From: Amoebophrya sp. A120
Taxonomy: Eukaryota; Protista; Dinoflagellata
Direction of reading: 5' to 3'
DNA: 64,000 nt
Assembly: GCA_905178155.1 (NCBI GenBank)
Contig: CAJINV010000001.1
Coordinates: forward strand, 4,013,329 to 4,077,328
Shown: one piece after another, positions 1 through 64,000 of the stretch
Layout of the letters: each line of letters begins with the position of its first letter
Position numbering within the stretch: the first letter of the stretch is position 1
The notes under the pieces: generated by a model
Told to the model about the DNA's origin: nothing
The model's database searches: none
Seen by the model: only the letters and a program-made list of their open reading frames with translations
Position numbers and translations under genes: made by a program

Positions 1-1810
1 ATAATATTGGGGTAAGGAATGCGGAGGATGCGATCTAACTGGGCTCCTCCGAGGAGATGCGGTCTTCGTCTTTTTTCAAAGTGATCCACTGACTCCCGAT
101 TCTATTTTCCAGAAAGAGCTACTGCTACCCTTTTTCCAGTACATTTCTTGAGGAGTGATTCCGCGCAGTATAATGAATGAGCCTAGTGACTCTGCGAATT
201 TTTATTGCTTTTGCTGGCGTGGTTGATATAGTCTCACGACTACAGGAGTTTCTACATCACAGCGGCTATGCCTATGTTTGCTGTCGGAGGAGGTCGCGAT
301 GTAGTTTTTCTGAATCGGATGCGGGTTGTTCGTTACACGTGCAGAGCACTGGCGTGGAGAAGGATCGACATGGCGAAAGCCGAAGTCGAAGAGGGCAGTC
401 CATAAAAAATGTGCTGCGTTGCATTGTTGCACGACATTCAAATGATCGCAATACTGCTCAATGCGATTGTTAGCGGTGTTTTGTGGTTCTCGTTGTTCGC
501 AAGTTTCTTACGGGGAAAAAATAGCAGCTGAGTTTGTGGGAAAGGTAGTTTGCCAAATAGCCGGATGATGAATTTGTGAGCAGGGTGATGGGGCGGGTAA
601 TTCGGCGAACCGGCGGAGGACCAAGGGGCGCGCCGCTCGTGGTGGAGGTCTCGAGCTGTTTCGGCATTGCGCAGGAAATTGGCGGCCCCTTCATCAAGCA
701 AGCGGCGGCGCCTGCCCTTGCCAGATGGGGCCGGCGCAGATTGTGGGGAGGGGGTGCCGAAAGGCTTGGCCTAGAAGCGCGCCACGTCCTCGAAGGCCGA
801 GCAGGAAGACCGCGCGCGATTCTTTGATCCGGGGCTCCGGTAAGTTGGTCGGCGGCTTCTGTGTGTTCCGGCCGAACAAGCTGCCCAACGCGGCCGCGGA
901 GGTGTCGGCCCCCGGCATTGCGCCGGGCGACGCATATCGGAGGCCCGCGGGGGGGGGGGGGCAGCTTTGGGTGGCAGCGGCCGCGCAGCTCTGGGGCCGC
1001 CCCGGCCCGCCCAGGGCGATGCCACGGCCGGCGAGACGCGGGCGGCGCGGGAAGCGCGTAGCCGGCGAGGAAACGGCGCGCGGCTTGCCGGGAAGGCCGG
1101 CGAACGGGACAAGCAGCACCTTCGCGCCTCCCCGTGCCGCCCGGAAGTCCCCGAATGGTGGACCAGGCCGCCGCCTGCTTCGAAGGCCTGGCGAAAAACT
1201 TCGGGCGCCCGCCAAGGCCGGCGAGCTTCGGCGATGGATGCCGCGGCGCAAACGGGTCGCGCTGGCGTTTTTTGGTCGCGGGCGTATCGATGCTAATTAG
1301 AAGCAATATCTTTGGCGCTGTGAGGCCGTAAGTTAGTGACTTAGTGGCGCGGAATTGGCGGGGTTGTAATTTCAAAAGAGGCCCAGGGCCGTCCTGCGCG
1401 TTTGCCGGGGCGGCCGCGAGCGCGGTACGTAGGCCGCCGCTAAAAAGGGGGCGAAGGAGAGCACTCCGGCGAACCGGGGCGCGAGGGCAATGGCGCAACA
1501 TGTTCGCGGGGCCGGCTGGTGGATAGGCCGCTCCGCGCCCCAGGCGCGGGCGCCTGGCTTTGGTGCAATGGGCGCGCCCCCCGCCCCCCCTCCGCTTCTT
1601 GGCCTTGTGTTGCCGTGGCCATTTGCAACGAACGCGCAAAGCCATTGGCGGGCAGAGTTGACCAAGAGGGTTGCCCCCATGTTACATTTGGCACTTCAGT
1701 CGTTCCTCCGGCGCGATGCCACGCATCCGCACAGCGCGAAAAGCTGCCATCCGTCACTTGATGGAGTACAGCCAGCGACAGCGAGCGGCCGGGGCTTCGA
1801 GTAGCCAGTA

Positions 1811-2876
1811 TACAAGTGACAAGCTCCCCCTCCCCCTCAAAATATTACTTTTTTGTAATATTTCGCAATTTATTTGGTTACCAAATAATGCGTTTTTATG
1901 TCACCAAATGTTGCACTTTTGTGCCATCAAATCGCGCACGTTTCGACTCCAATAAATGCGAAGCGATCCATCGCGTTGCGTTTTGTGGCAGCAAACGCGT
2001 CGCAAAAGGTCGCGGACCCGGAGTGTCTTCGTGCCTTTGATCGGTCGAGCCTGTGATCTCCGCACACCTGGCGCAGAAATCGGGGTCAGATGACTGCGTC
2101 AGGAATAAACAAGGAGACGGCAACAACCAAAAGAAAATGCCGGGCCTTCTTCTGCGTGTAAGTTGATAAGTTGCAAGACTTCCGGCAAATGCTCGCCAAA
2201 TCGCCACTTTTTGTGTCGTCAAATCAGCGACTTTTTTGCGACCTCGGAAGTGAGCTCAAAAAATATTACTCTTTGATCGCTAATCACGATGCTATGGGCC
2301 CACTCCCCCTCATGAGGGAAAGTGGACGGCTTTGGTGAGGGGGAGTGAGCCCATAGCATCGCGATTAGCGAAAATTGCAGCGTTTTGGCCCCGGCAAATC
2401 GTCCCCATAGCATGCAGCCTAGCTCCTAGAAAAAAATTAAAAAAGCGCTCGCTTTTTCATTCAAATCATCCACTTTTTGTCATTCAAATCATCCACTTTT
2501 TGTCATTCAAATCAGCGACTTTTTGGGCTCGGAGCTGCGAGCCGCCAAAAAGGAGCAAAAAATATTACATTTTGATGGCTAATCGCGATGCTATGGGCCC
2601 ACTCCCCCTCATGAGGGGAAGTGGACAGCCTTGGCGAGGGGGAGTGAGCCCAAAGCATCGCGATTAGCTTTCACAACATAGCGAGAGACTGCAAACTTTT
2701 GCGACGCTTTTGGTCGCACAAAAAGCAACGCAAGCGCTCCGCATTTGAGGTCGAAACGTGCGCGGTTTGATGACATAAAAGCGCACTATTTGGTGACATA
2801 GAAGCGCGCTATTTGGTAACCAAATATATACTCCAATATCAATATTTTGAGGGGGAGGGGGAGCTGAGCACTTGTA
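1811..2876. mobile_element. Non-autonomous TIR element (MITE-like) with ~200-bp imperfect TIRs, TA-flanked
   Basis: TA|TACAAGTGACAAGCTCCCCCTCCCCCTCAAAATATT... (1809-2010) is the imperfect inverse of ...AATATTTTGAGGGGGAGGGGGAGCTGAGCACTTGTA|TA (2695-2878). The TA flanks suggest Tc1/mariner-type mobilisation (inference). No transposase ORF. Confidence 0.85.
2221..2668. repeat. Two direct copies of a ~150-bp unit ending in a ~90-bp hairpin
   Basis: GCTAATC(A/G)CGATGCTATGGGCCCACTCCCCCTC...GAGGGGGAGTGAGCCCA(T/A)AGCATCGCGATTAGC at ~2279-2369 and ~2578-2668, each preceded by AAATCAGCGACTTTTT...AAAAATATTAC. Confidence 0.85.
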
Positions 2877-4474
2877 TAGCCAGCCAACGCCGGCCAGTAG
2901 CGGGGCGGTTTCGGCATGGTGGACCATCGCAGGCGTGGCGAGCAATGCCAACAATGCGGACCGCGGCTGCCGACGTGTGTTGATTATTGGCATGGCCATT
3001 GGGCCGATTGTCCAGAATGCGCACGCAGCGCGAGAGTCACGAGACTCCTTGTCGATGAGGGGCTCACCGTTTCAGAAGGCGAGCCGCTCGGGCACGAGTA
3101 CAAGGTCTGCGAGCGCGTGAACCTGTGCACTGGGCCGCGAGCAGATCCCAGGAAAGCCGCCGGGCATTTTCCATCGTGCGCCGCGTCTGAGAGTTTTGCA
3201 ATCGCACTCGTTCCGGGCAGGGGGCCCCTCCGCGGCGGGCTAGCTTGCAGCTTGGCAGCGCGGCCGCCTATTTGGTCCGCTCGCTTCGCGGCCCTTTCTT
3301 TGGGCTGGCCGGGCCCGCGGTACTGGGTTGGAGTCGCCAGGGCGGCTGAAAATAGACGCCGTCCGCGATTGCCCGACTGCGTGTTTGGCGCGCCAGTGTT
3401 GGTCCCCGCGGGCGGTCTGCCCTCTAGTTCTTCACTCTTGGGCGCCGTCCGCCGGCCCGCCCGCCCGGGCAGGCGCCGACAGCCGACCGTGCGTCGCGCG
3501 CCAGCTGATTTCAGGCGCGCCTGCCTCCCAGCAGCCGGCGCCGCGATGTCGATTTCTGGCGACCATGTGAACAACGCGATGCAATGACTCGGCGCCCGCT
3601 GCCGCAATGCGAATGCCCTCCTTCGCGTTTGCTCTTCCTTGGCGTTGGTTTTCTGTTGAAGGTGTTGGCCGCACCGACAAAAGGAATGGAGTGAAAACTG
3701 GAGTTGGCCGCGGAGTGAAAACTGGACTCACGATGAGCAAGCATGGTCATTTGCCCGCCTGTGGAAAGTGAACATACCACGGAGCGGAAACCACTTCCAG
3801 CGTTATCATATTCTAACGCAGTGCGCGAGCGCGTCTAATTGTTGCGCTTTTCTTTGTGCCTGCAAGCCGTGCGTGTATGCCTGTTGTTCGTCCACTTTTT
3901 TTATCTGCTGCTCCATGTTTTTTCGATACCTCAGCGCGGCCGCCATCGCCTCATCTTTTTCTTTCCTATGTCAATGGACCCCTCCGCGAAGCGTGTGGAG
4001 CAGCGCTGCGCTAGGTTGCTGCGTGTCTCTTTCTGACTCTGAATCTGATACAAGAACAAACTTGAAGTCTTGAGCGATATCGAAGCCGACGACCCATGAT
4101 ATCCCTGACCAGACACCAGCTCCGTAGTTTAGTCTATTAGTATGTTGCCGTCGACGATGAGCTGCAAGAGAAGGAGCGTCATGACCCGGCACGCTTGGCA
4201 GTTAATTTAATATCAGTCGCATTTCGATATCGATTCTTCCGTTCCTCGGTTGCGTGAGAAGATAGCACTAGAAGTAGTGTAGCAGCTGCAGCTCGAGGTC
4301 GAGGAGCGAGTGCGGGTTTAAGATATATACTTTATTAAAGGTTGGACACATGTACATGTTGATACCCGTAGCCGTACCCCATAGCTGCATGATATCGACC
4401 CGTCGTGGACAGAAATTTTACACACTCGCATTGAGCAGACGACTTGGCATCGGATCAAAGAACAACACGAAAGT

Positions 4475-6372
4475 ATGGAGTTCGATTTCAACGTCGCGCG
4501 AACGTTCGGGCTCCACAGCAACAGCGGCGTTGCCTGTTTGTCCGCCGACCGCATTGCCGATGCGAGCTCCAGCATCGATCCCCGGCGGAGGACCAGTGTC
4601 GCACCCAATGATCCCAGTCGACTCAAGAAGCAACTGTGTGAAGTCATCGAAGAGATGGGTAGAGCAAGCCAGATAGCGCAGGGACTCCGCCAACCGGTTA
4701 CGGTAAGTCGTGCTGCACAGTTGTGTGGCACAACATAACATCAATCGCCATGCTGCGCTTTCAGTAGAAATTGATTGAAACTCATGACTCATTCCTTGAG
4801 TATGAACGAGCGGAGGCCACTGCCAAAATTGATACTAGCAGACACATCGTTAAGTGCTCATTTCAAAAACACACGACGACCAAAATAATGCTTACAGAAC
4901 CTCATCAAGCTTTCGGGCTGCCCGGACCAGCGCGTGTACATTGCAATTTCGGATCGCAGCAAGGTGATCGGCTTGCTGAAGGTCGGCGTGAAGAAGCTCT
5001 TCGTGCAGACGCCCAGCATCAACACCAGCATCTACACCCGCAGCAGCGACACGGGCCAGATGGCGGAGATCCAGCCGCTCTGCGTTTTGGACTTCTACGT
5101 CCACGAGTCGTGCCAGCGTCAAGGGTGGGGCAAGAAACTGTTCGAGTATTTCCTCTGGCAGGAAAAGAAGAGCCCCACGAAGCTGGCCTACGACCGCCCG
5201 AGCTCGAAGTTGCTCAAGTTTTTAGACCGGCATTACGGGCTGAAGCAGTACACGCCGCAAACGAACAACTTCGTGGTCTACCACCGGTTCTTCGACAAAA
5301 AGGACAGCGGCTACATGCCCTCTTCCTGCCCGGTGTTGTTCGAGGAGCAACGGGAGCGGGCAGAATCCAAAGGAAATAAAGTGAAGTTTGCGGTGGAGGC
5401 CTCCACGTCCTCACCAGAGAAAGACTACGAGGCGGAGCGGTCCACGTCTTGTTCCGAGGGATCGCACCCCGGTGGACCCGCGGTTGCAGCATCTTCATCG
5501 AGCCGGTCGTCGCGAGGTGCAGCAGTTCCAACGGGCTACCGAAGTCAAGCCGACGCTGAGGGTGGCGCAGGGTCCCCGGAACTGCCGTCGCGGCACGACA
5601 TGGCGGAACAACTGAGAGGCGGCGAGGGAAAGCTCGCATCTGCACTAGAGCAAGCGAGGGCACTAACAAGGCTACAGGAGGAACAACGAAGTACCGCGGC
5701 GCTCGAGCAGCAACGGCAAGACTCACGAACCCACTTCCAGAAACACGTACTACTAGTACAGTTGCTTTCTTAATTTCTATAATTTCATGGCTTGACCATG
5801 GTGCGCTTGGCATTGGCTTTGCACTTTATCATTTTTCTTCTGTTCGACGTTTAGAACAATAAGTAATCTGTAAACACTCAGCCTGTTCGACGAGCGAGCA
5901 TCTGTAAACACTCACCTGGTGAGTGATTTCAGAACATTATCTGAGTCTGAATCTGTTTAAGTTTTTTTTTATTTTTCCAATGTCGATGTCGAAATAATAG
6001 CGCACATATAATTGACCTCCACAGCTATCTTCCACCTATGGCTCGCAATTCGCCGACCCCTCTCCCTACGACGCGGTGTCTGAACACTTCACCCGCCCAG
6101 CCTACGTACACTATCGTGATCGACAGCGACAGTCCAGCGGTGTCGCAAATTTGCTGTCTACGCACGGGTCGAAAAATGGAACGAGTGGCGTTGGAGCAAG
6201 CGAGCAGCCTCATGGCGAATTACAGAGGCAGAAGAAAACATCCCTGTACGGAAGCGATTTCCAGGCTCTCACGGGCTCCGACTCGAAGAGCATGCTCTCG
6301 CAACAGCAGCAGCTCAACAACATGGTGGCAAACAGCTTGAAAAATCCGCAAAGATCAAGAACGATTCTGTGA
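4475..6372 (+). CDS. ATAT1: Alpha-tubulin N-acetyltransferase (MEC-17/ATAT1 family); join(4475..4702,4898..5746,6025..6372)
   Basis: Motifs MGRASQIAQGLRQPVT, GLLKVGVKKLF, LCVLDFYVHESCQRQGWGKKLF, LAYDRPSSKLLKFL, PQTNNFVVY. Two phase-compatible GT-AG introns (4703-4897, 5747-6024). The third exon is less certain. Confidence 0.93.
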
Positions 6373-7586
6373 ACTCCTGACGAACAATAATATTCTCTTT
6401 CAATTTATTTTTCAATTCTTTTCCAAGTACGTCGTCTCGTGCGAACGAAGCCGAAGATTCTGATGAACGTGTGATCGCTTCTTGTTGTTGACCGCCACCG
6501 GACACAAGAAAAACTTTTCGCTTTCTTTCTCTGTTTTTCTCAGCATGCATTCAACTTTGTGGCACTTTCGTCGAGTGTGGCCGCGGCGCCGAACTTTCAG
6601 TTTGGCGTATGTCCTTTTTGAGAAGAATTTCGTTGCGTCCAAGTGGAGCTGCACCTTTCAAGATGCAGTAACAAGTACTTTTTATGAAGCGAAACTATGA
6701 CAACAAGCATTCTTCTAAATCTGATCTGAGCCCGACCCTCGCACACCCTCTGGCTGGCAAAGTAAGTACAACGCTTGCGCGACCGCTACTTCATCTATTG
6801 TGGTCACCAGAACTACACCCAGTGCCAGTGCTGACGACACTACGTGTTACCTGCGGAGGCAGAGCAGCAGAAGACGAAGGGGTTTGTTTCTTACACGCGT
6901 ATCTGACGCAGAATCGGGGTTGTCTTCTTCGGTCATAATCAACCTGCAGCTGATGGTTGCTCTTACCCGGAGCAGCTCGGAGCAGCTTCAATTCATGTTG
7001 TGTGCCAGATTTTGTCAAAGAAAAGATCCCGCTGCGGCAAGGAGATCAAAATCAAATGGATCATCTTCACATGAAGGAGATCTAGAAACTAGAAGAAGAG
7101 CACCCTTTTCATTCCAGAGGAACGGTAAAGCAGATCCAGATCTGGACGAAATACACAGTAATAAACAGATGACGAACATGACAAGACGAGTCCAACATGA
7201 GTATGGTGGTCAGAAAAGCAAAAACATATGGATGTTGTCACGTAAACCTAACAAGTAAACGTTACGTTTACTGGACATGATCCTTATCTAAATCTTATAC
7301 TTATCCGTCGACGACGAGCACAATGATCTTTCTTGGAGATTTGTCGTCTTTTTTTCTTTCTGCATTTCCTATGATGTGAAATGATGTCAGCGACCCAACA
7401 AACAAGCGACCTCTTCCCATCTGCACCTGTGACAAGATTTGAACCTCACATGCCCCGTCGTGGTGTTGTATTGGTGAAAATGAAGCAGTAGCAAATGTAA
7501 AACTATAAAGTTGAAGTTGTATTTTTATCATGTGCCTTTTTGAGCGAGAATATCGGTGGCGGGAAACCGTAAGAATCTGAAGAAAT

Positions 7587-9374
7587 ATGTTGCTTGTCGA
7601 AGAAGGCAACTCGGCGGGCACCAGGAAGATCACGTCGTCTTCTATGCCCGGACGACAGGAGCCTGCACCAGTCTCCCTCCAGCATCAGGATGGCGAGCTA
7701 GTACCTGCTGAACTCCCTCCGGAGCTGCAAGAGCAGCCTCCAACCATGTCCAAGCGCGCTGCCAACAAGTTGCTTCACAAGCAGAGCAAGCGACTCCGGC
7801 GCCACGACGACCGCGTGAAGAAGCACGAGGAATTGCTTGAAAAGGCGAAGGAACTGCGCAAGGAAATATCACAAGATCTGCCGCGGCTGACGGTCCCAGA
7901 TGCATCGCTCTATCAAAACCTCAGGGAATTTTGCGAAACGGAAATTCTGAAGGGAAAAGAAGCGTCTATTGATGAAGGATATCCTCACAATCATGAAGAG
8001 AGCTCTGACCCATCTACGGCGGAGGGCATTGTTGGCGCTTTCCTTCGGCGACCGACCGCTTATCATGCCAAGTACGCCGCCCAAGAGCTCTGTCTCGCAT
8101 ACCAGGTCTGGCGATTGATTCGCGCACAGGAGCAGAGGTCGTGCCGGGGGGAGACTGGAAGAGCATCACAAGCAGCGGCGAGGACGACCACGACGAACGG
8201 TGAAAGGACATTACAACGACCCGTAGACGCTCTTGTGGATGTTGGGGCCGGAAACGCGAATCTCAGCCTTTTTCTCGCTTTGCTGTTCGATCTGCCGGTG
8301 CTGATGGTGGAAATGGACTCCCCAAGAAAGGAATTGCGGGGCGAAGAGTGTCTTCCTACAGATGAGGGTGGTGACAGGGAAGATGTTGATGACCAACGAG
8401 GCACTTTGGCAAGGGAGGTCAGAAGAAACCTAATCCGCGTTCCAGACACGAGGATAGAAGGCTACACACTGCCGAGCGAGTACCAGAGTGTCATCGTTAT
8501 CGGCAAGCATCTGTGCGGCCCAGGAACCGACGCGGCGATCGAGTTTATCGCAAGAAATGAAAGTCGGGTCGCCGGATGCGTGTTCGCCACGTGCTGCTTC
8601 AACAAAATTTGCAACGACCATTACTTCGCAGAATGCTATGGCGATTTGCTGTTGAGAAACAAGAAAAACACGTCAGTCGCAGAGGTGGAAGGTCGTCGCG
8701 AGGACAACTTTGTTTGCGAGAGCGTGGAAGCCGAGGACGACAGCACAGGAGATCATGACGCAACTTCCGCAGCAATTTCGAGCATACAAATCAAACAGCG
8801 CATCCAAGAGCTGGCGCGCATGACTTCGTGGCGAAACACGCATCTTACCGATAACAGCCTGATTAGCGAGCCGATGCTGCGAGAAGCCGAATTTTTCGAG
8901 TCCTGGATCCAGCAATCGAGAATACACCGGCTCAAGCAAATTTTCACTGCGAGCGACGTGGACGAATTTCTCTACTGCCGCAGCGGCGCGCATTCGCAAC
9001 AGAACAGGTGCCTAATCGCAGGAACAACGTCAAGAGCTAAAAGAAGTCACCAGAATGACCAAGTCGAAAGCTGCGACACACAAATACAACAAACAGACGC
9101 TGAGAGGGTACCAGCCGAGGACTACTTGAGCACCGAACTTCCGTCTTTTTGGCAACGGATAAGGCATCGTGCGCACTTTCTTTCCTCGATATTACCAATC
9201 GACCTGAGACCCGTCGGGCTCGTCTCAGCGCGATACAACTTTGATGGCCGGGGCTTGTTGAAGAAGGCTGGAAAAGACTTAGATATCTGTCCAACAGTAG
9301 CAGAGGTGGACGAAGAAGACATTCTTGACGGATCCACTGCTTCCTCTCTAGCAGAAGTAGTCCCTTCGACTTGA
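7587..9374 (+). CDS. SAM-dependent methyltransferase, Trm13-like (tRNA:m4X 2'-O-methyltransferase family)
   Basis: 595-aa intronless ORF with VDVGAGNANLS (SAM-binding motif), IGKHLCGPGTD and ATCC motifs typical of the Trm13-type domain. Confidence 0.75.
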   Translation: MLLVEEGNSAGTRKITSSSMPGRQEPAPVSLQHQDGELVPAELPPELQEQPPTMSKRAANKLLHKQSKRLRRHDDRVKKHEELLEKAKELRKEISQDLPRLTVPDASLYQNLREFCETEILKGKEASIDEGYPHNHEESSDPSTAEGIVGAFLRRPTAYHAKYAAQELCLAYQVWRLIRAQEQRSCRGETGRASQAAARTTTTNGERTLQRPVDALVDVGAGNANLSLFLALLFDLPVLMVEMDSPRKELRGEECLPTDEGGDREDVDDQRGTLAREVRRNLIRVPDTRIEGYTLPSEYQSVIVIGKHLCGPGTDAAIEFIARNESRVAGCVFATCCFNKICNDHYFAECYGDLLLRNKKNTSVAEVEGRREDNFVCESVEAEDDSTGDHDATSAAISSIQIKQRIQELARMTSWRNTHLTDNSLISEPMLREAEFFESWIQQSRIHRLKQIFTASDVDEFLYCRSGAHSQQNRCLIAGTTSRAKRSHQNDQVESCDTQIQQTDAERVPAEDYLSTELPSFWQRIRHRAHFLSSILPIDLRPVGLVSARYNFDGRGLLKKAGKDLDICPTVAEVDEEDILDGSTASSLAEVVPST

Positions 9375-10208
9375 CGTTGACGAGGACCTCCACCCTCACA
9401 CTCGTGCGCCTGACAACTGGCTTCTTGAACACAATAAATGATGAAAGTAGATCGAACAAAAGTAGTTCTTTTTTACCGAGCAGCACTTTCACCGGCGACC
9501 TCAATCTTCAACGACGCATCCCTACAGCAGCATCATGTTGCTCATCATGGTGATGAAAACCCAAAGCGTAGAAAGCTCTACGACTTGTTCTGTACGACAT
9601 CAAGGTCCCTTTGTTCATATTCGTTCCCAGTGGCCGGATGAAGATCCAGCAGCGACTGCATCTTCATCCCTTTGGGTAATTAGAGTCATTACAGCGTCGA
9701 GCGCATTCTATTGTCCCTTTCGTTGTTGCAGCTGTTGGGCGGCGCAACTAGCAATGTTTTTAGTTTTACATGTTTTTTCAATATCGTGTCGTGGTCGGGA
9801 GAGACTTCTGAGTGTATGCCTGTTGACCTCCTCGTGAGCGTGAGGGTGATGATGGAGTGACGATTAGACGTTCGTAGTTCGATTTAGAAAGAAGATGCGA
9901 GCCTTGTCTAATGAAGATTAGTGTGGGTATGCATAGAAAGAAGCTTCAGCTCTCCGACGAATAGACACGTTTTTTTTCCTATGATGACGCAACTACATCG
10001 CAACTAGTTGTTGAAGAAAGAGGTCGAGAGTGTAAACATAAGATTCTGTTGCCTTGCAGAAGTATTAGAACCGGCAGAAACAGTAGCTGTAGCTGCACCT
10101 GTAAAAATAAAAAAGATCAACGAATTGTTGATGGACCTGAACTGGCTATTAGACTGTTGAATCTAGTTGGTATTGGTACCACTGGCTCCTATCGCCGGAA
10201 CCAAAAAC

Positions 10209-12849
10209 ATGGGTAAATTTTCGGACCGTGGCTTCGTGGTCATTACTGGCGCGGCCGGTAATTTCGGTGCGGCGATGGCGAAGAAAGTGGTGGAAGAGGG
10301 GGGCTCTGTGCTTCTCATCGACACGCCGGCATTGACGAAGCCACTGGAGGCGCTGCGCGACTACCTTGCCGACCGTGCCGCGAAAATCTTCGCCGCACAA
10401 AAAAACGCGATAAAGCGCACGGTGAGCGGGACCGTGCTGAATCAACAACTTCTCTTACAACAAGGAACTTCTAGCAGAAACGGTTCCAGCAGCGATTTGC
10501 AGAAGATCCAACAAGGAAATATTAACGGGGACGCGTCGGCGTCGAACAAACCAGTGAAGCTGGAGGATGAGAACAGTACTAGCAAAAAGTCCTCCAATGG
10601 ACCGAGCAGTCCGCTTCCCCCCGGAGCCAACTCCGTGGACAACAGCGCCACAACGACCACCAGCAGTGGCGCACCCGTCGCAGCCACACCTAATGGCCCG
10701 CCGAGCATCAATGTCTACCCTCCGGCAACTGCGTTCAGTCCCGGGTCTCGCTTGTTACCGAGTCCGATGAGCCTGCCGCATCTCCAACAGCCACGCGTTT
10801 ATGAAATGCAAATATGTCTGGGTCTGGAAGAATGGAACTTGTAATGCTGTCTGCGGATTCTAAAAATAGCTGTGTTGCATGAGCAGCAAGAGGAGTCAGC
10901 TCTTGGCACGCGGAGAGGGCATTTCTCATGCGTAATTAGCATCAAGCAGCTCTCAAAAAATCTGTGATGCTAGCACCAGCATCACAGACCTCACGGGTCA
11001 TGCAAAACGTGCATGACAATCCCCGACTCTTCCAGACCCAGACATTTTTGCATTTGATAGCGTTCTCATGTTCACGATGGACGTGCGCATCGACAGCGAG
11101 ATCGCAAAAATGGAGAACTTATCCTGTGCAAAAGTATCGCACTCGTAGTAATCGCAGCTGTGCATTACAAATCTCCATCCCAAGGCAAAACAGCATGACA
11201 AATTCCACTTATCATTCTGAGCCAATTTGTAATGCGATTACTATATATTATATTCATGCGAAAAAAGAGGTAGACAGAGGGTAAACAAGAGGTGGCCGAG
11301 AGGTCAAAAAGAGGTCAAAAGAGGTAAAAAAGAGGTCGACAGAGGTGGAGAGGTGGCGCGGGACCCCTTTCGAGAGGGTCGGCGAGAGGGTGCGCGAGTA
11401 TAGCCCGCCGAAGGCCCCACCTTAAGGCGGCGCCTAAGTGCCTCAGAGGGTGCAGAGATGTCAAAAAGAGGGGGCGCGAGAGGTCGACAGAGGTCGAGAG
11501 AGGTGGCGCGAATAAGGGGCGACCTCTCGCGGACCCTCTTGGCCACCTCTCGGCCACCTCTGTCGACCTCTACTCGCGAGTATAGCCGGATTATTAGCGG
11601 GGACCCCCAAAAGAGGCAAAAAAGAGGGTCTGCGAGAGGTCTGCGAGAGGGTAAAGACACAAAGTGGTGGGCGCGAATCCGCATGGTACTACCATTATTT
11701 GGCACTGCAGGCTATTCGCGGACTTGTTTTGTTCGGCGCCTGTCCCCGCCACCCTCTCGCGCACCCTCTCGCGCACCCTCTCGCGCCACCCTCTCGCGCA
11801 CCCTCTCGCGCCACCCTCTCACAAACCTTCTCGCGCACCCTCTCGCGCCACCCTCCCGCGCTACCCTCTCGCGCCACCCTCTCGCGCTACCCTCTGCCGC
11901 CGAGCGGCTTCTGTTCGCCCCCGGCGTTCTTTGCCGCTGCTCGCTGCGCAGAGCGCCCGCAGGCGCGGGAAGCGCGCAAGTGGTCCTGCGGGTTGGCGCG
12001 GCGCAAACCGGCGGCACGAATGCAGTGTGTTTCGTTGTGCATAGGCCCGTGGGGTTGTGGTCCGGTCGGCAAATAGTCTTGCCCCGGCCCAACAGCCTTG
12101 CGCTCCGGCGGCAGCCGGAGCATGGCTGGTTACTACTAGTGCGATACTTTTCTTTGAAATGCATAGAACTTTCTGGAGCAGGAGAAGCTGATCGTCTACG
12201 GGCTCTTCAACAACGCGGGGATCCAGGGCGAAATTCAACCCATCTACGACACCACGGTGCAGGACTTTGAGAACGTCATCCAGGTGAACGTTGTCGGTGC
12301 CTTCAAGGTTTTGCGGTCCGTAACGAAGTACATGAAAGACCGAGGGCAAAAGGGCGCTGTGGTGTCAACCTCAAGCACGGCGTGGAACGGCGTGCCAAAC
12401 ATGATCGGGTATGGACGGTTAGTAATTGAGTTGTTGAAAAGACACACAGACATAGATAAACTCGATCGAGAAGTGAGATGTCAGAAACGAATCACGAATA
12501 CCACCCAAATACAACAAAAATCAGATACTCGATGTCCAAGGCCGCGGTAGTGGGCATGACGGGCAGCGCCGGCAAGGACCTGGCACCCTTCGGGATTCGC
12601 GTGAACTGCATCTCCCCGGGCCACGTGGGCGGCACCATGTGGGACCGCAAGCTGAACCTCCAGGCCAAACTGAACACGCAGTACTGGCCGCACGGGGACC
12701 CAAAGGCCATCGGCGAGGCCATGCTGAAAAAGGTTCCCCAGCGCCGAGCCGCGGACGTGACAGAAATCATCAACGTGGTTAGCTTTCTCCTCTCCGAAGA
12801 AGCATCCTTCATGACCGGGGAGAACGTGCGTGTCGCGGGCGGGGAGTAA
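10209..12849 (+). CDS. Short-chain dehydrogenase/reductase (SDR1); join(10209..10799,11065..11119,12171..12408,12525..12849)
   Basis: TGAAGNFG, NNAG, YSMSK and RVNCISPG motifs assemble after removing two IEs and one GT-AG intron (12409-12524). A long S/N/P-rich insertion follows the Rossmann N-terminus. Confidence 0.9.
10800..11059. mobile_element. Introner element, family A
   Basis: TIR TATGAAATGCAAATATGTCTGGGTCTGGAAG / CTTCCAGACCCAGACATTTTTGCATTTGATA; direct repeat GCGTT; removal gives PRV|LMFTMDV. Confidence 0.92.
11120..12165. mobile_element. Introner element, family B, carrying nested 894-bp element
   Basis: TATCCTGTGCAAAAGTATCGCACTCGTAGTA ... TACTACTAGTGCGATACTTTTCTTTGAAATGCATA; direct repeat GAACT; removal gives MEN|FLEQEKLIVYGLFNNAG. 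Confidence 0.92.
11238..12131 (+). mobile_element. 894-bp GC-rich non-coding element (N894), copy 1
   Basis: Near-identical inverted copy at 62034-62927. Internal AGAGGT(C/G) and CCCTCTCGCG repeats. 3' hairpin CTCCGGC-GGCA-GCCGGAG followed by CATGG-CTGG. Confidence 0.9.
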
Positions 12850-12863
12850 GAAGCTCTACTGTA

Positions 12864-13529
12864 CTGACGCGAATTTTGTCTGTAGACGAAAATTTTCAAA
12901 TTTTTGCTTCCCTGCCGATGTTGGATGGATGCAGGGGCGCTGATGATGATCTGTTCGCAGAATTTCTTGGGGACATATTTTGGACGTTTTCTGAAGGCAA
13001 AAAACGTCGCGCCACAAGGCGGCCGGAGAGGGAGGCCCTTTTTCGGCGGCCTACGCCGAGCTATTTCGGCCGATTTTATCGGCCAGTCTGAAAATTTGTC
13101 TGCAGCTCTCCGGGAGGGGTCGGAAACGAGGTCGTTTCCGGAGCTCCCGAGAGAGCCAAAAATGGCCAATTCGCGAGGCTTTTTTTCGGGGCCCGGCCGG
13201 AGCTATTTCGGCCGATTTTATCGGCCAGTCTGAAAATTTGTCTGCAGCTCAGGAGGAGCACTCCCAAAAGCTACCTTTTTTGGCCTCCTTCTCAAGGCCT
13301 TCAAAAACTGCCAAAAAGGCGACACCTGCCCAGCAGCTCCAAGCGCCTCCATTTGGCGCGGCTGCTACTGCCAGTCTGCCAGCCTGTTATGCCCGCCCTT
13401 GCGAATTCCTGTGGAGCCTTCCCAAAAAACCGAAACAGGTCTCACCCTTCGCGGCAGCAAGATCGCCGGGAGGGTGCTGCGGAGTGAAAAAATTTGAAAA
13501 ATTTCGTGTACAGACAAAATTCCCGGTAG
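12864..13529. mobile_element. TA-flanked MITE-like element immediately after the SDR1 stop
   Basis: TA|CTGACGCGAATTTTGTCTGTAGACGAAAATTTTCAAATTTTT is the imperfect inverse of AAAAATTTGAAAAATTTCGTGTACAGACAAAATTCCCGGTAG|TA. Internal ~50-bp direct repeat at ~13058 and ~13200. Confidence 0.85.
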
Positions 13530-15965
13530 TATACTGTTGATCTTACTTAATAAAGATTGTACGCTCATCGCTGAACAGGATGGCGGAGGTGGCGGGCGAG
13601 GACTTCGTCACAAAATGTAATTGCGATGGAGGACGAGATGAAATATTTTTAAGACAGGTGTTGTAACATGTTCTTGTAGAAAGATTTTCTACTCACTTCG
13701 ATTTTTTATTTTAGCAAAGCGCTTCCAAATCCGCTTGGTCCGCCAATACTGGCATTGCCGCAGCTCCATTTTTCCCTTACATCCACTGCACCGCTAAGCT
13801 TACCTTTTATAACCTTATCGTCGTGTGTGTCATAACCATAAGTCAACGAAGATTGTAGTGTCACAAGGTGCTCCACCACCGCTATGCCCCCGTTTATTTG
13901 CCACCCAGGTTTACACAAATTTGCAACTTGTTTCAGTAAAACTTAACTGCGAGTTTTACTGGATTGATTTGAAGATTTTTTTTACCGATATGGGGTCAAT
14001 AATACAGGGTCGATCTTAGCACAGAAATTCTCAAATGTGCAGCAATATTTAGAAGCTGAGAAGGACAAGGAGGACAATACTGAAGCGCTTTTGGAAGGAC
14101 GATTCTCATTGTGAGTGTGCTGAAGCTGATGATGGTCAATACATCGTAAAAGCATCAATTTCATCAAATACAGCTGCTGCATTGTCCTCCCCCTCGCGAG
14201 GTCAATAAAAAAAGCAAAAGGCCAAGCTACTCCCCCCACCTAAACGTAAACGTGTATGCGCAGCTTCTTCCCGCTGCACAGCTTGCATACGCATACTCCA
14301 GCACATAAAATTGATCGCGAACCGATTCTATCCACTTTCTGGAAGAGTGAGATAGAGATGTCGTGACCAGCAGTAGTAACGGTGCCAAACTATGACCATC
14401 TACTAACGCTAACGATTTTGCCTCAGATATTTATTCATCAAACCTTAAACTTTTTTGATTGGGGCAAAACAACAAGCACTGCTTCAGCTTCTCACCAGCC
14501 GACTCGGGGTCAGCACGCTGATGGCGGGAGTTATGCTGTCAATATAGTTTCCCTCCCCCTGACGGCGATGTCAACCTTGAATAAGTTGAAAGCGAGTAGA
14601 ACGGAGGACAGCTTTGAGGTCGCTGAGAAGGAGTTTGTTCTGAATTGTCGAAGAATTTTTATATCGCAGTGATTATCTACCTATACGGTTTAGGGGCATC
14701 AAGAATTTTTACCTGTTAGTTTGTGATGTTTACGAGACCATGAGCATGACAACAGGGCGTGCAGCAGGAAGAGCCACAACTTCGTAGAATGGTATCAATT
14801 CATGATTTTCGAATCTGCGTCAAGTGAGACGGTGAGGCTGTCGTGAACGTTGATCATTAGGAACTACACCAGGCACGACTCGCGCTGCAACATTTCAGAC
14901 TGCATGACTGTACATCAGATTTGTCACATGAATCGAGGCAAAACACGCTAGACCGCTGCTGTTGGAAATAAACGTAAATCAAGAAATGTGTTGCCAGAAT
15001 GTACCTGTACCTATGTAAACTTCATCATCTTCGTCGACCTACGACATTTGCCCTCCACCGGAGGTGAGACGTTCCTTACACTTGATGGAGGATCTGACCG
15101 CGAGAAGTTTCTCCTGTTCGAGCGGAAACATCACTGAAGCAGCTGCGTCCTCCTAGTCAGTGGCGCACCACGACTTCGTGAACCGCATCGTCAAGAGCAG
15201 TACGGACGCGGTGTACAACTGATAGAAGTGTTGATGATCAGAGACCAAATAACTCATCTTCACACCGTTCGTACAGCTCGTTCTGCTAATATGTACTTGC
15301 CAGTATTTCTACTTCAGGTAGTTCGGATGGAAAATACGATCGATCAACATTCCACGCGGTCCGTTGTGGTTGATGTACTAGAGGTTTATTCGCTCCATCA
15401 CTATAACTCTTCCTTGTCGTGAGATCACGAGTGAGAAGAAGTTGAAGAGAATTTGATCGTGAAGCTTGTATCAAGGGTGAGGGAGGGAGCACGTAATATG
15501 CAATCACCATCGGATTCGGATACGACGAAAAGTATTCGTCCTGCCGTTCTTGTTCTTTCCGTAATTCTTCTGGGTGTGAAGATTTTCATCTCATCTAGAG
15601 GGTATAGGGTTCGGAATCGCATTTGCTGCCTGTTTGGTAATTATTATGTCTACGGGTCGTGTAGTACGCGTTCGTGTTGTTTATTAGCTTTCTACGGATT
15701 GACGCTAGGACGGAGGTGTTCCATGGCGTCCACGTAATACATCGAAAATTGCAGACAGACTTGTTTTTTCGTGCAGGGTGTTGCTGTGGCTCTACGTCTA
15801 GTTGAACAAATAACAAACAAGCGGCCATCTTCGGGTGTCTCGTTTCGTGGTTCGGTCGCATTTTGGGTTGGACTTTTTTTTAGATCTTTCAGAACTGCAA
15901 CAGCTGCTAGAGAATACACCATCTATTTCTTTGTTTTCCCACCCCCACCTGTGAACGAACCAATC

Positions 15966-17307
15966 ATGTCTGCCACCGGGTCAACAAATGTGGAGAGGGG
16001 TGAGGGCACGGTGGAGCCCGTGGTGCCCAACTACCCCATGAGCAGCCAACCAGGACAGCACGCTGAGTGGGCGGGAAGCGTGCCGAGCAAGTGGATGGAT
16101 CGAGCGTCTAACAACTTGCGATCAAGACACATTGTGCATACCGCTGCACGAAACGGAGATGGAGATTCGCTCGCGAGGATGGGTACAAAAGAACTCGAAA
16201 TTTCTGTATTGTTGATTGCTTCCTTTGCTTTGTTCGTCACTCATGGGCTCGTGCTTGTTGATTCTTCTTGTATGTTACTACTGCACGCGCCCGCTATCTT
16301 TTCCTGCACAGGAAGACGAGTTTGTTATATCAACCGTGTTCTTCATTCTGAATCCCGAAAGAAATGATCTGAAAACGAGGTTTTGGTTGCTACTACGAGG
16401 ACAAGCGCGGTCTGGAACGAACACACGGCCTGAAATACATTCCCGAGCCGCAGTTTCCGGAGGGGGAGTGGAAACCGCTGGTGAAGAAGGTCGAGGAGGT
16501 GTCCGGGTGGGACCGCCCGGACCGCCCCGAGGGGACGAAGCGGCCGCCCAAGATGGAGGGCCAGCGACCCACGATGCGGCGGGAGAAGCGCCACGTGCGG
16601 CAGGTGGAGTCCCACCAGGAGATCTTCGACATCCCGGAGGGCAAGCACATCGCCATGATCGACCACCTGCATCCGGACGGAAGCAAGTCCCAGCTGCGGC
16701 AGGCTGACAAAGTCGCGTTTGAAGCGACGTTGGAAAACAGCATGACCCGGAAGCGGGTGCAACCGCGAACGCTGACCGAGCAAAGGAATGGCATCCCGTG
16801 TGCGAGTTTGGGTGACAAGTACTACATATCCTGTGCAAAAGTATCGTGCTCGTAGTAATTGCAATGATGCGTGACAAATCTCCTTCTTAATTGAAATCAG
16901 CATTACAAATTCCATTTTTCATGCTGGGGGAATTTGTCATGCGATTTCTACTAGAAGTGCGATACTTTCTTTGCAGTTCATACTACAAGTTCCCGGAGTA
17001 CAGTGACAAGTTCTTCCACGGATTGTCAGCATCCACAACTGCGGAGCTGATCTGCGGCAGCGGGTTCGTGCGGGGGTCCTACCAGAAGACCATCCCGCGC
17101 ATGACGACGAACTGGGAAGCGTTTGCGGCCGAGTGCTACCCGGAGTCCTGCAGGAGAAAACCCTTCGCGCAGTTGGAAAAGGAGCGGGAGCAGAAGGAGG
17201 CCGAGGACTCCGTGGAAGTGCTGCACAAAACGTGGGAGAAGAAAGAGCTGAAATTTGGCGATCCAAAGTATGTGGAACCCAGCGACAGCGAGGATGAGTC
17301 ACCGTGA
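15966..17307 (+). CDS. SPATS1/SASRP1-like protein; join(15966..16182,16380..16826,16988..17307)
   Basis: One GT-AG intron and one IE give a continuous frame. QRNGIPCASLGDKYYKFPEYSDKFF ... KPFAQLEKEREQKEAEDSVEVLHKTW resembles the SPATS1 C-terminal region as I recall it (unverified). Confidence 0.65.
16827..16982. mobile_element. Introner element, family B
   Basis: TATCCTGTGCAAAAGTATCG ... GCGATACTTTCTTGCAGTTCATA; direct repeat CTACA; removal gives DKYY|KFPEY. Confidence 0.92.
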
Positions 17308-18429
17308 GGGCGGTGAGCAGGTGATGTGTCGAGCTGCTGGGGCTTTTTTTTCCTGAACGACGGTTCGCAGTGAAATGATGTTGATGATGAACCTCAACAT
17401 CTATTAGAACAAACAAGAGCAATGTATCATGCGCGTCCTCGTCGTCGATGCACTGACGTGTTTTCGTTGTGATGGCTGCCCGACTTCTGTACGAACTTGT
17501 CAAAGGAAATTCCTTTCGAGAAAATGAATCGGCCCCGAATGCGCGACAATATGAATGCTCCTTCGCCTCTGCGAAATGAAAAGCCGGCTTTCGCTTTTTG
17601 CTGTGTCCTGTACAACTGGCTGTTTCTCTTTTCTCGTTTCTATTGAGGAAACATGGATTCTACTACTTTCGTGGTAAACAGCTATCCACCGCGTGTCAGT
17701 CTTCGTGTACATCCTTCGGTTCGTCGCGCCACGTGATCTGTCTGTGCTTGCCAACGTCAAAAAGTAAAAATTAAAATCAAAATTTCCAATTCCATGCATC
17801 TTCGGTTCGTCCAACGTATCATGAAGGTCGTAAAGATATTTATCTTCTCGTGCGTTTCGTTGACGTTCAACATCTTGCGATCGTTTACCAGCACGACCCG
17901 TCGGTGGATTTATCGTATAATTGTTGAGCAGGACTACAAAAACCAACATTTCTATTCGTCCACATCAAAAGCAACGAGGTAGAGGCACAACGCGCGTCGT
18001 GTCTCGTGCAAGACGGTGCTTTGATTCTTCACTGTCACGACCGCCAACGGAAACCGTTGAATACTAGAACGAGCTACTGTTAGAAACCATAAGACATAGA
18101 TTGACGCTCTCCCTCTCGCTTTGCAACCTTCACTTCTTCGAAAAATGACAGTTAGAATACCCTACTTTTGGTGAAACTAGAAATTTACTAATCTACCTCC
18201 CCAGTTTATTCGCACATATAGTGTGTATCTGTATTTTTCATTTGCGTTTGCTCCCGGCATTTCTTCATCAGGAGCAGTGCATTTATCGTTGCGGAGCCCA
18301 AAGTACAACTTCACATCCGACTTTCCCCACTCATTTTGAACAACTTGAATTTCTAGGACGAGGACGGACTCGCGCTACGGCAGTTCCCGTGTTTTTTCCC
18401 GTTCTGGCCCCTTGCATGATCGCAACAAA

Positions 18430-21400
18430 ATGAGTTCGTCCTCCGAAGAGCAGCAAGAAGAGCAGGAGTTCAACAGCACGGGAAACTACTCGGAGCAGGA
18501 TTTCGCCTCGACGGGAGGGAATTCGGAGCACGATTTTGAGTCTGTGCACGGCGGGAACAATAGCAACCACGGGGACAACAATTATCCCTACAACAGCGAC
18601 TCTGCTGGAAATTACGACAGTCTCGGCGAGGATGGGGCTGAAGAGCATAATCTGTCTTCGGAAAACGAGCTAGAAGTTGCGGAGAACGCGCTTTTGTCCG
18701 CTTCCCGGTTTTCACAGGTCACGTCCAACCACGATAATTATCTTGAGCAGGAACTCCCCGCCGTCGCGCAAGTGGACACCAGGTACGTCAACGATCCGTT
18801 TTCGGCGTTCGGCGATGGGGAACACAATTCCGGCCAGTCGGAAGATCATTCCTCAGAGGACCAATTTGAAGACGAAGCCTTCCAGTCCCCGATAGCGGCA
18901 GCCGCTCCACGAACGATTCTACCAGAGGGGGAGGGGCTGGTGATGAGCACCACTTTAGTACCAGAGCGTGGGGTCGACGACCTCCAACAGCATCAGAGCT
19001 CCAGTTCGAGCGATATTCCGGATGGTATTGTCTACGGGTCTGGGCTGATGCAGGGTAAAGCGGTCGATGAGGAGGACGATGACGAGGACCATGAGGTTGA
19101 CACGCAATTGACAAGGACCGTCCTTGCGGCCAGCGGCGGGGCTTTGCCTCCGGGCGGCGCCGTTCTGGTCGAGGGCCAAGCGGGGTTTGAAGACGACGGT
19201 GTTGAGGGCAGCCAAGGGGAGTTGGCGGAAAACCTCAGCCTGGTGTCGTCTTCTTTGGAAAAAATCAACGGTTTGAAAACGAAGAGCAACACTTCTTCAA
19301 AAACAGCCTGGGACCGCGAGCAGGAGAGACAGAGGAGACAGGACATGATCACGGAAAGCAGGGCAAAAGCTGTCGTGCAAGTGGTCGCACCGACCGCCAC
19401 CAGAATGGTCTACCACCAGCAACAAACGACCTCGAGTAGAAGCAGGCCCGGCATCAGTACAACTTCCAGCAAGACCGAGAGTGTGGAAGACGTGAAGGAA
19501 AAGCTCGCATCGTTGCAGGAGCGTAGGAACGAGCGCACAGCCAAGATGAACAACTACCTCCAGCGTCACGACATTGTGTCGCCGACACGGGTGGGAGGAG
19601 CAACAGCAACAGCAACTTCTACATCGAATCGGCCTAATATCGCACCAATCACAGCTACGACCCTCGATCTAAACGCGGCCCGGCGGCAGCAGGCGGAGAA
19701 GCGATCGAGCCCGCGACAGCACAAGACCAAGCACGTACTCGCCGCGACGTACCGCAAAGAGATTTTAAGCGCTGCGTCGAACGCCGCAACGACCAGTGTG
19801 TACGACACCTGCTCCGCACCGAGTACGGCTCGGAACAATTTGATGAAGCAGCAGCTGTTGGCCGATCCCGACCGTCTGTTTGACGAGGAAGAGGAAGATG
19901 AGGAGGACGACGTCCCGGCTTACACCCTGCCGATGAAGCTGATCGCCAGAACGAACTACGAGGAGTCAGAAGAAGAGGAAGTGGTCGATGACTTGGACAA
20001 CGGCTTGCTCTTAGACTTCGACTTAGACGTCGCTCAGCTACAGGCACAGCAACAGATGATGCAGCAGGCGGGCGGGAATGGTCCTCAGATGAGCACCCGA
20101 CCAGGTGGCAACTTGGGTGGAAACAAGAGTCTGCGCATGAAGGGCGGCGGCCTATTCTCCTCGGCATCAACGTCCGGTCCGCAGAATTCCTCCCCTCCCG
20201 GCCCTGCTTTGCGGGGCATTATGGCTGGTAGTGGACTACAGCCTGCACCTGCTGTCGGGTCTTCTTCATCTCAGTACCGCGGGCGCAGTGGGGCTGGAAG
20301 TAGTAGTGCAGAGAGGAGGAGAAAAAACAGCCCGGGCCGCAGTGCGGAAGACCACAGTACGGGGGTGCTGACCACAAAATTCGGCAGTAACCGTATTCCA
20401 AACATCGCCCCACGAGCGGCAGAGCCGTGCCTCGAGGTGGTGAACTTGGGCACACCGCCGCCAACCGCTGTTTCTTGCTTTTACGGGGGCGACGAGCGGA
20501 GCAGTGCACCCGCGAGCGCCCGCACCTCGGGCAGTGCGAGGGGATCTGCCAGCACTAGTAACAACAATCCGGCACAGAGACCGCCATCGCTGGGGGGAAG
20601 CAACTACCAAATCATGTTGACGCGTGCGAGCGATGCGAACCACGAGCAGGTGGACATCACGCCGCGAAAGAAGGACCCGACCAAGCACCCGGAGTTCAAG
20701 AAGCTGCAAACGAGCATCAGTGCGAAGATAAAAATGCCGGATGTTCTTGGCTACAACGTGCAGTCCATTCTCGCCGGGCGAGACGCGAGCGAGTTCTTCT
20801 CGCCTCTCCCCGCCGCGAGCGCGACAGCCGCGCGAAATAATGCCACAGGCGGGCCGCTGTCGTCCAGTGGGACGAACAAGGACTACAAGGTACTGGAATA
20901 CCAGAAGATCCAGCCGACAAAACAGCCCCAGGCCCCGACGTTCTTCAAGGCGCCAGATTTGGCACAGCACTTCCATGCGATCGAAGCTGCGAAGAAGAAG
21001 GAAATTGAGGACCAACTTCGGAAACAGCGCGAGGAGGAGCGGCGCCGACTTGCCGAAGAGGAGGAGCGACGACGGTCTATTGCTGCGATTCCCTTAAAGC
21101 CGATGCTCGGGCGCCCGGTAGGCATCGGCGCCAATCTGCAGAACGTGGTCCGGCTGAACCAGCAAAAGTGGGAGCAGACAGAGGTCAAATTTGGCGAAAG
21201 ATCCGCGTCTGCGGCGAGGCGGAAGCAAGCAGAGGCACACGCGAAGCTTCACCAGAAGATGGTATTATACATAGGAGTTAGGTTTCTGTAAATTAGAATT
21301 TCCCGCCTTTCTACACTTTGATATGATCCAACACGGCTATCGCATTTTGTTTTCGACGTTGTGATTTTTTTCACCAAGAACTACGAAAGCGTAGTTGAAG

Positions 21401-24400
21401 TTGAAGTTGATCTTTTTTTCAAAAAAAAAGATCACGAGAGCGTTGAAGTTGATCTTCATTTGACATAGTCAAAACAAAAATCCTAAAACAGCCGACACGC
21501 GCGATGCATACGCAGCACCACCAACAATCGCCGTCCTCTCCCCGACATAACTTTTTGGCACCGCCGACCGCCGGGCAATCTCCTCTGAAGAGCAGTCTTC
21601 CTGAAACCAGCAGAGACCCAGAGCTGTATGCGTCGTCCATCTCCGCGACGGCCGACCAACAACTACCGCACCATCGCGCACCAGACGGGCTCGGGGCCTC
21701 GGGGGTGGAGAGCCTTACTACTTCCTTTGACAGAATTCGGCTCCCCTACGAGGTGGAGGGAAACGAAGAGGTGGAGGAAAACATGGAGCGCATCGAGAGT
21801 GTGATCAACAAGGTCGCGGCTAACACGAGGCGGGCCAAGCTGCCGATCCAACTACCGCTGAACACGTTGCACCTCACGCCCCGAATCGTGGACTTGAGCA
21901 CCCTGGCCGCGGCCAGCAGTGCGCGGACCGGGTCGCCCCCAATCACCGCACGGGCCGAGGGGGAGGGAATCCCCCCTCCCATGAACAGCAGCAAAGACAA
22001 GCAGCTACCCTTCGAAACACCACGAGAAATGGACACTCCGCGTTCGCCGAGAGCGGTGGTCGGTTCTTTGGCTTCAAGGGTAAAGCGCATGAGCAAACCC
22101 CTAACGACGAAGCAGTATGAACAGCCTACAGAGGCTCCGGAATTCATCGAGGAACTACTGTATAAATGATTTACATTTTCTATTTTGTTGTCGTCTCTGT
22201 AGCTGTCCACTCACTGTGCTGCTTTTCAATCTGAAGTCTTCAGATTCAGAAGAATTTGTATTTGAAACTTCTTGTCTATATATGATGCAGCATCACCAAA
22301 AGTTTTATCTATCACACAACAGCGAACCAAGCCAGCTTCGTTTGTGTTCGAATCCGCCGTCCGTGGGGGCGAGCAAGAAGTCGATGGATGTTCCGGAGGA
22401 CGAGAAGATCAACCCCTGGTACACTCCGGGGGAGTACGAGCAAAATAACGGGAGCAAGTTCTCCATGAACGTGATTGGCGCGGCGGAAGATCAAGAACAG
22501 AGTCAGAACGTCGACCCCATGGTAGAGGTTTCGAAGACCATCGGCAGGATGCAGCAAATGACGAGTTTGCCGCCCCGAAACCTCCCAAAGGGAACTCTCC
22601 GGGAACACCAGAGCCGGTCGTTTTTCGACCGAATTCCGAAAACCCCCCGGGACGGCAAGATGCAGATGCCGGCACCGCTGGTGTGTCCCGCGGGCGCGCA
22701 GATCGACGAGGAGCGGCTGGCCATGGCTCCCCAGCTGTCGATGAGTGCTATGCCGCCCATCCGAGCAGATTTGAACTTCGTCGACGTGGAAAATTTCATG
22801 CAGAACGCGACCCTGACGGCGGACGACATTGACCTCTGCCCCATGCCCCCACCGGAACTGGTCGAGGAGTTCCAGACCCCGCGGCCGAATGTCGGTCCCC
22901 CGATGCCCATGCCGTTTGACGGCATGGTGGGCACCGGCGAGTACGTCCAGGCCGACCCGGAGGCGGAGAAGCGCGAGTTCCTGGAGAAATACGACATGTG
23001 CCCGCAGAAGGTGGTCGCGCCAATCGCCACGGTGAAGCTGGACATGGAGTCCTTCCAGAAGAAGTCGCTCACCGCCAGTTTGGCCACCGGGGGACGGGCA
23101 CTGGAGCACTGCCAGAAATTTTTCGTCACGGACGCGAGTGCTGCGCTCGTGGAAAAGAACCTGACCGACTCCCCACGTGGCGTGTTAGCGTCGCCACGCG
23201 GAGTCGCTGGTCTGTTCGCCACCACCACATCAGGAGCCTCGGCGGACCGCGACAACCTCCGCGGCAAGATGAAGTCTGGACGCAGTAGAGGTGGGGGTAC
23301 AACTTCTAACGCGGGAAACTTAAGCGCGAGAGGTGGGCCTGCAAGTAGTGTACCTGGAGGTGGGAGAAATAGACCGGCCTCGAAGACGCTGCAGCGTGGC
23401 ACCTCGTCCGGAGCTGCAGTGAATATTAACAATCGAATCGCTACGCCAAGCTCCAAAACAAGCGCGAAAGGAGCGAGCACCACTGGCACTAGAGCGGGAA
23501 GCAAACTAGGCAAAGCCGCCCTAGCGCCGCCAAGTGCGGATGGCGCTGAGGCCGCGGAGCAAAAGAACACACAGAGCGACAGAGTCATGAACACCATCGA
23601 TCCGACTACATCAAGCACAACAACTGGAGCAATTGCCAGTACAAATAAAGCTCCGACAGAACAACAACCGCAGCGACCGAAAGCACTGCCGATGTTCAAC
23701 ATGGTTCCGAACACGCAGACCGTGCGCGCACTGATGACCCCGAGACCAGCACCGCCATTGACGAACAAGTCTGGCGCTGGAAGGCAGTCGCAGTCCGGCA
23801 ACTTGAGCAGCGGGAGTGCGAGCGGTTCCGGGCCGGAACGACAGAGGTCAGCTTCCTCCTCTTCCAGCCGACAGGGGGCGCCGGCCTTTGGATTGCAGAT
23901 GGTATCGCTTTTCCCGCCAAGAAAAAGTGTGACCGGCGCGAACAGAGAAGACGCTGTTCGTCCGGAGATGCGTGCACCCACACCGAAACCGCCGGCCCCA
24001 CAGTTGCAGCCCCCTCCGGAGATGATCCTGCAGGAACAAAGAGCGATGCAAGAGCCGCAGCCGCTGCCCGGCGTTTTGATCCAGCCCATGAGCGTGCAGG
24101 ACTTGCAACGCAACACCATGCTGAAGCCGGGGGATCGAAACTTTTCCAGAAACAAGATCGTCGTGCAAGAACCGTTCTCAATGCCCCAGAGCAACGCCGC
24201 CGTGATGGTGGAAAGCGGAATAAAGGCCGCACAGGTGGTTGCCGCTCAACAGCAAGAGGAGCAACAGGCAGCACAGTTGAACAACAACACGACCCGAACG
24301 ACGGAACGAAGGCAGCACCACGGGCATACGCACTCCACGAGGATAAAGGAACGCGAGCCGCACGGCCAGAAAAGACGGTCATCCAGTCGCGGTCAGCATT

Positions 24401-25869
24401 ACCGGCATCATTCGAAATCCAGGCACTCTAGTAAAACCACCGAGGATCCCAACCCGGAAGACCGAGAGCTGTCAATCCCTCAGCCTGCGGTCGATTGGCG
24501 AAATCCAAGTATCGTCTGCAAAACCGGACTGCCGACGGATTGGGCGGCGTCTAGCCGGGAGCAGTTTCGCAACACTATGCAGAACAAAGTAGCGCAGATA
24601 GCCGATAGTCTCGCGCCGAAGCTAGTTTCCACGGTTGTCTTCAGTCCCCGGCTGAAAGAAAAGGAACAAAACAAGACAAAAAAGGAAACATCAAGTAAGC
24701 GCGGAAACAGCCCGACGACCGGAGGAGTGCTTAGTAGCGACGGCGGCGGGGGTAAAAACACCTCCGGGTCCTCCAGCTCGCGGCCCGGGACTAAAACCAC
24801 AGCCAAAAAGAGACCGAGTACTTCATCTACTACAACTGCCGCGCAAAAACGATTACCCGCAAGCAATTCCACAACAGGCCCCGATCTTAACGACGAACTT
24901 GCAGCAAGGGAAGGTGCTGCTGTAGCACCAGCAGTAGAGATGAATTACGCAGCATCCACCTCCACACCAGGGGCTGTGCAAATGCAAAACAAGAGCAACA
25001 CCGAGGCAGCCGCTGTTTCGCCCCTTTTACTCGACGAAGCCGTCGCCGCCGAGGTGGAAGAGTCTCTGGAGCAGAGCCGGGCGAGCAGCAAAAACAAGAT
25101 CCAGGCCGTCCTGTTCACCCCTAGATCCCGCGGTCAACCACCCGAGCAGCAGCGCGCCGGCAGCCACCAGATGGCGCTTTTGCGGTCCCAGTCCTCGAAC
25201 ACGCAGAGCCAAACTAGTACATCGAGAGATACCACCAGCAGTAACACTAGAACAACCCCCTTGAAAAAAGCAGCGACTGTGTCCCTAGCTGGCACAACTC
25301 CTGATGAACAACGTAGTGGCAAGGTGGTTCACACAAAAGCAGCGCTGTACAGCAGGAAAGTGAAAGCTACTTCATCTGGGGATGCTGGTGGTCGTTCACG
25401 GTCATCAGCGGGGTACAGTCCCGTCAGCCGGCAGTCTTCCACTTCTGTGCTCCCGTCCTCTTCTCGGGGCGGCGGTACCACACCCCTGGTCGTGGAATAC
25501 TCCTCCGCCATGACGTCGCGCGCGCGGACGCCCACTCCGCCAAAGAGGACGCGATCCCGGGGCGGTGGAAGTAGTACATCGCCGAAGGCGGGAGCACGAA
25601 GTCGAAGCCGATCTGGGTCGAAGAATAGCCGTAGCCCACCACCGACCGGTAGGCCGTCCACCGCGGGGAACCCTCAGCTCAGGATTCTGCGGGAACGCCA
25701 ACAAGACAAAATCGCGGGAGAAGCCGCCGCGAAGAAGGCCGCAGAGAGAAAAGCTAGGATTCAGGCCAGACAAAGCAGCAGAGGACCGGGTGCTGCTGCC
25801 GGAGGTGCTACCGCAACTCCCGATCGATTTACCTCGCCGGCGTTAGCTGATCCGCTACATAGATACTGA
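18430..25869 (+). CDS. Giant low-complexity, probably disordered protein (~2350 aa); join(18430..21261,21492..22159,22323..25869)
   Basis: Three long ORFs joined by phase-compatible GT-AG introns (21262-21491, 22160-22322). Acidic N-terminus, short coiled coils, S/T/R-rich C-terminus with many TPR/SPR/SAR tripeptides. Confidence 0.8.
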
Positions 25870-27382
25870 GCAGCTCCTCAAACATTTCAAGTTTTTTTTT
25901 CACATCGAATTCTCCTCGCAATTCTAGCCTACCCACACCTACTAGTAGTTGACATAAATAAGAAAGAAAAATCCCCCATGATCATGAGCAAGAGATTTGC
26001 GCTGGATCGCAAGCATGCTAGTGGTCACAGTATTCATTTTCTTTTTCATTTATCCACATGATCTTCCAAATAGCCTGGGTAGCACATCCTGCACACTCCT
26101 GCTCCGAGTTTTTTTTTACATGTCTTATGTCATAGAGCATGCAAGAAAGACATCAACGTAATTATTTCATCAACATTTTTCGTTGCTTAACAATATTCAA
26201 CGTGTCATAGATACAAATCGCATTCGCTGGCCACGATCCATCGATCGCGATCCAGGCCTCATCTATGTCCTTCATTTTTCAATTGTCACTATCATGAATC
26301 ATTTGTCATACGTCTAAAGGAGGGTGCTATCAGCCTCTACGTCTACTTTCTGATTCCATTCATACATTTCCTACGATATGTACTGAATTTCGCCAGAGCA
26401 CCACGAGACAGATGGTGAGTGCCTGAGGTTTTGGTTGTTGAAGACATTCCTGGATATGGTTTTCATTGCCTTCTGATGTACAAATTTTGGAAGACGCAAA
26501 TTTACCATAGCCATCCGTTCATATTGATATCACTCGAACGTGTTGCAAAATTCAACAGCCCCCTACACGAGAGGCTGCAAGATGCAGATGTTCAGAGGCC
26601 CACTGGTAGTAGTAGGCCGCAAAATCGTAATCCAGACTTTGTGCTGTACTAGATGTGGTTGTACAAAGAGCTATGTAGTTGGCTCTACCTGCTCAGCTGT
26701 CCTCGCGTCACCAAAGTTCAGGCTGTCCCAACAGAAAAAATAGAAATTTGGAAGTTAGCGCTCAGCTTTAATCCGTAGTCGCTCCTCCTCAATTACGAAT
26801 TGGCATAGGTAGCCGGGTCCCACAACCGCGATCGAACTTGAAAAATCTGCCCGATCTGGTTGTATAAGTTTTTGTTGATCTTCTATCTTCATCTCCATTA
26901 CAGCAGCCTTTGCCATACTCACCACGAACACTTATCATTTTTTCGTAGTACAACTCAGCAACACCATCACCAAGCACTGTAGAAATAATACGCCATCTCA
27001 AAAACGAAACCGAAACGCGGTTTCCAGTCCTCAGTGTTTCGTCTATTTTTACCCGACGCGAGTAATGAAGTAACAGTAAGTAGAAGTACCCTGCCAGTGA
27101 TACCAGCAAGTACAACAAGTAGTTTTACAATCTCAATCAAACGACCCACCAAGATGTTGGCAAGCAAGATGGTCGAACGGGTCCGTGCATCGCGCCGGTG
27201 TGAAAGTTTCTTGCCTTTTCTCCAATAAACCGAGGAGTGGGGGCTTACATTATTAGCAGTCGTTTTTGTCCGCCGGAGGGACCGCGCAGCGACCGCGAAC
27301 GAGGAAAAGAACGACTTTCTCCAGCTCTTTCTAGAACAATAAATACCCACGACGGCCCCCCCGCGGCAACGACGAACGACAA

Positions 27383-30300
27383 ATGGGACGCGATCTGGAT
27401 AAATCCCTAGAGGAGTTGATCGACTCAGGCTCAAAAAAGAATGTCACCCTCCGCCCTAACCACAGCCAGACCGGAAGTAACACTGCCTACCCGCCCCCGC
27501 AGAACAATAACAGCTATCATGGAAACAACAACTACAGCAACAAGAACTATGGCGGCAAGAATGGGGGCGGTGTTGGAGGGTGGAACGGGGGCAGCGGGAA
27601 GAGCAATTGGAGTAACAACAGCGACCATTACGACCTGGCCTACGGGCAACCGCCAAACGCTGGCCCGCCACTGATGCAGCACCACCCGCCAGGAGCAGGC
27701 GGGGGAGCACCATGGCAACACGGCGGCCACCACCAGCCACCCCCTGCGTACTACCCACCGCAGGGCGGTCCGGGTGGGCCACCGCCCATGCAGGGCGGCG
27801 GGAAAGGTACTGGAAGATCTAATAGTCGTGTTATGAATATGATTAGATTTTTGTTTGAAAAATATGTACCAAAGCTTCGTCTACTTCTTCATCTTCTACC
27901 GAGAACGCCGTGGAGCTGTGTAGGATATTAGGCATCACTGAATCAGAATGACCATGACGATAGACTATCAAGAAAGGCTTTCAACAAAAATCTGAGAAGC
28001 GACATTGAACGACATCAACGATAATTGAATTTTCTAAACGTAAACCAAAATAGGCAACGGCTGGAGTGGTCCACCTGTCGGCGGCGTTGCTAAGCCGTTC
28101 GATAAGCGAAACCAAGCCGGTCCGTGGGGAAACGTAAAAGGAGGCATGAAAGACGCCGGTGGAATGAAAGGCCGCAAGTGGGGCGGGCACTCGCAACCGC
28201 TTGACGAAAAGGCTGCTAGGATGACCAAGATACAATTCAACAAATCCGGCGACCTCTGTGTGAAATTGTACTACTTTATCATCAGCTACTTCTGCAGTTC
28301 GTTTCTTTTTTTTTTCTCAACAAGTGAAGCTCTTGGTCACGCACCTTGCGGAAGCGGAGTGGGGAGGTCTCCCGCCTCCACGCCGGAACCAGTATGTTGA
28401 TATTTAGTAATGGCGTTTCCTAGTAATCGAATCCATTTACATTTTCGCAGGTATTGCTATTCCCGTTTCCCACCAAAACTACTAAATCTCTGCAGGTATG
28501 AAACCGATGTGTGTATTTTTCGCAAGAACCTTGCCACGTCCAAGTGTGCCAGCGTGGAGATTAACAGTGGCGGCTTCCACACGCCGGAAACGAAGGCCAT
28601 CATTCGCGAGTGCCTCCATGCCGTCGACCTGAAGATCCGGCACACGAAGAGGAGATCCGTGGTTCTGAAAGAGAATCCGAACAACAGCAAAACACCAAAG
28701 AATGACGCCAATTTATCCCCGACGACCGAAGAGGACGACAAAACGCAGAATGAAAGTGGCGAGAACAACGAGATGAATACAGCGAAAACTTCTTCGCTAG
28801 TGATCGATGGAAACGCCAGCGTCGACGCCGAAGGAGCGGCTGCTCCGGTGGTGAAGAAGCGACCACGGCTATCCTGTGTAAAAACGTCCCCACACCAGAA
28901 TTGTAATGCAGATTTGCAAACAAGACAGGAAGACTTGTAACGCGCATCCCCATGAGAGCCATTTCCAATCGCGTTTTGGAATTTGTGATGCTGTGAACAG
29001 GATGAGGAGATGAATCTGTGACGCGGCTGCACTTCCTAACCTGCACTACACTGCGGAGTGCAACTTGTCATGCGTGACTCACAAAACTCCTAGGTTTGTG
29101 TTGCAAAATCCCCTTCCTGACTCTGGTGTGGGTACGTTTTTACTCAGGATAGCGGCCCGTCGCGGGGCCAGACGATTTGGACTTCGCCGAGGAGGACGAC
29201 GATATACTGGCCGAATCCGACGAACACGAGGAAGAAAATCAAAATGCAGCTGCAGAAATAAATGCCGCCGACCCCGAGCACCAGGAAGGAGATGCTGAAA
29301 ACGAAGAAAACAAAGAAGCCGGAGACGACGAGGAGCAGGCGGCGGCAGAGCCAAATCCCAACGAGGCTTCCGGCAAGGAAAAGGAGGGTGAGGCGCCAGC
29401 GATGAGTGGGGAAGATAAGGAATCCAGGAGAAATTTCTTGGTGGAGCGGCTTGCGATGCTGAAGAAGAAAAAAGCGGAGCAGAATCAAAAACAAAAAGCT
29501 GCTACGCTGGTATATTCTTTTTGAAGTTAGAGGCCTTGTTCTGTTCTCAAAAAATAGTTTGCTGTTGGTGCAACTGATTCAAACTCTTTGTAGCAGTCAC
29601 GCACAGGTCATGCGAGGATATGCATTATGCAGGTGTCACGCGAGGTCGCAGATTTTTTCCGTATGCGATTATGGACGAAGATCATGAAGAACGTATACAA
29701 AAACCAATGCACCAGAATTACAAAACACGCAGGCACATGATGTTAAAGTTGAAATGAACTGTGACTCAGATAAAATCCGGACAAGTGGTTGCCAGCAGTT
29801 CTGTTGCGAAGAAGAAAGGGCCCCCGTGTCCGTGGACCGTTTACGGGAGAAACGTATCCTGTGCAAAAGTATCGTACTCGTAGTAATCGCAGTCATGGTG
29901 CACTACAAATCTTTTTCTTAAGGCAAATCCGCATTACAAATTCCATTTCTAATGCTAAGGAGATTTGTATTGCGATTTATAGTATAAATCGCAATACAAA
30001 TGTAGGCAAGGGAGTGAAACTTCGAAGGGAGTCAAGGGAGCCAAGGGAGGAAGATAAAATTTGTACAAATTGTCTCCCCTTAAATCATCGCCAAAATGCT
30101 GCATGCTATGGGCGCGCTTACCGGTCGCCGGCTTGCGCCCTGCTGCCCCCCCCCCCCGCTGCGGCCCCAGGTTTGTCCGCGCTTAGGCATTGGCTCGCTG
30201 CCGAAGGCCCTGGTCTCTTGAAGAAGGTGAGGGCTTCTAGAGTCGCCCCCGTCATCAACAGGAGTCGCCGGGGTGGCCTGGCCTCTGCCTGGCAACAAAG

Positions 30301-33300
30301 AGCGTGGAGCCGAAGGAACGCGTAAACTGCTGCCGTGACCATGTCGAGTTTCCGTCGTCCGGGGGAAGTCGCGGCAGCCACTTAAGCAATTTGCTTGTCG
30401 AGATCTTTCAGGCGAGGTTCTGCGTGACCAGATTCAACGTCATGCGTTGCCGAGCAGGGAATACGAAGTGGAAATGTTGAAGCGGCCACTTCGACTTTCT
30501 CCAATCGGGAAAGAGTTGCAGTGGCCGTCGGAACGCGCAGCAAGTTTGAAGCTCACACGCGTAGCATATGCAGCCTGCTTCGCGCTGATGCTACTTCGCA
30601 ACATTCCCACACGCGGGCGCATGTCTTACATGTTGCACGCGCCTCGCTGCGCGCGCGCAGCGCGCGGCCTGAAAAATTTTTGTTGTGTGCGCACAGGCGT
30701 CGATCCGCGCGCGCGCAGCGCGCGCCGCGAAAAATTTTTGCTATATGCCGATCGCATTGGCGCGCACGACTGCTTTGTTTTTTATCGTACTCCCTTGGCT
30801 CCCTTGGAAAGTTGCGCTGTACTCCCTTGGCTGGCGCCAGACACTAATAAACCTATTATACTAGTGCGATACTTTTGCAATGCATAAAACGCCGCGGGCG
30901 AACATTTCGAAATCGAGTGCTACGACGGAATCGTACTGCAAACTGTTGCTGTGCTTTTCCTATTTGCCCCAGTTCCTTGACAAAAGTAAAAAAGTAGAGC
31001 AGTATTGGATTCTTCCAGCTACAGTTTCCAGCGCATATCCATATCCGTTTCGAAGTCTTGCTGCAGCAAATAACATATAACAAGTTCTATGATGCATACT
31101 TTACTTACTACAGGTCATCTCACTCCCCAACGCTCTGACGGTGCTTGGAAAGCTGAAAGGCAAACTGATGGACCGCATGCGGTTCTTACGCAACGAACAA
31201 CCGCTCTATCCGCAGCGCGGCATGCACCACGGCGGTCCACCAGGAGCACCAGGTGCCCCCCCGCACGGCGGACCACCTCCACCAGGGATGCATCACATGC
31301 ACCCGCAGCAACCCGCACCTCCGGGTGCTGGGGTTCAACCGAGCAACCTCCCACCCGGAGTGCAGCCAGGACAGGTGATCTACCAAATTCCCCACGGCGC
31401 GGCTCCGCCACCGAATCTGCCACCGGGATCCGTCGTTCAGTACTTACCACCGGGACAAGTAGTACACGCACCGGGAGGACCGGCGCAAGCACAGTATCTA
31501 CTAATGATTTTATTCTATCAGTACAACTCTAGCGCCGCGAGCGCCATCACTACAGGATGAAGCGAGCAGGAGCTCTGGACTACTTTTTTTATTTTTCATC
31601 ACTCGGCATATGCTTACGATTACTATAGCCTTCGGTTGGAAATCTTGTTCAGAAGGCGTGTGATATAACTAGCGGCACCTCGAGGAGGTGCGATCGAGGA
31701 GTTGTCCTAAGGCTAGAATAAAGTCGCGGAGGATCATGGCAATACGTCATGGCAATCAAATTTATTGTGTTTATCATTTTTTCATTACCGAATTTTATGT
31801 GGTCCAATTCCCATGATGATATAACTGATATAACGGAAATTAAAAATTTTCGCCCATGGGAGGGCACCGCGCGAGGCCCATCGTTGCCGTGGTCTGTCTG
31901 CCCGGGGATTCGTCGGCATAGCGTAAACCCCTCGGCCGTTCTGCGCAATGCCTCCGCAGCGGCTGGTCGACTCAGCGTCATGAAATTCGCGAGAGATGGC
32001 ACGGCCAAAGACCTGCCCGCGGTTCTCTCTGAAGCCTTTCGGCTTGACCGCGCCGGTGCGGCGGCGCTCTGTAACTGCAACCAAGGGCGCTGCGTAATTT
32101 TCGAAGCGCCCGCCGAGCGACGTTGTAGAAGTAGCAGCCCCGGCTTGGCGATATCGGTCGTGAACGCCGGCGGCCTCACCGGCTGGGAAAGCCGGCGCCT
32201 CCCCGCGGGCCCCGCTACGATCTCGTATTGGGACGACGCGAGAACGGTCGATATCAAAGCGATCGATGTCGCATGATCTCCACCTGATCTCCCCCGCGAT
32301 CTCGTTGATTTCGTGCCCAATGTCGCTGATCTCGCGGACGGAAATTCATGATCTCCCGCCTGATCTCCCCCGCGATCTCGCTGATCTCGTGCCCGATCTC
32401 GTTGATCTCGCGGGCGGAAATTCATTCTACAGCGAAAATGGGAAGGAATTTTCGACCTGCGGGCGCTGGCCAGTAAGATCAATTTTGGCCGTGAGTTATA
32501 TCGCAGCGAGATCGGCGGGAGGGGGTGCGAGATCGGCCGGAGATCGCCGCGAGATCGGCCGGTGATCGGCACGAGATCAGCGAGATCGGGAGTCCGCTTT
32601 CGTGGATCTCGCTATGGTGCCGGGACGAGGTTGGGGGCTCTTGCTCGTAAGATCAGGAGCCCCCGATCCTGCCAGCTTATTTATCTGTGCCCGCGCTCTG
32701 AGTGAGCGCGGGTTCGAAGCTGGGTCACGACTTCGGGCTTCGGGGGCACCATGACCGAGAGCGCCGAGTGTTGTTCCGATTGGTTGCGGCTGCGTGAGAA
32801 GTTTTGTGAGCTTCTGGCGCGGGTGTGGCACTGTGTGGCGCTGCTGGGGGCCCGGCCCCTGTGAATTTGCGTGCGCACCTGTGACCAACAGAAAGTGGTC
32901 GAGCGTCGCACTTGTACCACTGCGACGGACGCATCCACTTCGGCGCACTATGTCAAGGCGCGAGGAAAGCAGCGCTAGAACCTGCCTACGCGCTTGGTCA
33001 CATTTGCGCGAACCCGGGGCGCGAAATTTTTAAAATCGGTTACATGCGTAAGATCATCTTGGGAACTTGGACCACTTGACGAATTATCCGAAACTAAACA
33101 AACAGGATCGTCCACGTTCTACCAGCGGGAAGTCCTTCGGGCCACCACGCGCAAAATCATGCTGGCAGCAATTCAGACAATGAGGATCTGAAATGGGGCC
33201 GCGCAGCGCAAGGCGGCACGAGCGGCGGTGGCGCCATCCGGCTGGTTTCCGCAGCCGAGAAGCAGCAACGAGACAACCGCCCACAGTATAACCAAGTGCA

Positions 33301-33805
33301 GCAGGTAGTTTCAAGTTCCAGTCACGGCGGCGTCACACTTGTGTCTAGTAGCGGGTCCCGCGGGCCGCCGACAATAGGCGCCACCGGGGAGACGCCGCAG
33401 TTTCGCATCGTGAAAACTGCCAACGGCGTGATCACGGAGCCAATTCTTCCTGGAGAAGCAGATTACCAAAACGCTTCCAACAAGCGGCCACGCGCGCCCT
33501 CATCCGGTCACCTCCAGGCAGGTGGTGTAGTGCTGCAGCAGTCACCCGCGCGGCGAAGGGAACGGGAAGAGCGCGAAGAGCGCGAAATTCGAGAGCGGGA
33601 CCGAGAACGGGCTCGCGCGGAGAAGAAAAAGAAAAAAAACCACACGGACGAGGAACCCTCCAGGAAAACGAAGGAAAGGCGGAAAGACAAGGACCGCACT
33701 GCGACGTCTGCTGGACCACCGCCCACCATCGTCGCCGCAGCTGCTGCGCCCGGCACCGTCTGGATGCCGGCTGCGGATCCAAACTTCGTCCCTCAGTTTC
33801 AATAA
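27383..33805 (+). CDS. G/P/N-rich protein with an N-terminal ALYREF/Yra1-like (REF-N) motif; join(27383..27806,28054..28267,28496..28869,29157..29509,29770..29854,30892..30932,31114..31493,33106..33805)
   Basis: Starts MGRDLDKSLEELI (cf. LDMSLDDII). Five GT-AG introns and two IEs are all phase-compatible. Globular segment LCVKLYETDVCIF...INSGGFHTPETKAII; RE-rich C-terminus. Confidence 0.75.
28870..29151. mobile_element. Introner element, family G
   Basis: TATCCTGTGTAAAAACGTCCCCACACCAGA / TCTGGTGTGGGTACGTTTTTACTCAGGATA; direct repeat ACGGC/GCGGC; removal gives KRPR|PVAGPDDLDF. Confidence 0.9.
29855..30886. mobile_element. Introner element, family B, with nested ~870-bp element
   Basis: TATCCTGTGCAAAAGTATCGTACTCGTAG ... 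CTAGTGCGATACTTTTGCAATGCATA; direct repeat AAACG; removal gives YGRN|AAGEHFEIECYDG. Confidence 0.9.
29982..30856. mobile_element. Nested insert with subterminal inverted repeats
   Basis: CAAGGGAGCCAAGGGAG..GATAAAA (~30032-30059) versus TTTTATC..CTCCCTTGGCTCCCTTG (~30780-30807). It interrupts the family-B IE just inside its right TIR. Confidence 0.7.
31797..33078. mobile_element. Degenerate TIR element inside the 1.6-kb GT-AG intron 31494-33105
   Basis: GTGGTCCAATTCCCATGATGAT...TTAAAAATTTTCGCCC is the imperfect inverse of GGGCGCGAAATTTTTAAAA...ATCATCTTGGGAACTTGGACCAC. Internal GATCTC/GAGATC repeat clusters at 32270-32610. Confidence 0.7.
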
Positions 33806-34535
33806 AACGAGGTTCGCGAAGAGATGTTGAAGTGACTCATACTAGAAACATTCACTCAGCATCTTCCGCTTGTCTAGGTAATTAGATCTGCAGGAGCTTT
33901 ATTTTTCCCAGACATCGACATACGACCACGACGACGATCGAAGATGATAAAGTCCACGCTTTTTGCAGCTCGCTGTGGTCAATCCTGAACTTTTTCAAAG
34001 ATTCAACCCAACTTAAGCATCTGACTTACTAACTTGTCTAGGGGCCACAGCTTCTTGTTGCCGGGCAACTGCCTGTTCTCGTACATTCCTACCGACGTCG
34101 CTAGTGCTCCAGTTGAGAGGTAGTTCCCCTCGTTCTTCTTTCGTTTTTACTGCGTCTTCTTTGCTGGTGGTTCCACGACTATTAACCGAGGGGTGCTTTG
34201 TTGACCGCTTTGCTTCACCAGCATTTGAAAGCAATTATCCGGGTGGATGTATTGAGAGTGAGGGCCTTTCTTCATCAAATCCTAAAGTAAAAAAGACGAC
34301 GCATGTTGCGAGCCTATATCGCTGAAAGACGGTGGTCTGTTGAGTATGATTCATGCGTGCTTTATGAAGACGAGGTCGAGGTGGAGTTGCTCGCTTAATT
34401 AAACTTCTTTCGTCAATGAATATTGTTGTGGTCAGCGTCAGGCGAAGGAACGCGTGAAGCAGAGATATTCGCAAGTGTCACAGTCACAAGGAAACGAAGA
34501 GGAGCGCAAAAATCGAAATCCTAGTAGTTGAGATC

Positions 34536-34864
34536 ATGGATAAAGTGGACGCGTATGTGAAGGTGCGGGAGGGTGCACTTAAGGAGGAATACTACAAGTA
34601 TGTGGACACGCACCCGGAGCTGCAGCAGGTGCTCACAGACTTCCTCACCGCACTCGTCGTACATGCACCTGAAGACGTCTATGCTTTCGCAGCACAGTAA
34701 TGCATTCATAACTGTCGTTGTTGTTTCTTGTTGCTTCTTCAGTGAGAACCTAGATGAAGTGGTATTCTCTTACGGAATAAATGAGCACAAAAAAAATAAA
34801 TACTCCTGTCAGGTATTTCGCTCCGTTCAAGGATCTCGACGATGATGAGAGCAAAAATGGATAA
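34536..34864 (+). CDS. 70-aa RIIa/Dpy-30-like dimerisation-docking domain protein; join(34536..34696,34813..34864)
   Basis: YVDTHPELQQVLTDFLTALVVHAPEDVYAFAAQ|YFAPF. A GT-AG intron (34697-34812) completes the FAAxYF motif. Absent from the ORF track because exon 1 is under 60 codons. Confidence 0.8.
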
Positions 34865-35593
34865 AACGCCGCTGCACCACCACGCAAAAGATGAAAGAGC
34901 TCCAATTGATGAATGAAGTACGACTGAGACCACGACATACCGCAACAGCTGCGCACAAGGCCACGACACGCACTAGATAAGAAAATGTGAGTGCGCATGA
35001 TACGACACAGCTTCGCTCACACCTTGAGACTGCTTTCCGAAGTTTGATTCTCATCAGCGTGTTAGTTACCGTGCCCGCGTCGTGATTCTGGTTTTCTCGG
35101 TTTTTGTCTACTGGAACGCGCTACTGAAGAAAAGTTGCCTGCGTATGGAACTAAAGATTGCCTCATGATTTTCATTTCGGTCTATGGAATTGGAAGTCGT
35201 TTTTTTTTTGTCCATCAAAGATCGGTTAAATTAAATGGATCTCGAAAAGTTGCAAATTGACGATGTGTGCGTCGGTTTTATCGCAGCTCTGTCGGTGCTC
35301 CAGTTGAGGTAGTGCAGTAGTGCGTCGCGTTGATTCAAATCGGTCCCTTACAGAAAAAATGTGAAAGTGATATCGACAAAGATGCTCGGTGGAGCAAGAC
35401 AAAAGTTGTACAAGTACACACACACGATTAATGATTGCAATTATTGTTGTGTACCTTTGCCCTGCTATTGCTTGTCTTGCTTTGATTGATCAGGAGGATG
35501 TCACATAACATCTCGAACAGCTACTCGTCCCGGCTTTTCGAGTCTCGAAATCTGTTTCCACCGCAAAGACAAGTTAATAAAAATCAACAAAGA

Positions 35594-36145
35594 CAACATC
35601 AACATCAACATCAACATCAACATCAACATCAACATCAACATCAACATCAACATCAACATCAACATCAACATCAACATCAACATCAGCATCAACAGCAACA
35701 GCAACAGCAACAGCAACATCAACATCAACATCAACATCAACATCAACATCAACATCAGCATCAACATCAACATCAACATCAACATCAACATCAACATCAA
35801 CATCAACATCAACATCAACATCAACATCAACATCAACATCAACATCAACATCAACATCAACATCAACATCAACATCAACATCAACATCAACATCAACATC
35901 AACATCAACATCAACATCAACATCAACATCAACATCAACATCAACATCAACATCAACATCAACATCAACATCAACATCAACATCAACATCAACATCAGCA
36001 TCAACAGCAACAGCAACAGCAACAGCAACATCAACATCAACATCAACATCAACATCAACATCAACATCAGCATCAACATCAACATCAACATCAACATCAA
36101 CATCAACATCAACATCAGCATCAACATCAACATCAACATCAACAT
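35594..36145 (+). repeat. (CAACAT)n hexanucleotide microsatellite, ~92 units
   Basis: Directly visible. The variant block CAGCAT(CAACAG)4 occurs twice, ~310 bp apart. Confidence 0.98.
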
Positions 36146-36647
36146 CATGTTTCCAAGCAAAGACAACATCAACATCAACAAACACGGCGAGTAGACAACT
36201 GCAAGCAAGGGAAGGGACTTCTCGGCGAATCCTCCTGGTCACTGGAATAGGTGTCTTTCCGCAACATCCTCCTCAATTCTTCCGTGGGGACACAGGGGAA
36301 CTAGAACTACCAACTTTCTGTTGCTGCCCGTCGTTACAAGATCCGGAATAACACGGTAGGGGTAGCAGACGCTCACGACGCAACATCAGACACTGGCTTT
36401 GACGTTTGTGGCATTATCCAGTGGCGTTCCAATTCCGGCAGGAGTCCTGATATTGATTAGTACAAGCGAAGTGAGCAGCAGCGCAGGAGGACGAGCTAAT
36501 TCTTAGCCACTTCCTCTTCTCCTTCTTGGCGGAGATTCATTTTAGTGAAGAGAGGCCGATAAACCCCACGACAAGATGTCGCAGTCCCGGATGCTGTCTG
36601 AGCAGACTTGCTTTCCGAAGTTTGATTCTCATCGGCGTGTTGACGCC

Positions 36648-37445
36648 GCGGACTCCGTTCCGACCTCTTCCTCCCTTCCCCTTCCGAGGGGTCGGAGCGG
36701 ACGTATGGGACCCCGTTCCGACCCCTGATGGCGGCCGACCCCGCGGACTGGCCAAAAAAAGGTCCCGCGGATTTGTTGGACAGGCAATATTTGTGGCGCC
36801 CGTTGCGTGACCCAAAAAATCCACCATAGCGTGCGGGCGCGGATTTTTTGGGACAAATCCGCGACAAATCCGCGAGCCCGCGGATTTGAAATCCGCGGAC
36901 CCCCTTTCGACAAATCCGCGGACCCCCTCCGCCGAGTCCGCGAATCGAGAATCCGATCGGGATTGGCGCCTTGCCAAGTGCCCTCGGGGGGCTTTATCAG
37001 GCTGTTATGGCCCATCCGCGGCGATCATCAAAGGCGCGTCCGCTTTGGGAGCTGGCGGGCCTCCGTGCCCTGGAACCTCCGGGGGGGCCTTCCAGGCTGC
37101 TATGGCCCCGGTCGGGGAAGGGCTTGGGGAGGGACTGGGGGAGGGGCCGCAGGGGTGGGCCAGGGGAGGGTGGGCCCGGGGTGGGTCAGGGGTCGGTGGG
37201 GCAGGGGAGGGGGAGCCAGGGGAGGGTGGGCCAGGGGTCGGTGGGGCAGGGGAGGGCCAGGAGAGGGTGGACCGCCCGGGTTTGGCCAGGGGTCGGTGGG
37301 GCAACCAGGGGTGGGCCAGCCAGGGGCGGGCCAGCCAGGGGCGGGCCAGCCAGGGACGGGCCACCAGGGGCGGGCCACCAGGGACCCAAATCCGCACAAT
37401 ATCCGCGCGCTGTTATTCTAACGGGTGTCCAAGCTCTAATATTAA
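36648..37445. mobile_element. ~800-bp GC-rich element (GC800), copy 1, flanked by 38-bp direct repeats
   Basis: Flanks at 36610-36647 and 37446-37483 (one mismatch). CCGCGGATTT/AAATCCGCGG repeats, a G-run-rich GGCCAGGGG region and an AT-rich end CTCTAATATTAA. Confidence 0.85.
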
Positions 37446-37661
37446 GCTTTCCGAAGTTTGATTCTCATCAGCGTGTTGACGCCATGTGATTCTGGTTTTC
37501 TCGGTTCTTGTCTGCAACTCGTTGCTGAAGTAGAAGAACAAGCGGCTGCGTATAGAACTAAAGATTGCCTCATTATTTTTTATTTCGGTCTACTTATCAT
37601 GCAATTCCAATTGGAAGTCATTTTTTTTTTTGTCTATCAAAAATCGGTTGGAATCTGTGTA

Positions 37662-38380
37662 CTTAAGTTATGTAGGTCAATTCCCAACGACCCTAAATCA
37701 CTATGATCGCATTCACAAAAAGAAAAAAGAGTCGGCGCAGATTGTGCCGGGCGATTCGGATGGTAACCAGAAGCAAAGCCGCCCACCACCAGAGGCAGGC
37801 GCGCTAGGGATTTCCGTTGGCGGCCGCGTTGCGGCGGCCCGCGCCACACCATTCGCACTTGGCCCAGCGCTCCGGCGGCATTCCCTGGAGCCGTTGCTGG
37901 GGGGTGCAGGGCCGAGCCACTCGTTGCTGTGGTCGCATTAGCGAGCGGCCCACAGCAACGATAGCACGCATAGCACGCACAGCACGCATAGCACGCACAG
38001 CACCGTGCGCGGGCCAAAATTGTGTGCTATGTGTGCTGTGGCACCCCCGACACAGCAAACATAGCAAGCATAGCACGCATAGTACGCATAGCAACGAGTG
38101 GGCATTAAGCCGATTCTCTGCGACCCTGACTGCGCGCAGCAGGCGGGGGCGCGGCCGCAGTAGGATTAGGGTGCCAGGGGGCCCAACTGGAGCAGCCGCT
38201 TATCCAGCGAACAGCGAGGAGCTCTACACTGCAGCCGTGGAAGTTCTAATGACCCGGGGGCGTGCCACGATGCAGGGCGACAATTCAGCACTCGCTCCAG
38301 ATTCGACAGCCATTTTTTTTTTCTTGTATTGCAATCATAGCACAGAAGGGTCGTTGGGAAATTGGCCTACTCGACTTTAG
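37662..38380. mobile_element. MITE-like TIR element
   Basis: CTTAAGTTATGTAGGTCAATTCCCAACGACCCT... is the imperfect inverse of ...AGGGTCGTTGGGAAATTGGCCTACTCGACTTTAG. It is absent from the paralogous position (~41410-41430). Internal ATAGCACGC repeats. Confidence 0.85.
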
Positions 38381-38817
38381 TGGATCTCGAAAAGTTTCAA
38401 ATTGACGACGTGTGCGTCGGCTTTATCTCAGCTCTGTCGGTGCTCCAGTTGAGGTAGTGCAGTAGTGCGTCGCGTTGATTCAAATCGTTCGGTCCCTTAC
38501 AGAAAAGTGTGAAAGTGATATCGATGCTCGGTGAAGCAAGACAAAAGTTGTACAATTACACATACACGATCGATTGCAATTGGTGTGCGCCTTTACCCTG
38601 CTATTGCTTGTCTTGCTTTGATTCATTGGTCAGGAGGGTGATACTTGTTAATTCGTGTCATCATTCTCATATAACATCTCGAAGAACTACTCCCGGCTTT
38701 TCGAGTCTCAAAATCTGTTTCCACCGCAAAGACAAGTTAATAATATCCCAAAAGCACCACCACCCGCGAAGTTGAGACTGCTTTCCGAAGTTTGATTCTC
38801 ATCAGCGTGTTGACGCC

Positions 38818-39619
38818 GCGGACTCCGTTCCGACCCCTTCCTCCCTTCCCCTTCCGAGGGGTCGGAGCGGACGTATGGGACCCCGTTCCGACCCCTGATG
38901 GCGGCCGACCCCGCGGACTGGCCAAAAAAAGGTCCCGCGGATTTGTTGGACAGGCAATATTTGTGGCGCCCGTTGCGTGACCCAAAAAATGAAAAATCCA
39001 CCATAGCGTGCGGGCGCGGATTTTTTGGGACAAATCCGCGACAAATCCGCGAGCCCGCGGATTTGAAATCCGCGGACCCCCTTTCGACAAATCCGCGGAC
39101 CCCCTCCGCCGAGTCCGCGAATCGAGAATCCGATCGGGATTGGCGCCTTGCCAAGTGCCCTCGGGGGGCTTTATCAGGCTGTTATGGCCCATCCGCGGCG
39201 ATCATCAAAGGCGCGTCCGCTTTGGGAGCTGGCGGGCCTCCGTGCCCTGGAACCTCCGGGGGGGCCTTCCAGGCTGCTATGGCCCCGGTCGGGGAAGGGC
39301 TTGGGGAGGGACTGGGGGAGGGGCCGCAGGGGTGGGCCAGGGGAGGGTGGGCCCGGGGTGGGTCAGGGGTCGGTGGGGCAGGGGAGGGGGAGCCAGGGGA
39401 GGGTGGGCCAGGGGTCGGTGGGGCAGGGGAGGGCCAGGAGAGGGTGGGCCGCCCGGGTTTGGCCAGGGGTCGGTGGGGCAACCAGGGGTGGGCCAGCCAG
39501 GGGCGGGCCAGCCAGGGGCGGGCCAGCCAGGGACGGGCCACCAGGGGCGGGCCACCAGGGACCCAAATCCGCACAATATCCGCGCGCTGTTATTCTAACG
39601 GGTGTCCAAGCTCTAATAA
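38818..39619. mobile_element. GC800 element, copy 2, flanked by perfect 38-bp direct repeats
   Basis: Flanks at 38780-38817 and 39620-39657 are identical. Near-identical to 36648-37445. Confidence 0.85.
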
Positions 39620-40338
39620 GCTTTCCGAAGTTTGATTCTCATCAGCGTGTTGACGCCATGTGATTCTGGTTTTCTCGGTTCTTGTCTGCAACTCGTTGCT
39701 GAAGTAGAAGAACAAGCGGCTGCGTATAGAACTAAAGATTGCCTCATTATTTTTTATTTCGGTCTACTTATCATGCAATTCCAATTGGAAGTCATTTTTT
39801 CATGTAAGCTCCCGTGAATCGGTATCGGTTGTGAAACTTTTCGGAAAAAAGTCACACGCAGGCAGGTTGTTGTGATTCTCCGGGCAGAATAGTATCTGAA
39901 TAATCTTCTTAACCTCGGCAAGTGGCATAGGTGAAAAATGCATTGCAATTTTCAGAAATTGAAGGAAGCGTGTCGGTGTATTTGCAGGCAGTGAGTCACT
40001 GTGGGTGTGGTCACTCATCGGTATCTTTTTCCTTTTCGTGATGATCATCATGATCTGTGTCATGATTGGAAACCACAGAGGAACCTTTCTTTCCTTGAAG
40101 GTGCCTGCGGAAAAGGTCGGTGCAACGTAAATTAACAAAGGTATCATCAAGAAAGTTACGTGCGTCGTGGAGGTGTTAGCGATAATTCGAAGTAGACCTA
40201 GACCTAGAGAAAATAGAAAAAAAAAAGACAAAATGGCGACGGACGACACTGCACCGACGAGCGACCACCCGTACTTGACCGAGTACTTCGAGACCCAACT
40301 GGAAATGGTCGAGAAGAACATGAAGGACCTGTTGAACG

Positions 40339-40512
40339 TATCACAGGAAAATGTGTTTAACGTTAACGGAATTTGTGATGCAGTAATGCATCACAAAAGC
40401 AAAACGTGCCCCAATTTGTCATGCATAGGATGCATACGAGGCGAAATTTGCCATGCATATTTGCAATCTATGAAGAAAACGACCGTTAGCGTTAACACTT
40501 TTTTGTTGAATA
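40339..40512. mobile_element. Introner element, family D
   Basis: TATCACAGGAAAATGTGTTTAACGTTAACGG / CCGTTAGCGTTAACACTTTTTTGTTGAATA; direct repeat GAACG. Confidence 0.88.
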
Positions 40513-40727
40513 GAACGACCAAGAAAAGACCTTCCGCATCGCGCTGGACGCAGAGTTTCGGAAAAAATACATGGACGACCAACACGCGCGCGGAGATGAA
40601 CGCAAAGCTACAGCCGCTTGTGGAAAAGTCCTTCGTGCACCACGACCTGGACAAATCCGGGGTGTTGTCCAAAGAGGAATCCGCGCGGTTTTTCAGCCAT
40701 TTCGCGAAGGAAACGAAGCGGTTCGTG

Positions 40728-40893
40728 TATGCATTGGAAAAGTATCGCGCTAGTGGTAATCGCATTACAAATTTGCTTAGCATTAGCATTACAAATTAAA
40801 ATGAAACTTGTAAATGCTGTTTTACCTTATTAGGGAGATTTTTCATGCATAACAGCAATTACTACGAGTGCGATACTTCTTTTGCAGAGCATA
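40728..40893. mobile_element. Introner element, family B (reverse orientation)
   Basis: TATGCATTGGAAAAGTATCGCGCTAG ... CTACGAGTGCGATACTTCTTTTGCAGAGCATA; direct repeat TCGTG. Confidence 0.88.
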
Positions 40894-41898
40894 TCGTGAT
40901 GGAGACCACAAAGTTGACCATGGTGCAATCGATGGACCAAGTTGGGCAGGCGTTGGCAATGCAATTCCCCAGCGAGTTGGAGGACGAGTTGCAAATCTCG
41001 GCGAAGATGAAGAAAGTGATGGAGAGTTCGATGGATTTCATGTATGCACAGTTGGACGGGCTTTTGGAAGACCTGCATCAAGAGTACCTGAAGAACAAAG
41101 AACAGAACGACGCAAAAGCGTTCGACGTGGTGGACACCGCGAAGGCATGAAAGTGCACAACTTCCCCTCGCGAAGGCATGAAAGTGCACAACTGCTTTCC
41201 GAAGTTTGATTCTCGTCAGCGTGTTACCGTCTATGCGTCGCGATTATTCTGGTCTTCTTTGTTTTTGTCTATTGCAACTCCAACTCGATCGTAACAAGCA
41301 GCTGCGTATAAAACCAAAGGTTGCAGCCTCTGCCTCACGATTTCGGTCTATGGAATTGGAAGTTGTTTTTCATTTTCTATATTTTGCCAATCAAAAATCG
41401 GTTAGAAGTAGAATCTGTGCAAGTGGAGTCCGAAAAGTTTCAAATTGACGATGTGTGCGTCGGTTTTATGTCAGCTCTGTCGGTGCTCCAGTGTAGCTAG
41501 TCCAGTAGTGCGTCGTGTTGATTTATATCATTCGGTCCCTTACAGAAAAATGTGAAAGTGATATCGAAGATGCTCGGCCAAGCAAGACAAAAGTTGTACA
41601 ATTACACATGCACGATCGATTACGATTGGTGTGTGTCTTTGCCCCGCTATTGCTTGTTCTTTTGCTTTGATTGGTCAGGAGGGTGATACTTATGAATTTA
41701 TTGTGTCATCATTTATCACATGATATAACATCCCGAACAACTTCTACTCCCGGCTTTTCGAGTCTGGAAATCTGTGTCCACCGCAAAGACAAGTAAATAA
41801 AAATCGCGACCACACGCATACGTAAATCAAATTCCTAACTTATTCCTGAACGCCGCGTGCGAACCAAAGATATCCAAAAAGTACCACCACCCGCGAAG

Positions 41899-43226
41899 AT
41901 GATGACCTCTCCCCTGCACGATGCTTCCACCGAGCACGCGAACACACAGCTGTTATCCACAGAAAAAAAAAACCATCGACATCCATTCTTTGCATGACAG
42001 ACACGTGATCTGATACCTGTTTTGCATGACAAATTGGATGTGGATGCGTTTTTTTTTCTGTGGATAGCTGTCGCTGTTCTTCGACAAACTCGTAGCCAAA
42101 GCGGCGAAGGACGACAAGAGCGTCTGTGGGGTCGCGAGCGAGATCTCCAAGACCTTCTTTCAGCAGATGCAGCACGATCGAATTTTGCGGAAGCAGGCGG
42201 AGTATGCATTGCAAAAGCATCGTACTAGTAGAAATCGCATTACAAATTCGGTCAGCATGACAAGTGGAATTTGTCATGCTGTTTGACCTTGGGATGGAAA
42301 TTTGTAATGCATGATTGCGATTACTACGAGTGCGATACTTTTGCACAGGATACGGAGAGCGATTTGATGGAGGCGGAGGAAGAGATGAAGCAGCTCCGGT
42401 CCCAAGTCGTGTTTTTGGAGCAGAAGTTATCCAGGAAAAAACACCCATCCCCATCCAATTTGTCATGCAAAACATGCATAAAATCCACTATTTGTCATGC
42501 ACAAAATGGATGGGGATGGGTGTTTTTTCCAGGATAGAAGTTACGCAGACTGGAAACCAACTCGAAAAATGTGAAGGAGGTGAAGACCACATTTGTTTCA
42601 CGACGAGGAGGGGGGAATAACCAATCTGCGGGAACAACCAAAGGGAAGAGGAACAAGATGATATCAGATGAAGACCAAGACGTCGATACTGAAGACGAGC
42701 AGAATGAAAATGCCAGCGACCAACACCAGCAGGGCGGCGATTTCGCCGTCGCGGACACGCCCTCCTCTCGGCTCCGGAAGCTCGCCAGCCGCAAGAAAGC
42801 TTTGGCGCGAAAAGCCCTCCCCCCCTGGGAGCAGTCCAGTACGCGCGAAGAGCGGGCCCGGCTGTTCGACGGCGCCGTCGGATGGTACGAAGCGGACGCG
42901 AAACGGATGAAAAAGCGGGTGGATATCCCGGAAAAAACAGCCATCCACATCCAATTTGTGATGCAAAACATATATAAAATTCTATGTTTTTGTCATACAA
43001 AATAAAACGGATGTGGATGGATTTTTTTCTGTGGATAGTGGAGCGCGAGGGCGTGCAGCGCCAGAGCGTCGTCGTCAACCCGGTCATCGGCAGTAAGCTG
43101 GAGGCGGAGAACTTTGCGTTCAACAAGGTACGGAAAAGCAAGGACGTGGAGATCATGAGCACCGAGCGGATGGCGATCATGAAGCCGGTGTTTGAAAAAA
43201 TCATGGACTTTTACGCGAATGAATGA
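41899..43226 (+). CDS. 273-aa hypothetical coiled-coil protein; join(41899..41953,42072..42202,42358..42427,42542..42923,43043..43226)
   Basis: Removing four IEs gives an uninterrupted 822-nt frame from ATG to TGA. Heptad segment ESDLMEAEEEMKQLRSQVVFLEQKLRRLE. Confidence 0.85.
41954..42066. mobile_element. Introner element, family E
   Basis: TATCCACAGAAAAAAAA / TTTTTTTTCTGTGGATA; direct repeat GCTGT. Confidence 0.92.
42203..42352. mobile_element. Introner element, family B (reverse orientation)
   Basis: Ends ...TACTACGAGTGCGATACTTTTGCACAGGATA, the reverse complement of the 11120 left end; direct repeat CGGAG. Confidence 0.92.
42428..42536. mobile_element. Introner element, family E
   Basis: TATCCAGGAAAAAACACCCATCCCCATCCA / TGGATGGGGATGGGTGTTTTTTCCAGGATA; direct repeat GAAGT. 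Confidence 0.92.
42924..43037. mobile_element. Introner element, family E
   Basis: TATCCCGGAAAAAACAGCCATCCACATCC / GGATGTGGATGGATTTTTTTCTGTGGATA; direct repeat GTGGA. Confidence 0.92.
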
Positions 43227-45143
43227 AGAGGAAGCACGTCGACGGGCCAGCGCCAGTCGATGCTTTGTAATGCTGGGCCCGCTTTTTGTCTGCCTGGTTT
43301 CGAACTTCTAGCTTTACCGTTTACTCGTGAGCTCAATTTCACCTGCCCACCCGGTGGCCATATCGCTTTATTTCTGACAATACTTCCTAGAAGCAAGCAC
43401 CAGGGGTGCCGTGAGAAAGGGAAAGTATAGTGGTTGCGGTTGATTGCTTCCCTCAATTACTTACCTGAAAAAAAAAAAAGGTTGGTACTACCGAACAATC
43501 ACAACATGGTTCTGTCATCACTTCATGGACACACATCTGAATAAGGCGGCGATGGCACGTTGTGTTCATACTGAAGATGCCCTCGAGCAGAATACGAATA
43601 GATATTGTTTTTCGCTGCAGGAGAGTGAGTTGCGAGCTACGTCGAGAGAACAGTACCAGTAGCCGTGTCAACAGAAATGCGAGCAAGAGATATTGATATC
43701 GCGATCAGGAGGTTGAGCGTGCATCACTGAGTCCGGTGGTTCGATCCTGGCCTCGTTCGATGATCAATCTGCAAGTCATGGTAATCGTAGCACGTAGCAG
43801 CTTTCCACTTCCCGTGATCAGAGGAGTGAGATTATCGATAGTTCGTGTTATTCCCCGCCCCGTTGTCGAGTTGATTAGTAGAAGCAATTTTGTTAACTAC
43901 TTAAGTAGAAGAAGTAGCTGCCAGCGCTTCTCTGATTGTAACAGCCGGCGTTGGAGGAAGCACCACCAGACCACCGCCAGATGAGTAAACCATGCCCGCT
44001 GCCTGACAATTGTTGACGGGGAAAAGTGCTGGCGAGTCTCCTACGACCAGGAAAAAAGGCACAGCTGCAAGAGTTATTTTGACGAAACAAGGGTAAACGT
44101 AAACGCGGCGAATCTACTCCGGCGGCAAAGCCGCGTCGATCAAACCGCTCCTGGGTGTGTGACAAATAAACCGGAAGGTGGAGAAAAAAGGCAGTACGAG
44201 TTTTCCAGGTAAAAGACACGGATTCCTCCGACGACTACTTGTATTTGTGACCTGATCTGCGCTGGTGCACGCCCCCTACGTATACGAAGTCCACCAGCGG
44301 CGCGTTAACAAACAACTTTCGCCTCGCCTGGAATCTGTGCTCGTCGGCGGATAGGGCCAGATAACCGTGCTAGAAGTACCGCACCCTCGTGGCACCACGT
44401 AGAAAGGCTGGGTCTGTAAGTTCTACTATTCAGTCCCGGTCTACTACTTCCCAACGCGCATCTCGACCCAGAGGCACACGATAACAAGCTTGATGACACA
44501 GAGCGTGAGATAAAACGTGTACCGTGCGGTTATCGCTTGGACTGGCGATTGTATTGCCCCCGAGCGCTGGAGCTGGTGGATCCGCCGTATAATTTGTTGC
44601 CCAACTACCGTGGGTAGTTCGAGTTTCAGCCAACAGAAGAATCGCCGAGCAGCCGAGTAACTACTTTAACTTCCAGGAATTAACAAGAGCCGGGGAGCGG
44701 GTGCGAATACTTTCTGTTCGAAAAGAACAAGCTGCCAGCAAGGGTGGAAGAGACCTCTCGACCGCGAATCCTCCTCGTCACTGGAAAAATCGTTGTCTTT
44801 CTGCAACATCCCCCTCAATTCTTCCTTGTCTTTGCTGCCACACTGGAGCTAGCATCTTCGCTTACGGTTGCTGTCCGTCGTCCCAAGATTCGGAATAGCA
44901 CGACGGTGGCAAACGCTCACGACGCAACATCAGACACTGTTTTTGACGTTAGTGGCATTATAATGCAGGAGTGGTTCTTGTAGTATTTGGCGTTCCACCC
45001 GTTCCGGCAGTCCTGATATTGATACAACCGAAGTGAGCAGAAGCAGCGCAGGAGCTAGTAATTCGTAGCCTCTTTCTCTTCTCGGCGGATACTCATTTTA
45101 GTGAACAACAACAAACGCTAAAAAACCCCGCCACGGCAAGAAG

Positions 45144-48100
45144 ATGTCGCAGTCCCGGATGCTGTCTGAGCAGCCGTCGCAGCATATCACAGGCAAAAGT
45201 GTTAACGTTAACGGAGTTTGTGACGCAGTAGCGCATCAGAAAAAGTACTGAAATTTGTATTGCATAGCATGCATGCTCGGGAAAATTTGTAATGCGTGGC
45301 TACAATGCGTGATGAAATTGAAAACCGTTGATGGTAGCACTTTTTTGTTTGATACAGCAGTCGACGAGCTTAATGCAACCGGTCTCGACGGACAAGGATG
45401 CTTTCAAGCAGAAAACCATGAACCAGGAGATCATACGTCTTCTCAACGGCTTTTCCATGAGTAGGCGCCTGATGATGTCGCAGAACCGACGGGCCTACCG
45501 GCAACCGCAGCTTTTGAACGACGACGTCAGGAGAATAGAAGCGTCCATGTGCAAGCTGCTACAGTACTATAGCGTTGTCTTGTTGTGGTGCTTCTTGTTG
45601 TTCGCGAAAAATCTTGCTGATAAGCCTGTGATTTTGTTTCACATTTTTTCCTTTGCCTTTTCGCTGATCAAGTTCAACACACACCACAGAAAAATGGATT
45701 TTCAATTTGTGCGGCGGTTTTCCGACGCGCAGCTTGCCAAACTCGTGAACGGCCTGAGGATAATAACGAAGAAGCCCGACGAGTTTGTCTTTCACAAGGG
45801 CGACATGGCCAGCTCGATATATTTCATCTTTCTCGGAGAAGTGGATGTTTTAGGTCCGGACGCAGGCGATCCGGTATTCTTGATTGCCCTTCTGCTCGTT
45901 TTTGTTTCAGTTTGCCCCCGTGTGAGAATCAATCACACTTGTCGTTGAAAAATCGAGCTTTAGTTCGGAGATGACTTCTGCTTCTCGCTCCTCTCTGACT
46001 AATCATCAGACGCAAAGCGCCAACGACAAGTAGAAGCACAACTCACTTTCTTAGGTGAAGCGACTCGGCGCCTGTCTGAATTTCGGCGACACCGAGCGGT
46101 ACGGCGCCCCGAGGAAGAGCTCTGCCGTGGCGCACAGTTACACGATACTCGGAGCGCTGGACAAGCAAGCGTTTTTGTCAACAAAGAGCGAACAGCAGGT
46201 CATGGAAGACAGTCGGAAGCTCCAAATCGTAAAACGCGTGCCACCTTTTTCCGCGCTCGTCGATAAGGAGGTGCAGCAGGTTTGCAACCGGCTAATACCG
46301 CTGCGAGCGCCCGCAAGACTGCCGGTCTGCGGCAATAGCCACGAGGTAAATAGAGGATTGGAATCATATTTGATGAAGATGTGGATACTAGGCACCACTT
46401 TTTTTGATGCTCCTCAGTCACTTCTTCTTTGTCTACCTTATGATAGATTTTTGGTTTATCGCATTTAGATCGTGTTTGCGCCCCGAGAAGTAGAGGATGA
46501 AAAAGTTGACGATGAAAATTCAAAATGCATTCATATTTCACATCATCTCAACAGCTGTCACGACATATCGTCATAGTCATGAGTGGCGTCTTCGAGATAA
46601 GGGCAACGATTTTGGTTTCAAGGAACGCAGTCGGTCTGCAGGCCAGTGGGCAGAGTCTAGCTTTTTCCGACGTCCCCATAATATCGCTCGAAAAAGGTAT
46701 TTCCTATGCTAGAGGTAGAGCGAGGTCTGGCGCATGATTTCTTCCACTTTGAGAATGCGGCATCTCGTTCGCCATGATGATGATAAGGATATGCCGTGCT
46801 CACTGTAGCTGGCGAAAGCACTCATCTTCATAAAAACCCATGGCTAGAAATGTTGAAGAAAGAAAAACAGAAACTGATATATGATTTCCAGGCTCCATAT
46901 GGAATGGCGACCTGGTCATGGCCGACGAGGAGGACCGTGATTGGTGCACCGGCGTCGAGTTTTCGCATTACAACATGTACCCGCGGGCAGACGCGAAGTG
47001 CCTGGTCATGAGCATTATGCAATACAAATTTCCCGTACATGTACAAGATGCATCACAAATTTTACCAATTTGGAGCGTAAATAAACTTGTCGCTAAACTA
47101 GGATCGAAGCCAAGTTTTGTCATGCGGAGACCGCATTTGTACGTGTACGGGAAATTTACTGTGGATATGCATCCGCGAACTCCAGAGAATAAGTTACAAC
47201 AACAGGCTGCTGCGAAGGTGGTTCGAGTCGTACGCGACCCTGTTCCAGAACAATAGAAGGTACATTCATAATGGTAAAACAAGGAATCAAGTTGAGGTCA
47301 TGGAATCAAGTTAACTGGAATCAAGTTAGACCTGGAATCAGGTTATATGGAATCAAGTTAAACCCGGAATCAAGTTGCATGGAATCAAGTTACTACCTGG
47401 AATCAAGTGGAATGGAATCTTCAAGTAAACCACCACAACTTCATCCCCATCAGTCCTTCGCCTCGCAATGCCTCCTCTTGGAAGAATCTATCTGCTGCGC
47501 TTTTTGTGTTTTGTGACTGCCACACCCTCTCTCGGAAGGGGTGTGTCTCTGGGAATTCCGTCTTCATTTCGCCTTCCCTCGGGAGACCCATTGCTCATGG
47601 GACTCCGTTTCCACTTCGCATTCCTGGGGATGGTGTCAGTCTCGGGGGACTCCGTTTTTCCTTCCTGCGGAAGGTGTCTCGGGGGCCGCCATTTCGCCGC
47701 CCTTGCCCTCTGGTAGGTCTCTCCAGGGATTCTATTTCGCCTCCTTCGGAAGGTATCTTTGGCGATTGGCAGGGATCTCATCTCTGGCAGTTCCATCTTG
47801 TCTTCCCGATGTTCGGGATTTCCGCCTGCAGCACTAAGGGGCCGCGGCTTTGCCTCAGGTGTTTGGCATGCCATTTGCCAACTTCGGCCCCTTCGCCTTG
47901 GGGAGATCCGGGGCGTTTACCTTCGGAAGCGCCGAAGCGTTCACCTTCGGAGGCTTCGAAGCTTTCTTGGCTTCGACAGCCCCGGATGTGTCGCCTTCGG
48001 AAGCTTTGGCGGGTCTCTCCCTGGCGGAAGGACCGCTGGTTTATTGCCTCTCGGGGGAGTCTGCGTTGTCGTTCCTATGCGACCCTGTTCCAGAACAATA

Positions 48101-48595
48101 GAAGGTACATGCATAGGACATTTTTTTATCGCGCTGCATGTGCATCTTCATTTTGTTTCTGTCGCGGCGGCTCGCTATGAGATACCGCGAAGACGTATAT
48201 GATCTCGAGTTCTTCGACTGCATCAAAGAAAACCAAGCAAAGAAAAAAAAAGAAAAACCAAAATGATGAAGTCATGATCTTTATCGTATGAAGTCTGTGC
48301 CAAGAACAAGCCATGAAATTCTAACAGGGACAGCGTGTACGAGATTCTATCCTACCTGTGCAAGCCAGATTTCCAGTCAAAAACGTCCGGGTACATGAAG
48401 GAAATCATCCGCAGCATGGACTATGGGGAGGTGAGGTGGAAGGGCATTTTGAAAAAGTACGAGGCGGAAATACTCGAGGACGCCTTAGATTTCGATGCCG
48501 TCCGCAAACTCGAGGAGAACATCGCGAAAAAGAAGGGCGAACGGAAGGAAATCGACCTGGAGAAGGAAAGAGGGGGAATGAAGGCGCTCTTCTAA
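45144..48595 (+). CDS. Cyclic-nucleotide-binding domain protein; join(45144..45184,45360..45563,45690..45873,46055..46345,46555..46696,46892..47015,47173..47259,48334..48595)
   Basis: FVFHKGDMASSIYFIFLGEVDV ... NFGD ... PRKSSAVA (cNMP domain) plus a second degenerate repeat. Five GT-AG introns and two IEs are phase-compatible. The last exon may start at 48328. Confidence 0.82.
45185..45354. mobile_element. Introner element, family D
   Basis: TATCACAGGCAAAAGTGTTAACGTTAACGG / CCGTTGATGGTAGCACTTTTTTGTTTGATA; direct repeat CAGCA. Confidence 0.88.
47016..47167. mobile_element. Introner element, family C
   Basis: TATGCAATACAAATTTCCCGTACATGTACAA / TTGTACGTGTACGGGAAATTTACTGTGGATA; direct repeat AGCAT/TGCAT; removal gives LVMSI|RELQR. 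Confidence 0.9.
47266..48075. mobile_element. ~810-bp insert flanked by 35-bp direct repeats of the exon end plus splice donor
   Basis: TA(C/T)GCGACCCTGTTCCAGAACAATAGAAGGTACAT at 47231-47265 and 48076-48110. GGAATCAAG tandem repeats at 47283-47424. Confidence 0.8.
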
Positions 48596-49740
48596 AAGTA
48601 GTTCTTGTACGATTCCGATGCATCAGTATTCAGCAACATTTGATACTTCGCAAAGCTATCAAAGCTTGTTTGACATGTTTCGCTTTTATGCACCAGCCAA
48701 CCCAAAGAAATGAATTCGATCGCTTACTTAAAATCAACGCACAGTGGCATCATTGTCGCTTTTACATACACTTATCCGTTTATAATTTTCGCTCAAATGG
48801 AAATGACCAAATCCAAGTGTTTTCGAATATCTTACATTACGATGGAGGGAACGACACTGATCCTGAATATATGAAAATCGCTTTCCATTTCATCGGGCTC
48901 TGTTTCTGGACAAAATATGTACTTCTTTTTTGACGACCTGTCATCCCAGGGACAAAGTGGTTTTTCTCGTCACCTTGTATGCTTTTGCAATGATATTCAA
49001 CGCCTGCTGCAGCTGCAGCTTCCAATGTACAAAAGAAAAAGAAAACATCACAAATAAATCGTATTATCGAAAACTCAACAGTCCGTAAAAGTTTTTTTCG
49101 CCTTGAATGTTCAGAAGATGGCAGCAAAGCACAAAGCGGATCAGCTACATGCTGGAGATCAAAAGAAAATGGCATTGAGCCAAGAAATGATCTACCGTAC
49201 TATCATGGAAACGGAAGAAATCGACTTGCTAATTTTTATTTTGCAATTGATCAACGGCAACAACCACTCTACATGCTGATGTTGGGATGGTCAAGATCAG
49301 CTGGAAGTTCAGAATCAAAAGAGATCAAGTTGAAAATCAAGAGATCACCTAACATTGTCACAAATCCGTCTGCAATGGCGTCAACCTCCCGATCTCCTCC
49401 CAGCCGGCTTCGCCATTGATGATGCTACGAGATCTACTTCGGTCGTGCGCGCCGCTCGGTTCATGTACGTTCTTAATGGAAATGAAGTAAAAACTCACAG
49501 TCAGCGATGTTGTACATGGTGGCTTATTAACGAAAGGACAACACGCCCTCGTTGTAAAGTTTTTTTGCGCATCTTCTTCATCTGATATCCACCACATATT
49601 TATTAGCTTAAGTAAATTTCGCGAGGACACATCAAGGCGTGCTTCAATTCCAATTTGAGCAAATTTGATTGACATTTTTCCATCTTATTCTAGTTCCTTC
49701 TAGTGCACAGCGAGACAGGCAGATCCACCTTGCCTCGATC

Positions 49741-51969
49741 ATGACGAGCGACATGGCGGAGGTAGTTGACGTGAGTAGAGAGGAAGAGGAAGAGGAACCT
49801 TCTAGCGAGATGGAGCTGGAAAATGATCTTGTAGACGAAGAGAAAGAAAAATCGTCCAGCAGTTCATCGGAAGCCGTTAACGACGACGAGTACAACGGTT
49901 GGAATGAGGACGACTCAGAAAATGAAAATCAAAGCGCAGCTGTTGGTGGTGCTCAAAAGGACGAACAGTCCACCAACGGCCAAGACGAGCACCAAGGGGG
50001 TTACATTCAAAGCGAGTGGTCTTACGAGGACTATGACTGCAAGAAGAACGACGGGGGCGTCCCAGCGGACGATCTGGAGGAGGGCGAGGACGATGTTGAG
50101 GAGCAATTATCCGCAGAAGAAGAAGAAGAAGAAGATGACGAGTACTACGAACATGAGCAAGAGTTATCCGGCAGCGACGAGAAGCCTCATGGTCATGTCA
50201 ACCACGATGACGACCCCGAGGACGAGCCGTTCGACCTCCACGACCTTCCCCCCTTCGACCTCCACAAGGAGTTGCAGGTGCCAAAAAACCCGTCGCTCCC
50301 GCGCGTCCAGGCCTCGTTTCACAAGCTGTCGACGAAAATCTACGACTTGTGGACCAAAGCGACCGACTACGAGGCTTTTAAGTACAGCACGGAGGAAGAA
50401 ATATACAAACAGGAAGAGAAGCTGAAGGAGAAATTCGCCAAAGTTGTTCTAGCCTTCCTCGTGTTACGCGATTCGAACAGACGGGAGATTTACGAGCAAC
50501 TCGGCTGCGATTTCAACGCGTTGAAGGAATCGGAAAAGTATTTGGAGAAATCGGTTTTTGATTGCGATGTTCTCGAAGAGTTCGAACGGTTTTTCCGGGG
50601 GGAGAGGGAGGAAGACCGAGATTATTTGCTCATGAACTCGGACGAACACTTTGATGGAGATGATAACGATAAAATTTTCGACGGGGAAACGAGAAATCCC
50701 AACATGATCGAGGTGGAGGGTGTGAATGCTTTTTCGAAATTGAGCGGAGGTTCGACTTCTTCGAGCTCAAGTGCATCATCGTCCGGAAGACCTTCGGATG
50801 GCGCTGGAGGTGCTGCTGGTTCTATGTCATCGAAGGTGAACAGCAGCCAGGAGCAAGAAGATGAGCAGGAGGCCGCGGGAAAAAGCACGTCAGGCTCTGG
50901 AGCCGCCGCAAACAAGCCAGTGTGTGCGGCGGATAGGGTGCATCGCGTGTTCCAGGAGGAGGAAATGGACGATGAGGAAGAAAACATAAGAACAAAGAAT
51001 GCGGTCGAGGAACCCCAATCTCAACAAAGTGGTGGTGAACTATCACGAGGAGGAGTAAAGATGGTTTCCAAACAGACTTCCAGTACGACTTACCCTGCTT
51101 GCAGTACCGTTCTCGAAGGACGAGCGCAAGACGATGACGAAGAAGAAGAAGATTTCGATGCGCTGGACGACGAGCTGCTAGACGATGAAGAGGAAGACAG
51201 CCTGGATGGACTGAACGAGCTTGCGGCTTTGAAATCAGCGCAACTCGAGGCAAGTGGCGCGGCCTGCTCTCCCTCTAAATTGCAGACATTGGAGCGACTG
51301 GACCAGGATTTGCAGTCACTTTTGCAATCTGTCGACACCAGGTTGAAAGGCAGTTCCGGTGTCAGCGCTGTTCCCGCTTCTGCCGCAAGTGGTGCGATGA
51401 ATAGCTGCAAAGTAGATCCGCAAGCCGATTATACTTCTGCATCTTCTGCAACCACATCAATTGCCGCTTCATCAACTTCACCTGCTGGCGCCGCTGGAAT
51501 CAAGATTGAAAAGCTTGACCACCTGAACAAATTGCAGCTGCCGCCACTCCCTGCCCTCGTGTGCCCGGAAGACTACGCCGAGCAAGTGCAGAAGGAAAAG
51601 AAGGCGTTCTGGGAACGGCGTTTGAAGAAGCGAAAGATCGACACTGGAGACGAACAGGATTCCTCGGATGACGAAGATGAGTCATCCTCCGAAGGTATGA
51701 CTGCGCTTAATGAGGAAATGGTCCGCGCGTGGAACGCGAAAAAGGTCGCTGCTGCTGCTGCTGCTGGTGCAACTAAGAAAGTGGCTGCGGAACAAAGGAA
51801 AACCAAAACCGCTAAGACGAGGACGAAAGGCTCAAAGAAACTCGTGCATAACCCCCTTACCTCGCGGGGCCGGCGGCAACGACGCATGGAGATGATGCGG
51901 CGCGGAACGAAAAAAAAGGCGACGACGAAGGGTCCACGCGTTTCGAAGCGGACTGTGTCGAAGGAATAA
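49741..51969 (+). CDS. Acidic protein with a partial/degenerate J-domain-like segment and a basic C-terminus
   Basis: Intronless ORF. KEKFAKVVLAFLVLRDSNRREIYEQLG resembles J-domain helices III-IV, but there is no HPD motif. Confidence 0.7.
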   Translation: MTSDMAEVVDVSREEEEEEPSSEMELENDLVDEEKEKSSSSSSEAVNDDEYNGWNEDDSENENQSAAVGGAQKDEQSTNGQDEHQGGYIQSEWSYEDYDCKKNDGGVPADDLEEGEDDVEEQLSAEEEEEEDDEYYEHEQELSGSDEKPHGHVNHDDDPEDEPFDLHDLPPFDLHKELQVPKNPSLPRVQASFHKLSTKIYDLWTKATDYEAFKYSTEEEIYKQEEKLKEKFAKVVLAFLVLRDSNRREIYEQLGCDFNALKESEKYLEKSVFDCDVLEEFERFFRGEREEDRDYLLMNSDEHFDGDDNDKIFDGETRNPNMIEVEGVNAFSKLSGGSTSSSSSASSSGRPSDGAGGAAGSMSSKVNSSQEQEDEQEAAGKSTSGSGAAANKPVCAADRVHRVFQEEEMDDEEENIRTKNAVEEPQSQQSGGELSRGGVKMVSKQTSSTTYPACSTVLEGRAQDDDEEEEDFDALDDELLDDEEEDSLDGLNELAALKSAQLEASGAACSPSKLQTLERLDQDLQSLLQSVDTRLKGSSGVSAVPASAASGAMNSCKVDPQADYTSASSATTSIAASSTSPAGAAGIKIEKLDHLNKLQLPPLPALVCPEDYAEQVQKEKKAFWERRLKKRKIDTGDEQDSSDDEDESSSEGMTALNEEMVRAWNAKKVAAAAAAGATKKVAAEQRKTKTAKTRTKGSKKLVHNPLTSRGRRQRRMEMMRRGTKKKATTKGPRVSKRTVSKE

Positions 51970-52792
51970 CAGTAAACGTACATAACCTATTAAAACAAAA
52001 CAGATTTAAAAAGATAAAGATGAGACAACATACTGAGAACGGAACTGATACTGAAGGTCCAACTCCAAGCGAGAGTAGACCAAGTTCCATTACGTTGTTG
52101 TCTCATTACCTGCAGCAGCATGATCGTGCATCTACTCCAAGTACCAACGAGAAGATCTGTGTGAAGATGATACCACGACCAAAACGCGAGAATCAAAGCG
52201 AAGCGAAGTATTCAACTCAATCTCGAGCAGGACGACTTTTTTTATGTCGAACCCCTTTTGAATTTGATGCCGAAGGCGCAAGCAATACGGTGTTCACTCA
52301 GTAGCCACTGCACCTGTCGCTTACGATTGCCATTGTCGGTTTCGGCGGAAGATGACCATCTGCTGGCTTATTTGCTGCAAGCTCCCGTGAAATCGGTTGT
52401 GAAACTTTTCGGAAAAAAGTCACACGCAGGCAGGTTGTTGTGATTCTCCGGGCAGAATAGTATCTGAATAATCTTCTTAACCTCGGCAAGTGGCATAGGT
52501 GAAAAATGCATTGCACTGTTCAGAAATTGAAGGACGCGTGTCGGTGTATTTGCAGGCAGTGAGTCACTGTGGGTGTGGTCACTCATCGGTATCTTTTTCC
52601 TTTATTTCGTGATGATCATCATGATCTGTGTCATGATGGGAAACCACAGAGGATTATTTCTTTCCTTGACCGTGTCTGCGGAAAAGGTCGGTGCAAAGTA
52701 GTTAACAAGGGTATCAAGAAAGTTACGTGCGTCGTGGAGGTGTTGGCGATCATTCGAAGTAGAACTAGAGAAGATAGAAAAAAAGGGACAAG

Positions 52793-54853
52793 ATGTCGAC
52801 GGACGACACTACGACTACCCCGAAGAACGACCACCCGTACTTGACCGAGTACTTCGAGACCCAACTGGAGATGGTCGAAAAGAACATGAAGGACCTGTTG
52901 AACGTATCACAGGAAAATGTGTTAACGTTAACGGAATTTGTGATGCACTAATGCATCACAAAACGCGCCAGCAAAATTTGTCATGCATAGGATGCATACG
53001 AGGCGAAATTTGCCATGCATATTTGCAATCTATGAAGAAAACCGTTAGCGTTAATACTTTTTCTGATGGATAGAACGACCAAGAAAAGACCCTCCGCATC
53101 GCACTGGACGCAAATTTTCGGAAAAAATACATGGACGACCAACACGCGGAGATGAACGCAAAGCTACAGCCGCTTGTGGAAAAGTCCTTCGTGCACCACG
53201 ACCTGGACATATGCAATACAAATTTCTCGCACATGTACAAAATGCATGACAAATTTCGCTATATTTGAAGTGTCCAACTTGTCATGTTGACTAAGATCGA
53301 AGGCAAGTTTTGTCATGCAGAAACTGCATTTCTTGTACGTGTACGGTAAATTTACTGTGGATAGGACAAATCCGGGGTGTTGTCCAAGGAGGAATCCGCG
53401 CGGTTTTTCAGCCATTTCGCAAAGGAAACGAAGCGGTTCGTGTATGCATTGGAAAAGTATCGCGCTAGTAGTAATCGCATTACAAATTTGCTTAGCATTA
53501 GCATTACAAATTAACATGAAACTTGTAATGCTATTTTACCTTCGTAGGGATATTTGCCATGCATAACAGCAATTACTACGAGTGCGATAGCGATACTTTT
53601 GCAGAGCATATCGTGATGGGGACCACGAAATTGACCATGGTGCAGTCGATGGACCAAGTTGGGCAGGCGTTGGCCACGCAATTCCCCAGCGAGTTGGAGG
53701 ACGAGCTGCAAATCTCGGCGAAGATGAAGAAGGTGATGGAAAGTTCGATGGATTTCATGTATGCACAGTTGGACGGACTTTTGGAAGGCCTGCATCAAGA
53801 GTACCTGAAGAACAAAGAACAGAACGACGCAAAAGCGTTCGACGTCGTGGACACCGCGAAGGCATGAAAGTGCACAACTACTTCCCCTCCCCCTCATTTG
53901 TCATGCCAAATACCAAGTTCACTCTTTGCCCCTTTGGAATTCTAGCATCACAGATTCTGACAGCCCAAACACCATTACAATCCTGTGAAGATTTGTCATG
54001 CAAAAGCTGCACTCTTGCAGGCCCTTCTATTGCTGTTTATGCAATAAAACAAATAAGGGAGGGGTTGTAGTTGTGCACTCTCATAGAAGGACGGGATGCT
54101 GCACAAAGAAGAGGTGATGAAGGCGATGGAGGTCGGGTCGGAGCAAATCAAGAAGGTTTTGGAAGCGTTGGGCTTCGGCGAAGCGACGCTGGCTGCGAAA
54201 TTAAGCCCGGTCATGCACGTATCCAATGCAAATATGTCTGGGTCTGGAAGAATGCATGTTTGTCATGCTTGTTTGGCATGACTCTTAAGTCTGTCATGCA
54301 CATTACCCAAGAGCCCCACTTTTCTGTCATGCAGAAACGCAGTTTCTGATGCAGAATAGGCAACACCTAGTAGCTCAGAAACTTGTCATGCTGAGCCAGC
54401 ACTTGTGCCCTCCTCACGATACGCCACCAAGCATCACAAGTTTCCAGACCCAGACATTTTTACAATCCATAGCACGAGGTGCAAGTCAAAATTGCGCAGG
54501 AGGCGATGGAATCTTTCGCGGAGCTTGATGATGATGCTATGGAGGCGTCAGGTTTGAAATCGTCAAAGTTGAAATTATTTGTAATGCATAAAATGCATGA
54601 CCCGAGGCACGTGCGTTGCAGAGTAGGCAAGTGAGGCCGATTATAAGCCTGCTTGGGGCTACAGCTTGAGCTGCTAAAGTAGCATGAGAAAATCGCCCCT
54701 CTTTGCCTAAACAGCATGACAAACTGGATTTAGGGACCACCGAAATTTGTCATGCGCCACTTGAAAACTGGGCTCCAACTGGCATCCATTTTATGCATGA
54801 CAAATTATTTCAACTTTGTCGATTTCAACTCTGACACATCCATAGATGCATAA
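52793..54853 (+). CDS. 252-aa EF-hand protein; join(52793..52904,53078..53209,53369..53442,53616..53862,54091..54219,54477..54537,54850..54853)
   Basis: Removing six IEs gives a 759-nt frame. The EF-hand loops DLDKSGVLSKEE and DTAKDGMLHKEE are each rebuilt across an IE junction. Confidence 0.9.
52905..53072. mobile_element. Introner element, family D
   Basis: Direct repeat GAACG; same position as the 40339 element in the paralogue. Confidence 0.9.
53210..53363. mobile_element. Introner element, family C (absent from the paralogue)
   Basis: Direct repeat GGACA; empty site CTGGACAAAT at ~40647-40656. Confidence 0.93.
53443..53610. mobile_element. Introner element, family B (reverse orientation)
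   Basis: Direct repeat TCGTG; same position as the 40728 element. Confidence 0.9.
53863..54085. mobile_element. Introner element, family F
   Basis: CATGAAAGTGCACAACTAC / GTAGTTGTGCACTCTCATA; direct repeat GAAGG. The left end starts CAT rather than TAT. Confidence 0.9.
54220..54471. mobile_element. Introner element, family A (interior apparently reversed relative to 10800)
   Basis: TATCCAATGCAAATATGTCTGGGTCTGGAA / TTCCAGACCCAGACATTTTTACAATCCATA; direct repeat GCACG. Confidence 0.9.
54538..54844. mobile_element. Introner element, family H
   Basis: ~55-bp TIR TATGGAGGCGTCAGGTTTGAAATCGTCAAAGTTGAAAT... / ...ATTTCAACTTTGTCGATTTCAACTCTGACACATCCATA; direct repeat GATGC; lies one base before the stop codon. 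Confidence 0.9.
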
Positions 54854-55484
54854 ATAAAAGTAGTACGAATAGGAAATAAGCAAGCCAAAGTGGCTCTTAT
54901 CCTTGTCTCGCTCTCCTCGTCGCCCCCTGCGGCTTACTTGCATCCTTATCCTTTCCCACGCGTTTTCGTTTCAAGGCGTCGAGTGAGCTAGTTTCGCTTT
55001 CGCAGTGACGTCAATCATGAAAAACTAAAAAAAAGCATCAGTGAACTTCACTTACGAGAAAACCGAAAGCCGCAAGACTTTTTCTTCACGTTTGTTGATA
55101 TGTTGGGCTGTTTGCCTGAGTTCAGTAGCAGCTTGCCCAACCAGCACCACGGGGGAACCTAACCTTATCTCTGGAAAAATCCGTCCGCGCCAGAAAGAAA
55201 TCCAGCGTTGTGTTCACAGGTGGAGATGATACTTCTAGTGCCGCTTAATATCGTTCTTCTCTCGTCTCGGTCCGGCGTAGTAGACAGTCGCGGTCTACTA
55301 CTGCCTTGTTTGAGAGGTCGGTGCCTCTCGTGCTCGAAAAAGTGATGAGATTGATCTGTGTCATGTTTTTTTCGAGAGGAGGGGTCTGTAGTTGGTGTCA
55401 CGACTGTCACTTCAGTGCATTCGTGTTTCAGACCTATTAGCCAAGTAGACAAGAACGACGTCGACGTCGAATATAAGCAAAACC

Positions 55485-58400
55485 ATGTATTCCCCCGAGA
55501 AGGACAAGCTGACGGGGGCCGCGTACGACAATCTGCCCGGCGGTTTTTGTCCCCCGAAATTCGAGACCAATGGGAAAAACCGGTTTACAAACAAAACCGT
55601 CATCGTGACCGGTGGCGCCGGGAACTTCGGCAAGAGCTGCGCGCTGCGCATGGCGAGCGAGGGGTGCAACATTGCGCTCTGGGATTTGGTTGACGCCAGC
55701 CCGGTCGTGGAAGAGATTAGAAGGAAGTACCCGGAGGTGAATGCAAAGTCCTATCAGCTGAACGTCACGGAGCACGAGAAAGTGGAAGAGGTAGCAAAGC
55801 AGGTAAAGGTAGATTTCGGGAAGATTGACTACCTGTTCAACAACGCCAGTTACCAGGGCGATTTGAAGAAGATGATGAACTGCTTGCGCAGTTCCCTTAT
55901 CATGTGCAAAAGTGTCGCGCTCATAGCAATTGCAATCATGCATTGAAATCTTTTTCTCAAGGTCAATCCGCATCACAAACTTTTTTTTCTCATGTTGAGG
56001 GGATTTGTCATGCAGTTATACATATGTGTGCGATACCTTTGTAATTTATACCCCGGCACGGTACTGCCCGGCAGTTCCTTCAATATCTCAATTTCGGACG
56101 GCACTGAAGTCCCGAACTATTAAGACCTTCACTGTCAAGACACGGGCCGACTTGGTGGAGATACCCACGATGGCCGCGCTCTGTGAGCTGATGACAGTTG
56201 ATGAGGCCCGGGCCTTGTCCGAGTATCTCGAAAGACTTTGCGACAAGCACGGCACTGCCATGGTGGTCGCTGCCTGGAACTCTATGGTCTGTGATTCCTT
56301 CTGCTTTGGGGCCTCCAATTTCTCCGGGGATTTATCAAGGTTCATGCGCAACTCGATGCGTACGGATCTCAAGCTCGAGATCCACAGCCTGTTGCTCCGC
56401 CGCCCGTCCGCTGAGGCCGATGGCGCGGGGACCCAGGGGAGGCCGACCAAGCTCAGAAAACTTGAAGAGGCGCCGAAGAGTTTCTGTTGGTTTCACGCTG
56501 TGGGCATGTGCACGCGCGCGACTTGCAACCAGCCCCACCGGGTGCCGACCGCTGAGGAGCTCAGTGACGTTCTGCCGCGTGTTACAAATTCCGTCCTGCG
56601 TGAAAAGATGGAGAAGAAGCTGGGTGAGTTAAAGCAGCAGTAAGAGGCGCGAGTTTTTGATTTATAAAAAACAAGCACATCCGCTAACGTCCTAGCAATT
56701 TAGCTACTGCCCCGGGGTCTGTCGCCTTTGGGGATAGCATTTTATAACTTTTCGGTCTATCACATGCTTAGTTCCGGGTTTTTCTGCTATGAGCGAGAAT
56801 GCATACACTCGCCTCTGGACCGTCAAACCTTGTTTTACTTGGCACAGTTGATGACAGCGTTAGTGGTGGTGCAATTTTTCTCTGGGTTTTGCCTCTCTCT
56901 CGAGAGCCTGTTGCTGTACTTCATGCGAGTATGTTCTGCCCACCTGGTGGCACATGACTCTACTTCTTTTTCGTGTGGCACGGCGTCTGTGCGCTTCCGT
57001 TTCAAGTGTCGCTGCCCGAGCAGCCTTTGTTTTTCCGAACTTTGGTTTTGGTCTCGCTCTAGTCGTGCTTTCTTTCTTCCTTCGTCGTTTTTCTCTTTTC
57101 TTCTTCTCTTCTTTCTCTTTTGTACTTCCGGGTCTGCGCCCCTTCGTACCAACGGGCCTCTCTCTCTCCGTCATCGGGGTTGTCAGGTATATTTCCGGTC
57201 TGGCGACCCACGTTCGCTTGCTCGGCCCGTTGTTGTCTCCGACAGATCGCGTTATAAAATACCTGTTCAACAACGCCGGTTACCAGGGCGATTTGAAGAT
57301 ACGCTGGCGAAATCTGTCAACAAGACCTTGTTTTCAACAAAACGAAAAAAAAATTCTATATCTAGCGAGCAGGTAAGACAGGTCCACAAAGAACTCGAAC
57401 ACCCCGCACAAGCTCGACGTCCGCCAGGCTGCCCCGGAACCATCGGGTTATGAAAGATAAAACTTAAGTTAGCTAGTGGCGCACAATAACTAGATTAATC
57501 AAGCCAATATGTTCAGAGAAACTCTTATAGCCCCAGCAGAGGACGGCGCCCAGTCCGCGCCCCCCGGCCGTTCGCTCCGCCTGTTTGGTATCCGGATGGG
57601 GTAGTGCCAAGACCTTCCTGCGCCGCCGTTGCGATCGTTCGATACCCCGTCTCAAAACGCTGAACCCCCCGGCTGCAGTATTACATCCTCTCGTCGAACC
57701 ACTCTCGGTCGGTGGATTTTCAAGCCCAACTTGCTGTCCAAGCTGCTACCTCCGCCTCGTCGATCGAACTGTCCGTGAGATGGCTGGAGTTGTTTCTCCT
57801 GCTCGTGTGGTCTATGATAGTCAGCAACGATCGACATCGTAGAAGAGTTGCGAGACGTGCGATAGCGCGTCTGGAATGTTGTGGCACTCAGGCAAGAGCT
57901 CTACAGCTGTGGGTCGTAAGAATTGGCAAGTACTTCGGTTGTTGATGTTCGTGTTTACTGGGGCCGTGAGTGATTCTCTAGACCAATGGCACCGTGGGTG
58001 TAATGAGAGCGAGTTTTGTTGCGTTCGATAGCGACACATCCTGCACCTTTCGAAGCACTAGCTGAAGCTAGACATACCCGATAGAGCAGCATACAATCCG
58101 CCCCCGCCGTTTCTCGTAGAAATAAGACGCAAACACCCCAAATACCCCTCCAAAAGATGGCCACCACGATGATCACTGACCGGCGGATTGTTCCGAACAC
58201 CGTCAAGGCGACGCACTCCAACGCGCTGAAGGAGTGCGACCAGTGGTCGCACTCAAAGCAGTTGCTCTGCAAGTTTTCTGCATGAGGCGGATTTTCGCAT
58301 GACAAGCTTGCATATCGCCCCACCTGGGGAAGCAGTATGTCCTTCAGCTTTTCTGTTGCGGACGCTGCTTCCCAAATGGTCTTCAGGTGTTTTTGCGTAA

Positions 58401-60283
58401 ATTATGCATGCGCACACGATGTGTGCAGGCGTTGCGTACGCCGATCTTTTGGGCGAAATCTTGCATGAAGATATGGCACAAAACGGGGGCACGACCTCGG
58501 TGTTTGTCATGACAAAAGTCCGAATCTGTCATGCATTTTCTCGAATTCTGTCTGTTGTGTTTCTGGGCCAGAAACCGGGCCTGCTCTATCATTTCCAGGC
58601 GCCAAACAATTGCGGTTCATAAGGGGATCCGGAAACAGCGAGACCCGCTCCTGCAGAAGAACGTCGACACCGCGAAAATCCTGGCACAAATTAAAACGGA
58701 CCACGTCGACATCCGAGACGACCGGCTTGTCAAGCTCATCGAAACTGCTCACAAAACGCCCGACCCTTCTCTCCTGACACAGCAGCAGAAACAAGTCTTT
58801 GAACGCTTCGAAAGCGTCATTGAAACTAGTGAGAAGAACAGCAGCTGGCAGAACTATGGGCTCCCCGGGTTACGATTAAAGGTCGTGCTGGACCTGGTGC
58901 AGGCTACCTGTTCAACAACGCCGGTTACCAGGGCGATTTGAAGAAGGCGGAAAGCTACAACCCAGCCGACTTTAAGAAGGTTTTGGACATCAACTGCAAT
59001 GGGGTTTTCTACGTCCTCCAAGCGGTCGCGAACATCATGGCGAAAGACGGTGGGGGCGCGATTGTGAACACCGCGTCCATGGCCGCGCATTCTTATCAGG
59101 GTGATAGCACAACTACAACTCCCTCGCACGACCTCACTGCAGCCGTGTGAGCAGCAAGAAGAACTGTAGTTCTTCTTGCTGCTCACACGGCTGAAGTGAC
59201 CACAGATGTGTTCTTCTTTCTGTTCAACAGAAGCCCTACCACAAATGTATCTCATCTATCTTGCGCATGACAAAGAACAAACACTATCTGAGACTCCACT
59301 ACTACAAGGAGCGTACTTAGTACCTACTCCAACTCTTTAGGGGTACAACTAGTTCCACAATTAGTCCTGCGAGCGGTGCTCAAATTATTCAAGATCTGAA
59401 CTCGGCTTCTTGCATCTCAAATGACGAGGGGCAGGGTGCTGACGTCGAGTTGTGCACTCTGATAAATCTGGCCCGGCGAACATGATCGCGTACGGAACCT
59501 CAAAAGCAGCGGTGCTACATATGACGAAAATCGCGGCCAAGGATTACGCCCCGTCCAACATCCGGGTAAATTCGATCTCCCCTGCATTTATCGGCCCCGG
59601 CTTCATGTGGACACGGCAGGTGGAACTGCAGGCGGCGGCGGGTAGCGTGTACTACGATCCGGACCCGTATCCACTGCAAAAGTATCGTACTCGTAGTAAT
59701 TGCATTTATGCATTACAAATCTCTTTCTCAAGAGAAATCAGCACTACAAATTCAATTTGTAATGCTGGGGGAAAAATTTGTAATGCAACTTATACTAGTT
59801 CTAGTACGATACTTTTGCAATTCATAACCCGAACGTCGTGGCAAAACAGATGGTGGAATCGACGTGGATGCGACGGTATCCCCTGCAAAAGTATCGTACT
59901 CGTAGTAATTGCTATCATGCATGACAAATATCACTCTCTTGGTAAAACAGCATTACAAGTTGCATTCTTCTTCTTGCAAAAATTTGTGATGCAATTTGTA
60001 CTACGGCGATACTTTTGCAATGCATAGCCGCTACGGGCTGATCGAGGAGGTGATCGGGCCGGTCACGTTTCGATCTCCCCTGCGTTTATGCAATACAAAT
60101 TTCCCGTACATGTACAAAATGCATGACAAATCGCACTAACTTGGAGGGTCCAACTTGTGATGCTGAATAAGATTGAAAGCAAGTTTTGTCATGCAGAAAC
60201 ATGTGAATGGGGTCACGTTTCTGCTGTCGGACGACGCGTCGTATGTGAATGGGGTGGATATCCAGATTACGGGAGGAATGTAG
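55485..60283 (+). CDS. Short-chain dehydrogenase/reductase (SDR2), 292 aa if all five interruptions are removed; join(55485..55871,58947..59093,59470..59667,59832..59876,60032..60070,60221..60283)
   Basis: TGGAGNFG, NNA(G/S), NTAS, YGTSK, IRVNSISP and FLLSDDASYVNG. The 879-nt frame is intact after removal. It may be a recently disrupted gene. Confidence 0.8.
55898..56050. mobile_element. Degenerate family-B introner inside insert 1
   Basis: TATCATGTGCAAAAGTGTCGCGCTC ... GTGCGATACCTTTGTAATTTATA; flanking 5-mers decayed (TCCCT/CCCCG). Confidence 0.7.
56170..56643 (+). CDS. 157-aa ORF with a CCCH-type zinc finger, carried within insert 1
   Basis: CWFHAVGMCTRATCNQPH = C-x7-C-x4-C-x3-H; helical N- and C-terminal parts. 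Confidence 0.6.
   Translation: MAALCELMTVDEARALSEYLERLCDKHGTAMVVAAWNSMVCDSFCFGASNFSGDLSRFMRNSMRTDLKLEIHSLLLRRPSAEADGAGTQGRPTKLRKLEEAPKSFCWFHAVGMCTRATCNQPHRVPTAEELSDVLPRVTNSVLREKMEKKLGELKQQ
59094..59464. mobile_element. Introner element, family F-like
   Basis: TATCAGGGTGATAGCACAACT / AGTTGTGCACTCTGATA; direct repeat ATTCT/AATCT; removal gives AAHS|GPANMIAYGTSK. Confidence 0.85.
59668..59826. mobile_element. Introner element, family B
   Basis: Direct repeat ACCCG; removal gives DPDP|NVVAKQM. Confidence 0.9.
59877..60026. mobile_element. Introner element, family B
   Basis: Flanking 5-mers GACGG/GCCGC; removal gives WMRR|YGLIEEV. Confidence 0.87.
60071..60220. mobile_element. Truncated family-C introner with templated fillers and a 10-bp direct repeat
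   Basis: GGTCACGTTT at 60061-60070 and 60211-60220; left TIR at 60087; right TIR missing. Confidence 0.8.
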
Positions 60284-60881
60284 AACGTACCGTAGTTCTT
60301 AATCTTATCGTTATCGATAGATAAAGATACCACGCATAGTACGAGAGAGGTTTTTTCAGTAGAAGAGGGTGCACTTATATTCAAGTTTTTGCGAATCGAT
60401 TTCATCAGTTTGCAGCTTTTTGAGTGGTTTCTGTGGTTGTACAATGATGGTACAGTGACAATGACAAATGAGGACGTATCAAAAAATGATTTGGTATTTT
60501 GTGATCATTGAGGTTTTTCTTCATTGATAAATCCTAGTCGTGTCTGTGTGGGTGCTAGCGTACTTCTACTTCTCGTGTCACACGCTAGATCCTATGCGCT
60601 CAATTGTGATGGAACATGGAACGCGTGTTCGTTCTACGTCACTACAAGAAAAAAAGGAGAGGAGTCTGCATTGAGAGAGGATCATGTTGAGTAGAACTGA
60701 GCGCCAGCGTGTAGCAGTACTAGTAGCGCTTGTTTCGTTATACTGAACTGCATCAGACCGAAAAAGACGAGATAAAGTCAAGATGGCACTTTTGAAACAG
60801 TAAACTTCTAAAGCTTGATTACACACGGCGAGGGGTGAAGCAACTTGGCATAGCGACGCCTAAAACGCACACCGACAACAG

Positions 60882-63610
60882 CCAAAGAGTCGTCCAGCGC
60901 TTCGCTTCCGTCGCTTGCTCTCCAACGAGGTCATGTTTCAGGACCGCGTTCGCCAGCTTGGCATCGACGAGCGCACGGCGCCGTACGATGCGGAAGCTGG
61001 TGCCGTATCAAATGTAAAACTGTATGGGTCTGGAAGATTACAACTTGTCATGCTAAATCTGCAGCATGCAGAAATCTGTGTTGCATGATTACCAAAAGTC
61101 GTCCAGTTTTGACCAAGTCTGGAAGTTGTTTCTCACGCAGGGACTAGGCATTAGAAAGGTCTCGCAGAATCTGTCATGCTAGGTCCTGCATTCCAGACCT
61201 CATGGGTCATGGAAAAGCAGCGTGACAAATCGCGCACTCATCTTCCAGACCCAGACATATTTGCAATCCATATGCCGGGCGGTGGTTCGATTCCAGTGGG
61301 CAGCTGAGCAACGGCAACAGCCCCTCGATGCCCAGCCGAGTGGGAGTGAAATCCAGGAGTAAACAAGGGCTGTTGAGCAACTCGCAAGGAAACTACCCCG
61401 GTTTCGAGAACAATCCAGCCTTTACCTTTAAAGACGCAAGGTCCGCCAGGGACGACGAGCGCGACGATATCGTGACTGGAAGGTATGCGACATTTCAACA
61501 AGATCAAGCCGGACGAGGTGCCTCTCCATCCAGCCCAAAAAACGACCTATTCCGGCAGCGACTCGCGGAGCTGGAACGAACTTTAGAGGGGCCAGTGCCG
61601 GGGTTGGGAACAACCGCGAACAGCAACCGATTCGGCATGCACCCGGCGTTTCGGGAGCAGATTTCCAACTTGCGCGGGAAGCTGATCCACGTCGGCGAGC
61701 GGTTATGAAAGTGCACACGTACCCTTTCCCTTGATTTGTGATGCAAAATTCCAAGTCCAATTGCTGCCTTGTAACACTGTTTGCATGATAGATTCCAGAA
61801 GCTGCCCAAACAGGACTAGTATGGGTGCATGATGAACTTGTAATGCATAGGGTCCACGTGTGGCGGTGTTTGTATTACTGTCCATGCAATACAAACGAGG
61901 GAAAGGGGGAGTTGTGCACGCTCATAGCGGTTCGTCGGCTTCGACAAAAACATGGAGGAACTCGCGCACATGCGGAAGGTGTCCGAGGAAGCGCGGGTGC
62001 AGATATGCATTACAAAAGTATCGCACTAGTATAAACCAGCCATGCTCCGGCTGCCGCCGGAGCGCAAGGCTGTTGGGCCGGGGCAAGACTATTTGCCGAC
62101 CGGACCACAACCCCACGGGCCTATGCACAACGAAACTCACTGCATTCGTGCCGCCGGTTTGCGCCGCGCCAACCCGCAGGACCACTTGCGCGCTTCCCGC
62201 GCCTGCGGGCGCTCTGCGCAGCGAGCAGCGGCAAAGAACGCCGGGGGCGAACAGAAGCCGCTCGGCGGCAGAGGGTAGCGCGAGAGGGTGGCGCGAGAGG
62301 GTAGCGCGGGAGGGTGGCGCGAGAGGGTGCGCGAGAAGGTTTGTGAGAGGGTGGCGCGAGAGGGTGCGCGAGAGGGTGGCGCGAGAGGGTGCGCGAGAGG
62401 GTGCGCGAGAGGGTGGCGGGGACAGGCGCCGAACAAAACAAGTCCGCGAATAGCCTGCAGTGCCAAATAATGGTAGTACCATGCGGATTCGCGCCCACCA
62501 CTTTGTGTCTTTACCCTCTCGCAGACCTCTCGCAGACCCTCTTTTTTGCCTCTTTTGGGGGTCCCCGCTAATAATCCGGCTATACTCGCGAGTAGAGGTC
62601 GACAGAGGTGGCCGAGAGGTGGCCAAGAGGGTCCGCGAGAGGTCGCCCCTTATTCGCGCCACCTCTCTCGACCTCTGTCGACCTCTCGCGCCCCCTCTTT
62701 TTGACATCTCTGCACCCTCTGAGGCACTTAGGCGCCGCCTTAAGGTGGGGCCTTCGGCGGGCTATACTCGCGCACCCTCTCGCCGACCCTCTCGAAAGGG
62801 GTCCCGCGCCACCTCTCCACCTCTGTCGACCTCTTTTTTACCTCTTTTGACCTCTTTTTGACCTCTCGGCCACCTCTTGTTTACCCTCTGTCTACCTCTT
62901 TTTTCGCATGAATATAATATATAGTAACTGCATCACAAATTTTTCAAGAACATCAAAAATGGAATTTGTCATGCTATATCAGGTAGAAAGTTGGAGTTGG
63001 ACTTCTTTGTCATGCATGACTGCAATTAGTACGAGTGCGGTACTTTTGCAGTGGATAACAGAGCATGATAGACGACCTCACCAAGTTGGAGCGGGCACTG
63101 AACACCGAGGTGCGGCGAAGAGTCGACTACACGCGGACGCTGCAGATTGTGACCGAAAACTACGCGAACGAAATGCTGGACAAACTGCAGAAAAAACTCA
63201 TGCGACAAATGGAACAGATCATCGCGGCACTGGATTCCTTGTCTGCGAGGTAAAAATGGAAAGTCTACTTCCAAGTAACATGCGAATCTACTTGTTATAC
63301 TGAATTTCTAGGCCTAGCTACATATGCATTTATTTGGAAGTGCGGCTGCGCAGTAACGAAAGATAGCTGCGGAGGACGAAATTGAATACATTGACATTCA
63401 CAAAATGGATGACGCAGATGCCTCACTCTGGAGCGCGGCATGATGCAGTTCCGCGGCGAGCTCCCATCGAAGCTGATGGTCGAGACGGACGCCATGGCGC
63501 GGCGGGTTGCCGACATGAAGAAGGACCTGCAAGTTGTTGCGGACGAAATCCGGGGTGATGGCTCGGCGGACCGGATGATCGGACAACTAGAGTACGCCAT
63601 TGATCATCAG
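60882..63610 (+). CDS. SF-assemblin/beta-giardin family protein, both ends uncertain; join(<60882..61005,61278..61703,61932..62003,63063..63249,63418..>63610)
   Basis: LTKLERALNTEVRRRVDYTRTLQ coiled-coil signature. The frame is continuous after three IEs and one GT-AG intron, and a further donor lies at 63611. Confidence 0.75.
61006..61272. mobile_element. Introner element, family A
   Basis: TATCAAATGTAAAACTGTATGGGTCTGGAAGA / TCTTCCAGACCCAGACATATTTGCAATCCATA; direct repeat TGCCG. Confidence 0.9.
61704..61926. mobile_element. Introner element, family F
   Basis: TATGAAAGTGCACA / TGTGCACGCTCATA; direct repeat GCGGT; removal gives GER|FVGFDKN. Confidence 0.9.
62004..63057. mobile_element. Introner element, family B (reverse orientation), carrying nested N894
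   Basis: TATGCATTACAAAAGTATCGCACTAGTA ... TACGAGTGCGGTACTTTTGCAGTGGATA; direct repeat GCAGA/ACAGA. Confidence 0.9.
62034..62927 (-). mobile_element. N894 element, copy 2
   Basis: Reverse complement of 11238-12131, same length; I noticed only one substitution. Confidence 0.9.
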
Positions 63611-63896
63611 GTACTACTTGTTTGGTCTCATGCTGGTGCTTGTCCTGCTTTATTGCTGGTGCACGGGCGTCAGCGGATGAAGTGGAAGATGATGAAACAG
63701 TCTCCACACGCAAGATTTCCAAATCCAATAAGAGATTGACCTTCTACTTATATCCGGCGCTACGAGCACTGCGAAACTAACTTTAACTTAAACTTTTGGC
63801 AGGGATAACCTTTTCACAAACACAAATTAAGGAAAAGCAATTTCGTCTTAATATGTCAGATGGAGCGGTTGTACACCGAGGGCGATACGGTATACG

Positions 63897-64000
63897 GCCG
63901 CGGGTGGACGGGTTGGAGAGGCCGATGACCAAATCGCCCCGAGATCGCGATCTCGAGCCGATTTGGTCGGCCGCGGATGGACGGGTTGGAGAGGCCGATG
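63897..64000. repeat. Start of another GC-rich repeat element, cut by the window end
   Basis: GGCCGCGG(G/A)TGGACGGGTTGGAGAGGCCGATG occurs twice, around a GAGATCGCGATCTC palindrome. Confidence 0.5.

Follow-up and report, generated by a model that had tools for sequence, protein, structure and literature searches.

The analyzed window, i.e., the whole stretch of 64,000 nucleotides from Amoebophrya sp. A120 (contig CAJINV010000001.1, positions 4,013,329 to 4,077,328), contained two copies of a repeat designated N894, each located within an introner of family B. The copies, at 11238–12131 (+) and 62034–62927 (−), were also detected as an inverted repeat (99%) and differed by 1 mismatch over 894 nt of alignment, whereas the arms of their host introners, A and B, were clearly diverged (p-distance of 0.307 for the arms and 0.0011 for N894). 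Both the near-identity of the copies over 894 bp and the divergence of their hosts (~30% in the arms vs. 1/894 in N894), as described in the first-pass annotation, were thus confirmed. The features of the two loci were as follows:

11114..12164, plus strand: composite intron (introner and N894) of 1,051 nt, absent from the transcript contig
11120..11237, plus strand: host introner A (family B), left arm, comprising the terminal repeat, internal palindromes, and TTTGTAATGCGA, which immediately precedes the insertion point
11136..11156, minus strand (C1:4024464-4024484): mirror site (TGCGA-TT-AC-TACGAG...) within the left terminal repeat of introner A, unoccupied
11238..12129, plus strand: N894 copy A, the element proper (5'-TTACTAT ... 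CATGGCTGG-3'), with boundaries placed where similarity ends in 60 copies
11238..11263, plus strand: 5' terminal sequence of N894, TTACTATATATTATATTCATGCGAAA; across 58 copies, column identity in the first 30 nt was 95%
12103..12129, plus strand: 3' terminal signal of N894, a hairpin with a 4-nt loop and a 7-bp stem (CTCCGGC/GCCGGAG), followed by CATGGCTGG, whose last letters are CTGG (CTRR)
12130..12165, plus strand: host introner A, right arm, with the terminal inverted repeat (TT-AC-TACTAGTGCGATACTTTT...)
62004..62035, minus strand: right arm of host introner B, adjoining the 3' end of N894
62036..62927, minus strand: N894 copy B, with 1 mismatch to copy A
62928..63057, minus strand: left arm of host introner B, differing from the left arm of introner A by ~30%

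The host introner had a ~27-nt TIR, a flanking 7-nt direct repeat AGAACTT, and no GT-AG option, and it was removed precisely, as is characteristic of introners (PMC7789003). Because of the direct repeat, the borders of the composite intron at 11114..12164, which likewise had no GT-AG option, were ambiguous by 0–7 nt. A transcript contig of 1,472 nt skipped 11114–12164 and restored the reading frame of a short-chain dehydrogenase, and the word depth was 0–5 inside N894 vs. 123 in the exons. This RNA evidence consisted of one contig covering copy A, from a run (X1) that was inferred to be RNA, as a canonical GT-AG intron was also missing from this contig; the raw RNA-seq runs labelled as the same species (X8–X10) gave only 0–5 reads on the stretch, and run X1 was the informative one. 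The proposal that the composite introns are still spliced held for the composite of copy A, whose 1,051 nt were precisely removed, this copy being the one covered by the RNA data. Since an extra 0.9 kb between the terminal repeats left removal precise, the signals needed for it should lie in the outer ~30 nt of the introner on one side and in ~110 nt on the other.

Of about 171 N894 copies, 61 were read, with the statistics on the termini obtained from 60 copies and those on 5' identity from 58. The ends of the element were precise: the boundaries agreed with the single TT of empty sites, and 59/60 copies were full-length with a precise 5' end. N894 started with TT in 58/60 copies (TC in one), base −1 was A in 57/60, and CTGG followed by T was present at the 3' end in 60/60. 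Most simply, the trailing TT (12130–12131) of the interval given earlier is host sequence, so that the element proper is 11238–12129. An alternative T^T register (element TAC...CTGGT) was equally compatible with the family-B sites. The most conserved parts of N894 were its termini, more so than the interior, with an identity of 96–98% in the last 54 nt. The 3' hairpin CTCCGGC-GGCA-GCCGGAG followed by CATGGCTGG, noticed in the first reading of the sequence, was found again at 12103–12129; it folded at −15.5 kcal/mol (z = −2.6), and its stem was intact in 59/60 copies, the loop being variable (GGCA/GTTA/GGTA). Folding of the 5' end gave no hairpin, and this end was unstructured. No inverted repeat was found between the ends of N894, i.e., it has no TIR. 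A filled site corresponded to an empty site plus N894, with nothing gained or lost, and, since empty sites carry one TT, no target duplication is made. The absence of both TIR and TSD claimed previously was thus upheld by the repeat search and by the comparison of filled and empty sites.

The ORFs of N894 were low-complexity artefacts of GC-rich repeats, and no coding function was found in them. The search with Rfam covariance models gave only sub-threshold miRNA-like chance matches (E = 0.19–0.63), and a group II intron or another known structured RNA was rejected as no Rfam match exceeded the threshold. A site-specific non-LTR retrotransposon or SINE was also rejected, given that there was no A-tail and no TSD and that 59/60 copies were full-length.

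The 16-nt 3' end of N894 had 171 matches in the genome vs. 2 for the reversed control, which makes N894 a repeat far beyond chance; an 18-mer from the 5' end had 149 matches vs. 0 for the control. In family-B introners, the target was identical, namely, TGCRA^TT-NN-TACTAG, written out as TTTGTNATGCRA^TTNNTACTAG. The family-B site was occupied at the same nucleotide in 43/61 sampled copies, and, genome-wide, 72/171 N894 3' ends adjoined the family-B right arm at this nucleotide. At least 24 further copies lay 1–4 nt upstream of the TTGTNATGC motif in other introner families, where ~0.2 were expected; in the genome-wide tabulation, random A^T insertion would yield ~0.02 matches. The site preference put forward in the first-pass annotation was therefore borne out by the flank tabulation. 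It should be noted that the identical family-B site holds 42% of the N894 family, not all of it, and that copies outside introners had the same ends. N894 was also present at the same introner site in contigs of an independent public assembly (JACKZZ01); when the flanks of the JACKZZ01 contig were searched against the A120 genome for an orthologous empty site, only repeats matched. Metagenome matches (L077, L080–L083) were discarded as chance matches of 20–24 nt. The segment at 30003–30860 of the window, regarded as an unrelated second element at the same site, was not retained as a systematic introner-targeting element, as it had ~10 copies, the others of which did not continue into family-B arms.

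Both copies in the window were inserted between ...TTTGTNATGC(GA/AG) and TT-NN-TACTAGTGCGATACTTTT and had the same orientation relative to the introner, so the earlier statement of same position and orientation was corroborated by comparison of the flanks. The claim that the TIR is left intact was accurate for the outer ~22 nt, which were contiguous with the introner end, whereas the inner 5 nt (TGCRA) of the ~27-nt TIR were split off. The opposite terminal repeat carries a mirror site (TACGAG, with the motif 9 nt away), which differs from the used site by one base in the local 21-mer. Exact sites were filled in 57 cases and empty in 1,498, whereas mirror sites were filled in 0 and empty in 1,910 (Fisher p = 8e-21), and none of the 72 junctions was of the mirror (TACGAG) type. 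N894 is therefore specific with respect to both the nucleotide and the strand. TTNNTA was common to the 5' end of N894 and the family-B target. In single-strand folds of introners, the target was located where the terminal-repeat stem meets an inner stem; these folds revealed no decisive structural rule for target choice.

The distances between N894 copies and those between their host arms were uncorrelated (Mantel r = −0.11). In 20 pairs, N894 copies were less than 1% apart while the arms were 15–31% apart, and these pairs included four copies identical over 787 nt; in near-identical copies, the sequence differed 2 nt to the left and 3–4 nt to the right of the junctions. The diversity of occupied arms (0.206) was close to that of empty arms (0.201), occupied arms were interspersed with empty ones on the tree (16 label changes vs. 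15.5 ± 1.4 in shuffles), and the AU test rejected monophyly of the occupied host arms (p = 0.0014). The same was true of a second introner family, in which the elements diverged by 0.9% and their flanks by 31%. The uncorrelated distances, interspersed hosts, and rejected monophyly exclude a single insertion followed by co-transposition and make gene conversion improbable. It was confirmed that N894 had inserted dozens of separate times at one nucleotide of family-B introners, and the pattern that the first-pass annotation had set against its own claim, namely, occupied hosts forming one clade of matching divergence, failed on both the Mantel and the AU result.

With canonical Helitrons (HLE1), N894 shared the 3' hairpin with a short downstream spacer that terminates in CTRR, the A^T insertion without TSD, and the absence of TIR; it departed from them in the 5'-TC, which was replaced by TT in 58/60 copies. 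The Helitron-type anatomy proposed earlier thus stood in 60 copies for the hairpin, CTRR, lack of TSD and TIR, and A^T target. We know of no canonical Helitron with single-nucleotide specificity toward a long motif. Assignment to Helitron2/Helentron (HLE2; TIRs of 12–16 nt and T^T insertion) was rejected, as N894 had no TIRs and, when the alternative register is applied, its sites outside family B have T^A or T^C junctions. Profile searches revealed six uninterrupted ORFs in the genome that combine Helitron_like_N (PF14214) and PIF1 (PF05970), located at C10:259181-261664, C5:4566508-4569000, C10:651513-653861, C3:592213-594513, C17:243808-246040, and C3:5504782-5507049, and the protein search with one such Rep/helicase frame returned only two distant relatives (38–41% identity). 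Among the exact (0-mismatch) matches listed, no Rep/helicase ORF lay within 10 kb of the 5' or 3' ends of N894, and no N894-like termini were found in the 3.4-kb Rep/helicase loci covered. Longer elements with N894 ends (L047 of 2.09 kb; L011 of 3.3 kb with L061) contained no credible ORFs. An element of 5.5 kb is located at C14:169165-174755, and 38 of the 5' ends had no N894 3' end.

With a probability of roughly 65%, N894 is a young, non-coding, non-autonomous element of the Helitron type that targets the neighborhood of the TTTGTNATGC motif in introners and is removed together with the host intron. According to this interpretation, the conserved 5' end TTACTAT... and the 3' hairpin followed by CATGGCTGG would serve as the cis signals of a family of ~170 copies, which would be mobilized in trans by a Rep/helicase protein encoded in the genome, presumably through a single-stranded or circular intermediate. 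Integration would take place between A and T without target duplication, and the machinery responsible would be sequence- and strand-specific for the neighborhood of the TTTGTNATGC motif carried by Amoebophrya introners, so that, in family-B introners, insertions of the current subfamilies would lie 2 nt past the motif (TGCRA^TT-NN-TACTAG) and, in other introner families, those of older subfamilies would lie 1–4 nt ahead of it. If introners are cut from pre-mRNA by signals at their extreme ends, the 0.9-kb passenger would leave with them and the host gene would stay intact; the introner could thus act as a multicopy safe landing site, and a selective advantage of such a safe harbor for N894 is suggested.

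The same anatomy may be read as the product of a different site-specific enzyme, a Crypton-like tyrosine recombinase or another integrase, with the joined ends of a circle (CTGG|TT) recombining with the TT-containing introner site. N894 indeed has neither TIR nor TSD, its 5' end shares a short identity with the target (TT, often TTNNTA), its strong site and orientation specificity is unusual for Helitrons, and Cryptons and Helitrons are hard to distinguish without an autonomous copy (Gozashti et al. 2025, PMC12130899). However, a 3' hairpin 9 nt from the CTRR end is a hallmark specific to Helitrons, as is the A^T junction, and intact Rep/helicase ORFs are present in the genome. Across all sites, the shared sequence is only T or TT; outside family B, the identity between the site and the end of the element comes down to one T, which is too little for a recombinase crossover region. 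We consider such an enzyme unlikely. Gene conversion or homing-like repair that copies N894 from filled to empty introners, with the terminal repeat and the TTTGTNATGC motif as homology arms and no transposition of its own, would also yield insertions at the same site, as homologous sequence flanks every family-B copy, and concerted evolution could keep the N894 interiors alike. Several observations make this very unlikely. Identity ends precisely where the element does: among copies without a difference over 787 nt, position −2 is either G or A, and the NN located two bases past the junction varies as well. The arms are only 70–85% alike, with a left anchor of ~12 nt, and copies with the same ends are also found in unrelated introner families and in DNA outside introners, where homology is absent. 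The termini are more conserved than the interior.

Matched divergence in a few groups, namely, L026/L027/L028 (4–8% in both arms and N894) and L018/L066, indicates that some composites may have moved as units, as would be expected if a single entry of N894 into a family-B introner had been followed by spread of the 1.05-kb composite through the introner's own transposition. As a general explanation, this highly improbable route was rejected, since arm and N894 distances are uncorrelated overall, occupied arms are mixed among empty ones rather than forming a clade, and identical N894 copies occur in arms 15–31% apart; it is retained only as a minor side route. In this gene-dense genome, exon insertions would be lost, which would fit random A^T insertion with selection sparing only the copies inside spliceable introners, but selection can explain neither one nucleotide and one orientation within a 150-nt intron nor why the mirror site of that intron is avoided completely (Fisher p = 8e-21), and the probability of this explanation is negligible. 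In a further reading, which we regard as unlikely, the enzyme integrating N894 might recognize the TTTGTNATGC hairpin motif, shared by otherwise unrelated introner families, because this motif is a functional site of introner mobilization, with the introners and the N894 family depending on the same HUH/Rep-type or motif-binding machinery. If so, this would explain the spread of introners in A120 although no conventional transposase has been found for them, and N894 would mark the site where that machinery acts.

The TTTGTNATGC motif, common to several introner families, is flagged as a candidate site recognized by a protein or as a structure, and the used site and the never-used mirror site, which differ by one base in the 21-mer and in upstream context, provide a defined substrate pair for studying target recognition by Rep/HUH proteins. 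N894 is also a natural experiment on the removal of the non-canonical introners of Amoebophrya. These introners are bounded by TIRs and direct repeats (Farhat et al. 2021, PMC7789003; Gozashti et al. 2025, PMC12130899); they are the hosts of N894, which is a passenger and not an introner. Nested elements or Helitrons in A120 are mentioned in neither PMC7789003 nor PMC12130899. The 2021 intron set was limited to 40–1000 bp (PMC7789003), so the 1.05-kb composites were excluded from it; for annotation, this means that intron catalogues capped at 1 kb miss composites of introner and N894. N894 would be the first Helitron-type element found with single-nucleotide, strand-specific target choice, as well as the first transposon found to prefer an intron-forming transposon as its target, no such reports having been found in the literature.

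Canonical Helitrons (HLE1) have no TIR or TSD, insert at A^T, and have a 3' hairpin from which ~10 nt lead to a terminal CTRR (PMC11417382). Like N894, they have conserved termini and, in non-autonomous derivatives, a variable non-coding interior, whereas N894 starts with TT rather than TC and targets a motif of ~12–20 nt in another transposon with single-nucleotide and strand specificity. The proto-Helentron of Phytophthora, for which alone 5' TT is reported in PMC11417382, ends in 3' CTAG and, according to the HELIANO re-analysis, has short TIRs together with a stem-loop at the 5' end (PMC11417382). It resembles N894 in the 5' TT start and CTRR-type 3' end; however, N894 has neither of these features, and no phylogenetic relationship between the two is apparent.

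The bacterial HUH single-strand transposons IS200/IS605 (IS608) and IS91 have no TSD or TIR, carry a subterminal hairpin, and insert in one orientation next to a short specific sequence, with a target similar in sequence to the site at which the element itself is cleaved. The TTNNTA shared by the 5' end of N894 and the family-B target is a similar feature. All of these elements are prokaryotic. Those of the IS200/IS605 group carry a hairpin at each end, and only their left flank is conserved, whereas older relatives of N894 have the conserved motif on the right flank.

The Tx1L retrotransposon of Xenopus is found inside the Tx1D DNA transposon, so that its target, like that of N894, lies within another transposon. 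R1/R2 and Pokey target multicopy rDNA (PMC3849761). All of these, like N894, are parasites of one site in a multicopy sequence that tolerates insertion; however, they belong to other enzyme classes (non-LTR reverse transcriptase/endonuclease and piggyBac), and none of them uses an intron-forming transposon whose removal from RNA neutralizes the insertion.

The two N894 copies of the window, 894-bp non-coding repeats lying in family-B introners (transposon-derived introns), and the other elements discussed here are as follows.

11238-12131, + strand: N894 copy A, in introner A
62034-62927, - strand: N894 copy B, in introner B
10795-11059: 265-nt introner of another family, ends TATGAAATGCAAATATGTCTGGGTC / GACCCAGACATTTTTGCATTTGATA, 5-nt direct repeat GCGTT
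30003-30860: second repeat of ~0.86 kb, in a family-B introner

The first-pass annotation had described copies A and B as a near-identical pair inserted at one position in diverged introners, and both points were upheld: the copies, which form an inverted repeat, have one mismatch across 894 aligned nt (p-distance 0.0011), the host arms (the introner sequence on either side of the insertion point) have a p-distance of 0.307, and both inserts are bordered by ...TTTGTNATGC(GA/AG) on the left and TT-NN-TACTAGTGCGATACTTTT on the right. The GC content of the window was 51.6%. The family-B introner has a terminal inverted repeat of ~27 nt and the internal palindromes GCATNACAAAT/ATTTGTNATGC, and its insertion point separates an arm of ~108 nt (with a further ~10 nt of outer terminus) from one of ~30 nt. 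N894 is hosted by introners of the type published for A120, where "introner elements" number in the thousands, are non-canonical, and have terminal inverted repeats as well as short direct repeats spanning their borders (Farhat et al. 2021, PMC7789003). In that study, the intron set was restricted to 40-1000 bp and Helitrons go unmentioned; A120 introners were later assigned to TIR, LTR and non-LTR transposons, with no mention of nested elements (Gozashti et al. 2025, PMC12130899).

The composite of introner and N894 was expected to be still spliced, and for copy A this is supported by one contig. A contig of 1,472 nt from sequencing run X1 (depth 123) joins window positions 9963-10794, 11060-11113, 12165-12407 and 12524-12862, omitting the 265-nt introner, the entire 1,051-nt composite and a 116-nt canonical GT-AG intron. 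The contig was taken to be cDNA (the run type was guessed), since the canonical intron is also missing from it. The joined exons form an unbroken short-chain dehydrogenase frame (...KMENFLEQEKLIVYGLFNNAG...). The composite borders fall inside a 7-nt direct repeat, AGAACTT, with GT-AG in none of the eight possible registers, and thus resemble the short direct repeats and non-canonical borders of published A120 introners (PMC7789003); the 265-nt introner likewise has no GT-AG register. Retention of the composite is low, since word depth was 0-5 inside N894 versus 123 in the exons. A 4-nt repeat flanks copy B, which breaks what looks like a reading frame. Three 2026 RNA-seq runs with the same species label (X8-X10) gave 0-5 reads over window positions 9500-13500, which hold an expressed gene; reads of the host dinoflagellate may predominate in these runs, or another strain may be their source.

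Searching the genome with N894 gave full-length copies with 84-100% identity. The 16-nt 3' end occurred 171 times in the genome versus twice for the reversed control, and an 18-mer near the 5' end occurred 149 times versus 0 for the control. About a third of the copies (61 distinct ones, 762-2,087 nt, median 872 nt) were read nucleotide by nucleotide, and the other figures are pattern counts. Among those read, 43 occupy precisely TGCRA^TT-NN-TACTAG of family-B introners, and another is offset by a single base. When flanks were tabulated genome-wide, 72 of the 171 3' ends (42% of the family; control 0) were joined to the family-B right arm, and 24 further exact junctions had 1-4 nt between the 3' end and TTGTNATGC; among the copies read, the latter belong to at least two other introner families. 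A few copies, with unchanged ends, lie in sequence without a recognisable introner. Two contigs of an independent public assembly, JACKZZ010006514.1 and JACKZZ010022898.1, also have an N894, of ~90% identity, in the family-B site; none of the candidates scored in this genome matched their unique flanks, and their source may be a related strain or species having both transposon families. Two composites 10 kb apart (C2:2368028-2368879 and C2:2378179-2379030), one of them followed by a run of N, stem from a local segmental duplication rather than from separate insertions, as their arms and outer flanks are identical.

The target is narrow. The exact 21-mer TGCRATTNNTACTAGTRCGAT was found empty 1,498 times and filled 57 times, where ~0.02 matches would be expected by chance for 171 random A^T insertions. 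The mirror site TGCRATTNNTACGAGTRCGAT, in the terminal repeat at the other end of these introners, differs from the used site by one base within the 21-mer; it occurred 1,910 times and was filled in no case in a genome junction search allowing three mismatches (Fisher p = 8e-21). The motif TTTGTNATGC abuts the used site and is 9 nt off at the mirror site of introner A. A sister introner subfamily ending in ...AAATTTGTAATGCA-TT-TN-TACGAG, as against ...ATGCRA-TT-NN-TACTAG of used sites, was represented by the flanks of loci L009, L015, L016, L020, L021, L023, L028 and L057, and none of its sites was occupied in the small sample of N894 copies read. The orientation of N894 to the motif never varies (after it in family B, before it in the other families), which points to strand-specific recognition. 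The similarity of the family-B target TT-NN-TA to the N894 5' end TT-AC-TA offers a possible lead.

The 3' hairpin noted in the first-pass annotation was recovered (stem CTCCGGC/GCCGGAG, loop GGCA, followed by CATGGCTGG; -15.5 kcal/mol as single-stranded DNA, z = -2.6), and its stem is retained in 59 of 60 unique copies with a variable loop (GGCA, GTTA, GGTA). In the same 60 copies, the element is preceded by A in 57, starts with TT in 58, and ends in CTGG followed by T in all. Since empty family-B sites (TGCRA-TT-NN-TACTAG) have only one TT, a filled site equals an empty site plus the element, with no duplication or loss. Insertion in the register A^[TT...CTGG]^T is the simplest reading; T^[TAC...CTGGT]^T also fits the family-B sites. 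An inverted-repeat search and folding found neither terminal inverted repeats nor a 5' hairpin in N894, and it has no credible ORF or Rfam match. The 5' end (95% column identity) and 3' end (96-98%) are among its most conserved parts; the interior has two blocks at 97-99% and a central stretch falling to 40-80%.

Such a distribution could have arisen from one insertion followed by co-transposition of the composite, in which case occupied hosts would form one clade of matching divergence. Across 38 family-B copies (mean distance 0.067 for N894 and 0.216 for host arms), the two distances were uncorrelated (Mantel r -0.11; 1,698 of 2,000 permutations at least as high), and 20 copy pairs less than 1% apart in N894 had arms 15-31% apart. 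Over 787 nt, four copies are identical, yet their position -2 is either G or A and the two variable bases immediately past the right junction are not the same. Mean arm distance was 0.206 among occupied introners, 0.201 among empty ones and 0.204 across the two groups, that is, diversity was equal; in the arm tree (38 occupied, 18 empty), 16 label changes were counted versus 15.5 ± 1.4 after shuffling, and a single occupied clade was rejected (AU test p = 0.0014, delta lnL 130). The second introner family is uncoupled too (flanks 31% apart, elements 0.9%). Because distances are uncoupled and occupied arms are not one clade, co-transposition from a single insertion is rejected as a general explanation; a few groups of matched divergence (L026/L027/L028, arms and N894 both 4-8% diverged) leave room for composites that occasionally moved as units. 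Spread of N894 between introners by gene conversion is unlikely: the tract would need to stop precisely at the element ends every time, and copies in unrelated sequence would stay unaccounted for. The data thus demonstrate the independence of the insertions, as well as the cis signals of N894 and its target.

The genome contains six open frames without interruption (1,029-2,028 aa), each with Helitron_like_N and PIF1 domains, so that a Rep/helicase source in trans exists.

Rep/helicase frames and longer elements with N894-type 5' and 3' ends
C10:259181-261664: Rep/helicase frame
C5:4566508-4569000: Rep/helicase frame
C10:651513-653861: Rep/helicase frame
C3:592213-594513: Rep/helicase frame
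C17:243808-246040: Rep/helicase frame
C3:5504782-5507049: Rep/helicase frame
C5:7641343-7644708: longer element, 3.3 kb
C14:169165-174755: longer element, 5.6 kb
C4:2495194-2497280 (L047): longer element, 2.09 kb

Two of the frames are near-identical and lie on different contigs, which suggests recent activity of autonomous Helitrons. No frame lies within 10 kb of an exact N894 terminal match among the matches listed. For 38 of 100 listed 5' ends, no exact 3' end was listed within 1.1 kb downstream, and two pair with 3' ends at 3.3 kb and 5.6 kb; chimeric or read-through relatives would fit these ends. The two longer elements read contain GC-rich non-coding inserts with no credible ORF. The second repeat of the window (~10 genomic copies, 84-94%) lies a few bases off the N894 site, and at its left junction 19 nt of the introner flank recur as a fold-back copy (29963-30001); the repeat was rejected as an introner-specific element, its other copies having no family-B arms alongside.

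In the inferred mechanism, nicking of the N894 5' end is probably the work of a Rep/helicase acting in trans, which would copy or release one strand up to the hairpin-CTGG terminator and join it into the A^T adjoining the TTTGTNATGC motif of an introner; the motif may be read in single-stranded form, at the base of the introner palindromic stems. Insertion would be nearly neutral because the introner terminal signals still give precise removal from pre-mRNA, so that a lineage with such site specificity could survive in a genome dense in genes.

In its mode of action, N894 resembles canonical Helitrons of the non-autonomous kind but lacks the defining 5' TC (PMC11417382). The Helitron-type features named in the first-pass annotation (3' hairpin, CTRR end and lack of duplication) were upheld; N894 is filed as Helitron-like rather than as a proven member, since the 5' TC is missing and the link to Rep/helicase is putative. 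The literature searched gave no other example of a Helitron-type element with introners as its target. Close functional parallels are Tx1L, confined to Tx1D as a multicopy safe site in Xenopus, and the bacterial HUH transposons, which have sequence-specific targets. A parallel equally close in function is provided by the R elements and Pokey, which are confined to multicopy safe sites in rDNA (PMC3849761).

Follow-up and report, generated by a model that had tools for sequence, protein, structure and literature searches.

Stacked one-ended insertions as the probable cause of a broken SDR gene in Amoebophrya sp. A120

An exon of an SDR gene in Amoebophrya sp. A120 carries a repeat-insert-repeat-insert-repeat block of about 3 kb, and the gene is split, dead and non-functional. 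The explanation that we favor, and consider probable, is that the gene was broken by one-ended insertions stacked at one site, with the target re-copied in an error-prone manner after each of them. The anatomy of the locus, its recurrence elsewhere in the genome, and its consequences in RNA are what we observe; the mechanism we infer. The locus lies in a 64-kb window, i.e., the whole stretch of DNA analyzed.

As a first-pass annotation had described, a 40- to 43-nt piece of the exon is present three times (Table 1); a repeat search and a separate scan both recovered the copies, with spacers of 1387/1388 bp and 1604 bp. A genome-wide search found no further copy anywhere in the 115.5-Mb genome, and this confinement to three places excludes chance. 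Copies 1 and 3 have 43 nt in common with a single mismatch, an A at 55848 in copy 1 instead of G, which turns NNAG into NNAS; copy 2 shares the 40-nt core, which is identical to 58905-58944. The two inserts have no repeats in common within the locus and are, as first proposed, unrelated to each other.

The ancestral state is evident from the orthologue P0020 of Amoebophrya strain A25. Exon 1 aligns to its residues 1-125 with 64% identity, and residues 114-175 are matched by the sequence that begins with copy 3, so that the repeat stands once in the orthologue, as it also does in the relatives P0002, P0007, and P0017. It follows that 3,075 bp were inserted. The alignments to P0020 bear out the earlier proposals that collapsing the three copies to one restores the SDR frame and that the block is an insertion into a once-intact SDR exon.

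Table 1. Features of the interrupted SDR locus, with positions counted from the first base of the window
Feature	Position	Strand	Basis or remark
SDR exon 1 (Rossmann half)	55485..55871	+	ORF; repeat copy 1 makes up its last 43 nt
Repeat copy 1, 43 nt, core 55830-55869	55829..55871	+	G>A at 55848 (NNAS)
Insert 1, 1387 bp: single-copy interior and one precise transposon end on the 3' side	55872..57258	+	Genome searches
MITE-like introner in insert 1	55894..56053	+	Ordinary type, hundreds of copies; spliced in annotated model
157-aa ORF with CCCH-like motif	56170..56643	+	Orphan
Family A 3'-terminal module	57089..57258	+	Ends ...GTTATAAA(A), flush with repeat copy 2
Repeat copy 2, core 57260-57299, 40 nt	57259..57301	+	Transposon terminus on either side
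Insert 2, 1604 bp: one transposon TIR end and single-copy interior	57300..58903	+	Genome search; RNA contig
56-bp terminal inverted repeat (TACGCTGGCGAAATCTGTCAACAAGACC...) of 1507-bp TIR element family	57300..57355	+	Flush with repeat copy 2
Repeat copy 3, 43 nt	58904..58946	+	Runs straight into remaining SDR coding sequence
Downstream SDR exons	58947..60283	+	RNA contig joints, direct sequence reading, orthologues P0007, P0017, P0020

The inserts had been reported to lack terminal inverted repeats and element ends. It is correct that neither has an inverted pair at its ends, but each has one real transposon terminus, that of family A at the end of insert 1 and a 56-bp TIR at the start of insert 2, and both termini point at, and abut, the middle copy. 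The family A module has 86-95% matches in five other loci, all stopping at the same base, and the family A end is flush with duplications of 34 nt at L028, 61-70 nt at L030, and 55 nt at L031. Insert 2 matches the rest of the genome over its bases 1-56 only. For the interiors of both inserts, and likewise for those of L030-Y and L031, a donor copy is lacking genome-wide (four of four cases). In insert 1, positions 27-180 match many loci at 80-86%, corresponding to the introner of Table 1, and the 157-aa ORF is probably not a conserved gene: it has zero homologues among 5.8 billion proteins and zero paralogues in the genome, and its sole Pfam match, to Torus, is sub-threshold (E=0.0011).

The 56-bp TIR belongs to the TACG family, whose full-length 1507-bp copies at L023 and at L022, the latter within a known MITE, have 5-bp target-site duplications (TSDs). 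Only these full-length relatives show both inverted termini with a short fixed TSD, the hallmark of DDE cut-and-paste transposition; each insert in the SDR gene has one terminus and a 40- to 42-nt duplication. In truncated TACG copies, duplications of 33 nt at L024 (3 nt of filler plus element positions 747-1507), 34 nt at L025 (17 nt of filler plus 775-1507), and 55 nt at L026 (element positions 1-1337) all begin exactly at the intact terminus.

Long target duplications with inserts stacked at one site, as first noted at the SDR gene, are found with the same anatomy at other loci of these families. The one-off repair scar that had been considered is thus not what we see: the pattern recurs genome-wide. 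In all four families one end is flush, the other is often truncated or patched, and the duplication spans 24-79 nt. In the third family, with GGTAAAACAAGGAATCAAG ends, 15 of 20 loci have duplications of 28-79 nt, and the copies concerned have one flush end and an opposite end that is truncated or bears 1-24 nt of filler; in the fourth family the duplications are 24-59 nt. Two additional cases, of 38 and 37 nt, lie inside the window. The median duplication length is 45 nt (n=19 well-defined events). A+T makes up 71% of the terminus-side edge, compared with 47% in the background (p=2e-8); the far edge, at 53%, has no bias. Three-copy arrays occur at 3 of the ~25 loci examined. L024 and L030, like the SDR locus, have three copies, and nested edges at L030 show two successive events. 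On a smaller scale, a 24-nt fragment of an additional duplication copy separates the element end from the right copy at L072, and at L084 element bits of 16 nt are interspersed with three to four incomplete copies of the duplication.

In the explanation that we favor, two insertions of opposite polarity would have occurred at one exonic site, each bringing a segment with one precise transposon terminus and one arbitrary end: the family A '...GTTATAAA' end in insert 1, and the 56-bp TIR of the 1.5-kb element in insert 2. One element end would be attached with precision at a nick where the target is A+T-rich, and the opposite target strand would break 25-90 bp away; a template-switching-prone polymerase would then fill in and re-copy the target. 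The remaining end of the element, in many cases truncated and in some bearing filler, would be end-joined last. Duplication of the same ~40- to 42-bp stretch at each event, the second re-using the same edges to within 1-2 nt, would yield the observed array with both termini on the middle copy. This re-use speaks against the proposal: independent hits do not predict that events of opposite polarity share both duplication edges within 1-2 nt, and the shared edges need hot nick sites or nicking at the existing terminus junction. As to the enzymes, MULE, hAT, Harbinger, DDE_3, and piggyBac models had no match in the genome, with controls for two of the models likewise silent, and the rve profile had ~30 matches; the five transposase models without a match may argue against a transposase half-reaction. 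The single-copy cargo argues against an RNA copy-and-paste route.

Target-primed reverse transcription (TPRT) by resident non-LTR elements, in which nicks serve for the copying of RNAs that have the conserved termini at their ends and a far-displaced second nick gives rise to the long duplications, differs from our favored explanation in enzymology alone; we regard it as unlikely. It would account for a 3' junction that is precise, an opposite end truncated to varying extents with filler or microhomology, a variable TSD, and an A+T-rich first nick, all of which are seen in L1-type TPRT, including that of trans-mobilized or 5'-transduced RNAs. The genome has >100 reverse-transcriptase (RVT_1) ORFs, of which many are long and open, and an APE-type LINE family (GDFN / DH motifs, nearest L1 ORF2p) whose 3' end is fixed and lacks poly(A) and whose copies are in many cases 5'-truncated, and the failure to match DDE transposases of five superfamilies may also favor this route. 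Yet either end of the TIR elements may be the precise one, which needs RNAs from both strands that end at the element tips; the full-length TACG copies have the clean 5-bp TSD of DNA transposons; and the cargo interiors have no donor. Nor do the inserts contain a poly(A) or spliced-leader relic, and the termini have no likeness to the one LINE 3' end examined. The usual L1 TSD is moreover 7-20 nt, as against 24-90 nt here, and the present elements have inverted termini and no linked autonomous partner.

Rather unlikely is a single complex repair episode, in which a polymerase mending a staggered exon break switched between the target and two loose transposon-end fragments and re-copied the target each time, so that all three copies arose together. 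The identical edges of the three copies would then need no coincidence, three-copy arrays are frequent, and L072 and L084 look like micro-versions of such an episode. However, we found no simple strand-by-strand path that in one pass gives both termini on the middle copy; twin priming from two break ends predicts termini on the outer copies. The inserts are also kilobase-sized and of opposite polarity, and the nested, non-identical edges at L030 fit successive insertions better.

The RNA evidence consists of Logan contigs from one sample, which give neither strand nor true ends and in which rare spliced forms could escape. Depth in these contigs is 5 over exon 1, 3-8 over insert 1, 95 over insert 2, and 244-319 over the downstream exons, making exon 1 ~50-fold rarer than exon 2. 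Insert 1 has the depth of exon 1 and is therefore not spliced out. The contig over exon 1 continues into insert 1, and a single unspliced contig covers 57270-58944, i.e., insert 2. Downstream, three non-canonical introns are spliced (59091-59466, 59663-59826, and 59874-60028), their joints 59090>59467, 59662>59827, and 59873>60029 being found in X3 RNA at depth 208-319; among the RNA joints listed there is none across the 3-kb block. In the RNA-guided annotation, the 154-aa protein P0001 starts in exon 1, reads into insert 1 and ends within it, and its junction of ...MMNCLRSS to RHGTARQF... shows that the introner of insert 1 is spliced in the annotated model. Exon 1 now runs into insert 1 and is barely expressed. 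The far commoner transcript would begin where insert 1 ends or slightly past that point, keep insert 2, and reach the correctly spliced downstream exons, with the 3' half of the SDR gene now driven from the insertion.

These observations speak against the suggestion that the block is removed from RNA and for the other explanation offered for NNAS, a dead gene. They bear equally on the idea that the block as a whole, or each insert separately, forms a non-canonical intron with 40-nt direct repeats at its ends, such that SDR is still made. The non-canonical introns of Amoebophrya have direct repeats at their borders and no GT-AG (PMC7789003), the three spliced downstream introns are of this kind, and collapse of the repeats restores the frame. 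Given the scarcity of exon 1, its contig entering insert 1, the retention of insert 2, the end of P0001 inside insert 1, the 40- to 43-nt length of the direct repeats, and the lack of an inverted pair linking the ends of either insert, this reading is highly improbable and largely refuted already.

An assembly error, in which insert 2 is an unlinked piece joined into the gene through the 40-nt repeat, is just as improbable. Contigs assembled from short reads at k=31 break at the repeat and do not on their own show which of the two identical 40-nt copies comes first, and the order of copies 2 and 3 is taken from the published long-read assembly. But all junctions are supported by Illumina-type DNA contigs (run X1) at an even, single-copy depth of ~42-46, the SNP anchors copy 1 uniquely, the published assembly was built with Nanopore reads and places the locus on a 16.5-Mb contig, and the architecture is repeated at many unrelated loci; an alternative path would still leave a 42-nt duplication around insert 1.

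Capture into an array of the CRISPR, casposon or integron type has a negligible probability, as have remnants of three tandem SDR paralogues cut back to the repeat, and both are already refuted: the CRISPR/casposon logic that had been invoked is a formal likeness in repeat-spacer-repeat layout only, the repeat being host exon sequence that is single in orthologues, the spacers (1387 and 1604 bp, both with transposon ends) contrasting with the dedicated fixed repeat and short uniform spacers of such systems, and the duplicated sequences differing from locus to locus (24-79 nt), while paralogue remnants need three independent truncations at the same two bases in a genome in which no close SDR paralogue was found. 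In Pfam, the ORFs within and next to the block have no Cas1-type integrase domain.

Among known systems, the site-specific LINEs of the R2/CRE group have long TSDs (49 bp for SLACS, 126 bp for R9) and encode a reverse transcriptase and a restriction-like endonuclease, which act at one conserved site with a fixed TSD. They resemble the present case in that target duplications of tens of bases arise from two widely spaced nicks. The proposed likeness to them fails, however, over the target site, the constancy of the TSD, and what the element encodes: targets and TSD lengths here vary from locus to locus, and the inserts are non-coding, with no reverse transcriptase or endonuclease ORF in an ORF scan and Pfam search. 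One-ended or aberrant transposition with abortive gap repair is represented by half-site strand transfer, Tn3/IS91-type events, and P-element abortive repair. It shares with our inserts one intact end, a truncated other end, and completion by host repair, and the same family here has two-ended copies with 5-bp TSDs; long target duplications are nevertheless unusual there, and no transposase was detected in the A120 genome with the five models.

Similar in description is the 'insertion with long target duplication' of Helicobacter (Nobusato et al. 2000) and Arabidopsis, where transposed genes have flanking repeats of >30 bp that are single at the orthologous site (PMC2869330). The SDR locus falls in this descriptive class, with >30 bp duplicated around the insert and single at the orthologous empty site, and in both settings single-copy DNA lies within a duplication that no classical transposon explains. 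It differs in having a repeated transposon terminus flush with the duplication, frequent events, and stacking.

A literature search found no paper on long target duplications in Amoebophrya, the genome paper giving 3- to 5-nt repeats only (PMC7789003). Amoebophrya genomes are already famous for transposon-like introns without a known mobilizing enzyme, and the SDR locus is a case of a second anomaly, undescribed in the literature searched: one precise end, target duplications that are very long and vary in length, truncation in many cases, and stacking. We tentatively suggest that Amoebophrya may have an undescribed DNA-insertion pathway that joins one transposon end precisely at an A+T-rich nick, re-copies 25-90 bp by template-switch-prone synthesis, can bring attached unique non-transposon DNA, and returns or stutters at a site to give repeat-insert arrays. 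If so, this pathway would rank as a major way in which genes are disrupted in Syndiniales and, at other loci, possibly as one of intron or exon gain. Should the route be enzymatically new, or an extreme form of target-primed synthesis, it would bear on how mobile DNA spreads without recognizable transposases and on gene breakage and rewiring in Amoebophrya. The message of the single locus is more modest, a dead split gene that is neither a capture system nor a giant intron.

Amoebophrya introners have 3- to 5-nt direct repeats and 8- to 20-nt inverted repeats and were analyzed at 40-1000 bp (Farhat et al. 2021, PMC7789003); the same study reported no transposase in A120. Introners resemble the present inserts in being mobile, exon-interrupting, and direct-repeat-bounded in the same genome, and one lies in insert 1 and three downstream in the SDR gene. 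They are removed from RNA, whereas the inserts are kept and have 40-nt repeats and ends that are not inverted. The last introner of the gene (~60072-60221), which has an 11-nt direct repeat (GGTCACGTTTC), is itself retained in the dominant RNA contig.

A 40-43-nt piece of an SDR exon, encoding YLFNNA(G/S)YQGDLK(K), occurs three times in Amoebophrya sp. A120 and was confined to these three places in a search of the entire 115.5-Mb assembly. The intervening spacers, of 1387 and 1604 bp, are unrelated to each other; the repeat scan and genome search thus confirm the first-pass annotation's description of three copies with unrelated spacers. The orthologue from strain A25 (P0020, 299 aa) contains GKIDYLFNNAGYQG once, with the downstream sequence directly after it, as do three environmental relatives (P0002, P0007 and P0017). 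When P0007 and P0020 were compared with the A120 locus at the protein level, exon 1 aligned to P0020 residues 1-125 and copy 3 onward to residues 114-175. Because the segment is single in P0020 and the relatives, the ancestral gene carried a single copy, and the A120 lineage gained 3,075 bp by insertion. The exon 1 protein matches the A120 record P0001, an NCBI 'unnamed protein product', at 100% identity; among annotated A120 proteins in the size range searched, none for the 3' half of the gene was found. The SDR exons, searched individually, matched no close paralogue in the A120 genome, the sole other match being a distant SDR gene in the same window.

Genome searches showed the interior of insert 1 to be single-copy, and its last ~170 bp to have 86-95% matches at five other loci, all of which stop at one base, GTTATAAA(A), adjoining copy 2. 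Insert 2 is single-copy throughout beyond its first 56 bases; those 56 bp, sharply bounded at TACG and likewise adjoining copy 2, are the terminal inverted repeat (TIR) of a 1507-bp element family. There is precisely one genuine element terminus per insert, and copy 2 lies between these two termini, both of which face it. The proposal of two stacked insertions, each with a target duplication of ~40 nt, is supported, with the addition that each also bears a transposon end. Neither insert contains a spliced-leader relic. A 157-aa CCCH-like open reading frame in insert 1 was considered as a zinc-finger cargo gene; the case is weak, as the only Pfam match to any insert reading frame was a sub-threshold one of this frame to Torus, and since it has no homologue anywhere we do not call it a cargo gene.

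Coordinates of the features discussed (window positions unless a locus, L###, elsewhere in the A120 genome is named)
Feature	Position	Remarks
Distant SDR gene	12203-12382	42% identity to exon 2; ~44 kb upstream, same strand
Paralogous empty sites of 798-bp element	35032; 41194	
798-bp GC-rich element	36610-37483; 38780-39657	G-rich 15-nt tandem repeats; 38-nt flanking duplication
Third-family member, truncated copy	47234-48115	37-nt duplication (47234/48079); positions 1-799 of ~1.5-kb element with 120-bp subrepeat TIRs; left terminus 2 nt from duplication, right TIR missing
SDR exon 1	55485-55871	
RNA contig of exon 1	55445-55886	
Repeat copy 1	55829-55871	43 nt in common with copy 3, one mismatch (A at 55848)
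Insert 1	55872-57258	
Introner in model P0001	55894-56053	
Single-copy interior of insert 1	56056-57085	
Rise in RNA contig depth	57252-57300	
Repeat copy 2	57259-57301	40-nt core only, identical to core of copy 3
RNA contig of insert 2	57270-58944	
Insert 2	57300-58903	
Repeat copy 3	58904-58946	
Intron joints	59090>59467; 59662>59827; 59873>60029	
Hairpin in first of these introns	59134-59199	
Last SDR introner	~60072-60221	11-nt direct repeat GGTCACGTTTC at 60061-71 and 60211-21
Full-length 1507-bp TACG-TIR element	L022:1993-3499	inside common introner MITE (TATGCAAT|...|GCAATACAAATTTCCC)
352-bp family-A unit	L028:2978-3845; L029:2782-3330	
Partial extra target copies	L072:1801-1824; L084:425-600	
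APE-type LINE	L088:301-2991	

The same anatomy recurs in four element families. The TACG family includes two full-length copies with 5-bp target duplications, one of them the clean insertion at L022, where the sequence of the introner MITE that it splits confirms the duplication. The L022 copy demonstrates canonical, DNA-transposon-like insertion in the A120 genome, where no transposase was detected. Three truncated copies of this family have duplications of 55, 33 and 34 nt that start exactly at the intact terminus, with 0-17 nt of filler at the truncated end. Family-A ends at L028, L030 and L031 are flush with duplications of 34, 61-70 and 55 nt; these inserts have their terminal 115-234 bp in common and nothing more, and two of the three interiors are single-copy. 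A 352-bp unit, without an Rfam family or a reading frame, has the family-A end as its final 83 bp; it occurs in short tandem arrays (three copies in L028) and is inverted head-to-head in L029, an arrangement reminiscent of foldback elements. In the third family (ends GGTAAAACAAGGAATCAAG / GGACGTCCAAGGAATCAAG), 15 of the 20 loci fetched have duplications of 28-79 nt; a flush end, formed by either terminus, stands opposite an end that is truncated or linked via 1-24 nt of filler. A truncated member lies in the window itself. Duplications in the fourth family measure 24-59 nt, and a 798-bp element in the window, flanked by a duplication of similar kind, was later tandemly duplicated as a unit (2170-bp period, 99-100% identity). 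Across the 19 well-defined events, duplication lengths range from 28 to 79 nt (median 45). The presence of long-duplication inserts at many loci makes the phenomenon general in the A120 genome; other long-repeat cases in several families clearly dispose of the idea that the SDR inserts are one-off repair scars. No convincing coding reading frame was found in the element families, and an Rfam search of the window and six element loci gave no match, the element ends containing neither a ribozyme nor an snRNA.

The seven positions at the terminus-side edge of the duplications are 71% A+T against a background of 47% (p=2e-8); A+T content is 53% at the far edge and 47% in the duplication middle. 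Because the bias is found at the terminus-side edge alone, the two edges are not equivalent: one break looks enzyme-chosen and the other unspecific. The non-terminus junction is sloppy, with truncation and filler. At L072 and L084 this junction also contains partial extra target copies (21-31 nt, up to four consecutively) that alternate with 16-nt element fragments, a miniature repeat-insert-repeat array. Together these features are the signature of a template-switching polymerase.

These junctions suggest a mechanism in which one element end would be joined precisely at an A+T-rich nick, a second target break would fall 25-90 bp from the nick, and the target would be re-copied before the far end, often truncated, is end-joined. 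Two routes to this outcome carry roughly even weight. An RNA route resembling target-primed reverse transcription (TPRT) suits the junction anatomy as well as the enzyme inventory: the A120 genome has more than 100 RVT_1 reading frames, among them an APE-type LINE at L088 whose 883-aa open frame has GDFN and DH endonuclease motifs and whose reverse transcriptase is closest to L1 ORF2p. The 3' end of this LINE, common to ~19 5'-truncated copies, is fixed ~35 nt past the stop and has no poly(A). The reverse transcriptase loci examined have no flanking repeats and nothing in common with the other loci. Three features speak against the RNA route: either TIR end can be the precise one, full-length copies have a clean 5-bp duplication, and the single-copy cargo lacks donors. 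All three suit a DNA route, in which one cleaved element end would be joined and host repair would re-copy the target and end-join the other end, but no enzyme for this route was detected. Models for MULE, hAT, Harbinger, DDE_3 and piggyBac had no match in the A120 genome, the controls being silent as well for two of these models; this agrees with Farhat et al. (PMC7789003), who found no transposase in A120. For rve there were ~30 matches and for GIY-YIG five, two of the latter in reading frames of more than 1,200 aa (C2:452428 and C25:26428), which are candidate enzymes along with the rve-bearing frames. We commit solely to the core shared by both routes, namely end-joining, a second break, re-copying and far-end joining.

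Three-copy stacks are also present at L024 and L030. At L030 the two duplications have edges offset by 9-20 nt and nested as expected from two successive insertions; at L024 one edge is common to both duplications, and in the SDR stack both edges are common to within 1-2 nt. For the SDR stack, two successive events seem to us slightly more likely than one stuttering episode. Two further models, circle integration by homologous recombination and twin priming that starts at both break ends, are rejected, as each gives two repeat copies only and places the termini wrongly.

As regards known systems, neither a CRISPR- or casposon-like array nor a site-specific LINE with long target duplications, the two likenesses proposed in the first-pass annotation, is supported; the mode of action is nearest to TPRT or to one-ended transposition finished by repair. 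The SDR inserts fit the descriptive class 'insertion with long target duplication', known from Helicobacter restriction-modification genes and transposed Arabidopsis genes (PMC2869330). The Amoebophrya genome paper (PMC7789003) reports introner repeats of only 3-5 nt and analysed introns of 40-1000 bp, and long target duplications in A120 did not turn up in full-text literature searches. The SDR locus is one more instance of an apparently undescribed, genome-wide insertion mode in Amoebophrya sp. A120.

The RNA evidence consists of assembled contigs from one sample (run X3), which carry neither strand nor true ends and may have lost rare isoforms; the raw runs X9 and X10 contain almost no reads from A120. 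That the X3 contigs represent RNA follows from three clean intron joints downstream, all non-canonical, as is usual for A120. Exon 1 has a depth of 5, and its contig runs on into insert 1 (depth 3-8); insert 2 is a single colinear contig of depth 95, followed by exon 2 at 244 and later exons at 319. As there is no close paralogue in the genome, the depths are not inflated that way. The published RNA-guided model P0001 (154 aa) likewise extends past exon 1 into insert 1, where it removes a small introner and ends. The inserts thus remain in RNA, and the intron reading of the block is not supported. The SDR gene is split and dead, with its 5' half nearly silent; the 3' half belongs to an abundant transcript that starts where insert 1 ends, or immediately after, and that retains insert 2. 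Of the two ways proposed for NNAS in copy 1 to be tolerated, removal of the block from RNA is not supported, and a dead gene stands, NNAS lying in the dead 5' fragment. The dominant contig (depth 319) likewise keeps the last SDR introner, a retention that would swap the conserved C-terminus (..VTFLLSDDASYVNGVDIQITGGM) for a short out-of-context tail.

Immediately after the GTTATAAA end of insert 1, contig depth rises from ~6 to ~95. One possibility is that this family-A terminus is an outward-facing promoter (TATAAA lies ~30 nt upstream of the rise); alternatively, repeat copy 2 may contain a processing site. Further downstream, the spliced non-canonical intron 59091-59466, whose two ends have just TCT in common, contains a 32-nt hairpin that is 97% complementary with a 2-nt loop.
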